Source: Xylographa opegraphella
Taxonomy: Eukaryota
Length of the DNA: 64,000 bases
Direction of reading: 5' to 3'
Assembly: GCA_022813865.1 (NCBI GenBank)
Contig: JALDZX010000004.1
Coordinates: 62,001-126,000 of the forward strand
Shown: positions 1 through 64,000 of the stretch, piece after piece
How positions within the stretch are numbered: the stretch's first letter is position 1
Layout: every line of letters starts with the position of its first letter
Translations under genes and position numbers: made by a program
The notes under the pieces: model-generated
Seen by the model: only the letters and a program-made list of their open reading frames with translations
What the model was told of the DNA's origin: nothing
Database searches by the model: none

Positions 1-936
1 CCACTCGAGAGGCCCGAGATTATCGGAGAGCCCGAGCAATTCGGTCACAGCCCGAGCCCACCCAGAGAGCAATTCGGTCACAGCTCAAGCCCACCCAGAG
101 AGCAATTCGGTCACAGCCCGAGCCCACCCAGAGATAAGAAAGGGGATAAACGGGATGATAAGCACGGCGATCCGAAGAGTGCCAAAAAGGGGAAGCACGA
201 AAAGCCCGACATTCACAATTCGAAACCGAGGCAAAAATCAAAGGATTACGAAAGAGGATATGACAGCGGATCCGATTATGACGTGGTATTCGACAAGTAT
301 TCGGACAACGAAACTGTCTTGATAACACCCGAATCTAGTGTCAGTGGTGAGAGCAGCAGGAAATACGGGAGACATCGCGAGAGTGACCATGACCGCCATC
401 GGCGAGATTCATACCGAGATGTTATCAAACCCCCTCACCGCGAACATCGTCGCAGATCTCCACCCCCTTCGCCACGCGATCGAGACCGAAGATCCTCTTT
501 CGAAGACGAAGGCTACGTCGTCATTCCCGCCAAGACTGTCCGCAAGGCTGCATCCGGGTTCCAACGCATGTCATCCATGCATGCCTCGGAGCGCCCGTAC
601 ATGCAACAAGCATACACCTATGATGCTCGAGACTATCGCGATCATCCCGAGCCCCCACGACGCCTCAGCGATGTGGCATTGACACGAAGGGACACTATCG
701 CACATCCGCGACGAGAATCGATGGCATTCCCGCGCAAGGTCCCAGAGTATTCACATGTGGATGAATGGTACCGTCCCGGTGAGAAAGAAGCAGCTATCGA
801 GAGGCGTGAGCGCGAGCTGGACGCTGAGCTGAACGCTCGACGCCGGGACAGACTTGAGCGGGAGAGTTATTACCCCAAGCCGGTCCGGTATGTGCGGGAA
901 TACGACGTTCCTGTATATGACTCTCGGTACCGGTGA
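1..936 (+). CDS. 3' part of a low-complexity Arg/Asp/Ser-rich hypothetical protein (5'-truncated by the window edge)
   Basis: Frame 1 is open from base 1 (PLERPEIIGEPEQFGHSPSPPR...) into the 283..936 ORF; TGA at 934-936. Confidence 0.7.
   Translation, partial: PLERPEIIGEPEQFGHSPSPPREQFGHSSSPPREQFGHSPSPPRDKKGDKRDDKHGDPKSAKKGKHEKPDIHNSKPRQKSKDYERGYDSGSDYDVVFDKYSDNETVLITPESSVSGESSRKYGRHRESDHDRHRRDSYRDVIKPPHREHRRRSPPPSPRDRDRRSSFEDEGYVVIPAKTVRKAASGFQRMSSMHASERPYMQQAYTYDARDYRDHPEPPRRLSDVALTRRDTIAHPRRESMAFPRKVPEYSHVDEWYRPGEKEAAIERRERELDAELNARRRDRLERESYYPKPVRYVREYDVPVYDSRYR
34..132 (+). repeat. Coding tandem repeat, 3 x 33 bp (EQFGHS[P/S]SPPR)
   Basis: gagcaattcggtcacagcccgagcccacccaga occurs three times, with substitutions in copy 2. 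Confidence 0.9.
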
Positions 937-1612
937 GCAGGATCCGGTTTGTGGTCAGGAATGGTTATGACGGCGTTATCTGCGGGCTGGGCGGAGCTTT
1001 TGAGACCAAAGTCTATGCGACGAATGCGGTTACTTGTCCATGGCTCGTATTAGCGAATTGGAAAGGGCTTATCAGTGATAATCCTGGGCTGGTAATGTCT
1101 TATGATGTATGATATTGGCAGAAGGTTCGTAGGTCGTTGTACCTGCTTGAAGCGCTAGATCTGCATGCAAAAGCAATTACTACCGTATCAGAATTTAATG
1201 ATCTGTAAACGTTATACGTTTCTGACGGCACTATAGATTTTGAGAACTTGAGATGAATGAGAATGGACGGATGCATTGTTGTTGATCCAGGCATCAACAT
1301 GATGCTCCTCCTGTTGAACGTAGCACCGTGGTCAGGGCAATATTTGACTACTAATTCCTCATTGTATCATATCGAATGCTAAAATATATTGTGCTTGTAG
1401 TGCACCATTTCTGTCGCGGCCTAATTCTCTTGCAACGTTGTAGAACTACCCCTCCACCCCACCACAACATCACATCCTTCTGCTCTCGTAGATCCTAGCT
1501 ATCCCACAAGCATTGTTTCAATCTTGTTCACTAGTCTACATACCTCAGTCTTCATCTTTAGCTATCATTCGCTCTTAACCCCCCGACTCACATCCTAACC
1601 TCAGCCGCCATC

Positions 1613-2888
<1,276 letters not shown>

Positions 2889-3591
2889 AGTGCCCTGGGC
2901 ACGGTGGGGGGCTCATTGGTAGTATCGAGGGGAAGCACTCTTACACGTGTGGGTGGAAGGCAGTGTCAGAACCGGCACCGAGGTGGGTACCATGGAAGCA
3001 GTAGTGAAAAGCATTGTTGAGGGAACGCTTCTTGTATTATCACTAATCAAAAAAAATGCCATCGGGCGGTACGAACTGACTTGAGATGTATTTACCAACA
3101 CGGTATACCGTTATCTGGACGAGATGCTTCAGCCTAGCCCAAGTAGATCGTAGGAGATTCTGAAGCCTATGCTTCGCATTCGGCGCCTCCCCCTGACACT
3201 ACACCTTGTAGTGTTGGTAGACGAGGCGGACCTCGATTGGAGAGCTGGAAAGGGAATGGGGCAGAACACTGGTGCTAGGGAGGAAAGCAACCAGGGAGAA
3301 AGGAGCATAAAGTGAGGAATGGGGAGCTTGATTCGAAAAGGTGTTTTTATATGCTTTATGATTGTAATGATATGTGTATATTCCCGTTTTCCCAGAAGGA
3401 CGTTTTCCTTGAAGGAACTATAGTGACAAACTGCTCACATATAAGCGAGTAGGAGGTACGCATGTGACAATGTTTGGGTGTGTAAATCAGGTTCCACCAA
3501 ACCCAGACCAAACCGCTCCAAGCGCGCTGACGGCGAGCAGTAAAACATCCCCGGCCCCCCCCAAAAGACCCCCTCCCTCCCCCACCCCCCC

Positions 3592-4342
3592 TCACCCCTT
3601 GGGCCCCATCCCCTCCAACGGACTCCCCGCCCCGTGCAGCGGACTCCACACGCCCCTGACGGCCTCGTTCTCACTCCGGACCATCCGGCCGCCCTTGACG
3701 CGCCTGTTCTTCGCCGCGTTGCCGTCCCGCAGCAGCTCCGCCTTGCGCAGGATCTGCTCCTTGGACAGGTTCCGCACGCAGACTGCTTTGACGACCGTGT
3801 TCGCGGTCGAGGAGAGGGATTGCGGGGCGAAGGTCGAGGGCGAGCTGGGTGTGGGCGCGATGTAGTGCGCGCGGATGACGGGGTGGGCGCGTGGCCGGGG
3901 GGAGATGTGGATCTCTGTGCTGGGGGAGTGCGCGGTGAAGGCGGGGAGGGTGTGTGTGAGGAATTGGCTGTTGAGGGAGGAGTTAGTGGGGGATCGTAAG
4001 GGGGGGAGGTGGGAGGTGGAATTGGGGGGGGGGAAGTTGGAGGGGAGGTTGAGGGAAAGGTTGTGCTTTGGGGGCAAGACGGCGATGGAGTGAGTTTGAG
4101 CATACACGCAAAGCAGCAGGTAGGTGACTGCATGAGTGTTTGTGATGGAGGCCAGCAATACTCACTTCATGCCCTTGGAACTGCCCGCCCAGTCACAGTA
4201 GTGGAAGTCGAGGCGTTTGCATTGTAGGATGAAAGCACCCACGCCATTCTGCAGAGTTTCTTGTCAGTCGGGGGGGGATAGTTGAGTAGGGATGCGGCTT
4301 TACACGGGCGACTGAGGTTGCGGTGAGAGCCTTTACAGGCAT
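3592..4342 (-). CDS. MRPL51: Mitochondrial ribosomal protein mL43, 3 exons
   Basis: MPVKALTATSVAR|NGVGAFILQCKRLDFHYCDWAGSSKGMN|QFL...HPVIRAHY...VCVRNL...VRGVWSPLHG matches the L51/mL43 family. Confidence 0.9.
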
Positions 4343-4580
4343 GTTATCGACTTCTGCGCATGCTTACGATGCCCAAGGGAATTGATGGATGGAAGTGAGA
4401 GGTCGAAGTCGGACCTTTTTGCGCTTACATAACCACGATGCCAAGCACAGCAAGGAGCAACATTTTGGAGCTCTTCACACGCGTGGTCTGTAAAACTCAC
4501 TGGTCAGCCACCAGCTCGCTGTCGCTTTACGCACTCCAGTCTCTCCATCAGATAACGTTTTTCTCTACGGAACGTTCATC

Positions 4581-6208
4581 ATGACCGACAAATTGCCCCC
4601 AAACCTCCTCGCTCTCTTCGCGGCACGTCCAGCCCTCCGTTACCTCCCTCCCAGCGACCACGCTCCAGAAGAACGCAAGACCAGTAACATCGGCGGTGTC
4701 GCTCAATATCTACCTGCGATTCAGGAATATGAAGCCATCCCGTACGAACCGACGGAAAGCTGGTTGCAGCGGAAGGATCGCATAAAGGCGGAGAAGAAGG
4801 AGAGGCAGGAGAAATTACTCACTGAAGGTTATTCGCAGTGTATGCGGAGTCGCTCCCCTTCTTTATGTCACAGCTATCTCAGCTACGGAGACTATGGAGT
4901 ACTGGAGGCTAACTTCATGATTTTCGGAACAGACAAACCAAATGATGATCCTCAGGTTCGGGGAAATGCGCTAAAGACACTTTTTGTTGCGAGGTTGAGC
5001 TACGATGTCAAGGAAGATGATCTCGCAAGGGAATTTGGGCGCTTCGGACCCATCGAAAGGGCAAGTGACGCAGCAGGGCAAGCTTGGCAAGACGGGACTA
5101 TATGCTAATTTACGATTACAGATCCGCATTGTTGCAGATACCCGTGGAGAGGATGGCGACCGCGATGGCGATGAGAAGAAGAAGAAAAAGAAGAAGAAAG
5201 CTCATCGAGGGTATGCGTTCATAGTGTACGAGAGAGAGAAGGACATGAAGAGTATTACTTTCCCCCCCCAAATACGATTGACAATTCCTCTACTGGAGGT
5301 AATAAGAAGTACTTGACTGACACAAGAGCTTTTCTTCCTTTCGTTTAGCTGCCTATAAAGAAACCGATGGAATCCGTATCAAAGATCGCCGCGTGCTTGT
5401 TGATGTTGAACGTGGCAGAATTGTCGTTGGCTGGAGACCTCGCCGTTTCGGAGGCGGACTTGGAGGCCGAGGCTATACCAAAGCTATGGCTGCACGACCA
5501 ACCGGACCTGGAGGTTTCGCTGCTGCTCCTGCAGGGCCTGGCGGTTTCCGTGGAGGATTCCGAGGTGGGTTTGGTGATCGTGGCGGTGGTTTCCGAGGCG
5601 GCTTCCGTGGGGGTGACCGAGGAGGTTATGGTGGAGGAAGAGGAGGAATTGGTTATCAGGGTGGCGGAGGATTCGGAGGAGGTGGAAGAGGTGGTTTCAG
5701 TGGAGCGCCAAACGGCTTTGCAAATGGAGCTGCACCGCCTCCCAACGCACCATCTGGTCCAGGTGGAAACAGAGGTGGTATGTCTAATGGGTATGGAGGA
5801 TCTTACGGTGGACCACCAACGAACGGAAGTATCAACGGCTCGGCCCCAGCACCAGAAGCTGTGAACGGTGGTGGGTACGGAGATCCCAGACGAAATGACT
5901 CATATGACGATAGGTCTTCTTATCGTGGAGCCGGTAGCAGTCGCGGATATGGTGATAGAGGTGACAGTCGCTCTGGAGGTATTACTGGAAGCAACCGCGA
6001 ACCGGTAAGACCAAGAGATGGTGGGTACGCCGATCGAGACCGTGCTGGAGGAGATCGAAGCGGTGGTGACCGCGACCGGGATCGGGACCGCGACCGCGAC
6101 CGCGATCGAGGACACAGCAGCCGAGGGCGCGACGATGAGTATGGTAGCAGGAAAAGATACCACGAAAGTGACGGATATGACGATCCACGCAGCAAACGAA
6201 GGTATTAG
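4581..6208 (+). CDS. SNP1: U1 snRNP 70 kDa protein, 4 exons
   Basis: [18 protein letters not shown]-terminus, RRM ([42 protein letters not shown]), RGG and RD-repeat tail; introns 4840-4932, 5061-5121 (GC-AG) and 5252-5348. Confidence 0.95.
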
Positions 6209-6802
6209 TCCTCTGGACTACGGCATTGGTTTGTTGGGTGGGTCCCCTTCGCTTCTTCATCCATCATCAATCTCAAATGCCAGGGTAAGCGGGGCCAAAT
6301 CTTACCAGTCCGTTACATTTCCAGCAGAGGCTTGACACGGTCGCTTTCATGGCTGTCCACGCCCGTTATTACCAGCATCAATATTCGAACACAGCATTGT
6401 CGGTTCAAAATTGAAAGTCCCTCGACGACCAGGTATCAGAGGTAACGCTCACCCTTTCGTTCGATGCTTTCAGCATAGGTAAAGAAACGCAGCGGGAGGG
6501 TAGGCTGGGGTAATTTTCATCTTTCCTTCTCGCCTGTGTTTGGTAAGTATGCTTGTACTATAGTTTGATGCAAAAGCTTTAGGTAAGATCAGGTAAGACG
6601 GTTCTGATCATGAAGAAGCTGGACGTCGGAGGCAACGAGGTAATCTTGGTATTTTTCTATATGTGTTCCAGCAACTTCTAGCAGTGCCGAGCTACCAAGG
6701 TAGTAGAGGTATCGAGCTTTTCCAGTCCGTCATGGTATCATGCACCAAATTCTGACGGTCCCAAACATCCGTTCACAACGCCATATATGCAGGATAAAAT
6801 CC

Positions 6803-7678
6803 TCACTCCATTATTTCATCGTCGTCAACCAGCTCTTCCTCGCCATCCTCACCCATCTCTTTACCACGACCGTCACCACCACCAGCTTCTCCCTCCGCCA
6901 GCACCATCACCTCCGCCTTCTCCTTCTCCCAGTATGCCTTCAACTCGACCCCAAACTCCGCCGTCGCCACCCCAAACATCTTCAACAGCGTCGTCTGCCC
7001 ACTCCCGAGCACCTCCCCCTCCTGACAGACCACATACTCCCCCTCCAGCTCCACCCTCCCCTTCACCAGCCTCGTCGGCACGCCCCACTTCCGCAGCGTA
7101 GGCTCGATACTGTGCGCCAGCGGCACGTCCTCCTCGACCGCGATCTCCCCACCACGGGAATACACAACGCCCGCCGGCAGCACGAAGGTGCGTGTCGCGG
7201 TCGTGCCGGCGCGCGCGTAGTCCAGGGGGTGGAAGTCTGCAAAGTAGGCTTTTATCTCCGCCGGCGCGCGCGGGCTGAACAGCAGCCCGATCGTGCCGCT
7301 CAGGTGCGGCGTCAGCAGCGACGTGTTCGGCGCCGGCTCGTCCGTCGCGGAGCGGCCGAGGGCGGCGGCCATGACTTTCGTCTTGCCGAAGAACAGTCTG
7401 CTCGTCTCACTGGTCAGCAGGAAATTTCCCCGGACGCCCTTTCGAACAAATCTTCTTTCTGGGGAACGGAAAGGAGGTTGCACGTACCTGCTATCGGACA
7501 ATCGGGTCCGCACGTCTTTGAGGTAGGTGTTGCGCATGTTGTCGACGGCGAAGACGTACAGGAAGGGGTACTTGGCGACGCATTCTTGGATGTTGGCGTA
7601 CGTTTTGAGCGTGAGCTCTTTGCCCTTCTTGGTCACTTTGGAGAGGTGCACCACTTTCGCGCGCTTCGATCGTGGCAT
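6803..7678 (-). CDS. MRT4: Ribosome assembly factor Mrt4
   Basis: MPRSKRAKVVHLSKVTKKGKE, VDNMRNTYLKDVR, LFFGKTKVM, DYARAG; one 90-nt in-frame intron at 7398-7487. Confidence 0.95.
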   Translation of the reverse strand: MPRSKRAKVVHLSKVTKKGKELTLKTYANIQECVAKYPFLYVFAVDNMRNTYLKDVRTRLSDSRYVQPPFRSPERRFVRKGVRGNFLLTSETSRLFFGKTKVMAAALGRSATDEPAPNTSLLTPHLSGTIGLLFSPRAPAEIKAYFADFHPLDYARAGTTATRTFVLPAGVVYSRGGEIAVEEDVPLAHSIEPTLRKWGVPTRLVKGRVELEGEYVVCQEGEVLGSGQTTLLKMFGVATAEFGVELKAYWEKEKAEVMVLAEGEAGGGDGRGKEMGEDGEEELVDDDEIME

Positions 7679-8491
7679 GCTTGCGGTTGGAGGTTTGGGG
7701 CCGGAGCGGGGGGGGGGAGGTGAGGGTGGTGGGTTGAGTGCGGAATATTTTGCGGTGGACTTTTTTGTGTCGGTGCATAAAAAGTTTGGTGGAGGGGTTC
7801 ATAAATTTATCCTATGTATTTTCATGCGTATGTCACATGTGTGCAACGACAGCCTCGATATCTTGTGTAGAGCTAGCTTTTCGAAGCCGCTGGTAATTAG
7901 TAAACAGTGACTATATTACTGCATCAGTGTATCTCCGCTGTTAGGATTCTCTGGAATAACAAAGTTGTTCAATCATCTTTTCATCTTCGAGCTTTACTTC
8001 TGTACATCCGCTACTTCGGTCCAAGACTGCCATATGCCAGCTTCCCTGTGTCCCCTTTCTGAAAACCTCTACAGATATTCGGGAGCGACACTTGTGTTGC
8101 AACTGTCCGTTAGCGTCGCGCCGTTCTATTCAAGTTTATAGCAGTACATAACAACCTCCACCAGGCTCAGGTCGCGCGCTTTTCTAACTCCTTGCCATTC
8201 TTAATTTCTTCTGCGTGAACTGCGTGGTCTATAGTGTCTTTCACACATCAATGCCGATGCTCAGCATTGGATAATGATGCTTTGAATACTGACCTATCTT
8301 CGGGGTCGGTGATTGTGTCCTCTATGATACGTTTTGGGGCCTCCTGTGTTGTATGACCCGTTCCTCTAATTCCTGCCACATAGTCTTCTACCGCGGTTGG
8401 ATTCTTCTCCCTGAGCATCGTAGAGTCTGATCCGTGGCCTGCTCGTCTTCATGTTGGACTACTCGGAGCCTCCTGATTGGCTTGAGTTTCG

Positions 8492-9327
8492 TCAGTTCCT
8501 CGATTCCCTCATTTCAATGCGAGAACCTCCAGACTTACGTTCTCTCGTAGCGATGCACCGCTCGGCATAATGTAATTCTCGGTTCTCTCCACCCTGCGGA
8601 ACAACACTGCTATTGACTTTGGATATTCGGGGGTTCGTCTCGGCTCTCATGTTCGGTTCCGTAAGCGCGCTTTGATAGAACGGCTTCTCGGTAACTCCGT
8701 TTTGGGAAAATGCGTGCTGGTAAGTCATCCCCATATATCGAACCAAAGCAACAAGTCCAGGTTTACTACACCGCGACGACTCTTTCGTCAAGCTGGCAGT
8801 TCCAACCCATCCCGAGAGTCACTGAAATTCCACGATCAAAGCCGGACCCCAACTATAGCCGCGGACCACCTCATCCGTCGGGTCCTGCACCGGCGCCCAC
8901 CGTGAAGTATAGTTACCCACCCAGGCATCAATGACGGCCAACTGGGCAAACAGCTCCTTGTGCTCGTGGACTTCCTCTTCGCTGGGACCCTTGACACCCA
9001 TCCAGATGTCTATAGCATCCAGTTTCTTGAATAGTTTGGCGTGGGCGTTGCAGCCCTTTGCCTCGAGTAGGTAAGGGAAGGTCGCGAGAAGACGGCTGAC
9101 AATGCCCTTGTGGCTGAGGAAGCGCTTCAGGTAAGCGACGAAGACTTCGTGCTCGAGGGACAGACTTCGGGACACAAGAGGCGGGGCTTCCTGCTCATCG
9201 AAGGGTTGGAGTTCCAGGTCAGCGTGCGCTGGGGTCGCGCACATGTCTGATACGTGTTAGTGATGTTGCCGATAACGAGTGCGGCGAGAGACCAGCATAC
9301 CGGAAGTAGTAACAGGTACAGCTGCAT
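8492..9327 (-). pseudogene. Decayed gene of unknown function
   Basis: ORFs 8819..9244 and 8492..8791 share a frame and are separated by a single TGA; upstream GTATGC...CTAAC...CAG intron at 9300-9247; no family recognised. Confidence 0.4.
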
Positions 9328-10483
9328 ATGTTGACAGTGTAATCTTGGTGCTAGGCATACTGCAAGGTCGGTGACGAGTGGACAGAAGAAAGAAGAAGAT
9401 GGGTCACGGCGGCTTCTGCTAAGAGTATGCTGTTCGGCGTCACGTACTTTGATACAGGGAAGACTCTTGAGCAGGTTCGAGGTGATGCAGAATTGAGAAT
9501 ATAATCACTAAAGGATTGCCTCGGCGGCGCAGCTATAGAGCATATATAAACACGCATAGTGTGACAGTGCAGCTCAAACACAAATTGTGGGTCAGAACTT
9601 AAATATGAGAAAACAGTTCACGTTTCATGCCCGGCACAGTATACCATCACATCTTCGATTCAGAACTCTTGTGATAAATTCAAATGAATCATGTATGGGT
9701 TAGAGAAAAGCTCATATATAGCTATCTAAGATGCGAGTGTTATATTTGTTCATGTATATACCATCTTTGAGACAAGGAGGCGCCACGAAAAGTTTACATC
9801 AATCGAAAGACCAATAGCAAGTAGAATACTGAAAAGAACTATCCTGGAACCAGCTTCCGTTTCAAGAACAAGGATGAGCCTAGAGCTTCCAGACGCCACC
9901 GTGATATTAATACCAAGACAATTTATGTACCAATGAAGTAGTACAGTCCCAAGATCGACGGCTTGTCTCGAGGTCGAGCAAAATCAATATGTCTCGTGAA
10001 TACCAAATAGTTGGGAGAGAATGTTGGTCGATCGTTCACCAGGGTCATTTCCGACCAGCGAAGGAGGTGAAAATTTGAACGTCGTTTGGTTCAAGAATGC
10101 CATATGTGAGGTGATACGATATCCAGCCTATACAGATCCTTGTGGCCTTGATAGGACCATCCTTTCCAAGCCTCAGTGATACGCTCGCCTACCTCATACT
10201 ACTCTGGTAACAGCTGAGGTGGTCGTGGTCAGTGTCTCACCACGGACTTCGACAAAGCAGCTGCCTGATGGGAAGCAATAGCTCGAGCCTGGATGTATAA
10301 GAGGGATGGAACAATGTTGGGATGGATGAAACGGTCGGACGGTCGGTCGCATTTGATCTTGTGACTGTAAGATCGCTGATGTACAAGTACGGGAACGCTC
10401 TGGAAATCCAACCTGGTTGCTGAAGATCATGCTTGCAAAAATAGTATACGCCACTACATGTGCAGTAAGATCAATCCTGCTTT

Positions 10484-10918
10484 TCAGTCTTTCTTTCCTT
10501 GGGCCCAACAAGCGGCCTGTAGCTTCGGATAGAACTCCTTTTGCATGACGGTATCGACATACTCCTTTTGACTGACAATGTGCTTTCCGCTCTCGTCGAA
10601 CTGCAGAATCCAGACATACTCGTTCAGGTATTGTCCAGCAGCTGTGTCTGCCTTTGCATATAACCACATGCAGATTCGGCGCGCCTCAACGTCTTCCAGT
10701 ATATCTTCAACGGTAAGGCTGAAGTTTTCGAATATCGGCTGGAGGAACCTGAGGCGCTGCTCATACGGGGCATTGCCTTGAAGGGGTAGCTTGATCGAAC
10801 GCGGAAGGATCTGGTTTGTACAATCGGGACTCCGGAGAGATATGATCTTGTCGATGTCCATATTATTGAAAGCTTCAACTAGGCTTTCAGCAGTGCGACG
10901 TTGCTCCGTACGTGCCAT
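10484..10918 (-). CDS. NTF2/SnoaL-like fold protein (AusH/Trt14-like)
   Basis: Intronless 144 aa: AFNNMDIDKIISLRSPDC...D..ARRICMW..A.ADTAAGQYLNEYVWILQF...IVSQKEYVDT. Confidence 0.8.
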   Translation of the reverse strand: MARTEQRRTAESLVEAFNNMDIDKIISLRSPDCTNQILPRSIKLPLQGNAPYEQRLRFLQPIFENFSLTVEDILEDVEARRICMWLYAKADTAAGQYLNEYVWILQFDESGKHIVSQKEYVDTVMQKEFYPKLQAACWAQGKKD

Positions 10919-12628
10919 GGCCGGGTTAAGGAGAGAACAGATTTTTCACCAGACTGCTCCGACTGGATTTGTTCTTCTGATATAGACATTTGATGCCTGC
11001 TTTCCGTGCAGGCCAGAGCGGGGTCGTGGGCGACTTGGTGGCGTTCCATATTCGGCAAACAAGCAGCAGCGCTAGACTTAATTCGTATGGCTGATCATGT
11101 AAACGATAACCTAGCGCACAAATCCGGCCCAATTTGGGCGATGATGTTTCTTCGTCTTCTTTACTGCATGAAATCTGGAAGGTCATGCATGAAGCACTCT
11201 GCTGCGAGACCGCCTGGGCATCCTTGCGAACTACCTTCATACTCCCAGAGGCATCGTTATTATATGCTTCACAATGCGTGAAAATGAAACAATCGAGCCT
11301 CTTCCGCATGGAAGTATGGTGCAACTGATTGCTGGTGTCTTTCAGCCATTGACAACATTTAGTAAGCGAGTTACCGCAGGCGCTGTCCAGCATCACAACT
11401 GAATGAAGCACAAACAGACTGGGTGCTTGACATTGAAAGACTCTGGCTACACGATTCCCCGTCTCAGCTGATTCTTAGTGTTTATTAAATGTGCATCCTT
11501 TAAGCTTCTGATTCTTGTCAGTTTCGTTCTTGCTTGGCTGAAGCTTTCACTATCGAAAGTCATAAGCAACCCTGATTGATATCTTCACAGGTGTCTCGCA
11601 TCGTGAAACAACTCTCCAGGTATGAAAACACAGGATAACAGTAATACTCCCTCGAATCGGCATGCTTCTTTCCGGTAACGGGCGGTTGTCAAGGTGATCG
11701 CCGGTTGGAAGGATACAATGAGCTGTCTTGGACCTTTGTGCATGTATCATGGTATCAAACATGTCTTTTGAACAACGATGCAGCTGACCTGAAGTCGAAT
11801 TTGATGAAGATTGTGCGTGGACAAACCTTCTTTCTCCTGTAGTCTACGTTCAGTGAGAAGGCGAGTACATCGCGAACTTGCCTCCATTCGAGTTAAGAGG
11901 AGAAAGAAAAGCTAGAGAGACGCTCAGCATTCAAAATACATATTACTTGACCAAGACCAGATGAGCGAGCCGCTCTAGGAGAGTGTGTGCATGCCTTCCG
12001 CCAACATTAATCCGTACTGCTTGGGCTACCTCCATTGAAGCACAACGCGTCAAGCACAACGCGTCAAGCACCATCAGGCAGATTCGCAGACGGCAACCAA
12101 CTTCGCGGACCCTAGTTAATAGGCGATCCTTGTAACTGGAGTCCGAGCTGCAAACTCGGAGAGTTGCGTCTCAACCGGCCTGCGGAACCTCGGCGTTTTG
12201 TCTCACAATGAGCCTATCTGTTGTGCAATGCTAGAGGTTTTCCTGCAAGGTCTCGCAACGCCTCTGTGTGCCGTCTTGTCGACACGAGGGCTGCGTGAAG
12301 CGCTTGGAATGTCCATCAGTTTGCCATTTGGCTAAGACGCAGTCATGCGCAACCAAACTTTGGACAGAGAGTGGGGTTTGAAGTCTTGATTCGCCTTCAA
12401 GCACATTATCGGCTATGCCTAAGGGCTATCCAAGGTGTCAATCTTACATGGTCATTCCTTACATAGTCCTTCGGACACTGAAGGATGATCAGCCGTAGCC
12501 ATTGCTACCCATAAGTGGGTGGGTTGCGCCAGCCACAGATATAATGTCGCCACTCAATCAAGGGACACAACGCCGGCGCTAATCGCCTTCATATATTGAA
12601 TTATCTTCAAGTGGCGGGCCAGACCAGA

Positions 12629-12716
12629 ACAGTGGTGGACCTCCACAGTGGTGGACCTCCACAGCGGTGGACCTCCACAGCGGTGGACCTCCACAGCGGT
12701 GGACCTCCACAGTGGT
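12629..12716. repeat. Minisatellite, 5.5 x 16 bp (acagYggtggacctcc)
   Basis: Directly visible head-to-tail copies with no spacers. Confidence 0.95.
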
Positions 12717-15700
12717 TGCAATAACCGTGATGGACAAATCCTTGTAAACGCCTCGTAAGCCCTCGACGGTGATCCACGAGGCGTACAGCGGTCAGAACGT
12801 TGGTCCAAAGGACTTAGCTTATGCACCTTGGCATGTCGGATCTCGTAGCAGCTGCTCATCACAAAAGAGAGGCCGAATATCACCACTACACAACGGAACA
12901 AGCAGTCATCGATCACGTCTCATGGATCATGGTAGTCGTCGTGCACCTAGAGTTTCACTCTTTTATTAAGGCAGATGCAAGTCTGCATCCGCGAGGTTCC
13001 GTGTTACTATGACGAGAAGGCATCCTATCATCAAGGATATGTAAATCCGACGGTATCATTAAGCTGAGTACTTCGATGTGGATCAAGTACGGAGTAAATG
13101 GCCTATTTCGTGGAGTGATGCCATTCCCTATTGTTCCGATGGTGCCCAGCCACTTATTACTTCTTGCGATTCGGAGGAGTTTTATTGCTTTGCAGGTGTC
13201 ATCTGCTTCTACTGAAGAGCAAGTTCGCCCGACATCATGTTTCCAGGACTGCGTACACCAACAATTTCCATGTTGAGAAATAATATGGCCCAGCGGGCCA
13301 TTGACTTTTCAGCCTGCCAATAATGTAAAAATTTCACGTTCTAGTTCTTTAAGCAAAGCTGCGGCTTCACGGTATGAAACCAGGTACATTGCGAACGAAT
13401 CATAGATTTATGAGCTGGTGGAGTAGCAAGTTTCGGGTGACTACTGACTTTTCCTGGACATGACAGTGATCAATCAACCCGTAAGTTATTGCAGAATCCG
13501 TATTGCCAAATCCGTAGTGCCAGTCGAAAGGAACGAAACCTGGAGGAAGTGAAGGGCCCGTGCCGCTGGCCCGACCTAATGATGTCGATGCGAGCCTTCG
13601 ATACTTGCCCGCTGTGCTCTTGGCCCCCATCGCTTGGGCATTTGCGTTATTGGTCATACTTAGAGTGGTGAGACCTAGATCTCCACATCCGACCAACATG
13701 ATCACAGCCTGGTCCCCGGCTCGCATATTAATCAGGCATGTTCAGAATCGCCAGCAGCACCGAAGTGTTACGGCGAAGTGCACCACTCCGCAGTTACGCA
13801 GTAATCCTGGTTGCAAAACACGCCAACGGCTCTCTTTTCGTTCTGACGGCCGGTCAGGGATCGGAATTTTACACCAAATCTTTCCACCACATGCGAGCAG
13901 TAGTAGCGGAGAGGAATGCTTCCTGCCTCGCGAGCAGTCTGCTCAACCAAGCCATCCATGCAGCAAAAGCCGTCCGTATTAGCTTCCGCCGGCACTGTCG
14001 TCATGCAACCCCACCCCGAGAGAGGAGTCGTGTTATCCACCGACGCTTGAAGGTGAGGTAAATGACTGATCGGGCGTCTGCTGAATCCTAAGGTCTTTGC
14101 CGCCGTGGTAGTCCTTGCACATTCAGGGAATTCTTCCTACAGGCCTCCGTTGGAACGCTGCCGAACGACATGGTTCCCGACGGCTTAGCCATTTGTCACT
14201 AGATAGCCGGGCTTACGATTTAGATAGCGACCAACTTATCGTCCTTCAAAGGTTGCGAAGACGGCCTAGAGGCGTCTCGGCGTTGGAACAATAGTCCTGG
14301 CTAGTTTGTATCATGACCGCTGCCCACAGCAAGCAAAAAGAAATTTCACAGCGTGCAGCAACGATCCAAGCAACCTTTTGGTTAAAGTGGCTGCAGGGAG
14401 GTTCGGTCGGGGATCTGCAAGGCGGTCAGGAAGCCGGTGGTGCAGACTTGAGAGTCATCCAACAGCATGAGGCACCTCCGATGATGACCCAATGGGTCGG
14501 TCATTCGGCTCTCATCCTTGGGACCGTGATTACGCCTGTGGAGTAATGCGAAGTTATCCTGCACCGATTCTCCAGCTTAGGCGATGCAGGACTGGCCATG
14601 ATCGTTAGTCCTTTGAACAACATCATCCAGGGTCGTGGCCGCGTAACAATAATCAGCACGAAGTCGAGCCATCATGCACAGTGAAGGCATACACGAATGC
14701 CGTCTCCGAGGCTTCCTCTTACAGTGGTGGCCGATCGGCAACGGACCAAAGCGCCAAAGGACCAAAAAGGACAGGGGTGATTTCTTGGTGTTTCGTAAGG
14801 GGGGGGAGTGATTAGTGGTGGGCGCCATTATTACAACATGCGTCGCTGGATCATTTCCCAGCATGAGCCGAGCCTTAATCTACGCAGCTGTGCTCCGTAC
14901 TACTGGCCCCAAACAAGGGGGGTGCTGTCAGCCAGAAGCGGGTGGAGTTTTTGTTCACATGTGCACCACAGGCATGCATGCTGTGAGCCCGTCTCCAGCA
15001 AGTGGTAAACTTCAGCGGATGTGCCAGGCTGGAAAGAAAGTGTCCCAGACATTGACTTGTTCCACCACCGCCCGATCTCACACAAGCTGAGTTTTCACAA
15101 CCTAGGCCCGCTGGCCAATTAGGGGCGCCGGGTGAGTGGATTTGCTTTCTCTATCACCGCTCTTCCGCTCAACCTTTGCACGGCATAAGACGCGGAAGCT
15201 GTGCGGTTCGCGATCGACTCGCTGGATGGAATACTTGCGCAGAGGGATGAAAGGAGGAGGATTCCTTGGATCCATCCGTCTTGGATCCATCCGTCCAGAG
15301 CCACATCGGTGCCAGTTTCGTGGTTACATGACCTTAGCGGCTTCACTCAGAGGCACCCCATCAGCATCCGGCGCTCCTCGAATACGGATGGTCTGATGGG
15401 AGCGAGTAAGATTATTATTGGAGATGACACTGAGAGTCCCGGGCCGTGATCAAACACATCCAAGATATCGATAACCCGACCACGATTACGCGGAGCGACA
15501 TATCAGCCTGTGACCGCTTTCCTCAACCGCCACGCTGATATTCGCTCCCGATCCCCCACTTCCGCAGTACGCAGTAGTAGGCAAATAGGTTTGCATCCAG
15601 TCCATCACCATAGCCATCGCCATCGTCTATCTTATGCCTCTTGCCGTTCCCCCTTGGACGTCGATCGTCATCGGTGATGGTTAGCATCCAGACGACAGAG

Positions 15701-18148
15701 GAAGAGGGGATGCAGCGTGCTGAACTCCGGCTGGCGTGGCGCCCTATGGAGATACGCAGTAATGTGCCACCCGCCAATCAACGCGTCCCAACGAGGGATG
15801 TGCGAAGCCATGCGGTTTATGGTATCTCCGTACTACCTTGACATTACTGCCGTCAAGGCACCCCTCAGCTTCTGTTCAACAGCAACCGGTCCGCTCTTTG
15901 GGTAGTCTTGGGGATTGGACAGAGAGCAGCAACGGGCGCATATCTCGCAAATAGGCATGCAGGATCTTATTTCGGCAAGAATCCGATGGCGAAAAGGGGC
16001 TGAAGGTGGTAGGCAGCGCAACACGCGTGCGATCGTGGGCGGATCGAGGCTAGCAAATAATAGCATAGCAGGAGGGAGACCAGCTCCTGACTACTCTTAC
16101 CTTTGACCTACTCCTCCCTTCCCTCCTGTGTCTCCCCCATCCTGCCCATCCCGGCTCTACCGAACGCGCAGTTGCATTTTCCCACTTCCTATTATTCCTT
16201 CCCTTTTCTTCTGATGGATCCGTTCCCGTATTCCTGCCCCCTTCGCCCCCTTGTCCGGCTGCTCCTGCTTTGCTGCATCTCCCTGACCAACCCCGACCGA
16301 GTGGAAACGGCCACTGCCACTTGTTCCCACTAACGACCGACTGCGCAGGCTCCAGCTCCCCGACCCCCCCTCCTTCCGCGCAACGTATTATTCACGGGCC
16401 CGTGTCTCGCCAGTATGTAGCCTCGTACTATGGGAAGTTGTAACAAGGGCGCCAGTAGTCCATCGGTAGTACCTAGTCAGTTTAGCAGAAGGCAAAGGAC
16501 CGCTTATGCCTCTCTCCCTCACCCCCCTCCCCGGCACGAAGTAGTAGGAGTAAGAATAGGAGGAGGGTAAGCATGCCAATAATCTCATCTCGGCCGCGAA
16601 TGATCCACGTCCCCCGGGCCAATCTTTCTCAGCTTGGTGGTCTCTCCCTCCTACATTATTCCTTCCGTACCGATCATTATTACATGACAGCTCTGTGGCC
16701 TGCGGCACGCGGCGTCGTTCTACCACGGCCACACGACAACGGCCGGGGGGGGGTGTGTGGACTGTGGGAGGAGCGGCATTCGGGTCGGTGTGATTGGGGC
16801 CTGCCTGATACAACGAAACTCGTTGCTCCTTTTTCGCCTTTCGCCTTTCGCTCCTCCCTAGCCCGGTGGACCAGCACGTTGCCAGCTGGGACTTGTTGTG
16901 GGAGGAGTCGGACTGCACTCTAACTCACACTTTCGCTGGCTCGGCTTTTTTGGTGGCTCCCTCGCCCTGCCCCTCCATCCAGAAATGCAATAATCCAATA
17001 CCCGACTGCTAAATGTGTGACGATCGTCCTTTTGATCCAGAATGACAGCCAGCACAGGCTCTCGTTTCGCCCGCACCCACCCCCGGTCGGTGGATGGCCG
17101 ACGGGGTGGATGATTAATGTTACTATTCTTCCCACCATCATCCACTCTGGATCAGACTACCAAGACCTCCCCAGACTACCACCTGCCTCCACGTCGTCGG
17201 AAGTGAGTCTCGTGTCCTGTCGTGTCGTGTCGTGTCCTGTCCTGCCCAGCGCCCGTCGTGGTGCTCGGCCCAACTGATCCATGAACAAGCGGGCTCTCCC
17301 TCGTCCTGCCTCTAGGCTCTCACGCCTTTGCCTTCTTACCTACACCATCGCAGTTGCAGGCTTGCAGCAAAGTTGCAAACCGAACTACGGCCTCCCGCGC
17401 TAAGCTGGGTTGGGGCCTCTGCAACTCTTGACTCTCTTGACACCAGTGACCACTGACCACTGACCACTGACCACCGACCACCGATCAAACTGGCCACCGA
17501 CCACTGGTGGAGGTCGGATGCTCGTCCACGTCTTTTGCTCGAAATCTAATTCCAGACGCTCCTACCCTGCGAGCCTGCCCTTCTACTTTACCCACTTTCC
17601 TAGACACTATTATTGTTGTTCCGAGATCAGCCCTTCGACATGCCTGAATCATGCCGGGCCTGACGAGCTATCTACATACCAGGAATTAATCATGTTATTC
17701 ATTCCCTTAGTCTCCACCACCAATCACATGCATCTTGATTCACGCTGTCCGTGGAGCAATCTCACTTCATAACATCCGTCTTCTGCCATCAGCTCATCGG
17801 TGACACTTGCTCATCCTGAGTGCATGGTGCCGAGTGGCCGCTTCCCTCAATGTGCATCCGACTATCAAACCCACGCTTCACAGTAATTGCCAACAGCAGC
17901 ATTCCTCCGGCTTGACGCCGCTCCCCCAAGCAACACGGTTGACACACTGAGGTCCTCACCAACGAAACTGACGATACTCTGCCGTGGTGTTGATGCTCCG
18001 TGCTTCTGGTGACCATCACCTCTCCGTCGATCACCCTGGGGCGAGCTTGGATGAAGTCTCGATGCCTCCAGACCTCGGACAAGCAATAGACGATTACCTC
18101 ACCGTACTGACCTAGATACTTTCCATCACGTCCACTGCCATTGCATCA

Positions 18149-20195
18149 ATGACTGCCTTCCTGCCACACTCGGTGCCTCCATTCCACTTGCCTCCGTCCT
18201 ACCGCCTGGCACGAGACGACCCTCGGTTTGTGCAGCCTACCAGAACAAATTACACGTTGGCAGAGGAAAATTACCACCAAGAGCGGAAAGAGGCGGAGTT
18301 GAGAGCAAGGCAAGAGCCCAATACGAAACTGGTTTCACAGTGGTTGGCCGGTACAGAAGAGGTGCCCCTGCGTGGCCGACGACTTTCGTCACCGGTCATG
18401 AATGGAGCTGCAGTCAACTCTATGCTGGCACCGATATACGGAGGGCTTTACAATGGGCAAGCAGTCACGAATCATACTACGAACCTAGGGAGAACAACGG
18501 TGTCAGGGAGCAAAGCCCCAGTTACCACAGCCCGGCACAATCCTGGAAGCTCCAGTCAAGCTTCGAGTCCGGTCAACAATGGGCCGACCCAAAGCAACAC
18601 GACGAGGAGGAGGAGCTCTGGTGGTGATAACCAGATCGTCTCCTACCTGCAGATACCCTCCTCCATCAACGACAGCAAGGGCAGCTTGGCGGAGTTTGCC
18701 GCTCAGGTAAGGAACTGCAAGACCGCTGATATGTCCTTGGCTCATGAAGCATAGATCACATGTTTGTTCTGGTTTGAGTCTTCATTTACACTTCATCGGG
18801 TGGAAGAGTCCAAGATCACGCCCACGCCCACCACGCCTCTGGTTTTGGAGGCACTGCCAACCATTGGCTTTCGCAAATGGGTCACGACCATCCTATCGAC
18901 GACTCAGGTTACACAAAATGTCATCCTCTTGGCACTGATGTTCATCTATCGGCTCAAAAAGCTCAACCCAACCGTCAAAGGCAAGCCTGGCAGCGAATTT
19001 CGGCTGCTGACTGTGGCCCTGATGCTGGGCAACAAATGTGAGAAGTGCCCAGTGATTGCGTAATGATCGTCCCCGTTGCTGATAGTTTACAGTCCTGGAT
19101 GATAATACATACACGAATAAGACTTGGGCTGAAGTCTCGGGAATATCGGTCCAGGAGATTCATATCATGGAGGTTGAATTTTTGAGCAACATGAGATACA
19201 CGCTCTACGTCTCGGATCTTGAATGGGCTCTCTGGCATCGAAAGCTTGGCCGGTTCTGGGATTATTTTGACAAGGCGTCGAAAACCGCAGTGGAGATACA
19301 AAGACCGACCCAAAACCTCAACCTTCCCATGTTACCTTCACCACCATTATCCTTACAAGCGTCGCCGCCGTTTGTCACAGGCCGGTATGCCAACAGCTTC
19401 ATGTTCCCAAACCCAGCTTCTTTCCCGCCAATGCCAATACAACTTGCTCCCACACTTCCATTGCCTAATTGGGACAACTTCAGGATGCACGAAGGCGACT
19501 CGAGATCCAACGGGAGGAAGAGAAGTTATGATGATCTTGGTCAAGGTCCTACAGCCAAAAGAGCCCGTTCGATCAACTCTGCAGATGTACCGTCTTTGAC
19601 AAACTCCTCGACTCCCTCGAACTACGTTACTCCAAGGCTTCCGGTTCCAAATCTATCCATATCAACCAGCGGTCATTTGGGCATGTATCCCGGCTCATAT
19701 TCTGCTCAGCTGCCCGTACCAACTGGCCGAGCAATGTCCACACTTTATCCTGTCGGCCCGCAGTACTCGAGCAATCCTCTGGCGCCGCTGCAAAGCGCGG
19801 CCTCCTCCAGCACCCTTCCTCCGATGAACGAACAGCTTCGCAAACCACAAGATTTTGGTTCGCGGACCACATCGCCCACCGTCGCTGGTTTGATGCAGAA
19901 TTCACAAGACCTTCTTTCACCATCAGGATATCCTTCACAAAGAAGTTCGCCCTACAAACCACTCCGAAGTGTGAATACGCTTCTTGTGCCACCGCCTTCT
20001 GCGTCTTTGCACAACCCATCACAAAGATTGGGGTCGAACAACATGCACTACCAACCCCTTGGGAAACCGTTAAGCGAGCGTAAAACCGGAGTCGTCCCGT
20101 ACACGCAACAGGAGCCATGGCACCAGGTACCACAAACTTCTCAATGGCCTCTACTTCCACAGCCATGTCTAACACCATCAAACCTCCGCCTTTAA
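18149..20195 (+). CDS. Pho85-type cyclin, Clg1/Mug80-like, 3 exons
   Basis: SLAEFAAQ|ITCLFWFE, ILLALMFIYRLK, LLTVALMLGNK|FLDDNTYTNKTWAEVSGI..EIHIMEVEFL; Pro/Ser-rich C-terminus. Confidence 0.9.
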
Positions 20196-22323
20196 TTCGA
20201 CACCCTGAAGGTCCGACACAAGTTCTTAGAATTGGGCATACTTTTAGAGCTTACTGTCCAACACTTTGCTAGAGGACATCAAAAAAGTCCAAATACTAAT
20301 TGAAACACTATTTTGCATTTTGCATTCCGGGCGCTTTGCGTCTTCCGTGCACCTGAAAACTATCGGTTCTTGCCGGGCATTGCGGTGGCGTTATTATGAA
20401 GCATATTACCTCTCCCTGACGGAGTCAGGCTTTGGCATTGCTGGGAGTTCGATTTCCTTTGTCTAGGTCATGCATATATCCTGGAAGCTCTGAAGCCTGA
20501 GCCTGTGAGGATCACAGACACGGATCGGCAGTTTCTGTTTTTTTTTTTTTTTGCATGGCATCTGGCGTCTATAGTACCGGGTCGCAGCCACGGACCCGGT
20601 TTGCATGAGAATGAACCGGTGGCTCGCAACTTCTCTGCCGCTGAAGCCACGGGGGTCCGGCAGCCCACACATGCTTTGTTCCAGAGCGGCCGGAAGCGGG
20701 GCGGGCGGGCTGGCTGGCTATTTTTTTTGTACATATGTTTGGAGCTGGTAGAGATTAGTGTGGCTAGCTGGCTTAGTGCCGTTTGCAACATATACTGGCT
20801 CGGAGAAGAAAGCATTTACCCAAGCGCTCGCCCCCCGTGACTCCGGCACGGTTTTCCTTCTGCTCGAAGTGGGAGGGGACCTCCCCCGGGTCTTTTTTCC
20901 CTTCGCGCGAGATCGAGGACGGCGGGCCCTTCTTTTCTGCGTTCGTATAATCGGGTTCCGTGCCCTTTCTTCCCCTTCTCGCCCGTCCCGGCTTCCCGCC
21001 CCATTACGCCCCCGCGCTCTGTCCCGTCGGCTGCTTCCGTCGAGGGAGGAGGGCCTTTCCGGGCCCTTATCGGCCGCGCGAGTCTGTGCTCCGCTGGTCC
21101 CTCCCCCTTGGGCACGTACCATCTCCCCGTGGGGTGGAATGATTGCGTTTGCTGCGCTTCGTCCAGTCTGTTTACTGTTTATTGCGCACTGCGCACCGCC
21201 TCTGTTCGGTTTTCCATGTCTGATAGCTCGTCTCGTCGCTTTGTTTTTCTTGTCTTGGGTTCATGTCGTGCTTGCTACTGCTTCTTCCTCTTTTCCTCCT
21301 TTTTCTTTCTCTCCTGTCCTATCCTCGGATTGTCTGCCCTGTGCGCGGCTGCTGCGCGGGTGGCGGTTGGCGATCTCTTGGCTGACGACGGAGATGGGTT
21401 GGTTGGGGGGGTGGTGGTGGTTGGGCTTGAGGTGGTTGTGGAGTAGGTGGAGTAGGTGGATGGGGGTGTGGATGAGTGGGGAGCTCTGAGGAGTGGGAGG
21501 GGGAGAGTGGGGGAATAGGTGGCTGGGAAGTGGGGATGAGGGAGGTGCTGAGACGGAGGGTGGGAAGGCGGTGGCTGCGGGTGAGAAGGGGAGGATTACG
21601 GGGGGGAGAGGATCTGGTGGAGGAGGAGCACCAACGAGCAAGATCAATCGTGAGGGTAAGCAACGGGCTTCCGTCTTCCGTAGATAAGATGAGGGGTTTG
21701 CATTTGCATCAGTTCACAAGCATAGGTTGAGGTGGACAGGCTTCAGAGTGTTCTGTTCCATTCCACCACTCCTTCGTGCATCCATCTACACAAGGGAAAA
21801 GAACTCCCCGGCGTCTCTCACGCTTTCGCTCCCTATCTATCCACAGACGTGAGAATTACAATCGATATCCCATAAAAAGCCAGAACCCGCCGGAAGGAAA
21901 ACACCGCGCTTGAATACATCGCAGGACGACCACTGCTTCATATGATAGGTCGATTTTTTTTCGGACAGAAAACGAATGGGAAGTTGGATGGTAAAAGTCA
22001 TAGAAAGAAGTGAAATTTTGGAGTTGGGTGCAAAGCAGGGAGGGTATTAAGGGGTGTCGGAGCGGCTGCTGTCTGTGAGGGTGGACGAGGGGTTCGATCA
22101 TGGGTGTGGGCTTGAAGCCGCGGGTATGGGCCCGACCTGTGAGAGGTGCGGAAATGGTAGAGTGATGAACGATAGTAGCCGAGGTGAGCTATCGAGGATA
22201 TGCTCCCGGTGAGACAAAAACCTTATCGCGCGGCCGTGGGAAGGATAGAACTGATACGACAGCGCGTGGGGTATCTCGTGTGGTTTAACTTCATCTTCTT
22301 GATATGCGATTATATCAGGACGG

Positions 22324-23939
22324 TCATCGGTGTTTCTTGTCTGACGCGACCTTCTTCTCTTCCTTGACCGCATCTGCATAACTCTCACCCGGTTTCCTCC
22401 TCGCACTTTCATCCGCATTACCGTTCATACTCGGCTCGAGAAGCTTTCCGTTTCCATTCTCTTGCTTCATTTTCGCTTCTTTAGCATTTGAACGTGCCTG
22501 TGTAACGCCTTCCTTCTTCTCCGCCTCGTCATCAGTGTCATCATCGTCGCTACGAACGTCCTCTACTGTGCTTCGAAAGACGATGTTGAAGGCAATGCGG
22601 ACAATTAGGAAGAGCCAGAAAAGGTTCAGGGCTTGCAGGCTGGCGAGGAGGCCGAACGTGATGTATTGGCTAATCCAGCACTTGTATTGCTGGGTGTCCC
22701 AGTCTAGATTGAAAGGGCCAAGAGTGCTGAAGGTAGTCATTGTGGCATAGAGAATGACGAGATTTAGATAGTGGCGTAGATAGAGCCAAACGCACATGAA
22801 CAAGGAAAAGTATGGAACCGTGAGCGGGGAATTGAGGTAGTTGAGTGTTTTGGACGTCTGGTCAGTGAGGTGGACATATTAGCTGGGATCGCAGAATCCA
22901 GTCGGGAGGACAGAACGGAAAAGAGCTTACCGCTAAAAACAGGTCGCTGATGTCGTGGGTGATGTAGACAGCCAGACCCATGTATGTAAAGTGGAAGCGG
23001 TAACTCAACCAAATCAGCAACAAAGTCACTATGTGATGGCCAACCAGTTCTTTAAAGTCCTTCCTTGGTTTTTCGAGAAGGAGCATCAGCACAATGGCTT
23101 GTTGAGCCCAATAGCTGGCCTGAAGCAGGTAATAGACCTTGAAAAGCCCCTCGTGCGAGCGATGCGGGTATGTATCGAACATAGCAGCCGTGTTGAAATA
23201 CCAGACGGGAGTCCTAGACATGACATAAAGGCCAAATGCCCCAAAGACGGAAAAGTACATGGCAGTGTAGACTTGCTCCATGAAGCGAGACTGCTTGGAG
23301 CGGGACTGAATGCCGTAGTATATGGCGAGCGGTCGAATGACCCGTTGCATCAGGAATTCACGAGTGAATGAGAGGACCACCGTATAGAACGCCACGAAGG
23401 CAAAATCGCGAGGACCTTTGCCGTACTGCGTCGGCGCATCTGGACCTCGTGCTGCATGAGCTGGGATGAGAGGAGACGAGGGCGGTAAAGGATAGGAGAG
23501 GAAGATGGCGCTGTTGAGAGGGTTCGACTCGGTGGGATTGATGAAGTATAAAGAGAGTATCGCGATCGTGAGGATGAGTGGGTTCACCCAGGTGTGTTTG
23601 AAGGAGAGGTCCCTCCATCGGCGGAACAAGCCTCGGGCTTTTCGACGTTTCGAGTGTGTCCTCGGGACTTTGGTCTCGGAAGTACGCTGCAGAATATACT
23701 CAGTGAGGGTAGTATTGGTTTCTGGTAAGACCTACGGGTGTCAATGGCGGAGACGCAATCGTGGGCATCGGCTCCAGCGTCGACATAGCCGGAGCACCAG
23801 TATCTCCTCGAATATCCGCGCCCAGCCCACTAGATTTCCGCCGGGGTCTGGTCATGCCGTTTTTCGACCTTGAACTGCTGCTTTGCCTATTGTGTTTCTG
23901 GGTTGATAGTTCAGGAAATTGTCCTACAGTTTGCGACAT
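22324..23939 (-). CDS. LAC1: Ceramide synthase (TLC / Lag1 motif), 3 exons
   Basis: RFMEQVY, LEKPRKDFKELVGHHIVT, YITHDISDLFLA, WDTQQYKCWISQ, DVRSDDDD. LAC1 versus LAG1 orthology is not resolved. Confidence 0.92.
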
Positions 23940-24809
23940 GATGAGATCGAGGCAGGACTCTGATTACCCCGGGAGATTTCGAGATAAATTGCGCTGAGCA
24001 TCGCTTGTCGCGTGTCAACCAATGGCCTTGCCATTGGACACGGACCCACGCTTTGCCGCATTGCGTTGGTCGTTCAATACCACGTGACATCGGCCTTGGA
24101 AGTTTTAGGACGGCGGAGTTGAGCGACGAGCACAACACTGCATTGCGGGCCAGGTATGCAACTCATGTTCATAAGTCTATGGTTCGTGAAAACCAGTCGT
24201 ATCCAATGCTAGGACCAAAGGACGTTCGTGGGCTTTGCGTATTCTGAAGGGTGTGACAATCTTGAATGCGTAGCACCGACTATTTTACACTGTCGTGAGC
24301 TAATGTCAATTATCTATATCTGGCTCCAACTTCGTTTCCTGCGTGTCTATTCTACAAACACTTCGTGAACCTCTCTTGACAGAGGCTTTGATCAAGTTTG
24401 GCAATGTTGTCACTCTTCTCCACAGCTTTGTTGTTTTAGCAATTCTTGATAAGTGACGAGCGGCAACCAAGCGTGGACGACAGAATGGTTTCGTTTGCGT
24501 CATGGCGTATAGATCGATCGAGCATATTATATTGTCCTTTCCAATAGATGAGTGAAGGCAAGATGTACCATGCTATTCTCATACTGTTTCACATGGGCCT
24601 TCCACTCTTGTCGAACCTGAAATTCTTCACAAAGCACGAGGCACGTAACCGCCGGTGGAACACGAAGGCCAGGCTATCTACTTGGGCGCTATAGATCGTC
24701 TCCCCAATCCTCCCGTGCTCCTTTGCATTGATAGACTCTTTGAGTGTTGCTCTTCGTTGTGTCCCTTACTCTCACCTACATATCGAGCTGGATATCATTT
24801 TCACCGTCA

Positions 24810-25991
24810 TGGTAGGGCCAATCATGCATGAAGCCGGCATATGATCTGTTACTCAAGGCAACGCCAGAAAGAATACGTAGTCAGGGGGCTCTACCGGAGC
24901 GAGCATCCCGTCGTTGACTAAGTGCAGTAGTACATGGAAATGATGAAGAACTGACCCCGATCACAGCATCATCGCTGTTCATGGTCTCAATCGGGACTCC
25001 TTGAAGACCTGGACGTCCAAGCAGTCAAAAGCTTCATGGCTAAGCGATCCTGGCATGCTTCCTAAGGTGCTTCAGAATTCGAGATGCTTGACTTGGGGTT
25101 ATAATGCAAATGTCACGGCACTGCTTGGGGACACTTCAAGCGATCGGATCTTGCAGTACGCTCAGACGCTTGTCGCGCAGTTAGGAGCCGACCGCGCAGT
25201 ATGTTTCCCGGCAGGTCCTGGGTCGCACACACGAACTAAGGTCATTGTAACACAGATTGAAGGAGCGTCGGAACGGCTCTTAATCTTTGTCTGCCATTCC
25301 CTGGGAGGCATTATTGTCAAGCAAGTATGGACTTGCTCTTTGGCGCCGATTACTGTGATAGAATTGATCGGGGCTCCAGGCATTGGCCTACTCTGCGAGT
25401 AGGACCAGTAAGCATATTATACACCTCCTTTCCATCTTTATTTCAACCTACGCTGTCCTCTTTCTCGGCACGCCGCACAATGGCAGCGATCGAGTAAAGC
25501 TTGCGAGCACGGCACAGAAAATTCTGAGTGCGTTGACACCCAAGAAAGTCATGGACACAGATCCGCAACTCCTCAATGCATTGAAGGAAGGGTCAGAAAC
25601 GCTGCAAAACGTGACGGACATGTTCGCTCCATTGATGAAGCAGTTTCTGTATTCTTCTTTTGGGAGCAGGACAAAACGCATTTTGGCTATACACGGGATT
25701 ACGTACTTTTCTCCAATTGGCACTTGTCACCGATTACTGCTGATCACTTCTAGGTCGTGGAGAAGCATTATGTTGCCCCAATTCTAGACAAAATGGAGAG
25801 GTCTGGGGTTTGCGAGTCACTCTGACATGTGCAAACTTGAGCAGAACTCATCTGCGTATCGAGTCGTTGTGGCAGCGTGAATTAGATACTTGCGGGAGGC
25901 GCCCAATGTGATCGCAGTGCGATGGTTGCAGGCGCAAGAAATATTAATGTCGAAGAGGACAAGTGAGGCCTTGGAACTCACGAGAACCTAG
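24810..25991 (+). pseudogene. Stand-alone alpha/beta-hydrolase (SERAC1/DUF676, SesB-like), disrupted
   Basis: IIAVHGL...W...LTWGYNA, FVCHSLGGIIVKQ, FLGTPHNGS, HSDMCK; frameshifts near 25647 and 25808 and an in-frame TGA near 25878. Start position approximate. Confidence 0.75.
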
Positions 25992-26034
25992 CTTGAGTAG
26001 CAATGCAAGCCTTGGTAGCGCTCGTCCTTGCTGA

Positions 26035-27972
26035 TTACTCAAGGATCACAGGAAGACCATCACCAGCTGACATAACAAGTGTCATCTTTTGACGTTCCCT
26101 AGAGAATTTCTCCACCCCTTCAGCTTTATGGGACGAATATCCCAACCAAGATTGCTCTTGCGATCGCGCAAACGGCGCCGCTTTGATTATCGGAAATCTT
26201 TGCAGGATTCTTACCACGGCGTAAGATGCTTCGGTAAGCCCGAATTCTTGGCCAAGGCAGACTCTGGGACCACCATTGAAAGGAAGGAAGCCCCATGCCG
26301 CAGTTGTTTTGTCTCTAAACAGTGGTAGATCTTCATCGTCCCAGCGTTCGGGTCGGAATTCCTCAGCATCATCTCCATATAAGTCTTTCCGCCGGTGCAT
26401 CGCATAAACACAGTATGCTACATTATCTCCTCGGCGGATGAGGACCGGAGAGGACCGATCGGGTCCACCGCCGGTAGGAAGAAATGTTGTCTTGCGTGCC
26501 GTCCGGCTGTTGACAGGAACGGGAGGAAACAATCGAAGTGCTGGCGGACCATTGTTAGTAATGGGCACCCTATAGCTAAGCATGATTGCTTATCGGATTT
26601 GGCTGAATGTAAGGCAATACAAGCACTCAACGTGTCTTGCTTTCAGATGGAATCTTACTTTCTTTGAGAACATTGGCAAGATATGTTATTTTTCTGAGAT
26701 TCTCGCGGTCCAAAGCAGAATCATTACCAGCGACGAGATTGATCTCCTTGCGAAGTTTGTCAAGAACATAAGGATACCGAAGCAGAAGATGACTACATGA
26801 AGATTAGTGATCTGATACAGACGCTTGTATCACGAAGCATTCCAGTCGACAGTAGAGTCCTATGAAATGATAGACCTACAATGTCCAAGTCAGTAGGCAA
26901 GCCGTAGTATCTCTACCTGCCAGTAAGATATTCAATAGTTGATCTCTGAGCTCCCTTTGGTCCCTGGTGTCCTTAGCAATAGCATCAAGAAAAATATAGC
27001 GGTCTTGCTTTGTTTCGGTCGTATCGATACTACTGTATCGTTGTTGGATGATCTTATCGACAAAGGTATGAACAGATGAACATGCCTCTCGGAATTTGCG
27101 GCCTCCTATAAACCAGTATAAGTCCAAGAGCCGAAAACGCTTAACGACAATGTCCTGAGCTGTATCAAAATCCTTTCCAAACTTGGTACTGTCCATTGAG
27201 GACAATGACCTTAGACTATAGACGGATTTACCAAAAAGTATGGCGGTAGAAGTGTCCAAAGTGAAGCGAAAGAACAACGGTTGCAGGTCGACAGGCTTGT
27301 TCCTAGGTATGCACGAAATCAGATCGTCGACATGCTCCTCGAAGATATCAAGATCTCGGTACTGCTGTCGAGAAAATTGAGGACGTAAAAGCTCTCGAGA
27401 ATGCTTCCATGCTGCCTCTTCCTGGGTGAATATTCCGTCACCGAGCAAAGGAAATAATATATGGCGTCGTAGACCAAATCCGAAATCTGCTTTAAAGTCA
27501 ATATATCGAGTTTCCACTGCAAGGTGCGTTGGTGAAACACCATTGAACTTGGATGAGAGCATAGTTTCTAAATTCACGGGTTCAATTGTGCCGTAGGCAA
27601 TCGTTCCCAGGAACTTCTGTTCCAATGTGTAGCCAACATCGGAAAAGTGAAAGTAGAACAGGTCCATCAAGCGTTGACTAGAGTCTGCTTGCCAAATCTG
27701 AAGCAGGCGGTCAATGCCCAGTGGCCAGCTATTGCGTAGCCTCGGTGCCTTTTCACAATTATGTTGATGTCGGTACACATCCTCCGACTATCGATGCAAT
27801 AGATCATTCATCAGCATGATATCAGCTGGCGCACAGTTTTACCAATGCATAATACATAGATGAGGCTTACTCTGATCACTGAATATTTAATGACATTATA
27901 GTAAATTGACCAAGCCACGACGACAGAAAAGAAAAAGCAATAATACCATGAATTGTCCACGAGTTGCAGCAT
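26035..27972 (-). CDS. Cytochrome P450, CYP52-like clan
   Basis: Hydrophobic N-terminal anchor ([21 protein letters not shown]), LLGDGIF, I-helix [11 protein letters not shown](T)[12 protein letters not shown], heme motif [10 protein letters not shown]; splices without evident disruption. Confidence 0.92.
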
Positions 27973-28249
27973 TTCTGGTTAGATAGAACAGGCGCCTTGA
28001 CCGCAGTCGAGGCTGGTAAAAGAAGCGGACGACAAAATCCAAGTAGTCAATATACATTCCATGAAGCCTGCTTAGCCAACCGTGCACAAATTTCATGACC
28101 AGCAGCGGCACAAACTCGTACGGATTGTGTAATTTGCCAGTACCGCTCTGGACACAACGAAGCATATCATAGGATGTGCTAGATACTCTGTACTTCAGGG
28201 TTCGGCAGTTTTCCTCGCGCTACTATCAGACGTTCATGACCGGTCTGGA

Positions 28250-31200
28250 GACTCTGGTCCTTGATGCTAGCAGGCAACATCCGTCGAGTGAGTATCCCTT
28301 CATTGCAGTATTGTGATGAGACATTCCTCCAATTACGTCATAGTATAGTGTATATGGCCTGGACGGGGATTGGACCTGTCCAGAAACATGGACTCACTGG
28401 CTAAGGGACTTGTTACCTCTCAATACTCTTCCGGCTCAAGTCTAAACATTCGGCTACGATGCCAGAGTGTCGTCGTTCTTTGGTAGCGATTCGTCAGACA
28501 GCATCTAAAGGTATGCACATACCTCAAATAAGGTTGAGCATTTGTATATATCTTCATCTCGACATATGCCACACAACAGGATTGAGAAGGCTGCCTCGGC
28601 ACTGACCGAGAGGCATGGTCTCCGGCACCCCTGCGAGATCCAATGAAAAGAACTCCGGAAACTCTGCGAAACATAACAGATCAGTTTGCGCCATTGATGG
28701 AACAGTTGCATGTATACTTCTTTTGGGAAACCTTGCGAACCGCAATCGGGGTCGACAATAGCTTTATTCATTTTAGAGGACTCTGTGGCGCCAATTCTGG
28801 ACGATAGGGAAATCCTCGGGTATAATACTCCTTCCCAAATGTGCAGATGTGGGAGCGTTGATTCGCCAGGTCTCAGCGTGGGACTTACCGCCCTACTTAG
28901 ATATGCCAAAGAATCTTATCCCACGATCCGCCTGAGATTGATAGAAGCGAGGAAATTGCTTGGTACACAGCGAACAAATGAAGCTTCCAAACTTGTGGGC
29001 TTTGATGTACGCAACAACAACAAGTCCTTCACTTATGAAAAAAATGGGGGTCCATAAAGTACAGAATAAATACTTTCGCATTCCTCACAACGCCAGCAAA
29101 ATATACAATGGAAGAGATAAATTCATCAATGGCTTACTGGAGAATGCTAGTATCAACGTCAAGACTAGGAGTGCGCCCACAGAGACGAGTTGTTCTCTAT
29201 AGGCTTGGAGGTTCAAGGAAGTCCCATTCCTGATTGAAGTTCGTGCAAGAACATCGTGATGTTCATTATTATCGCCAGCAGTGTGGAAAATGCGGATCGA
29301 GCATTTGCTGAGCTTGGCTAGCTTGGCGGCATGGACGACACTAGTACGAATAGAGTATACTAGGTGGCTTACCTTTCAGTCGATAAGGTACCACCTTACT
29401 CCATACCTACCTTATATTTCAGATTTTTCCCACCTACTGAAAGGGGTCATGTTTTGATAACAAGTCACCATCAGGACCGCAAGGTCATGCTACAGTTGGA
29501 TACTATGATTCAAGGACATAGAGCAAGAGGATGAAATTACTCTACTCCTCAAAGCAGCATGTGTCGAAAACTCCACAGACAGGGAACTTCGAGATCCAGA
29601 AGGCCTATAGCAAAAATACTTGGCTACCTCGCACTCGCTCTTACTCAGGCCGGTGCGCCCATGAGACAGAATATCTGTTCCTCGGAGGATTATCTGGAGC
29701 TTTATTCGTCTCATAGAAAGGAGATCTTCAGCAAATTACCGGTTCAAGGCGCACATCATTATAAATATACAATATATACTATATGGAAAGTTTCATTTCG
29801 AATGATCGATGAAGTAGCGACAGAAAAGGTGGCTGATGCAATTGAAGTCCTCCATATCTTCGCATTTTGCACTTTGAACAGGTTCAGGCAACCATGTTTC
29901 AGGGAGCATGAAATCATCTACGTGATATAAATGTCCCGGATTGAAAGCCAACAGAACCATTCTCTGATCAAATGTTCAATTGGCCACCGCCAATGAATAT
30001 ATTGATTATATGATCGGACAAGCCCCAAGCACGGAGCGGGCAGATGGTTTGACCCTTCTGCCACATTTATTGCTCAAAAAGCCTGTGTGGTGGGATGGAT
30101 AATAATTGCGCCAAGCTTAAGCTACCTTAAGCTGTATACTTTTTCTTTGATCTACAATGGCTTAAGCACAGATACCTATTCCATGCACCCATTGGTCAAT
30201 TTCTCGATGCCTGATCGACTTGAGGAGCCCGACCAACCATATTGGTCCAAGGTCGCCATCACTAACCTGGCGCTTTTCATTTCCAGTAAAGGTCGGCGCT
30301 CCGATCATATTTGCTGAAAATCCTTAGCTCCGCATATTGATGCTGGCTTACATGCCAGGCATATAGGGCCCTACTATCTACATTGACACGTTCCGCAGTT
30401 CAAAAAACTATCAAGTTTGCTAAAATATATTCAAAGTGTGGTCGTTGGATGGAAGCTGCCGAGCTACAGGAAAAGTCTTGGATCTGCAAAAAAAGGCGTG
30501 GGGCCTGAGTTATGTTCAAAGCTTAGAGATTATGTCCGGGCTTTCGTGGAGCTACTAGTATATTGGTCCCATATACAAAGTCTTACGCCTGCAGATGAAG
30601 GTGATGAACACCAGCTTGGAGGCTCTTGTCCAGAAGATCCTAGAAGACTCAAGGCCATGGACGCTCTTGCCAGTACCTATCGGATGTGCGGAAATCTAAC
30701 CGAACGCGAAGACTTGGGCAAAGAGCAATGATTGGGATGAGCAGTATCTTAGGTTCAGGGCACCCTGATACGCTCATGGCGATGCATAACCTAGCGCGTA
30801 CATACATGCACCGAGGTCGGCTTAAAGACGCAGTAGAACTTCAAATGGAAGTTCTGGGAGCCAGGCAGAAGATGCTTGGTCCCGATGATCTCGATACCCT
30901 ATCGACTCTTCATGGCTTGGGAATGAGTTACCATGCCCTCAAGCGACTCAACGAAGCTGAGAAAATAATAGCCATTGTATTGGAATCTAGGAAGCGAATC
31001 CTTGGCCAGGAGCACGCATACACCCTTTGGGCTCTCAACGATCTCGCAAAAATCCAGTGTGCGCAGGGTCGCCCAGTTGAGGCCGAGGAACTACTTGTCA
31101 GTATCCTGGACGTTGTGGAGCGCACACTGGGCACAGAGCACATAGGAATGTTCATGACAAAGCATAACCTGGCGCGTGCATACCTTTGTCAGGACCGATG

Positions 31201-31537
31201 GGCCGAAGCGAATGCTCTGCTCACCGAGCTCGTCGGCGTTCAAACACGAACTTTAGGCGCTGGCCACCCTGATACGTTGAACGCGCAATCCGAGCTCGCC
31301 AGAACGTATAGACATCTTGGAAAGGTGGATCTAGCCGAGAAGCTGTACGTCGAAGTGATCCCCAAATTGAAAGCCAAGGTCGGGGCAGAAAATCCTCAAA
31401 CCCTGAGCGCGATGGGTCAGCTGGCCGCAATCTACACGGAGAGACAGCAATCCGGCGATCGCGCGCTTGAAAATGATGCGGCGAACATAGGCCAGACGGT
31501 CGGTGGACTTGACGTACCGCACGCGAAGACTTTTTGA
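28250..31537 (+). pseudogene. Fungal NLR remnant: alpha/beta-hydrolase + NB-ARC + TPR
   Basis: Fragments HWLRDLLPQ, TFGYDA, APILDD...MCR, degenerate P-loop RLGGSRKS, LGYLALALTQAGA, TIWKVSF, YSMHPLV; many frameshifts and stops; TPR repeats (LGxxHPDTL..M.NLA..Y) are open over 30728-31537. Confidence 0.8.
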
Positions 31538-32516
31538 GGATATTGGAAGGACGCGTCGTACTACATAATATGAAGTCCCGTTCGAGAGACTCGTGCTGTT
31601 GATGGTCCCTTCTGTGACTCGTCGCCGGTCTACTGTAGCTATAATTACTAACTATACCATTTAATTGAGAGCCTCCCCACGGTAGCATTTCATGTCACGG
31701 TATTGCCAGCAGATATTCAATCGTATCCACAACTTAAAGCAGAAGATCTTCAGTATGCTAAACTTTTCATTCCTGAAAGCTCTCGTAGACCTAAATTCGA
31801 CCGAGGCCCGTCAAAATCTGGTGTCAGTGATGAAGGTATAATGATTGCTCCCGAACGAAGCAATTGCGTTGCACAGCTCTGGATCCACAAGACCGAATGA
31901 CTGTAAGGAGACATTCTCAAACCTTCGTGAGCATGTAGAGCGCATCCTTGCAGCGGAATTGCATGAATTCGGAATTTGTTGTTCAGGTAGGGCAGATGAC
32001 ACAGATGTGCTGTCGAATCGAAGGACCTTCTCTCGTATTTCGGACAACGCTTACCCAAAGAAGGTCTACCGCCTGACAACACCGGCCTGTTTGCAGTTAA
32101 AGCGTGGTTATTAGTAGAGCGAAAGAATGTTCAGAGTATCAATTCAAATTGAAGTATTCAATTCAGGTCAATCGGCTACGATACCGTAACCAGATCTGCT
32201 GGTGAGACTAATAAGTACAAACAAACCAAAAAGAACTCCAATGCGATCATGGCTTCAATGCCGCTGAAATCAAACTACCGCCATGCCGCTAAACACAAGG
32301 GGTATCTTAGTATGCTATGCATGTCAAATATCATCATTATCGTGCGTTTTGTTCTTTTTTCTTTCCTCGTACACTTCTCATCGTGTCAGGACTCCCCAGC
32401 AGGCAGATACTTGTGGCGATCGCTAGTGAAAGGTGATCGATAAAGCTGTCTCAGATCTGGTCGGGTTCTTGCAACACCTTCCACTCGTTTCAGGACGCAG
32501 CAGCAGCTGTGGTGCT

Positions 32517-35137
32517 CTAGCTGATGTAGTGGGTGAACGGGCCAATGCTCTTTACGACCCCCATACCCTCAGCTGCTCTCTGCTTGCCATTGCCGTAGGC
32601 TCGGCCGTTAATGACCGCTCCCGACTCCGGAATAACCATGTCCATTGCAGCAGGATCACTGGCTACGATCTCTCCTCCAATATTGACGTGCTGTACGTCG
32701 GTAGCGAGAGCCCCAATTCCAGCATCCAGAGCCTTGTTACGACCAGCTTTGCGCTGGGGTATCTCTCCTTGGCCACTTCCAAGGACAACGAGGAGGTACT
32801 TGAGATTTGCGAGAGTGGTCTTCGGATTTACCATCTTGATTCTTTGTGTCCGCATTAGTCCAGCAATGTCACAATTCAGAAGATACACTCCGTAGTCGAA
32901 CTCTGCAAAGATAGTCCCCAACTGATAAAGGGGAAACTCTCGCTTTCCATTAAACGACTTGCTAGTGATATCATCGCGGATGTGAGTGTGAGAACTGGAC
33001 TGCACAATCGGATACGGCAGGTGATACTCCAGAGCAAAAGCCAGTTCTTCGACGACGTAACACACGAGATCAAGCGAGTATGCTACTTCGCTCTCCGTGA
33101 TGGAGCTACGTTGCAAATTAGTGGGATCCAGCTCGTCCGCATTCGGCAGATGAACTCCACGTATCGTGAAGTTTAGAGGCTTGCCACTGATAGGCTCGAT
33201 GGGAAAGAGGGACGACAACTCTTCAGCAACGCGGCGGACTTGACCACGAAGGTCTTTATGCACGGTCTGCAAATCCTCCTTAGCCTCTGGCGGCGAGACT
33301 CCAGGGTCAGACTTCAGTGCTTCTTCTTGCGCGGCTCTACCGGTACCCATTAAACCCAGACGTTTGATGTTCTCAGCGTGTATCTCGGCTTTCTTTCTCT
33401 GCTTTGCAACAAAATCTCGTCGAATAATTCTCCTAGAAGCTTCTGTTGAACCCAATGTTTCTTGTCGAGTTGTCAAGATAGCAACAGTTGAACGGGTGGG
33501 GCTCGAGTCATTGAGGAGGCGATTGATTCTCTCCATGATCCCTTGGCGCGTAGAATCCGAATCTTGGATGCATTCATCAAGGTTCTTGAGACGCATGAGA
33601 CTGTCGAAGCTCGATGTGCCCTCAATGCGTGGGGTTCCGGGCGTCGAGGGCGTGAAAGGACGGTTGAGCGGCACTGTGTGTGAAGTTGGAGAATTTTGCT
33701 TCGTTATTGCCAGATGATGCGTGAACAAGGCATATATGCCATCCGTGAAATGCCAGATAATACAATTTGGAGGTAATGGGTTACGAAATTCTGCGAGCTA
33801 AGAACGCTTTAGCATTGCAATTTCATATATAATATGATGCAAACTCACGGATTTTCCTAGCCACTGTAAAGAACCGAGATGAACATTAGTTTGGACAAGA
33901 TGCCCGTAGCACGACATATTATCTGTCTTGGCAAAGACATTAATGACCACCTCATCGAGTCTGGTAAGCCATGGTTCCTGCTTCGACATATCGATAAAAC
34001 CAAAATCTGGATTCATGGACTTCGTTACCGTCTCACTGATGTATATAGCAATGTTCGAACCAACAGGGTATATTGCGACAAATGTGTCCGGGAGTTTGTC
34101 AACGATAACATTCTGAAGCTTTTTCTGCCGAATGTCTGGCGTGGTGCTTCCCCAATTGTAGGTACTCCTACGTCGAATTGTTGCAGCTGACGGCCGCGAA
34201 GCTGCGGAACCATCCCTTTGACCAATATTCACACTTGCTTTGATGGAATCCCCGGTTTTGCCAGATATCGTCTTGAGATCGCCAGAAGATTTAGAATGCT
34301 CCATTCTTCCAACATCCTCGCGCAATGCAGTGAGCTTCTGAGGGGTGATGTACGTGGTGGAGACAGCATCATCGTCAATTGTCTCCGTACGTGATGAACT
34401 GGAAGGATCGTCGAAGGTAACATTGCGCAAAGAAATTCCTGTAAGATGACGAACTTTGCGATTCTATTGGAACTCATTCGATTAGCAATGCCATTATTGC
34501 TCATGAGCATCAACACAAGAACACTAGCTGCAATTTGAGGCGACTATGTACTGACCCTCGCTAGCAACCATGGAGTTTGGCGGGTTAAGCCTTGGATGTC
34601 TTCAATTGACATGCTTCCTACTCCCAAACTGGCAAACTCTCTCACCCATAGAGGAAACTCCTTGACGAGTCGGAGCACTGTGATGAGGAAAGCACGCTTG
34701 CGTTCCGAGTCCGAATCAGAGACATTTGATTCATCTTTCTTTGACGTTGCCACTCCTACATCGTCCTCCAAGACGCCTGCAAGATAACGCTGAGCAGCTT
34801 TGTCAAGTTCCTCTCGGGAGGGGGAAAACCAAGGATCGCGATTACGACAAGGATCGTTTTTTAAAAACGACCACTGTATGGCAAATTTCGCGTAAAACGT
34901 GTGCTTCTGCTCAGTGGTTAACGAGAAGCCTAAGGACAACCCCCCTGAAACACCTTGGTCTGCCACTGCAGATTCTTGAACATCAGCTTCGTTCGACAGT
35001 GTTGAGGATTCTGGTGCTTGGAACGCGTCGTGGATTTTCTGGGTGACTGTATAGCACAACAGGTCGAAAAAATACTCATCAGTTCGTCGACTACGGTCAT
35101 CACGAACTGTCCTCGGCATCTTGAACGTGCTTGGCAT
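32517..35137 (-). CDS. VPS38: UVRAG/Vps38 (Atg14 family) PI3K complex subunit
   Basis: PWLLAR|NRKVRHLTGISLRN, YISETVTKSMNPDF, LPPNCIIWHFTDGIY, SFDSLMRL, FTIRGVHLP, LPYP, FDYGVYLLN. Start (34612 or 35137) and last exon are uncertain. Confidence 0.85.
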
Positions 35138-35359
35138 CTAATTACTGGACCAGTGTTTGACGAATGAAAGATAGAACAACAAGTGTTTTGCTGTAAGATT
35201 ACGAAGCTCGTTTTGCTACCCGCACTTCGTGCGTAACGCTACGCCCTACGCCTGGTTGGGTGGAATCGGAGGAAGATCATTTCACCGGTCAGTGTAAAGC
35301 TTTGGACACTGACGGAGTTTGGGACCAGAGAGCATTGCAGTATTGGCCAGGCGAAGTGC

Positions 35360-36302
35360 ATGGTACCGGACACTCTAATGAGAATGGCTACCTCAACCGT
35401 CACCGCTACACCACAAGCTTTTAAGCATGGTAATCACATCTTTGTCTACTCCCATGTTCGTACCAACCAAATAATATACTCCTTGACACGGTCCATGAAG
35501 GTACGTCAGCTCGCACTTTCGCAGCAACCACACGAAGTGACATATTTTTTGGCAGAATAATACCTCCTTAAAACAACTTCCCTTCCTCGGCAAGAAGACT
35601 GTCCCAGCAGCGCTCCGCAAAGATCTCTGGCATCCACTCTGCCTCTTAGAGTTCCCCAACTCTACGCAAGGCCTTTCTGTCTTCCGCAAACTCCGCGAGC
35701 TACGCCGGCTACATGAGACTTCCTACCCTCTTTCGACGGTTACCCAGACAGAAGGTATCCATAAGGGGCAACTGCTTCCCAAAAAGAAGCGCGGACACGT
35801 ACTTATGAACCAGAAAGCCAATTCTGTGGCTGATATGGCTGCTGTATTGCTGAATCAGGCGAAAGAGCCCACGGAACGAGAAGTGACGCTGGCGAAACGG
35901 AAAGTTAGGACGGACGGGCGGCCGTTAGCGAAGAGGGGAAAGGGAAGTCAGGCTAGTGCAGATGCTTTGACGATCAGAGGCAGTGTGGAAGGAGTGAAGA
36001 TACGCTGGGCTGACATACTCGACGCGGAGTATGCGGAGACGTGGCCGGCTGAGGTCGTGCATGATGGGCTGGAGAAGCATAGATACACGGCTGCCTGGCC
36101 GCAAGCACCGCCCTTAGTACCAAGGGAAGAGATGCTCGCGGAAGAGGTTATGGAAGAAGTAGAAGAAGAACAAGAAGAAGTGGGCGCTAATCAAAACGAG
36201 GGGATTAATGCTGGACAACGGCAACCGGAGAGGAGAGCAGGCGAGGGATTAGCAGTAGGAGCACTACCCGAAGCATCTAGGTCCAATGTCGCGACTCTAT
36301 GA
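35360..36302 (+). CDS. MHR1: Mitochondrial homologous recombination protein / mL67, 2 exons
   Basis: HGNHIFVYSHVRTNQIIYSL, QLPFLGKKTVPAALRKDLWHP, LRELRRLHE, MNQKANSVADMAAVL. Confidence 0.9.
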
Positions 36303-36577
36303 AGAGTACTACGAGTGAATTGGAAAAAATTCAAGACTTGTAAGGTACGTGCTCTTTTGAAGACTATTACAGCTGTAATACATTAAATATCAAGAGTCAT
36401 TTTAGAACAGCCTTTGAACTTCAAGCATTGCTCTTCTATGTACTGTACATTCATCCAATACTTTATCGTTCCGGTAGGCACAATTCGTAATAAGCGGCGA
36501 TGGCTGATAATGTCTGATTGAAATTGACCTCTCAACCAGTCTCTTACGCTTCTCAAGCAATTCTGTCATATTTGACG

Positions 36578-39376
36578 TTAAATTATTATTCGTTCGAAGC
36601 TATAAGCTCCGACTTCCCGACTTTTCAATCTTCCTACATCCCTCATGTTCCTTTCCTGAATCTCTCCACCCGCCCCAATCTTCGTCAAGCTAGGCGCTTG
36701 GTTAGCTTTCAGACCAAGCGGAAGCACGTTATCGTCGGAAGTCTGAACGGCAACGGTGATCGGTCTCGTCAGGCTTGAATCCTCATTTCGCGTCTCTCGT
36801 GGTCGTTTCTTTACTGTCTTGCTATACAGCAGGATCTCGTTAAGCATACTCTTCAGGTACGCGGCTTCTTCGATACCTTCGAGAGCGGCAGATACCTCCG
36901 CTTTCATGTAAGCTATCGTATCCACGTTGCCGTCAGTAGCTGTGTTCATCGCCCCGGAAATCCAACCTCCAGTGCCCAGGCAATCTATCGCACAATTGAA
37001 GAGTTTGATTGCAATGTTAATGGTGCAATTTGCTTGATCTCGGATCGGGACTTCTTCGCCATCGACATAGCACGATAACCAGCCACCCTGAGCAAGATCC
37101 ACGCGAAGCACATCAACAAAGGATAGTAGGGCTGGGTGTGGCAATTCTGTCCTCAAAGCTTCTCGAATATCGCTTTCATGGAAATTGTGTAGTCTAACAA
37201 GAACATATCGTATCAATTGATGAGCGTTGGACCCCTTCTCTGATTTTAAGGTTGAGCGTAAGTCATGCTCTAAAGGACCGTTGACAAGTTGCATTTCAAC
37301 ATCTGATTCGGGTGTCCCACGTACTTCACCATTCGTGAGAAGCTTCTGATTGGGAACTTTATCATCACTCCGAAGATATTCCATTGCGATGCGCACGGCG
37401 TAAACTAGTTCTCTAGCTGAGAGGAAACTTGGTGATTCAAGTAGACGGAGGAGGTCACGCAAAGACCCATCGAATTCGACAAGAGCGAAGATCATCGCAC
37501 GCGGCTGCAACGCAGCATAAGGTTGGAGTTTTCCACTCTGCCTCAACACCGATTCGATGTACTGTCTAGAGAAGCAATCATTGGCGATGAGCCAATGGAA
37601 GAATTTCCTGGGAAAGAAGGCAATGGTTAAAGAAGACTGAAGAGTTGATGTGTCATCTGACGACTTCAGGTTGTCCTTAACCTCAAACATTTTACTGATG
37701 AGGTATAGCAGCTTCGTTCTGGGATATCTTTGCTTTTGCGCGGACGTTTCACTGGGTTTACCAATCATAATCTCGTTCTTGGTTCCATTCTGCTGTAACA
37801 GGATATCCGCAGCCACGAGGGCATCGAAATCCTCCGTTTTATCGTTGGATACTAAGACATTTATTTGTGCCTTGAGTTCTTCCCATCTTTGATCAGTTGT
37901 GTCCGCGTCCAGTCTTGTGCCGAAAGTCTCCAGAATGTTACAATCTTCTGTCGGTGCTGCTGATTTGAGGGGGCTATTTCTGATACCTCGGCCGATCGCG
38001 TCGATCAATTTACCGCTAAGGGCCCTCTTGGAGCCACCAGCATAGGTTGAGGTTGAATCAGAAAGCTGATACGAGATCAAATTTCTACCTTGAAGTGCAA
38101 CTATAATGCCCATGGAAGGAAAATATGTCAGTAGTCTGATCTTGTCATTTCTCCAGATATGTTTGGTTGAAGGCGACGCTCCCGAGTCTTCAGGACTCGG
38201 CTCAAGTGGGATTATAGACAGCACAGCCTGGTAATGGCTATCCATAATGGAGATATAAGCCGAAGTGGCAAAAGCGACAGAGGATGGAGAAAGCCGCAGC
38301 CACGAATGAATGCGGTTCTTCAATTGCAAATGTTGTGCCAATCGAGGGAGAGTAGTTGTGAAATCGTAAAGCCTAAGGGATTTGCCTTTAGAGTGGTAGA
38401 GTGTTCCACTGCCTGCGTGAATTAAGTAAGACGACTTGTGCTTGTAGAGCAAATCCGGATCAGTAATTTGAAACGATACGAGCTGTTCTATTGCTGAGTG
38501 TCGCAGTCCATATGGAAATAACTCCGATTTTGAACGACTTGCTCGAGTTCTGTAAAGTTCCATTTCGATAGTGTTGCGTGCAGTTCCAGTACCCAGATAC
38601 TGTACAAGTATGACGAGCAAATCTGATACACCATTATCAGTGCCGGGGAGGTCTTTGACCCCCAGCAGCTTTACTAATATATCCTGCCGATTTTTTAGAA
38701 TTCCGCTTCGTGCTTCTTCTGCGTCAAGAACAGTAGCGCACAGAACCCTCGTATTCGAATTTTCACGAGCGTTTGTTCGCGTTCCTGATGCAGAAATCCA
38801 AAGCTCTTCACTCAGGTTCTCTGTGAAGCATCTTATGGCTCCGTCCTCATGAACGGCGACCAAAGCTATGTCTGGAGCTCCAATTTCGGGTTTTGGCATC
38901 TTCATGGTCTGGAGAAAGACCACGGGGCTCGTGATACCGGCGAGGTCGTGGCTGGCTGTGGAGATTTCTCCATGACTCGCATGATTCGTGGGGGATTTTT
39001 CGGTGAAGTATTGTATCCGCGGCTTTGGATCAGCGAGAGAACAATAGGTCAACCGCACATTGGGCCCTTCTTCACGCTTCAGACGAACGGAGTGGGGCGG
39101 ACAAGTGAAAGTTGCTGCTGCTGGTACGGAATAACTGGTAATCAAACTGGAAGCTTGGATCTACCTGATCTCAGTATATGCCATGTATTCGAATTCCGGG
39201 GTTAGAAAACGAACATCGTATAGGTTGATAGCTTCCCCGTTAACCGCAACTGCCAATTCGGTTCTCTTCCTTTTCTTTCCTCTAACCAGAGTAAACACGT
39301 CTGCAGCCAATGTCCCATTATCCACAGTACTCAAAGACTTCGGTACTCTAGCGAGAACCTGGGGCAATTGAAGCAT
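36578..39376 (-). CDS. Utp8-like U3 snoRNP/tRNA export protein, 2 exons
   Basis: 855-aa ORF plus an upstream exon (KKRKRTELAVAVNGEAINLYDV...ITSYSVP...F.CPP); C-terminal YSFERIII resembles the fungal Utp8 family (from recall). Confidence 0.65.
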
Positions 39377-39747
39377 TGTCAAGAAAGCGCTGAAGCTGTC
39401 ATATGAGTTCACAGTACCTTCGAAATTTACCTGACTACCCTATCAATCACTTTGCCCTCAATTTTCGGCTCGGAAGTTTTCGTGGGGCACGCGGCTAAGC
39501 TAGGACTCTACAAGGGAGGCCCCTGTCCGTGTTTAAGTGCGGAACGTCACTACGCGACGTGAATATTAAGATCGTGTCAGACTGTTCACCGACAGCATCT
39601 TGATGGTGATCTAGATTTAATCACCAGAAAGCCTCGGAAGTGAAGACAGTATACTATCGTTTTTTCATGCCCTGTTTCTTAATTTTTTGTTATCGACTCT
39701 ATTTTTCACCCCAGTCCATGCCATTCCTATACAATGATTAACGGCGT

Positions 39748-42700
39748 ATGGCGGTTGCAGTCCAACTTGCGGCGATGGGTGCCAATACAAGATCTGATAT
39801 CCACCCTTTTTTCACGGGGATAAGAAGTAAGGGCAGTCGGCTCGATCCTCCAACTGAGAACACCGTGTCCTTCGTTGCCAATTCTCAGGTTGAGCTCAGA
39901 TCCCCTGCGAATAGTGCGCAGTCTTTGAGAGACCCACAGCTCAGGCAGACCCAGCGTGCCGGAAATACTTCCGCTGGGCAGTATTCTCAGAACACTTCCT
40001 TGATACAGAATCGCAATCCCCTTAACCTTCTAGACCGGGTGGTAACCACTGGGCCACAGCAATCTTCTCGGCACACAGAAAGAGCATACAAGGAGACGAG
40101 AGAAAATCCCAAAATCAATTTGACTATTGGTCACTCAAACGACGGATCACAGCCGACAGGTGAAAATGGTGAAAGTCTGTTCATGCATGGTTCATCTCCC
40201 GATGTCGAGATTGACCCGAACGGAGACCGCAGGAAACGACGTCGTACTGCCTCTGTGGAGCTTGACCGGTCTGTTGAGGGCATTGATACACCAAAAACAT
40301 GGGAAGAGCAATTGCGGGCAGCCGCCAGTTCTACATTGGCTCCGAAAGATAGAGAACGAGATCAATTATCCCACATCGATGAAGATCTGAACACACGACT
40401 TCATCCAGGCCCAGCTTTTCCTCTTTCACATGACAAATCAAATAAAGCGCAGGCTGTGGAAGTTTCGACCTCGCTAGATAGATCAACCATAGCAGGTCGT
40501 GGAAATCCATCAGCAATGAACGGAACGCCGAAAAAGAAAATGCTCAAACTCCATAACGATGGCAGACTAGCATCCCCCACGTCACGAAAAGTTGTGGATA
40601 TCAGCAGACCAGATGCCAAACCTAGGGGGAGAAGAAAAAAGGAGACGTCTTCCACCAAAATCCTGGTACTGAGCTATGGTAGTGATTCTGCTACAAAGGC
40701 ATCAATTGCCCAACGCATCAACATCATTCTTGAGAGTCCCATAGCTAGCAAGGAATTGTCACGAAGTACCGGTGTCTCAGATGTTGTTCCACAACCAAAT
40801 GTCGCTACAAAAGTGACACATCCGTTCTTCCTCGGTAAGGTCGCTCGACAAAGTGTCATTGATGTAAATCACAATACAGAGTCAGCTATTGCTGAAGATG
40901 AAGGTCCGCCTAAAGATTCTAAAAGCGCCAGTCCAAGGAAGAAAGTCAGCACAGTGACGCCTACTGTTGCAAACGCATGGGCAGCAATTGCTGAACATGG
41001 ATTTGCTACAGAAGCGAGGGCCACCTCAAGAATGATGCGATTTGCTGGTGCAATGGAACCTCTTTGGCCCCCTAGAGGTCTGCAGCATTGTCGTGGATTA
41101 ACTGCAGAGCCTCCTGTCATGCACACAAGGTCCTCCGGAATTCTCGTAACGGAACAGAGGCGTTTCAAAACTAGTGAACCACAGATACATCCTGGTGAAA
41201 GCATACTAGATATTTGTCGCAGAGCATACTATGGATTTACGAAACACGGCGACTGGACTGTAGTGAGCAGTCGATCAAGAATCCTTCGTAAGCCATATAG
41301 GCGGCTGATGACTGGTCTTGAATTGCAAGCTGCCATGCGGTCTAGACTTGTTACGTGGAATCCGCCTGCTGCGAACGCTACCAGCGCTGCACATGTGGAC
41401 TCCAATGTTTTCCATGATGGGGTAATGGATAGTGTGCAGCGATTATCGTCGCATCACAGTGCTCTTGATCACCTTTACGGAAGCCTAGCAACATCACTTA
41501 GTGGATTTGACAGGTTTGAATGCGAAACTCGCGATTGGACTTCGAAGTACATGCCGCGTGATGCTGCTAGCGTTTTGCAGCAAAGCTCAGAGGTTACTCT
41601 TCTACGTGATTGGTTGAAGAGCTTGACTGTAATGTCTGTAAACAATGGCACTAGTGATTGTCAAAAATCCAGGGAAACCTCCATAACGTCCAAGAGGTTG
41701 CTTGCCAAACGCAAGAAGAGAAGAAAAATGGCAGAATATTTAGAGGATTTCGTCGTGTCTAGTGACAGTGAAGTTGACAGGACAGACGAGCTTGCACAAC
41801 CGGACGCAAATCCGTCAATCGATGTTGCGTTAAGAAGTGCAATAATAAGGAATGAGGATAGAGCAGAATTCTCTGGACAAACTGGTGTCACACCTGTGAT
41901 TGCAAATGCAGTCGTCATCAGTGGCCCTCACGGGTGCGGTAAGACGGCTGCTGTTTACGCAGTAGCACAAGAATTAGGATTCGAAGTGTTTGAAATTAAT
42001 GCGGGAAGTCGCCGGAGTGGCAGAGATGTTCTGGACCGAGTTGGAGATATGACCAAGAATCATCTAGTACAAAAAGCTACGCATACAGACAAGATGGAGG
42101 ATGCCGAAGCACTACAGAATGCAGCTCTTCAGGAAGACATCAGCTCGGGCCACCAGAGCACTATGCAGTCCTTCTTAAAGCAGGACAACAAGAGCAAGTC
42201 AACGTTTAAGTCTCGTAGTAAAGCGAAAGAGGTAGAGCCGAAAGCTCAGGTGTCGCCCAAGAAGAGAAATCATCAAAAGCAGTCGTTGATACTTTTGGAG
42301 GAGGTTGATATCCTCTTTGATGAAGATAAGCTGTTCTGGACCACTGTTCTTAGTCTTATTCTCCAGTCTCGACGGCCCATAATCATGACCTGTACTGACG
42401 AGAGTCTTCTACCGCTGGATGACATGCTCCTTCATGCCATATTCCACTTCGTCCCTCCCCCGGACGATCTGGCTACTGACTACCTCATGCTTGTGGCAGG
42501 CAACGAAGGACACTTATTATCTCGAGAATCAATAGCCACTCTCTACCGAGCGAAGCAACGCGACGTCAGAGCGTCTATTACAGAATTAAATTTCTGGTGT
42601 CAGATGGCAGTTGGAGACGCCAAAGGGGGCTTAGAATGGATGTTGATCAGAGCCAATGCCGACGAAAGTCACAATAAGCAAGGTCAGGCACTACGTGTTG

Positions 42701-43770
42701 TAAGTGACGGGACCTATGTGCCATACATGGGATTCCTCGGTCGTGATCGGATCGATGATAGCACAGACGACACTATGTCACGGGAGATTAAGGTTTTAGC
42801 AGAGGCTTCGGACGCATGGGATCACACTGTTGAAGAATGGTATCAGCTTCTCGATGATGATTCTTTGTTCTCCCATTCGAGCCTCACGTCGAGGCAGCGG
42901 TCGTTGCAAATGCTTGATGATTGCGTTCTCAACTTTGATGCTCAAAGTGCGGCGGATGTACTGCAGGGCTTTGGTTTGCGCCCTGACCACATTGTGATAT
43001 TTTCTCCCACACTTCCAGGTAAAACTGGCTGACTGATACAGACACCGCTTGACGCTACCGAACCGGAATTAACAGACACAGCACGATCCAACTACACCGA
43101 GGGCTTCCACGTTCTTCAAGCTGAGCCTCGGAAGGATCAAACCTGTCTAAGTCAACTGATACCACTCGCAATCAAGGCATGCTCGAAGAAGGTCATCAGT
43201 GAAAGTGTCGGCGACGCGGCCACTCACTTCAATGCAGACGTCCTATGCCAGCATATCACTCGCGCCCGAAGCGAAGGGTCTCGTCATCCCTTCGTCGCTC
43301 CGATGGCTGGCCTGATCGGAGTCGCATTGAAGTCTCTGGAGGAACCGTCGAAGCGCTCGTCGCTCCACGCTGCTTCATCTCAAGCCGCAGTTCCCGGTGC
43401 TTCGCTTTCCAGCATCGTATGCGATATCGCGCCCTACGTCCGCTCGATCGTACGCTACGACATCTGCCTGGAAGAACGACGCGTCCGGCTGAGTGACCTT
43501 CTCTCCCATGGCGGCCGTAGCGGTAAACCAAGGCGGACGCGGGCCAGTCGCGCGGCTCTGGAAGGAGGGAGCAAGGCGCATACCCGTCGGGAACGGTGGT
43601 TTCCCAAGAGCACCAACTTCGGTTTGGTTCTGCAGACGGGCGGTGAAGAGTGGCAGCGGGCGGGCGCGACGGCTTCGCAACAGCAAAGCAAGCAGAGCGA
43701 TGAGGATGGCATGGTAAGTGGGGGTACTTCGAGGAGGTCGTCCATCGACACCGGAAGCAGTGAAGCTTAA
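39748..43770 (+). CDS. ELG1: Elg1/ATAD5 RFC-like clamp-unloader AAA+ ATPase, 2 exons
   Basis: W..KY.P, Walker A GPHGCGKT, LGFEVFEINAGSRRSG, LILLEEVDILF.ED..FW, DIAPYVRSIV, RRTRASRAALEGG; intron ~42993-43040. Confidence 0.9.
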
Positions 43771-44387
43771 GGCTCCCCTCCGGCCCGTTGCACACGAATG
43801 AGGGAATCTGGCACCATCTACGGGCTTCCGAGGAGTGCTTGGCAGGTGTCTTTCAGGTTGTTCACCGTCGCACAGAGCAGGAGGTTGTGCTCCCACGACA
43901 GCATCTAGCGTTTATCTCTTCACGATCATGTACACGCATTTCGCACTGAAGAGGCGCGCTCGCAGATAGGCTTTGAAGCAACGACCTAGCTATTCATATC
44001 ATGCATATCATACCGGACCTATCGCATGAAGCAATCTCCTCCTTGTGAGACATTGAAGAAGGGTACCTCGCCGCTGAAGTAAATTGCTTCGGCAGAATAC
44101 AGCAGCTCTGCCCAATGGTTTGGGGGCCAGAGTCAAGAGAGCGAACGGGTGGGAGACATTCTATTCGGAGAACGGGACCCTGATCGTTAAACGAGAGCCT
44201 TCCGTAGGATTGCCTTAAGGCGAAAACCGTCGGCCCGAAGCAGATATCGAATCCTTTAAGGTAAGGTACCTTACATAATGAGCCTTCCAGAAGTGATGAT
44301 TACTTGATCGCCACGGAGCCTTAGAATAAGGTACCTAATGCCCAGTCCATAAGGTACCTAAGAGCGCAAGAGAGCGCGAAGGTGTGA

Positions 44388-44440
44388 ATAAGTGAGTGAG
44401 TGAAGAAGTGAGTGAGTGAAGAAGTGAGTGGGCGAGTGAG
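44388..44440. repeat. Short compound repeat (aagtgagtgagtgaag)n upstream of the phospholipase gene
   Basis: Directly visible gtga-rich tandem units. Confidence 0.7.
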
Positions 44441-44821
44441 GGGTCACCTCGGCGCCAACCTTCCCGACCGGGGCATGGCGCCAAGCCATCTGCCCCCACT
44501 GGGCCGTTCCCAGACATGGTAAGCGAGGGCAGCGGTGTTCCTCGACCAGGCTTTGCATCCACGTGGGGAAGAAGGCAAAACCTTTTGAAAGTTTCTTCTG
44601 GCAGGTCCGCGTCCATCCTTGTCGTGGCTGCATGTCAGTCGCGCGGGGCGATGTCCTGAAGACGACTCTGCGTCCGATCTACTTACTAGCATAGACTAAG
44701 GTACCCTCGAACGAGTGGAAAACAGATACATATAGCACCATGTCTTCCCCCACCATGAAGAGCTTTGGTGCGCGTCCGTCTCTTCCTCCAGCCGCACACT
44801 CTATCCTCGTCCTCGCCAGCC

Positions 44822-46719
44822 ATGTTGCCCACTCTCCTCTTCGTCACCGCGCTCCTACTTTCCGCCTGCGCCGCGGTCGCAGTGCCCAAACGAGCATTGC
44901 CATCAGGCTACGCTCCGCGGAAAGCGAACTGCCCGTCGACTCCGCTGGTCCGTCCTGCAACTTGCCTCTCGAGCGAGGAGACGGCGTACATCGCCCACCG
45001 AACAGGCCCGGCACAGAAGGCCTTGGCGGCTTGGTTGAAGAAGACCAATGCCGCGTTCAATACCTCGTCGCTGCCGACCGTCGCGCTCACCACCAGCGGA
45101 GGCGGTTATCGGTCGTTGCTGGCGGGCGCCGGTGTGATTCAAGGGCTGGATGCACGAGATAGCAGTGTTGGCACGAGCGGGCTGTTTCAGGGCTTGACAT
45201 ATCAAGCAGGGCTTTCAGGTTCGTTGCGTGCCTCTCCTTTGGGTGACTTGATTCTGCTTGCTCTTCATCCGATTCGCACTTCAATGGCTGTGATAGACTC
45301 ATACTTGGCGCACTCAATTGTTGCTGCCACCATTGACTTACCTATGCGAGAATGTGGAAGGGTGTTAATGTGAGAAACAGGAGGAGCTTGGCTTTTGTCG
45401 TCTTTTGCGGGAAACAACTACCCCACAATATCATCCCTCAAAACGAATCTATGGACCCAAGCTTTCGAAGACAGCCTTCTCCTACCCGAGTACCTGCTTG
45501 CCGCTCTTGCCTACCTCGAAGTAACCAATGATATCCTCGCCAAAGAATCCGCCGGATTTCCACCGACACTGACCGACCCCTGGGGCCGCCTCCTCTCGTA
45601 CCAGCTCTTGAACGGGTTCGACGGCGGCGTGCTCGATACTCTCTCTGGTATCACCCGCCTCTCGAACTTCACTTCCTATGCGGTTCCATATCCAATCATC
45701 ACCAGTCTCGCTGTGAAGACTTTTGAAGGCGAATGCCTCCCCGGCCCCAACGCTACGCAAATGGAGCTCCATCCCTACGAGTTCGGCAGCTGGGACAACC
45801 AGCTCAGCGCCTTCACTCAAACCGAGTATCTCGGCACCTCCCTCTCTAACGGCGTCCCCACCACAGACTCCTGTATCGTCAATTACGACAACCTCGGCTA
45901 CGTCCTCGGCACATCCTCCAACCTCTTCAACGAAGCCTGCACCATCATCCCCTCGGCCACGAACCTCTCCACCAGCCTGACGGGCGACCTCGCCGCCATC
46001 GTCTCATCCGCGCACGCGCTGTCCACGCGCGACGAGTACGCCGTCTACCCCAATCCGTTCTTCGCGTACCCGCGCTCCACGCTGTACGAGTCGCAGACGG
46101 ACCTCTTCCTCGTCGACGGCGGCGAGGCGCTGCAGAACAACCCGATCTGGCCGCTCATCCAGCCCGCCCGCGCCGTGGACGTCATCCTCGTGAACGACAA
46201 CTCCGCCGACACGAGCAACAACTTTCCCAACGGCAGCGAGATCCTCACCACCTACGTGCAGTCCCTCTCCGCCGGCTTGACCAAGATGCCCGTCATCCCC
46301 TCCGTCGACACCTTCATCGCCCAGGGCTTGAACAAACGGCCCACCTTCTTCGGCTGCAACGATAAAACGAAGACGACTATCATCTATGTCCCGAACGTCA
46401 ACTACACCTTCCCGAGCAACGAGCCGACGGCGAAGCTGCAGTACGCGCCCAATGAGACGAGTGGTAAGTCGCCCCCAAAGCGTCCTCTTCCCCATTCCCG
46501 AAGGGGGGAGGTAGAGCGAAAGTAAGATACGGCACATAGCTAACGCCTCTGTTTTCTTTTGTTCTTTTCCTAGGCATGATCGCAAACGGCGTCGAGATCA
46601 TCAACAAGAACGGCGATCCCATGTGGCCGACGTGCTTGGGCTGCGGCATCATGAAGAAGAAGGCCACGGCGCTGCCGGCTGCTTGCGCGGCGTGCTTTAC
46701 GGAGTATTGCTATAATTGA
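44822..46719 (+). CDS. Secreted lysophospholipase / phospholipase B, 3 exons
   Basis: Signal peptide MLPTLLFVTALLLSACAA, SGGGYRS, GLSG|GAWL, PYEFGSWD, LVDGGE, PTFFGC, WPTCLGC; no GPI-type tail. Confidence 0.93.
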
Positions 46720-47195
46720 GGGGTTAGAAGGAGGGGGGGTGATGGGGATGGGGGATGGGGGATTTTCATCGTAGTGTCATGAATGGGATGGTTTTGGAGG
46801 AAAAGCGGGAGGGGGGGTTTAGTAGGTGGTGAGGGATGTTGGATATGATGGCATGATGGCATATGTACATACGGAATGGAAATATAACGCATATCATGTA
46901 TATCATCTCCATCGCGGTTTCTTGATTGGACGCGGAATTCCACATGAGACTCCCAAGAACTGTGGAAACCGCAGCACGATATCCATTTCAACCAGCTAGG
47001 GTCTATAGCCGGAAGCACAACAACGCTATATGCCGAAACCCGGACCCGGAAGCCAAACTTTGCGGAACAACACGCCAGTCGGCCACACACACACATCCCA
47101 TCCTCCTCCGAACCCTCCCCTCCGCTCTGCTACCTATCCAGCCAGCCACATCGAAAAAGTACCCCCCTCCTCCCCCCCCCCCCTAGAGCAACCAG

Positions 47196-48452
47196 CTACA
47201 CGCGCTGCACAACCCACGGCCGAAGCACGCGCGAAGCCTCACACTCGGCAAAGCCGAGATCGATCCCGATGACCGGCTCGGCGTGGAAGTCGTCCTTGGC
47301 CGTGAAGAGCGTGAAGCCGTCGAACGCGGCCTGGAGCGTATTTCGTAAGTAAGTAAGGTAATATACCTTGTCTAAGAATACAACGCCTTCCACGAGCAGG
47401 GAGTGGGGGGGTTTACTTACCCGCAGCGTACGGGCAAAAGCCTGCGTGCCCGGCGCCATCATCTCATTCGCCGCGACGGTGACGAGCATCTCGCCCACGA
47501 CGCCCTCGACGGCGCGCCACCAGGCGGTATCCGTCTGGGAGGGATCGTTCCAGCGGTCCGTGGCGCCGCCGCCGAGGTAGTTGCCCAGCCAGAGCCTGAT
47601 CGTGCGCGCGGGCGCCGGGTCCTGCCGGTCCGAGGGGTAGTCGGTGGCGAAGCTGGCGATGGGGCTGACGGCGAAGGCGGCGCGCAGCGGGGCCGGGAGG
47701 GGCAGGGGCCGGATGGCCGGGTGCGGGTGCAGCAGGTGCGAGAGCACGCCGAGGACCATGTTGCCACCGGCGGAGTCGCCGCCGAGGATGATGTGGCTGG
47801 GGGGTTTTTGGAGCGCCGTCACGGCGTGGCGGAGCAGGTCGACGCATTGCGTGAGTTGGTGCGGGTAGTGCTTCGTGGGCGCGAGGTCGTACTGCAGGAC
47901 GAGGACGGCGAGGGATCTGCCGGCCGCGGCGGCGGAGGCGACGAGCGCGGCGGCGAAGGAGAAGTGCCCGGATGAGCCGGGCATGCCCCAGCCGCCGCCG
48001 TGGAAGTAGAGCATCGTAGTCGAGGCGGCGGGGTCGCCGATCCAGAAGGCCGTGGTGGCTTGCTTTGGGAGGGTGAGGCTCTGGGGACGGATGCCGTGGG
48101 ACTGGGTCCATGCTGCGTAGTTCGTCGCTGTGGAGCCGCGGATGAATCTGGGAGATAACTGTCAACGGTTGGTGCTAGGTGGATGGGGTGCTGGCCCCCT
48201 ACTGCATCTGCTGCGGCGACAGGCGGCCGATGACGTTGCGGCCTAGTGTCAGGTAGATGTGCCGCTTGAAGCTTTTCGGGGTGTCTGGGCCACGGAAAGG
48301 CGCGAGGATGGCGGCGGCGAGGGTTGTGATCACTGTGAGGCTTTAGAGTGGGTGGGGAGGAACAATGATGCGGGGGGTCACCGACGACTCTGGATGATGG
48401 CAAGGAATATGTCGATCTTCTGCCAGACGCTGATGCTATTGTTGGAAGCCAT
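47196..48452 (-). CDS. Alpha/beta hydrolase fold-3 (HSL-type/Say1-like esterase), multi-exon
   Basis: YFHGGG oxyanion motif, GDSAGG nucleophile, C-terminal FH; likely ATG at 48452 (MASNNSISVWQKID). Confidence 0.85.
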
Positions 48453-49487
48453 TGCTGTGATAAGTGTCGGCTGCGGGGTGGGTGTTGGGATAATATACCA
48501 ATCAAAGCCGTCAAAACAGTACATGCAGAGCTCAGCGAGTAAGGGAAGCCATCACCAGCGAGTGGTCTGCTTAAAGCACGAATGAAGAAAGCTGCAAATG
48601 AGAGATAGAACATCGAGGGCAATACGCAGAATAAGTACTCTGGCACGGCACGAGAGAATATGCCCAACAGCTTCGACTGCACGACCGCATTGTCGATGGT
48701 CGGCAAACCCTAAGTCCCAGCCCTAGACCAGATAAAGCAATAAGCCGCGCCATTCGCATGCTAGGCTCAATCTGGCACTGTCGTGCGCCTACTTACCTTT
48801 GCTAGATACGGAATACTGAGCGAAAACAAGGCGCAGAGATAGATATGACGGTCCAGCGTATAGCTGTCAGGCCACAAAGGATACTATGACCCGTGCCATG
48901 ATAGGGCCATTCATATGCTATACCGGATCCGATACCATTGTGCGCCGTATACCCTGATTCGCCCCATGTGGCAGGAAGTTTCACATGCAAGCGAGCGAGT
49001 GGCTGAGTCTGCTCGGAACAGGGTATACGTAAAGTATGTAGCGCGGGCTGACAAGCTCCGGTGTGAACCACAGGACGTTCCATCTCCAACGGTGCACGTT
49101 ATTGAATTGAGACAAGGGAAGCGTATTCGAAGGCCTGATTTCAGCAGACATAAATCATCCATGTAAATGTGGTTGCCTGGCGCTCCCTGTTTCTACTCCG
49201 CTGTACGCGTCCCTGTACATACGGCGAAGCGAAACCTAATTGTCGAAGCGTTACCGTACTCGGTCAAGGGCGACCGTTGTTGTCGCCCTGCAGCCCCGAA
49301 GTATCCGCAGAACGTTGAAAGGCTCACGAGCTGAACCGCCTTCTTACGTAGCATGCTATCGTGCTGGGTCCATTTGCATTAACCGAGGAGCGACGGGCTA
49401 ACGGTGATCCTCAACATATATACTGCTACACTGGACCCCCCCCCAATCGTCTCCTCGCAAAATCCCAGGAATCCGAATTCTGCAATC

Positions 49488-50555
49488 ATGGCGGCCCCTG
49501 CTTCTATCCCGACCACAATGCGCGCCCAGCAGTGGACGAGTATTCCCACAACCCTCTCCGCAGCCCTTCGCCTCAACACGTCCGCGCCTGTCACGTCCAA
49601 GCCGCTAAAGCCGGATCAGGTATTGGTCCACGTGCACTACAGCTCACTCAATCCCGTGGACTACAAGATCCCCGAGTTCCCCCTCGTTGGCCGTCTCGCC
49701 ATCTCCAAACCCGCGATACCATGTGTCGACTTCTGCGGCACAGTCGCCGCTGCTGGCTCGGGCCGCCAGGACCTGAGCCCGGGACAGTGGGTGTTCGGCA
49801 TGCTCGACCTGCCGGCGTTTGGCGCCTGTGCCGAGTACGTTGTCGCCAGTAACAAGGAAGGCTGCGTGGCGCTCCCCGATGGCGTGAAGCCAGAAGAGGC
49901 GGCCACTATCGGAGTTGCCGGACTGACCGCATATCTATCCCTCATTCCACATCTCTCGAAAATTGTGAAGACGAGCAATGACAGCCAGCCCAGGGTTTTC
50001 ATCAATGGTGGTAGCGGCGGTACCGGCATCTATGCCATTCAGATCGCCAAAGCCAAGGGCTGTTTCGTTGCCACGACGTGTTCGGCGCGCAACGTTGAGC
50101 TCTGTTACCAGCTGGGGGCAGACCAAGTCATTGATTACACAAAACAGGATGTCGTGGCGGCATTGGAGAAGATTGCGCAATCCCAGGGCGGCCCCTTTGA
50201 CCTCGTGGTCGATAACGTCGGTGGCGCCACGCCCGTCTACTGGCAATCGCATCGCTATCTCACACCGACGGGGAAATTTGTGGCGGTCGGGGGAGATCCC
50301 AGTCTACAGGGTGTGGTCGACTTTGCCAAGATATTCCTGTGGCCCCGATTCCTTGGTGGCGGTCAAAGGAAATATGTGATTTTCTCGGCCGTGGCGAATG
50401 CGGAAGGGTACCGTGTCGTTGCGGAGATGTTGGCTGAGGGGAAGGTGCGAGTCGTGATTGAGGAGATCTATGGCCTTGAGGATCTCGGAAGGGCTTTCGA
50501 GCGATTGAAGACGGGGAGGGTGCGTGGAAAGCTGGTGATTAAGGTAACTGAATGA
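49488..50555 (+). CDS. MDR-superfamily NAD(P)H oxidoreductase (RTN4IP1/Yim1-like)
   Basis: SLNPVDYK, DFCG.V, GACAEY, INGGSGGTG, LGADQVIDY, GRVRGKLVI. Confidence 0.9.
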   Translation: MAAPASIPTTMRAQQWTSIPTTLSAALRLNTSAPVTSKPLKPDQVLVHVHYSSLNPVDYKIPEFPLVGRLAISKPAIPCVDFCGTVAAAGSGRQDLSPGQWVFGMLDLPAFGACAEYVVASNKEGCVALPDGVKPEEAATIGVAGLTAYLSLIPHLSKIVKTSNDSQPRVFINGGSGGTGIYAIQIAKAKGCFVATTCSARNVELCYQLGADQVIDYTKQDVVAALEKIAQSQGGPFDLVVDNVGGATPVYWQSHRYLTPTGKFVAVGGDPSLQGVVDFAKIFLWPRFLGGGQRKYVIFSAVANAEGYRVVAEMLAEGKVRVVIEEIYGLEDLGRAFERLKTGRVRGKLVIKVTE

Positions 50556-51672
50556 TCCCCAATGGGCTGGTAAAACACCTCTTGGTAGTCTATAGGGAGG
50601 ATCGGTAATGAGGCCTTGGCGCAAGTACTGTTTTTCTTTCCGGGGTCTCGATCGATTCAAAGACGCCAAAACAGTCCTTTGAACGATTTATACATTAAAC
50701 GCGGTATGGAAGCTCCAGTGGATATAAGGTTGACACTATTAAGTCCACACTGACAAGTAATATGCGTACATACCTCCTCGCACGAAACATAAGTAAGAAG
50801 CGGTCGTCCCACACCGTACCCTAAACCCATCACATTTCACTGCCCCAGGAAGTTCCTTCAGACGCGAGAGAAACGATTTGTAAGAACGATAGATTCCGGC
50901 CACTCTACCACTTCAAGGACTATCCCATAATTCCCCTTAGGCTATCGCCGAAAGCTCTAATTCGCGAATCATTTGCTGTCGCCAATTCACATTCGACTGC
51001 AGATCATGCCGGTGATCCTACCTGTTTATCCCTTAGATCTCTGCCCACCTACCAATCGACACGATATTTCGAAGCCTGAGTGACAATTGGGCTATCGTCG
51101 AATGCGCCGGACTGTTTGATATGACTAGTAGGCAGAGTCTATCGAGCCCTTCCGTCCCGTGATGCACGAATGTTCGACGTTGAGAGGCTGCGAGTGGCCC
51201 GCTATCATTCTTTCAGCGAGCCAGTTTTTCCGAAGGGGTTGCGTTATGCCAGCAAAGACGTCTTCCTCTGCGATATGAGCACAGTGAATGGCCTAGCGTA
51301 TTAGGACTGAAGCAGCATGGAGTCGCTATGGCAGGACCCACGAAGCTGGTGGAAGTATTGCACTCCTTACGAGCTTTGTCCAGACCCGCTCAGCACTTTT
51401 ATGAACTTGCGTCGTAACATCTACCGTTTTAATTGATGATCGTTCGAACCTCCACGTTTCGCATCTGCCACCATAAGATAATCAGAAGGCGGACAGTCTT
51501 ATAAGATTATGGAATTCCAAATAAATCCGAGGAGAAATGGTTGGCACGAACAGGCACACCGTAGTGGCCTTGACTCGAATTTGGATCCCATACTACCTTT
51601 GCGATTATAAGGGCTCTCGAGCGGAAACGAACTAATGGTTAAGTTGCCAGTCGACCGTGCGTTCGATGTGGT

Positions 51673-53043
51673 CTAATCACTGATTGATATACTACTCATA
51701 TATCCTAAGACAAGTTGTACGAATTTGTTTGATGACTGTAAGCTTCTAAGCAAGTCCAGCTCTGGATCAGTAGATAGTCCACTCGTGGTGAAGTAGCTCA
51801 TAGCAGCGCCCAACGCGTCAGCAGCTTGTTCTGCAGCCCAGAGGCCCATCTCAGGCCGGAAAACCAAAGGCGCAACTCTGATGATGCTGGAAGCGAAGTG
51901 ACGGGGATTGAACCATGAGGGCAAAGTGACACTGGTTCCAGTCCCCAATTCGGATAAGAGAGCGACTGTCTGCTCCGTCTTATAAGAGAAAAGTAGGGAA
52001 GCAAGCCAGTACCGATTCGCGGTCAACAACATGGAAACACCACACGCTGAGCTCACGGAGAGGAAAGTGATCATGTTGTCTTCAGTGTTTTGGCCGCTGA
52101 GCTCACAGCAGACCGCACGTGCTTTATGCTCCCACTCCTGAAATGCCTTAGCCTCCCCGATGCAGTCGTCGATTACTCCACGTAAGAGCTGGTCCAAGTC
52201 ATCGTAGGCACTGCCAACCTCTATACACTTTGAAACGAGATTTTGCCTTTGTAACAAGGATGGCAGTCGACAAATAATTTTAAATAGCTCGTCCTCGAGA
52301 GTCGTCGGCAGATCCTCATGCCACAATAGGTCAGGACGGTGTTGTGTGATCGCGATTCGGATACCCAAATAACGCACAATGTTGCGCAGACTAGGTCCCA
52401 AACGTTGGGCAGCGGACTCGGCACCACGCAATTGAAAGATCCGATTCATGCCTTCCAAATGTATCTGCCTGTTGCCGGCACGCTGAAAATTTGTTGTCCC
52501 AGCATCTGGTCTGAAAATTTCGCAGACTGCAAGAAATCTACACGCAGCCAATACTGCATCGCTCCTCATTGGTGTTTGACCACCCAAGGCGTGCTTTAGT
52601 TCTTGGAGCGCCCTGCCATAGAGCCGCATGCTTGGTAAGCGAAGGCTGCTTTCGTCCTCAGCACCGCTAAGGCACGTGAATGAACAGGCTCTCATAGCAG
52701 CACGAAGCGTTTTATCGCGAGTTGATAGAGCTTGTAGCATTGCCACATGTCGAGCGAAATTCATAGAGGTGGTTCGTTGTGATGGCTGTCCAGCAGATCG
52801 AGGCATCCAGCACGACCAGAAGGCGTCGTCTGTTTGGATATCCCAGGAAGTCATCTCGAGTGACCTTGACGACACGCTTGACGTCAATGGTTGAAGACCG
52901 TTGACGAAGATATATACTCGTTCCGGATACGTACAAGGAAACCGACTACGAGCACAGCTTCCACAGACTGGCCGTGTCCCATCGCAACCTTTTTTCCGAC
53001 TTTTGCATCTCTGACAGCTCTTTGAGCGTGGTACGGCAACCAT
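51673..53043 (-). CDS. Zn(II)2Cys6 transcription factor
   Basis: CQRCKSRKKGCDGTRPVCGSCARSRFPC at the N-terminus, followed by a fungal TF middle region (LYGRALQEL, HLEG..RI). Confidence 0.88.
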   Translation of the reverse strand: MVAVPRSKSCQRCKSRKKGCDGTRPVCGSCARSRFPCTYPERVYIFVNGLQPLTSSVSSRSLEMTSWDIQTDDAFWSCWMPRSAGQPSQRTTSMNFARHVAMLQALSTRDKTLRAAMRACSFTCLSGAEDESSLRLPSMRLYGRALQELKHALGGQTPMRSDAVLAACRFLAVCEIFRPDAGTTNFQRAGNRQIHLEGMNRIFQLRGAESAAQRLGPSLRNIVRYLGIRIAITQHRPDLLWHEDLPTTLEDELFKIICRLPSLLQRQNLVSKCIEVGSAYDDLDQLLRGVIDDCIGEAKAFQEWEHKARAVCCELSGQNTEDNMITFLSVSSACGVSMLLTANRYWLASLLFSYKTEQTVALLSELGTGTSVTLPSWFNPRHFASSIIRVAPLVFRPEMGLWAAEQAADALGAAMSYFTTSGLSTDPELDLLRSLQSSNKFVQLVLGYMSSISISD

Positions 53044-53582
53044 TGTAAAGAATGTCTTGATAGGTAATGTCCCTCAGTTCCAGCTTGTACATTTGTTGCC
53101 GTCGGCATTCAGGGGGCGTGTAATATCAGCGTTAAGAACATTTCTTAAGTTCAGGCGGCCTGCCAAGATATTCTCCGTCGCTTGCTACTTACGAGAAGTT
53201 TCAGCACAGGAACTGCAGCGGTTTCTGGGCGATTGACAAGTAGGCTCATTATTGTTTTACCATCTAGAGGTCTGGGTACGGACGATGGAGCACGGGGCAG
53301 CTTGACGATAGTCATTAAACAGAATTGTCGAGGGCGGCGAGCGGCGGAATAATAACCCTTATCGCGGTGCTCGGACCCTTTTGGGACATTATCAATGGGA
53401 ATCCGTTAGCGCTCAATTAGGTCATCAAAATGTTCGCGTAACCATGCCATTATGTACCTATGCTCACGAATAGCTTCAATAAGGTAATCCTAAGCACAAA
53501 CTCATGCAGCATTAACCCTACCACCAATCAGCAGTCTTCTCTACTATCTTCTGGTAAACACTCTCGGAGTGCTCGTCCGACT

Positions 53583-55991
53583 ATGTCTCTGTTTGGCAGC
53601 AGCTCACCAGACGAATCGAGCCAGCACATCTCCAAATCCAAGTCGCTTTTCGACGACGAATCTGTGCCCAATACTGCCGTCAGTTCCGCCTTGTTCGCAG
53701 ACGAAACCAGTGCGAGTGATGGATCGCCTTGGGGCATGCCGACGCCTAAGAAAGCTGCTCGGAGCGACCTCGTCAAGAGTTTATTGCCAGCGTCTGACGT
53801 GCCGGAGAGCTACATCGATGCATATGATGCGGTGTTGGATTCTGGTGATAGGGTGGGTACAGGAATAAGTATCGAGGCCGCTACCAAGATGCTACAAAGT
53901 AGCAAAATAAGAACTGCTGAGCAAGGCAGGCTGTTGCAACTTGTCACACCGGGTGATAACAATGGCACGAGCTTGAGCAGGAGCGAGTTCAACGTCTTGC
54001 TTGCCCTGATTGGATTGGCGCAGGAGAATGAGGAAGCTACACTAGACGGTGTAGACGAAAGACGCAAGAGTAGGTCCATAGTATGAAAGATAAGTAAAGC
54101 TGTGTGCTAAATGTGTGTGCAGATCTGCCTGAACCATCTATACCATATATCAAGAATCTCAAGAACGCAAAAGTATCAGAGAGACTTGACCTTCCTAAAG
54201 GGGAAGTACCAGCAACAAAGCCTCCGAAGTTGGAGAGCAGAATATCTGGAACGCCAGCAAAATCCCGGCGATTACGCAAAGACTCTCTTGAAGATATTGA
54301 TGCTGATCCCTGGGCGAGTCCTGCGATGCACCAAGGCCACACGCATATTGTCAGTAATGATGCCACCCCCAAAACAAATGGCACAACTGCCGCAAGACCA
54401 ATTGCGGCGGGCAATCCAGGGGCATCGCGAACCACCAGTGCGTTTACCACCCATTCAGAAGAGCCTGCCCCTTCAGCTGGTGGTATGGAAGGAACTACCC
54501 CATCAGCCAACGAGGATGCCAGACCCACTTCTGGCGGATGGGGCGGATATGACAACGTAAATGCTGGGTTTCCAAACGGAGACCAGGCAGACCTTGGTGC
54601 GGCGGGCTTTGGAAATGATGGGGATGACCCGAACAATCCCACCGAAAGAGCCGGGCGTTCACTTGGAGGAGGCAGGACGACGAGCCGTGGGGTCGAAGAG
54701 ACAGTCACAATCACCATGCTTCCTGAGAAGGAAGGGATTTTTATGTTCCAGCACCGTAACTACGAGGTAAAGAGCGCAAGGAGAGCCAGTACAGTCGTCC
54801 GAAGATACAGTGACTTTGTCTGGTTGTTAGATTGTTTATATAAGAGATACCCTTTTCGGCAATTGCCATTACTGCCGCCAAAGACACTTGCCGGTATGTG
54901 CCAGTGATTCTCCAACTCGTGATTGAGAGCTAACAGCAGTCACAACAGTCAACGGCAGACATCTCTCTTCCGATGTAACATTCATCGAAAAGCGTCGGCG
55001 AGGCCTGGTCAGGTTTACCAACGCCTTGGTTAGGCATCCTGTACTAAGTCAGGAGCAACTTGTGGTAATGTTCTTAACGGTGCCTACCGTGAGTATCGCA
55101 ATCTGGTTCTATTCGTTCTCGTAGCTTATGATCAGTATCAGGAGCTAGCAGTGTGGAGGAAGCAGGCGACAATATCTGTACAAGAGGAATTTACAGGAAA
55201 GTCCTTACCTCCGGGTCTTGAAGACTCTCTGCCAACCAATCTCAATGATTTGTTTGACACGGTCCGCGTCGGTGTCAAAAGATCTGCTGAAACTTATATT
55301 GCGCTCTGCAATCTCATGGAGAGGTTAGCAAAGCGTAATCAAGGTGTTGCTGCAGACTACCTTCGATTTTCCACTGCTCTCAAGACTTTGACGGACGAGT
55401 CCGAAAGTACATATGCAACCGATACCAATGATGTGCCAATGCTGAATGAGGGTATCAAATCTACAGCGAAGCACTTGGAGACTAGTCAGAGTCTTCTCGA
55501 AGACGAAGCCCGAGCTTGGGATGAAGGTGTACTAGAGGATCTAAAGAGGCAAAGAGACTCATTGGTCTCTATCAGGGAGATGTTTGATCGACGGGATCGT
55601 CACGCCAAGACTACCATCCCGCAGCTGGAGCGCAGAATAGAAAGCAATGAGACCAAGCTGGCCAACCTGAAAGGCAGACCTGAGGGCTCTGTCAAGCCAG
55701 AAGAGCTGCAACGAGTAGAAGATGCAATTATAGGCGTAAGTCTTCACCGCCATTTCTATGGGTCGGGCTAAATCTTTACAGGATAAGCAATCTATCGTTA
55801 ATCAACACGCCCGAAGTGTCCTTATCAAGGAATGCATGCGAGACGAACTCATCTTCTTTCAGCAATCACAATACCATATCAGCAAGTTACACCAAGACTG
55901 GAGCCAAGAGAGGGTGAAATACGCTGAGCTGCAGGCTGACAACTGGAGAGCGTTGAGTGAAGAGGTTGATAATATGCCCATAGGAGAATAG
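53583..55991 (+). CDS. MVP1: Sorting nexin Mvp1 (PX-BAR), 5 exons
   Basis: MSLFG N-terminus, EFNVLLALIGLAQE, PX motif EKEGIFMFQHRNY...VVRRYSDFVWLLDCL.KRYPFRQLPLLPPK, BAR C-terminus. Confidence 0.95.
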
Positions 55992-56569
55992 GGGATGAAG
56001 CGAACGAGGAACTAGCTATTGTATACTGAATAATGACAGAAACTACTTGTAATATACGAGTCTCTAGTATAACACCCGTTGCTGATGCTTAACCACTAGT
56101 GAGCTCTCATTATCGAGATGATCACTTGATTTTGACCAGAGTCTTCAACGACAACATCAAGCATGGTATTATACCAAGAAAACGTGTAATACCACAGCAG
56201 TATAGCTTGCAATCCTTTGTTCGGAACTTTTCTATTTGTCACCATTCCCCTGCTTGCGTTCTCCAGTTTCATATGTGAGAGTAGCGATTTCACATACTAT
56301 ATTTCATGACCTCATCTTTGTGTGTCAAACCGAATCCGGAAGCTCATCCTTCACCATTCTTTTAGAGCTCCTGACATTTTTTCTTTGACAAACGTTGACA
56401 GTCCTTGATGAAATTTCTGCTCAAGCTGATTCTTTGTGATCGAACGTCTAACGAGAAATGGCTTATGGTTAAGAGGTATCACATTTCCTCTCTCGGCCAT
56501 AATTATTCGAGTCACCATATTCGATTGGCGCCTGGACTTATCCATGATTTTCAACCCAAATCTTTCACC

Positions 56570-57730
56570 ATGGCCGGGGTTCCTGACATTCCTCGGCAAC
56601 AATTCGTTCTGTTTGATGCTCTAGGTCTAGAGCCCACTGCTGGCATTATATCACGAGAAGATGTTACCGCAGCCTGGCGACGCGTGAAGAAGCTGCTCCA
56701 CTCTAGACGAGCTGCCAATAACAATGGATTCCTCCCTGCGTTTCCGACATTTGCACAAGCTCGGGATGCTTATCGTTACCTGACTGCGCATGGCGTAGCG
56801 AACGAGGAGAAAGAAGCGAGTCGTCGCATCACTCAACATCTCCGCACAGGCCGGGCTGCTTTCCGCAGTACTTGGAACCCCGCGGCTACTCCGGGAACGG
56901 CGGAAATCTTACTGCCTATACCCGGAGCTCCCACTGTGGAAACTGCGGGGCCGGCGCCTCCACTTGCTACAAGGCATGTGGGTCCCGAAATCACACCGCC
57001 GCGGTCGGACGGTGCAGGAGAAGATGGTAATGGGGCTGGGAGGCAACTCCGAGTCCTCGGCCGCCGGCCGAGCCAATTACTCCTAAGTCGCCAGAACAAA
57101 CTGAGCCTGGCTTGCACCCACCTGAAGACACCACCTTTGATTCATCCATCGGTTACGGCGCCACAGTTCCGCCACCTGCTCCAACGAGCCCCGGGCCGCA
57201 GGTTGTTCTTCTGGCGGTCTCCATTCCGCAAATTCCTCCTGGTCTAATCATGAATTTGGCTTGGCCTGGTGCGCCGCTCGCGAACCCGCGATTTCATGCT
57301 ACACCTAGGAAGTACTCGCGAGTGTACACTGAACCCGCAAGGCACGTAGGTGGTGAAGCGCTATGAAGGCATGTAGGTGGTGAAGCGCTACGAAGGCACG
57401 TAGATGGTCAAGCGCTACGAAGGCACTCAGGTAGTGAAGCGCTACGAAGATTGACATATGACGATTTGCGAAAGGTTTCAATGCCCGGGCGAATTGTGGT
57501 AGGGGACATTCTTGTGGGGTCACGCCACTTTGCGGTTCAAGGTCATCTTGATCGTACTGGAGCATTAAATTCGCCGCGTAAATCACGATGTTAATGGCAA
57601 AAATTTTCTTCCTCCTGGTGGTAGTGCAATCGTTCAATTCGAAAATACGAGATTGGTGGGCCCATTTCGGGATTGCCGAAATGACATAGACAGGTTGAGA
57701 AGCTTGGTTGACAGCGAACAAAGGCCGTAA
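56570..57730 (+). pseudogene. Disrupted gene with an N-terminal J-domain-like segment
   Basis: FDALGL...REDVTAAWRRVKKLLHS...FAQARDAYRYL; reading appears to continue via a frameshift near 57030, a TGA inside a repeat and a second frameshift near 57590. Confidence 0.5.
57339..57449 (+). repeat. Tandem repeat, 4 x 27 bp (RHVGGEALR-like)
   Basis: aaggcaYgtaggtggtgaagcgctaYg and variants; copy 1 has TGA where the others have CGA. Confidence 0.9.
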
Positions 57731-58157
57731 AGATCGAAAGGGGTCTGGTTCTGAAACGGACAGTTGCATTAGTATGCCCGAGACCCGAAATGGTGGTGCC
57801 TCAAATCGTACACGGTTCACTAAAGTGCCAGAAGTATTTATGGGAAACAGTCTACCGATAATCCAAACAATTTGACCGTATGGAAAGGCCCAAAAATATA
57901 TATGAGATGTGACAGATACTTCTTCTTGATGAAGCCTTGTGAATCAAACAGCTGCTTTAGCCTTCGTGCACTTTAGTGGCGTCAATAGTCAGCCCTACAA
58001 GCCTTGCCGTACTTAGGTACCTTACGGCACGGTCCTCAGCGTCATTCTACACATCAGTGCAATCCAATGGACAAGCGCTTTTCTGACAACTGCATTCTCG
58101 ATCTTTCTGAGATCTGTTAGGAGATTCATAAGCTTCTCCATGCCATAAAGCGCCAGT

Positions 58158-61100
58158 ATGCCGCCTGCGTATACACCATCACAAAAGAGCGCTATCGCTC
58201 AGTTTGTCAGCTTCACATCTGTCAAGGAAGGCGTGGCCGCAAAAGTGAGTCTCTGGGGACCGCCCTTGCAAGAAGAAATTCTTGTCACGACTCCGCGCCT
58301 ATGGCAAGAGCATCCGGCTAACGCTAGCCACCACAGCAACTCAAGGCGCACGGATGGAACGTGGAACAAGCTGTCGATGTGTACGTATCTATCACTTGCA
58401 TTGCATCACCTTCTTTGTATCATCTATCCAGTACCATATTACAGGACTCAGAATCCTTTGGGCAATATTCACTCCTGTCTGGGCTCTGGATTCAGGATCA
58501 GGCAGGTCAGGTCCATCACTCGCTCTGGACTTTGACACTGACCTCATATTGTCACTTTTGGAGACGCATTTACTATATCCGAGGAAGAAGATATGGATTT
58601 AGGAGAAGGGAGATCGCATTCCACGGTAGCAATACAGAAAAGAAGGCTTTATCGCCCGCCTATGGTTGAATATGGTCTCTTGGGAAATGATGGGCGTGGC
58701 CAGTCGATCAAATTGGTACCGGTCGATAACGACGGCGAAGATAGCCATCAAGTCCTTAGCACGCGAGACCATTCAGCCTCTCTTAAATTCTACTGGGAAG
58801 GGCTTATAAAGGATTACAAGGAGATGTACCTGAGTGATGAGGACCGCGAGAGGATCAACAATAATGAGCTTCGACCTTTGCTGCAGTCGTGGGTTAGAAA
58901 TGCGCAGGACCCAGTACATTGGATGACGTTTGAAAACTTGCCAATGCTGTTCAGATTCGCTTTACGGAGGCCACTCATGCCCGCCCACGCCCTGATCAAA
59001 CGTCTCGTTGAGATGGGGGTAATCGGAAAAAGTGCAGAAGACGTGGTAGAGGAACAAGATTGTTATGTGGTCAAAGAACGAAATTGCCATGTCAGCACGA
59101 AATACAAACAAAGAATATCGAAGGGGAATGCACTTGATGGGCCTCTTGTCACCTGGTTATATGATCAGCCACCAGTAGAACCTCCAATTGCGATTAAAGC
59201 TGAACGAAAAGTCAGCTTTGCCCTCGATTCATTAAGTGAAGAAGAGCGGGAACTTATCGAAGATACTGCCAATGCTATAGCACTGTGCAGGAGCGGTGGC
59301 TACACGCTTGAGCAGACTGTTGATATTTTGTATGAAAACTTCATAGGCTATGACTACGACTATCTGAAGTATCTTCCAGATATTGAATCAGGCGGTACCA
59401 GTCCTCGCTCACTTGCGGAACGTATCTATGATGATACTCAGGAGGAAGCGCCGTTTATATTGGACAGCGATGATGACGAGCAGGTTGATGAAGACGAGGA
59501 CGAGGACGACAAAGTTATCAGAGAAGCCGCCAAGTCCATCTGTCTTTGCAGAAGCGGAGCTTGTACGCCTGCGCAAACCGTAGATTTGCTGTATGATCAA
59601 TTCATAGGATATGGCCATGACTACTCCAGGTATCTTCCAGCGATCACATCAGGGATGATGAGTCCAAATTCGCTTGCCAAACGTATTTATAAAGATACGG
59701 AAATGGAAGCTTCTCATGGAGTGGACGGAGCATACGAGGACAAAGTGAAAAACAACGAGCTCAAAACTGATGGCATTTCTCAGAATGAAGTGATTCCGCG
59801 ACACGAGTCTAAATTTCCGAAGGTCACAATCAAATTCAAATTTGACATCAAAGGTCGCTTTCAGCATATCTACCAGCAAGTCCAGATAGGTGGCATGCTG
59901 CCAAAAGAAGCCCTTTCGATGTTTCGATCGGCAGCTGAAAAACCTGATATCTCAGACAACGAGCTGGCCCAATTGATGGTTGAGCACAATATCCCATCTG
60001 ATTTATTCTTCAGCTGTGAAGACAACAGACCCGATATGCGAATTTCGAACACGTCAGAAGACCACTGTGAAGCGAAATCTCAGATCAATATCCCAGTGGG
60101 GCCACTGACACCTCAGGACTCTCGTCGAACATCGAAACTGCTCATTCCTCATCTCAATTCTACTTCTGTCGTTCGATTTGCCGAACCTGATACACCCCCA
60201 GAAGATCTGTGTCCTAGAGTTGATAGTGAGCAAGGCATGACCCTACCGTCTGACACCTCTGGTGATGAAAAGACGGAGATGTTGATACAAGCTCTACAAA
60301 AACTAGTGGATCCCAAGGCATATGATTGCTTGTGCATTGATGACTCTAGTGAGGAACCAGAATTAGCCAGCCCTTTCTTAGAGGAGATCCACGACATAGC
60401 TGTTGGACATAAAGAACACGAAGAGTGTTCAGCAATCGCAAATTCGATGACTGTTGCTACAATCCCAGAAGCAGGCCCTGAAGCCGAGATAATCAACCCT
60501 GAAATCTGTAACACTAATGACCAAGTGTTCGGTCTTTCTGACCTGGCCGGCGGTACGTCTTTCTTGTCAAGGGCTTCCTTCGCGATGAGACCAGTCAAGA
60601 CTGCAGTTGAGGTGATGATGCCCCATCTTGAGTCTGGCAGCAGCCATCGCGCCAGGATACGGCACGAGACAGATTTCGGAAGTAAATGGGATGATTCCAA
60701 TCCAGATTTCCGCAAACATGATCGATCGGATTGGGAGGGTTATGCTCAAGGCGGGGCTGGGGCTCCGCCAGATGATTATGCCTTTATCTGTGAGCAATCA
60801 AGCTCCCCAGAGTGTGGTGAAACTACGGCTTTGTGGGGATTGGCGATGCCCACGAGGAAGGCAAGGGAGCTCGGTGCAAACATTGGCTTGTCAACCGACT
60901 ACGTACATGAGAACTTTCGGTCCAGCACACCAAACCGTGATGCCGCTCGGAAGAGGAGCAAGCTAAGCGAAAGGAGATCCATACCTTACCTCAAGAGAAA
61001 AAGCGAATCTTTACGCTCTAATCATAGGATGCACAAGTCACGAAAAGGCAACGAGGTCACTATGTTTGCCGAAGATGATGACGACCAGATAAGTTTTGTA

Positions 61101-63758
61101 GAGAAGCGTCTGAGGGCACCAACTCCCATGGGTCAAGTGGGTTCGCGGAGCCCCTGCAGCATATGCGAATCGTATACTTGCAATTGTCGTCAACTTGAGA
61201 CTGGTCGACCAAAAATGAGGCTTGTTAGTGCTCTGCCCTCCATCGAGCCCAGCGATTCTTCAACGCGAGCAGATGTCTGCTCGGTTGCAGAAAGTGCAGA
61301 GTTCGAAAGGGAATGTCGTGCGCTGGCACGGTACACTATACCAGTCATGGAAACCCAACAAACTTGTCAACCATCAGCTCATGACAAAAGGCGTATAGGC
61401 TGTAGTGCAATGGTGAGAAAAGACTCTCCATTTTCGCTTAAGCCTGGCGATTGGACTGAAGCATGTACATTCGGAACGCAAGGCACGCCGGGGCTCGTCA
61501 AAGACTTCGTCAATTGGAGAAGTGAATGGAATCAAACAGATGACGATCGAAACGACTCTCTATCTCAAAAAGTGGAAATGAGCCCTGAAGAACCAGCTTC
61601 GACTATTATAGACGAGGGGACAATTGTGCGACACCCCGAAGCCCCTAACTTATCTCTACTAGCATCGACGTCCTCAATTGGTCCGCAAAGTGAAGCTACA
61701 AGTTTGGCTCCTGTTGGTATATGGCCAGTTCCAAAATCCAACAAGTCGATCAGATATTGGGCGGGTAAAGATAATTCCAGTGAAATGGGTGCTGAAGCCA
61801 GATCTGAAGCGCAATCAACGAGCCGTAGTATACGTAATGGATCTATATCCACTACATTCCTACCTTTGACCATCGGAAGCCCAATAGAAGAGATCGAAGA
61901 ATCAGGTTTGGATACACATTTATCATCAGATATAACTTGGAAGCATACCGCGCGACCAGCTGTCGTAGCCAGGAGATGCTCAGTCGTCACTACAATGAGA
62001 AGCCTCACAATTGACGGGGAAGAACCATCTCTGCCAGCTTCATCGCACTCACAGCCAAGACCCTCTGGTTATATCGAAGTGAACTCTGCTCATTTTACAG
62101 TTGAACATATTGAAGACGTGTCGCCGGTAAATTTGTTATCTGGTATATGCAGCTCGTCGGTACCTAATCCACGAGTTGGAACGTCCGGAACAGCTGTAGC
62201 AGCCAAAGACCGAGTGAACAGTGAAGAATTACCTAATTTAACAGCATCGTCTTCAGAACCAATGAACACATCCTCCAGCTCTGTCGTTAGCATGGTCGAG
62301 CACTTTGGGGTTTCCTCAGCGGGTGATGCATCGCGCAGTACAGGACGTCCATTGTTCCAGGATCCACAAGAGATTGATCTACCAATTCCTGTTTGTCCTT
62401 CTTCCCCTCGGCCAGCGGCAGCACGACTTCCCCAAAAAGCACCAGTATTGTCGGAAGGCAATGACTCGTCGGACTCGCGTAATGCACTCTTAAAGTCGAT
62501 ATATATTTCCGATTCTCTCCCAGGAGCGAAGAACTTAGAACAAACAAGGCATGAATGTCTACCTTTCACTGTCTCGGCCCTGTTGAAGCGCAGCCGTGCC
62601 GAGTCCAATTCATCTCTAATACGGCCCTCGACTCGGTTACGCATCTCTTCCCCTGTTCGAGAGTCCAGCATACACCAAGATAACAGTGATGTAAGAAACA
62701 TTCAAGAAAATCACCATACACCTGACTCATTCTCATCGCTGTCAAGTTCGGCTCCAGTCAGCCATCCCCATAACATTGCTAAGGCTCGCAGAAGTACATC
62801 CAGTAAATCTAGACTCCTGGCCAAGATGGACCGGTACCTTGCGCGTGTTAAACGGCTCCCGGACGCAAAAGTGCAGCAGATAAAACCCTGGACTCAAGAC
62901 ACAGTGGAAGCCGCAGCTTGGAAATTTCGAGCGAGCCCTCGAGTGTTTTTGTGGTCTAAACGTCAAGATCGAGAACAAAGAAAACGACTAAATGCTAACC
63001 AAATGTCATATACTAGATATTTTCAGAATCCCTCAGCCTCCACAGGCAAATCAGGCACCACGTCCTCACTCAACAAACTCTTTGACAAATATAGAGGTAC
63101 ATTCATCCTTTTTTTTCTCTCCCCTAGCTTACCCAACTCACGTCCAACCTTAGATGACCCTGAATCCCCCGACACGATCGGCGCTGCCGGCACAATGAAA
63201 TACCTTATGGACCTCACACTCTCCCTCGACGAGCCTGTCGTCCTCGCCATCCTCACTGAACTCTCGGCCCCCACGATGGGCGAGCTTACCCGTGAAGGTT
63301 TCCTCGCTGGCTGGCGCGCCCTCGGCGCCGACTCTCTTCCCAAGCAAACCGCCGTTCTCCCACACCTGCGCGGCCAGCTGTCCGCCAACCCGGACTACTT
63401 CCGACGCGTTTACAAGCACACCTTCCTGCTCGCGCGCACACCGGGCCAGAAAGGTGTGGCCCTCGACACAGCAATCGAATTTTGGCGGCTGCTTTTTGGG
63501 AGCAGTGGCATACAGTGGAGGGGCCGCGACGGGACCGACTGGCTGGGCTTGTGGTGCGGCTTCGTGGAGGAACGGTGGAAGAAGAGCGTCAGCAAGGATA
63601 TGTGGGACCAGACGGGCGTGTTTGCGCTGAAGAGCTTGGAGGACGGCACGATGGCGTGGTGGAGCGAGGACGGGGCGTGGCCGGGCGTGCTGGATGAGTT
63701 TGTGGTGTTTGTGAGGGAGAGGAGGGGCGATGGTGGGGATGGTATGGATGTCGAGTGA
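58158..63758 (+). CDS. DCN1: Defective in cullin neddylation 1 (NEDD8 E3); exons 58158-58244, 58337-58380, 63017-63096, 63154-63758
   Basis: UBA-like N-terminus (AIAQFVSFT...AAK|QLKAHGWNVEQAVDV|YFQN) splices in phase to the PONY domain (LNKLFDKYR, G...YL.DL, FRRVYKHTF, AIEFWRLL, SKDMWDQ, EDGAWP..LDEFV). Confidence 0.9.
58593..63016 (+). CDS. Unknown ~1470-codon ORF inside DCN1 intron 2, in frame with the downstream DCN1 exons
   Basis: Stop-free for over 4.4 kb, contains a diverged internal 66-aa duplication; no recognised family. Confidence 0.7.
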
Positions 63759-64000
63759 AAGGGAGGGCAGCAGAAAGAAGGGCTTGGGAACTTGCGACTC
63801 GCATTGGGGCTGTTCGTGGATAGAGCTTTACGCATGGCTTCGGGGGTCATCGGGGTACGGCTCACGTGGTGCTGCTGGGTGACTTGCGTATTTGCATGGC
63901 TGGGCGTTGGTATTGCGGAGCGTTTTAGATTCAGGACTTTTCGAGACGTGTATTTCCTCGTATTTAGTATCTATTCAGTGTCGCTGAACTCCGTGAGTTG

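Follow-up and report, generated by a model that had tools for sequence, protein, structure and literature searches.

A giant reading frame inside the DCN1 gene of Xylographa opegraphella points to a probable dual-output locus in Lecanoromycetes

The DCN1 locus and its inner open frame

The DCN1 gene of Xylographa opegraphella occupies positions 58158 to 63758 of the window, the 64,000-nt stretch of contig JALDZX010000004.1 analysed in this work, and all its features lie on the forward (+) strand. Exon 1 (58158..58244) encodes the first half of the UBA-like domain and is directly followed by the donor GTGAGT at 58245. Exon 2 (58337..58380) encodes the end of this domain, its last two bases beginning a Val codon. 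Both exons were assigned from sequence and reading frame, and near-identical residues in X. soralifera protein P0003 gave Pfam matches to UBA_4 (E 2.7e-7) and UBA_8. Using tblastn, exon 2 was recovered at 71–100% identity in nine of nine metagenome loci, and exon 1 had a match of 69% identity upstream of exon 2 in L001–L005 and L009. A GTAYGT donor stands directly 3' of exon 2 in all five lineages read as DNA, always at the same site (GC|GTATGT, GC|GTACGT or GT|GTACGT).

The canonical intron 2 (58381..63016) spans 4,636 nt, with the donor GTACGT at 58381–58386, the branch GCTAAC at 62994–62999 and the acceptor AG at 63015–63016. This is the only phase-matching acceptor that is kept in relatives. 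Removal of the intron joins parts that are adjacent in human DCN1-like protein 1 (chain residues 44/45), where the end of the UBA domain is followed by FFQNPE. Exon 3 (63017..63096) aligns with the human protein from residue 45 onward and is an internal exon in the canonical mRNA; in the predicted long form, it would be the 3' end of the giant exon. It is followed by intron 3 (63097..63153, 57 nt, GTACAT...TTAG), a stop-free, in-frame stretch that is absent from NCBI model P0002; the G|GT of its donor gives a Gly after KYR in unspliced ORF calls. Exon 4 (63154..63758) carries the PONY domain and the stop codon. The Pfam family Cullin_binding (PF03556) matched ORF residues 1585–1706 with an E value of 2.6e-29 and 102 bits against a cut-off of 27.9, and DCN1 chains from the PDB matched the PONY part at E values from 3e-28 (8or2_F) to 9e-14.

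Most of intron 2 is taken up by a giant coding region (58593..63016) of about 1,475 codons, which runs on into exon 3. Together with the downstream exons, the frame from ATG 58593 to the DCN1 stop (58593..63758) counts 1,721 aa and reads through both the branch point and the acceptor to reach the PONY exons. It has no stop from 58542 onward, the nearest earlier ones being at 58533–35 and 58539–41. Given the base composition, a run of 1,738 codons without a stop has a probability of approximately 1e-38, and the longest ORF in any other frame of the region does not exceed 203 aa. The GC3 of the giant ORF (0.44) is inside the range of the other long ORFs in the window, and its overall GC is 0.48 vs about 0.6 for the PONY exon. 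NCBI model P0002 (1,679 aa) begins at Met24 of this ORF.

A first-pass annotation of the window had placed the end of exon 2 at GAT GT (58380) with GTACGT from 58381, the branch GCTAAC near 62994, TAG at 63016 and exon 3 from 63017 across a 4,636-nt intron. The sequence agrees at each of these points, with GCTAAC at 62994–62999 and TAG at 63014–63016, and, as had also been noted, the phase of the AG at 58563 does not match that of exon 2. Its giant ORF is indeed open from ATG 58593 to the DCN1 stop, but the length of 1,721 aa takes in 19 codons of intron 3, so the spliced giant product would have 1,702 aa. Neither a transposase or reverse transcriptase domain nor terminal repeats had been seen, and our searches concur: Cullin_binding was the sole Pfam match of the giant ORF, Pfam returned no transposase, reverse transcriptase or integrase domain for the window protein and 20 of its homologues, and no terminal repeats were found.

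Conservation and predicted modules of the giant region

A homologue search with 10 hits showed the giant ORF kept open in seven diverged Xylographa-like relatives (four other named Xylographa species and three ENA proteins) at 44–63% amino acid identity over 98–100% of its length (one match 53%). Clustered at 50% identity, its homologues form 71 clusters at E ≤ 1e-3, of which 48 reach E ≤ 1e-10. The named homologues are all Lecanoromycete and span six orders among about 70 diverged homologues, with taxonomy looked up for 3 of the 12 named carrier genera (Xylographa, Ptychographa, Lignoscripta, Lambiella, Trapelia, Agyrium, Toensbergia, Alectoria, Letharia, Stereocaulon, Umbilicaria and Heterodermia). 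The first-pass annotation had proposed a dN/dS test of the inner ORF and a synteny comparison of intron 2, and both favored the core of its reading, one locus with two products. Between two metagenome relatives, L003 and L009, dN/dS was 0.35 over 882 codons, with 29 synonymous and 34 non-synonymous changes and no indel (binomial p = 5.6e-5). This result indicates that the giant region is under purifying selection.

The carrier loci found by tblastn have the ORF between the same exons. The order of UBA exons, giant ORF and PONY exons is the same in L003–L005 and L009, and the position of the inner ORF is fixed in carrier loci L003–L009; in most relatives, the ORF is neither absent nor stopped ahead of the acceptor. 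Because the exon and ORF order is the same, no TE domain or terminal repeat is found and GC3 is in range, we regard the locus as orthologous and not mobile. The same architecture occurs in many independent assemblies, which rules out misassembly. Even where identity in the giant part falls to about 20%, the UBA exons of these lineages are still 69–100% identical. As judged from these comparisons, the inner ORF is genuine coding sequence of old origin.

Some loci lack an intact giant frame. In L006–L008, it carries at least four stops in frame as well as two frameshifts, and exon 1 was not detected in these decayed loci; either the long form is dispensable or this copy is dead. In L001/L002, the intron at the same position is only 456 nt long and holds no detectable relic of the giant ORF.

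The giant arm returned no match in Pfam, PDB-sequence, fold and Atlas searches. AlphaFold2 (AF2) models suggest a mostly disordered region in which several small helical modules are separated by disordered linkers, and pLDDT was at least 90 in 219 of the 411 N-terminal residues. A helical module at 58830..59033 (pLDDT 84–96) contains the N-terminal signature block of the family (residues 113–136), conserved in alignment A1 at 58929–59000. It is followed at 59220..59723 by two predicted tandem four-helix modules (residues about 210–289 and 300–377, pLDDT 86–97 in both copies) with an acidic linker between them, an internal repeat that is also visible in the sequence. Their best PDB structure matches (Z 5.8 and 5.4) are generic for small helical bundles. 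Regarding a UBA/CUE identity, AF2 gave four helices at pLDDT >90 with the modules folded jointly, and Pfam gave no UBA/CUE match. A three-helix module is predicted at 59847..59984 (residues 419–464, pLDDT 95–97).

The best-conserved block of the family (60789..61103) is the best match site for most of the 71 homologue clusters and comprises an SSSPE-G...LWGL...ARELG...TP-R core, a basic KRK-S and an acidic FAEDxDD. Residues 739–793 are modelled as a strand-plus-three-helix unit (pLDDT 92–97), for which a fold search gave nothing at E ≤ 0.001. Besides this basic KRK-type stretch, the giant region has a Cys cluster. It ends in a C-terminal conserved block (62913..63016) that doubles as the branch and acceptor segment for the splicing of intron 2.

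Splice signals within the open frame

Continuity with the PONY exons was followed with a pattern search for an exon-3-like tail among 76 representatives (P0003–P0078). The tail was recovered in 56 of them, and the giant region reaches it in one frame in all 56. The 20 without a tail in this search are mostly short fragments; they include P0039, which was missed by the pattern and, read by eye, also runs in frame into the exon-3 tail. Six tail-less representatives of 579–1,000 aa may end at a stop or a contig edge. Taken together, the sequences indicate that the giant-PONY fusion is itself under selection.

Footprints of the splice signals can be read in the protein. The residue before the [YF]F of exon 3 is Arg in 40 of the 56 representatives and Ser in the other 16, with no other residue found; since AGN codes only for these two, the position reads as an AGN acceptor. 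An [ATSP][ND] pair occurs within 14 residues upstream of exon 3 in 56/56, compared with about 32% expected. These branch-type pairs sit mostly at −8 (34 occurrences) or −7 (20 occurrences), and we read them as a CTRAY branch. The R/S and A-N footprints are at the protein level for most lineages and at the DNA level for five. In these five, the window and four metagenome lineages, the DNA reads GCTAAC, GCTAAT or GCTGAT, then AGA or AGT. In the short-intron loci L001/L002, the branch is GCTTAC. The acceptor and the branch GCTAAC of the window sit within a longer predicted exon that is open in frame across them. Selection appears to act on both uses of the segment, as an intron that is removed (UBA-PONY) and as an exon that is translated (giant-PONY).

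Readings of the locus and comparison with known systems

We consider it fairly probable, from sequence comparison, that DCN1 is a dual-output gene kept across Lecanoromycetes, giving a canonical UBA-PONY protein and a giant-PONY protein. For the first product, transcripts containing exons 1 and 2 would join the strong donor at 58381 to the acceptor at 63016, losing 4.6 kb and yielding a standard UBA-PONY Dcn1, which acts as a co-E3 in the transfer of NEDD8 to cullins and promotes it. For the second, the 4.4-kb stretch would be retained and translated from about ATG 58593 as one huge exon, running through the branch point and acceptor that it contains and on into exon 3; intron 3 would be removed as normal, and PONY would follow. 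The predicted protein has approximately 1,700 aa, with N-terminal ~1,470 residues in place of the UBA domain. The long form would most likely be transcribed from a separate start site that lies close to the exon-2 donor or downstream of it. Without an upstream donor, the acceptor would stay silent, making this a 'hybrid' first/internal exon. We infer both mRNAs, and the start site of the long one, from these features. In L003, the giant ATG is only ~90 nt past the donor, leaving little room for an internal promoter.

The two-isoform proposal of the first-pass annotation stands in part: one locus with two products is supported by ORF conservation, purifying selection, the in-frame exon 3 and the kept branch and acceptor. 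A stage-specific role of the giant form is pure speculation. By analogy with animal DCN1-like paralogues, which have PONY in common but differ in their N-termini, the giant arm would probably serve for targeting or scaffolding, bringing PONY to specific sites or cullin complexes that may be nuclear. More tentatively, and with somewhat less than even confidence, we suggest that a bifunctional 3–4.6-kb DCN1 segment predates the split of the Lecanoromycetes orders, with its branch and acceptor kept as codons, and that the giant PONY protein is a class-specific neddylation adaptor that would steer cullin activation toward particular, probably nuclear, targets, as a single-gene counterpart of the animal DCNL paralogues.

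Several observations count against a two-product gene, among them the position of the L003 ATG, the tail-less representatives and the broken giant frame of L006–L008. The remaining DCN1 introns are 92 and 57 nt, making a 4.6-kb intron very unusual here, and the distal acceptor has to compete with a textbook proximal intron of 183 nt (58381..58563; GTACGT, CTGAC, first AG). Splicing of this proximal intron would lead the UBA frame to a stop 35 codons on, at 58669. It is central to an alternative that we consider unlikely, in which one promoter feeds alternative 3' splice sites: the distal site would give Dcn1, and the proximal site at 58563 a short UBA-only frame (exons 1–2 plus 35 codons), followed by giant-PONY through leaky scanning or reinitiation. 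The locus L006 has an analogous proximal intron of 87 nt, likewise ending in a stop. In both, a consensus donor and a CTRAY are followed by a first AG 22 nt past the branch, and the stop, after 35 codons in the window and 31 in L006, falls near the giant ATG; the short donor-to-ATG distance in L003 would also fit. However, by the same criteria, L003 and L009 have no such proximal intron, and on general knowledge of scanning, a 1,700-aa protein would be translated inefficiently behind a 79-codon upstream frame that overlaps its ATG.

A single constitutive UBA-X-PONY giant, with the long splice unused, a small intron after exon 2 and X being a lineage-specific linker insertion of ~1,470 aa, seems to us quite unlikely. 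NCBI models P0003, P0093 and P0213 do join exon 2 to the giant region, and P0221 includes part of exon 2, but the models show at least five different 5' joins, as ab initio guessing would give, and exon 2 is in frame in none of the unspliced ORF calls, its motif appearing only in the first three models. In the window, a 58-nt GT..AG path (58506–58563, branch CTGAC) could link the exon-2 read-through to the giant frame, yet it must skip the consensus donor GTACGT for GTCAGG. The canonical donor of L003/L009 has an in-phase AG within reach, 112–113 nt downstream, and 17 of the first 20 read-through codons past exon 2 are common to X. opegraphella and X. soralifera. However, chance readily yields frame-preserving GT..AG paths (29, 15 and 18 of them in three lineages), and this reading leaves the branch point and AG kept within the frame in 56/56 homologues unexplained.

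Very improbable, and already largely refuted, is an inner ORF that is a nested gene, a transposon remnant or a chance frame whose continuity with exon 3 is meaningless. What speaks for it is the lack of a recognizable Pfam domain in the inner ORF, its GC below that of the PONY exon, the one lineage with a decayed copy and the relic-free short intron of L001/L002. Chance is opposed by the ~1e-38 estimate for the open frame and by dN/dS. We rejected a transposon, given the absence of TE domains and terminal repeats, a GC3 like that of neighboring ORFs and a location between the same exons that does not change among the carrier loci read as DNA; nor does the ORF resemble a transposon protein. An independent nested gene was rejected as well, the ORF being in frame with exon 3 and without its own stop; 0/56 homologues with a recovered tail have a stop before the acceptor.

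If the dual-output reading is correct, DCN1 would offer an unusually clear example in nature of dual coding over long times, with a CTRAY and an AG kept very long inside an ORF and readable directly from amino-acid footprints (R/S = AGN). Fungi are generally credited with a single, simple Dcn1, and an additional PONY protein of giant size, confined to lichen-forming fungi, would represent a new cullin-RING ligase regulator. Public gene models disagree at this locus, ranging from PONY-only and giant-PONY to several arbitrary UBA-giant joins, so gene counts and orthology tables of these genomes are wrong at DCN1.

The product of exons 1–2 and 3–4 has the same UBA-like plus PONY architecture as canonical Dcn1 (yeast Dcn1, human DCNL1), but here the halves lie 4.6 kb apart, with a conserved frame fused to the PONY half between them. 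A long ORF within intron bounds recalls nested genes and transposon ORFs; unlike these, it shares strand and reading frame with the next exon, lacks a stop of its own as well as any TE features, and keeps an orthologous position class-wide. Hybrid first/internal exons, a general eukaryotic class, likewise carry an acceptor inside a longer exon, which is used when the upstream donor is bypassed. Unlike the usual cases, the predicted exon here comprises 4.4 kb of coding sequence and occurs in a fungus with other introns of <100 nt in this gene (tens of bases being the normal intron length in this fungal group), its branch point and acceptor are kept class-wide while doubling as codons, and its separate start is putative. 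In animals, DCNL3, DCNL4 and DCNL5 combine PONY with non-UBA N-termini that direct localization. Such a pairing of PONY with a different N-terminus probably also underlies the giant form, although no sequence similarity to the giant arm was seen in these N-termini. The animal proteins have short N-termini and come from separate genes, whereas here one gene would provide both forms, the longer with an arm of ~1,470 aa that belongs to no known family.

Gene structure of DCN1 and the open frame in its second intron

In this Xylographa opegraphella window, the DCN1 gene lies on the forward strand, with exon 1 at 58158-58244, intron 1 at 58245-58336 and exon 2 at 58337-58380, which ends in GAT GT just ahead of the donor GTACGT. 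Exon 3 (63017-63096, forward) is preceded by a branch point, GCTAAC, at 62994-62999 and an AG at 63015-63016. Joining exon 2 to exon 3 removes 4,636 nt, and human DCN1-like protein 1 is contiguous at this join, with its UBA ending at residue 44 and the exon-3 alignment starting at residue 45 (PDB 8or2_F). Intron 3 (63097-63153, forward) is 57 nt long, in frame and stop-free, and exon 4 (63154-63758, forward) encodes the PONY domain (Pfam Cullin_binding, E 2.6e-29). Starting from ATG 58593, in a frame open from 58542, a giant stop-free ORF crosses the branch point and acceptor and continues through exons 3 and 4, including intron 3 between them. The probability of such an open frame by chance, calculated from base composition, was ~1e-38, and the longest ORF in the other five frames was 203 aa. 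The donor, branch, acceptor and frame coordinates in the sequence thus confirm the first-pass annotation of a 4,636-nt DCN1 intron containing an ORF that reads in frame into PONY. Its 1,721-aa ORF stood as an open frame but not as a protein length, because 19 of its codons are intron 3; this intron is in frame and stop-free, so an ORF-based reading silently gains the intronic codons. The NCBI model of this locus (P0002, "Scaffold-type E3 ligase", 1,679 aa) was 100% identical to the window ORF.

Within intron 1, two AGs follow the CTAAC branch (58318-58336), at 58326-58327 and 58335-58336. They are 9 nt apart and both in frame, so the choice of acceptor could add or drop three codons (PPQ). The upstream neighbours of DCN1 are ORFs at 56405-57247 (forward, 280 aa), within a GC-rich stretch (up to 0.62), and at 57305-57820 (reverse, 171 aa). 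No Pfam family was found in these two ORFs or in the minus-strand ORFs of 147-203 aa inside the giant region.

Conservation of the giant ORF and its passage into exon 3

A word-indexed search with the giant ORF returned 10 relatives, among them four named other Xylographa species that were 53-63% identical across 98-100% of the 1,470 residues. An exhaustive search with query residues 1-1200 recovered 71 clusters at E<=1e-3, of which 48 reached E<=1e-10 and 9 reached E<=1e-30. Named carriers were Xylographa, Ptychographa, Lignoscripta, Lambiella, Trapelia, Agyrium, Toensbergia, Alectoria, Letharia, Stereocaulon, Umbilicaria and Heterodermia, whose giant regions matched the family profile at E 1e-56 to 1e-286. 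The three carrier species with taxonomy looked up belong to Baeomycetales, Pertusariales and Rhizocarpales and span both Ostropomycetidae and Lecanoromycetidae; the orders of the remaining named genera are presumed. Most hits to the giant region carried no name, and no named hit fell outside Lecanoromycetes.

The first-pass annotation had proposed dN/dS of the inner ORF as a check. Between L003 and L009, related metagenome loci whose ORFs are both intact, 882 codons contained 29 synonymous and 34 non-synonymous changes and no indel; dN/dS was 0.35 (p=5.6e-5 against neutrality). The GC3 of the giant ORF (0.44) was inside the range of the window's other long ORFs. The absence of transposase or RT motifs and terminal repeats noted at first reading was also borne out: Pfam detected no TE domain in the window protein and 20 homologues, and a repeat search found no terminal repeats at the giant ORF. 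By these sequence criteria, the inner ORF is a conserved coding sequence.

ENA, Logan and JGI provide unspliced ORF calls, made directly on the DNA, so the junction sequence is preserved in them. A pattern search recovered an exon-3-like tail in 56 of the 76 representative protein hits P0003-P0078, and all 56 passed in frame from the giant region into exon 3. The 20 without a recovered tail included P0039, whose tail and in-frame passage were seen by eye; in this group were 13 fragments of 84-502 aa, a gene model reaching PONY (P0037) and six proteins of 579-1,000 aa that end at either a stop or a contig edge.

The residue preceding exon 3 ([YF]F) was R in 40 and S in 16 of the 56, and none other. 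R and S are chemically unlike yet share the AGN codon box, the footprint of the acceptor AG. An [ATSP][ND] pair was present within 14 residues upstream of exon 3 in 56/56 (~32% expected from family composition), mostly at -8 (34) or -7 (20). This pair is how xCT-RAY translates, with the CTRAY branch point lying at its usual distance. The known intron 3 donor served as a method control: its G|GT shows up as an invariant Gly behind KYR in these ORF calls, which in the relatives continue into intron 3. At the DNA level, the branch and acceptor codon were GCTAAC and AG-A in the window, GCTAAT and AG-T in L003-L005, GCTGAT and AG-T in L009, GCTAAT and AG-A in L006-L008, and GCTTAC and AG-A in L001/L002, the L loci being metagenome DCN1 loci. 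A GTAYGT donor directly followed exon 2 in all these lineages, and the UBA exons were 69-100% identical where giant regions share only ~20% identity.

Selection appears to keep three elements together: the UBA exons and the donor behind them, the acceptor far downstream, and the open frame that runs across this acceptor. Given this triple conservation, the simplest reading is that the DCN1 locus has two predicted products, a canonical UBA-PONY form and a giant form. A conserved dual-use sequence is well supported at the sequence level, and its two mRNAs and proteins are predicted.

Probable canonical transcripts, the 5' end of the predicted giant form and loss of the ORF

Full UBA-PONY proteins of 255-274 aa were encoded on JGI contigs of only 1.0-1.3 kb (P0103, P0104, P0105 and P0120, the last in a cluster containing a Peltigera leucophlebia protein). 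These contigs barely exceed the coding sequence and are therefore probably spliced transcripts from metatranscriptome assemblies. Assigning the proteins to a known giant carrier failed, as no exon-3 match was present and the best identities were 0.54-0.77. The contigs show that the canonical mRNA exists in related fungi, none of them a proven carrier.

For the giant form, a direct splice from the UBA exons was considered. The proximal intron of the window (GTACGT...CTGAC...first AG at 58563) is 183 nt long and out of phase, in agreement with the first-pass annotation that this acceptor is out of frame with exon 2; the UBA frame would stop 35 codons on. L006 has an equivalent 87-nt proximal intron, likewise running into a stop, and the same criteria identify no such intron in L003 or L009. 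Frame-preserving GT..AG paths from exon 2 to the giant ORF numbered 29, 15 and 18 in three lineages and use weak donors or purine-rich acceptors; at such counts, chance easily supplies them. Among the NCBI gene models, UBA pieces are joined on in at least five different ways or are missing. Genomes of several carrier genera were annotated by ab initio prediction with funannotate (PMC9098629), in passages that mention no RNA-seq or other transcript evidence; the main text of that paper does not name Xylographa opegraphella, and its annotation method may not apply to the window assembly. Exon 2 was found in frame in no unspliced ORF call. A single promoter with an alternative acceptor is kept alive as a route to the giant form by the short donor-to-ATG distance in L003 (about 90 nt). 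The varied joins of the gene models and the lack of an in-frame exon 2 in the ORF calls favour, with only moderate confidence, a giant form without UBA.

The ~60 nt past the exon-2 donor (58381-58440) seem better conserved than the giant ORF. Xylographa soralifera P0003 reads through the counterpart of this stretch, matching the window read-through frame at 17/20 residues, versus 63% over the ORF. This stretch could be a splicing or promoter element.

L006-L008 represent one lineage (99.9-100% identical) whose giant region (8658-12774 in L006) is interrupted by four in-frame stops, three of them within the conserved N-terminal part (TAG, TAG and TGA at 9463, 9526 and 9976 in L006) and one close to the end, and by two frameshifts. 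In L006, a -1 shift lies near 11005 and there are more breaks, and L008 has an additional 120-nt deletion. No intron signals were found around the inspected stops, and DCN1 exon 1 was not detected in these loci. The stops, the frameshifts and the undetected exon 1 suggest that L006-L008 may be a dead copy. In L001/L002, the DCN1 intron at the same position is only 456 nt (2391-2846 in L001, 9659-10114 in L002), and a search of it for a giant ORF relic gave no signal (E 0.55 or worse). Teloschistales gene models are short canonical UBA-PONY proteins. Together, the decayed loci, the short-intron loci and the Teloschistales models indicate that the giant ORF is not universal and can be lost.

In short-intron DCN1 genes (L001, L002; protein hits P0125, P0162), the frame into exon 3 is still open for 100-150 codons. 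A KRK-[TA][ND]...R motif just 5' of exon 3 in two Teloschistales models resembles the C-terminal end of the giant family. The in-frame stretch upstream of exon 3 in the short-intron genes may be what is left of a giant ORF that was deleted.

Composition and possible role of the giant arm

The giant arm is rich in Ser, Glu, Arg, Asp and Pro, with conserved islands at residues 113-136, 312-327, 733-837 and 1441-1459. In AF2 models built with family alignments, confident helical modules occupy about residues 80-147, 210-289, 300-377 and 419-464, and residues 739-793 make up a small strand-plus-three-helix unit; low-confidence linkers lie between these parts. The modules at 210-289 and 300-377 are predicted tandem copies of one four-helix unit. 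At 59220-59723 in the window, the tandem ~70-residue four-helix modules (LCRSG...QTVD...Y...SPxSLAxRIY) have an Asp/Glu-rich linker between them, and a single LYRSG copy is retained in the family consensus. C-terminal to the best-conserved middle block lie a basic KRK-containing stretch and a CxxCxxxxCxC cluster.

Pfam found only Cullin_binding and UBA in the window protein and 20 homologues, and a 49-homologue profile against PDB sequences reached a best E of 0.6. Foldseek against PDB returned no match at E<=0.001 for either AF2 model (N-terminal and middle parts), and a homeodomain likeness of the middle block appeared only in weak rows (E 5-9) that we did not trust. With the N-terminal model as query, a VIA wide search reached at best Z 5.8, a value generic for helical bundles, and ESM Atlas gave no usable match for the giant region. 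A UBA-like identity of the two repeated modules, modelled together as part of the N-terminal model, was not supported.

The PONY and UBA parts are those of an ordinary DCN1; the unusual features are the way the gene is built and its giant arm, which has no known family. Automatic giant-PONY models are already in public databases under a generic name, and no description of this architecture was found in the literature on Dcn1 or cullin neddylation in Lecanoromycetes, lichens and Aspergillus nidulans (DcnA). We infer a targeting or scaffold role of the giant arm for PONY for the one reason that animal DCN1-like paralogues differ among themselves in their N-termini, to which the giant arm of the lichen-fungus DCN1 may be likened.
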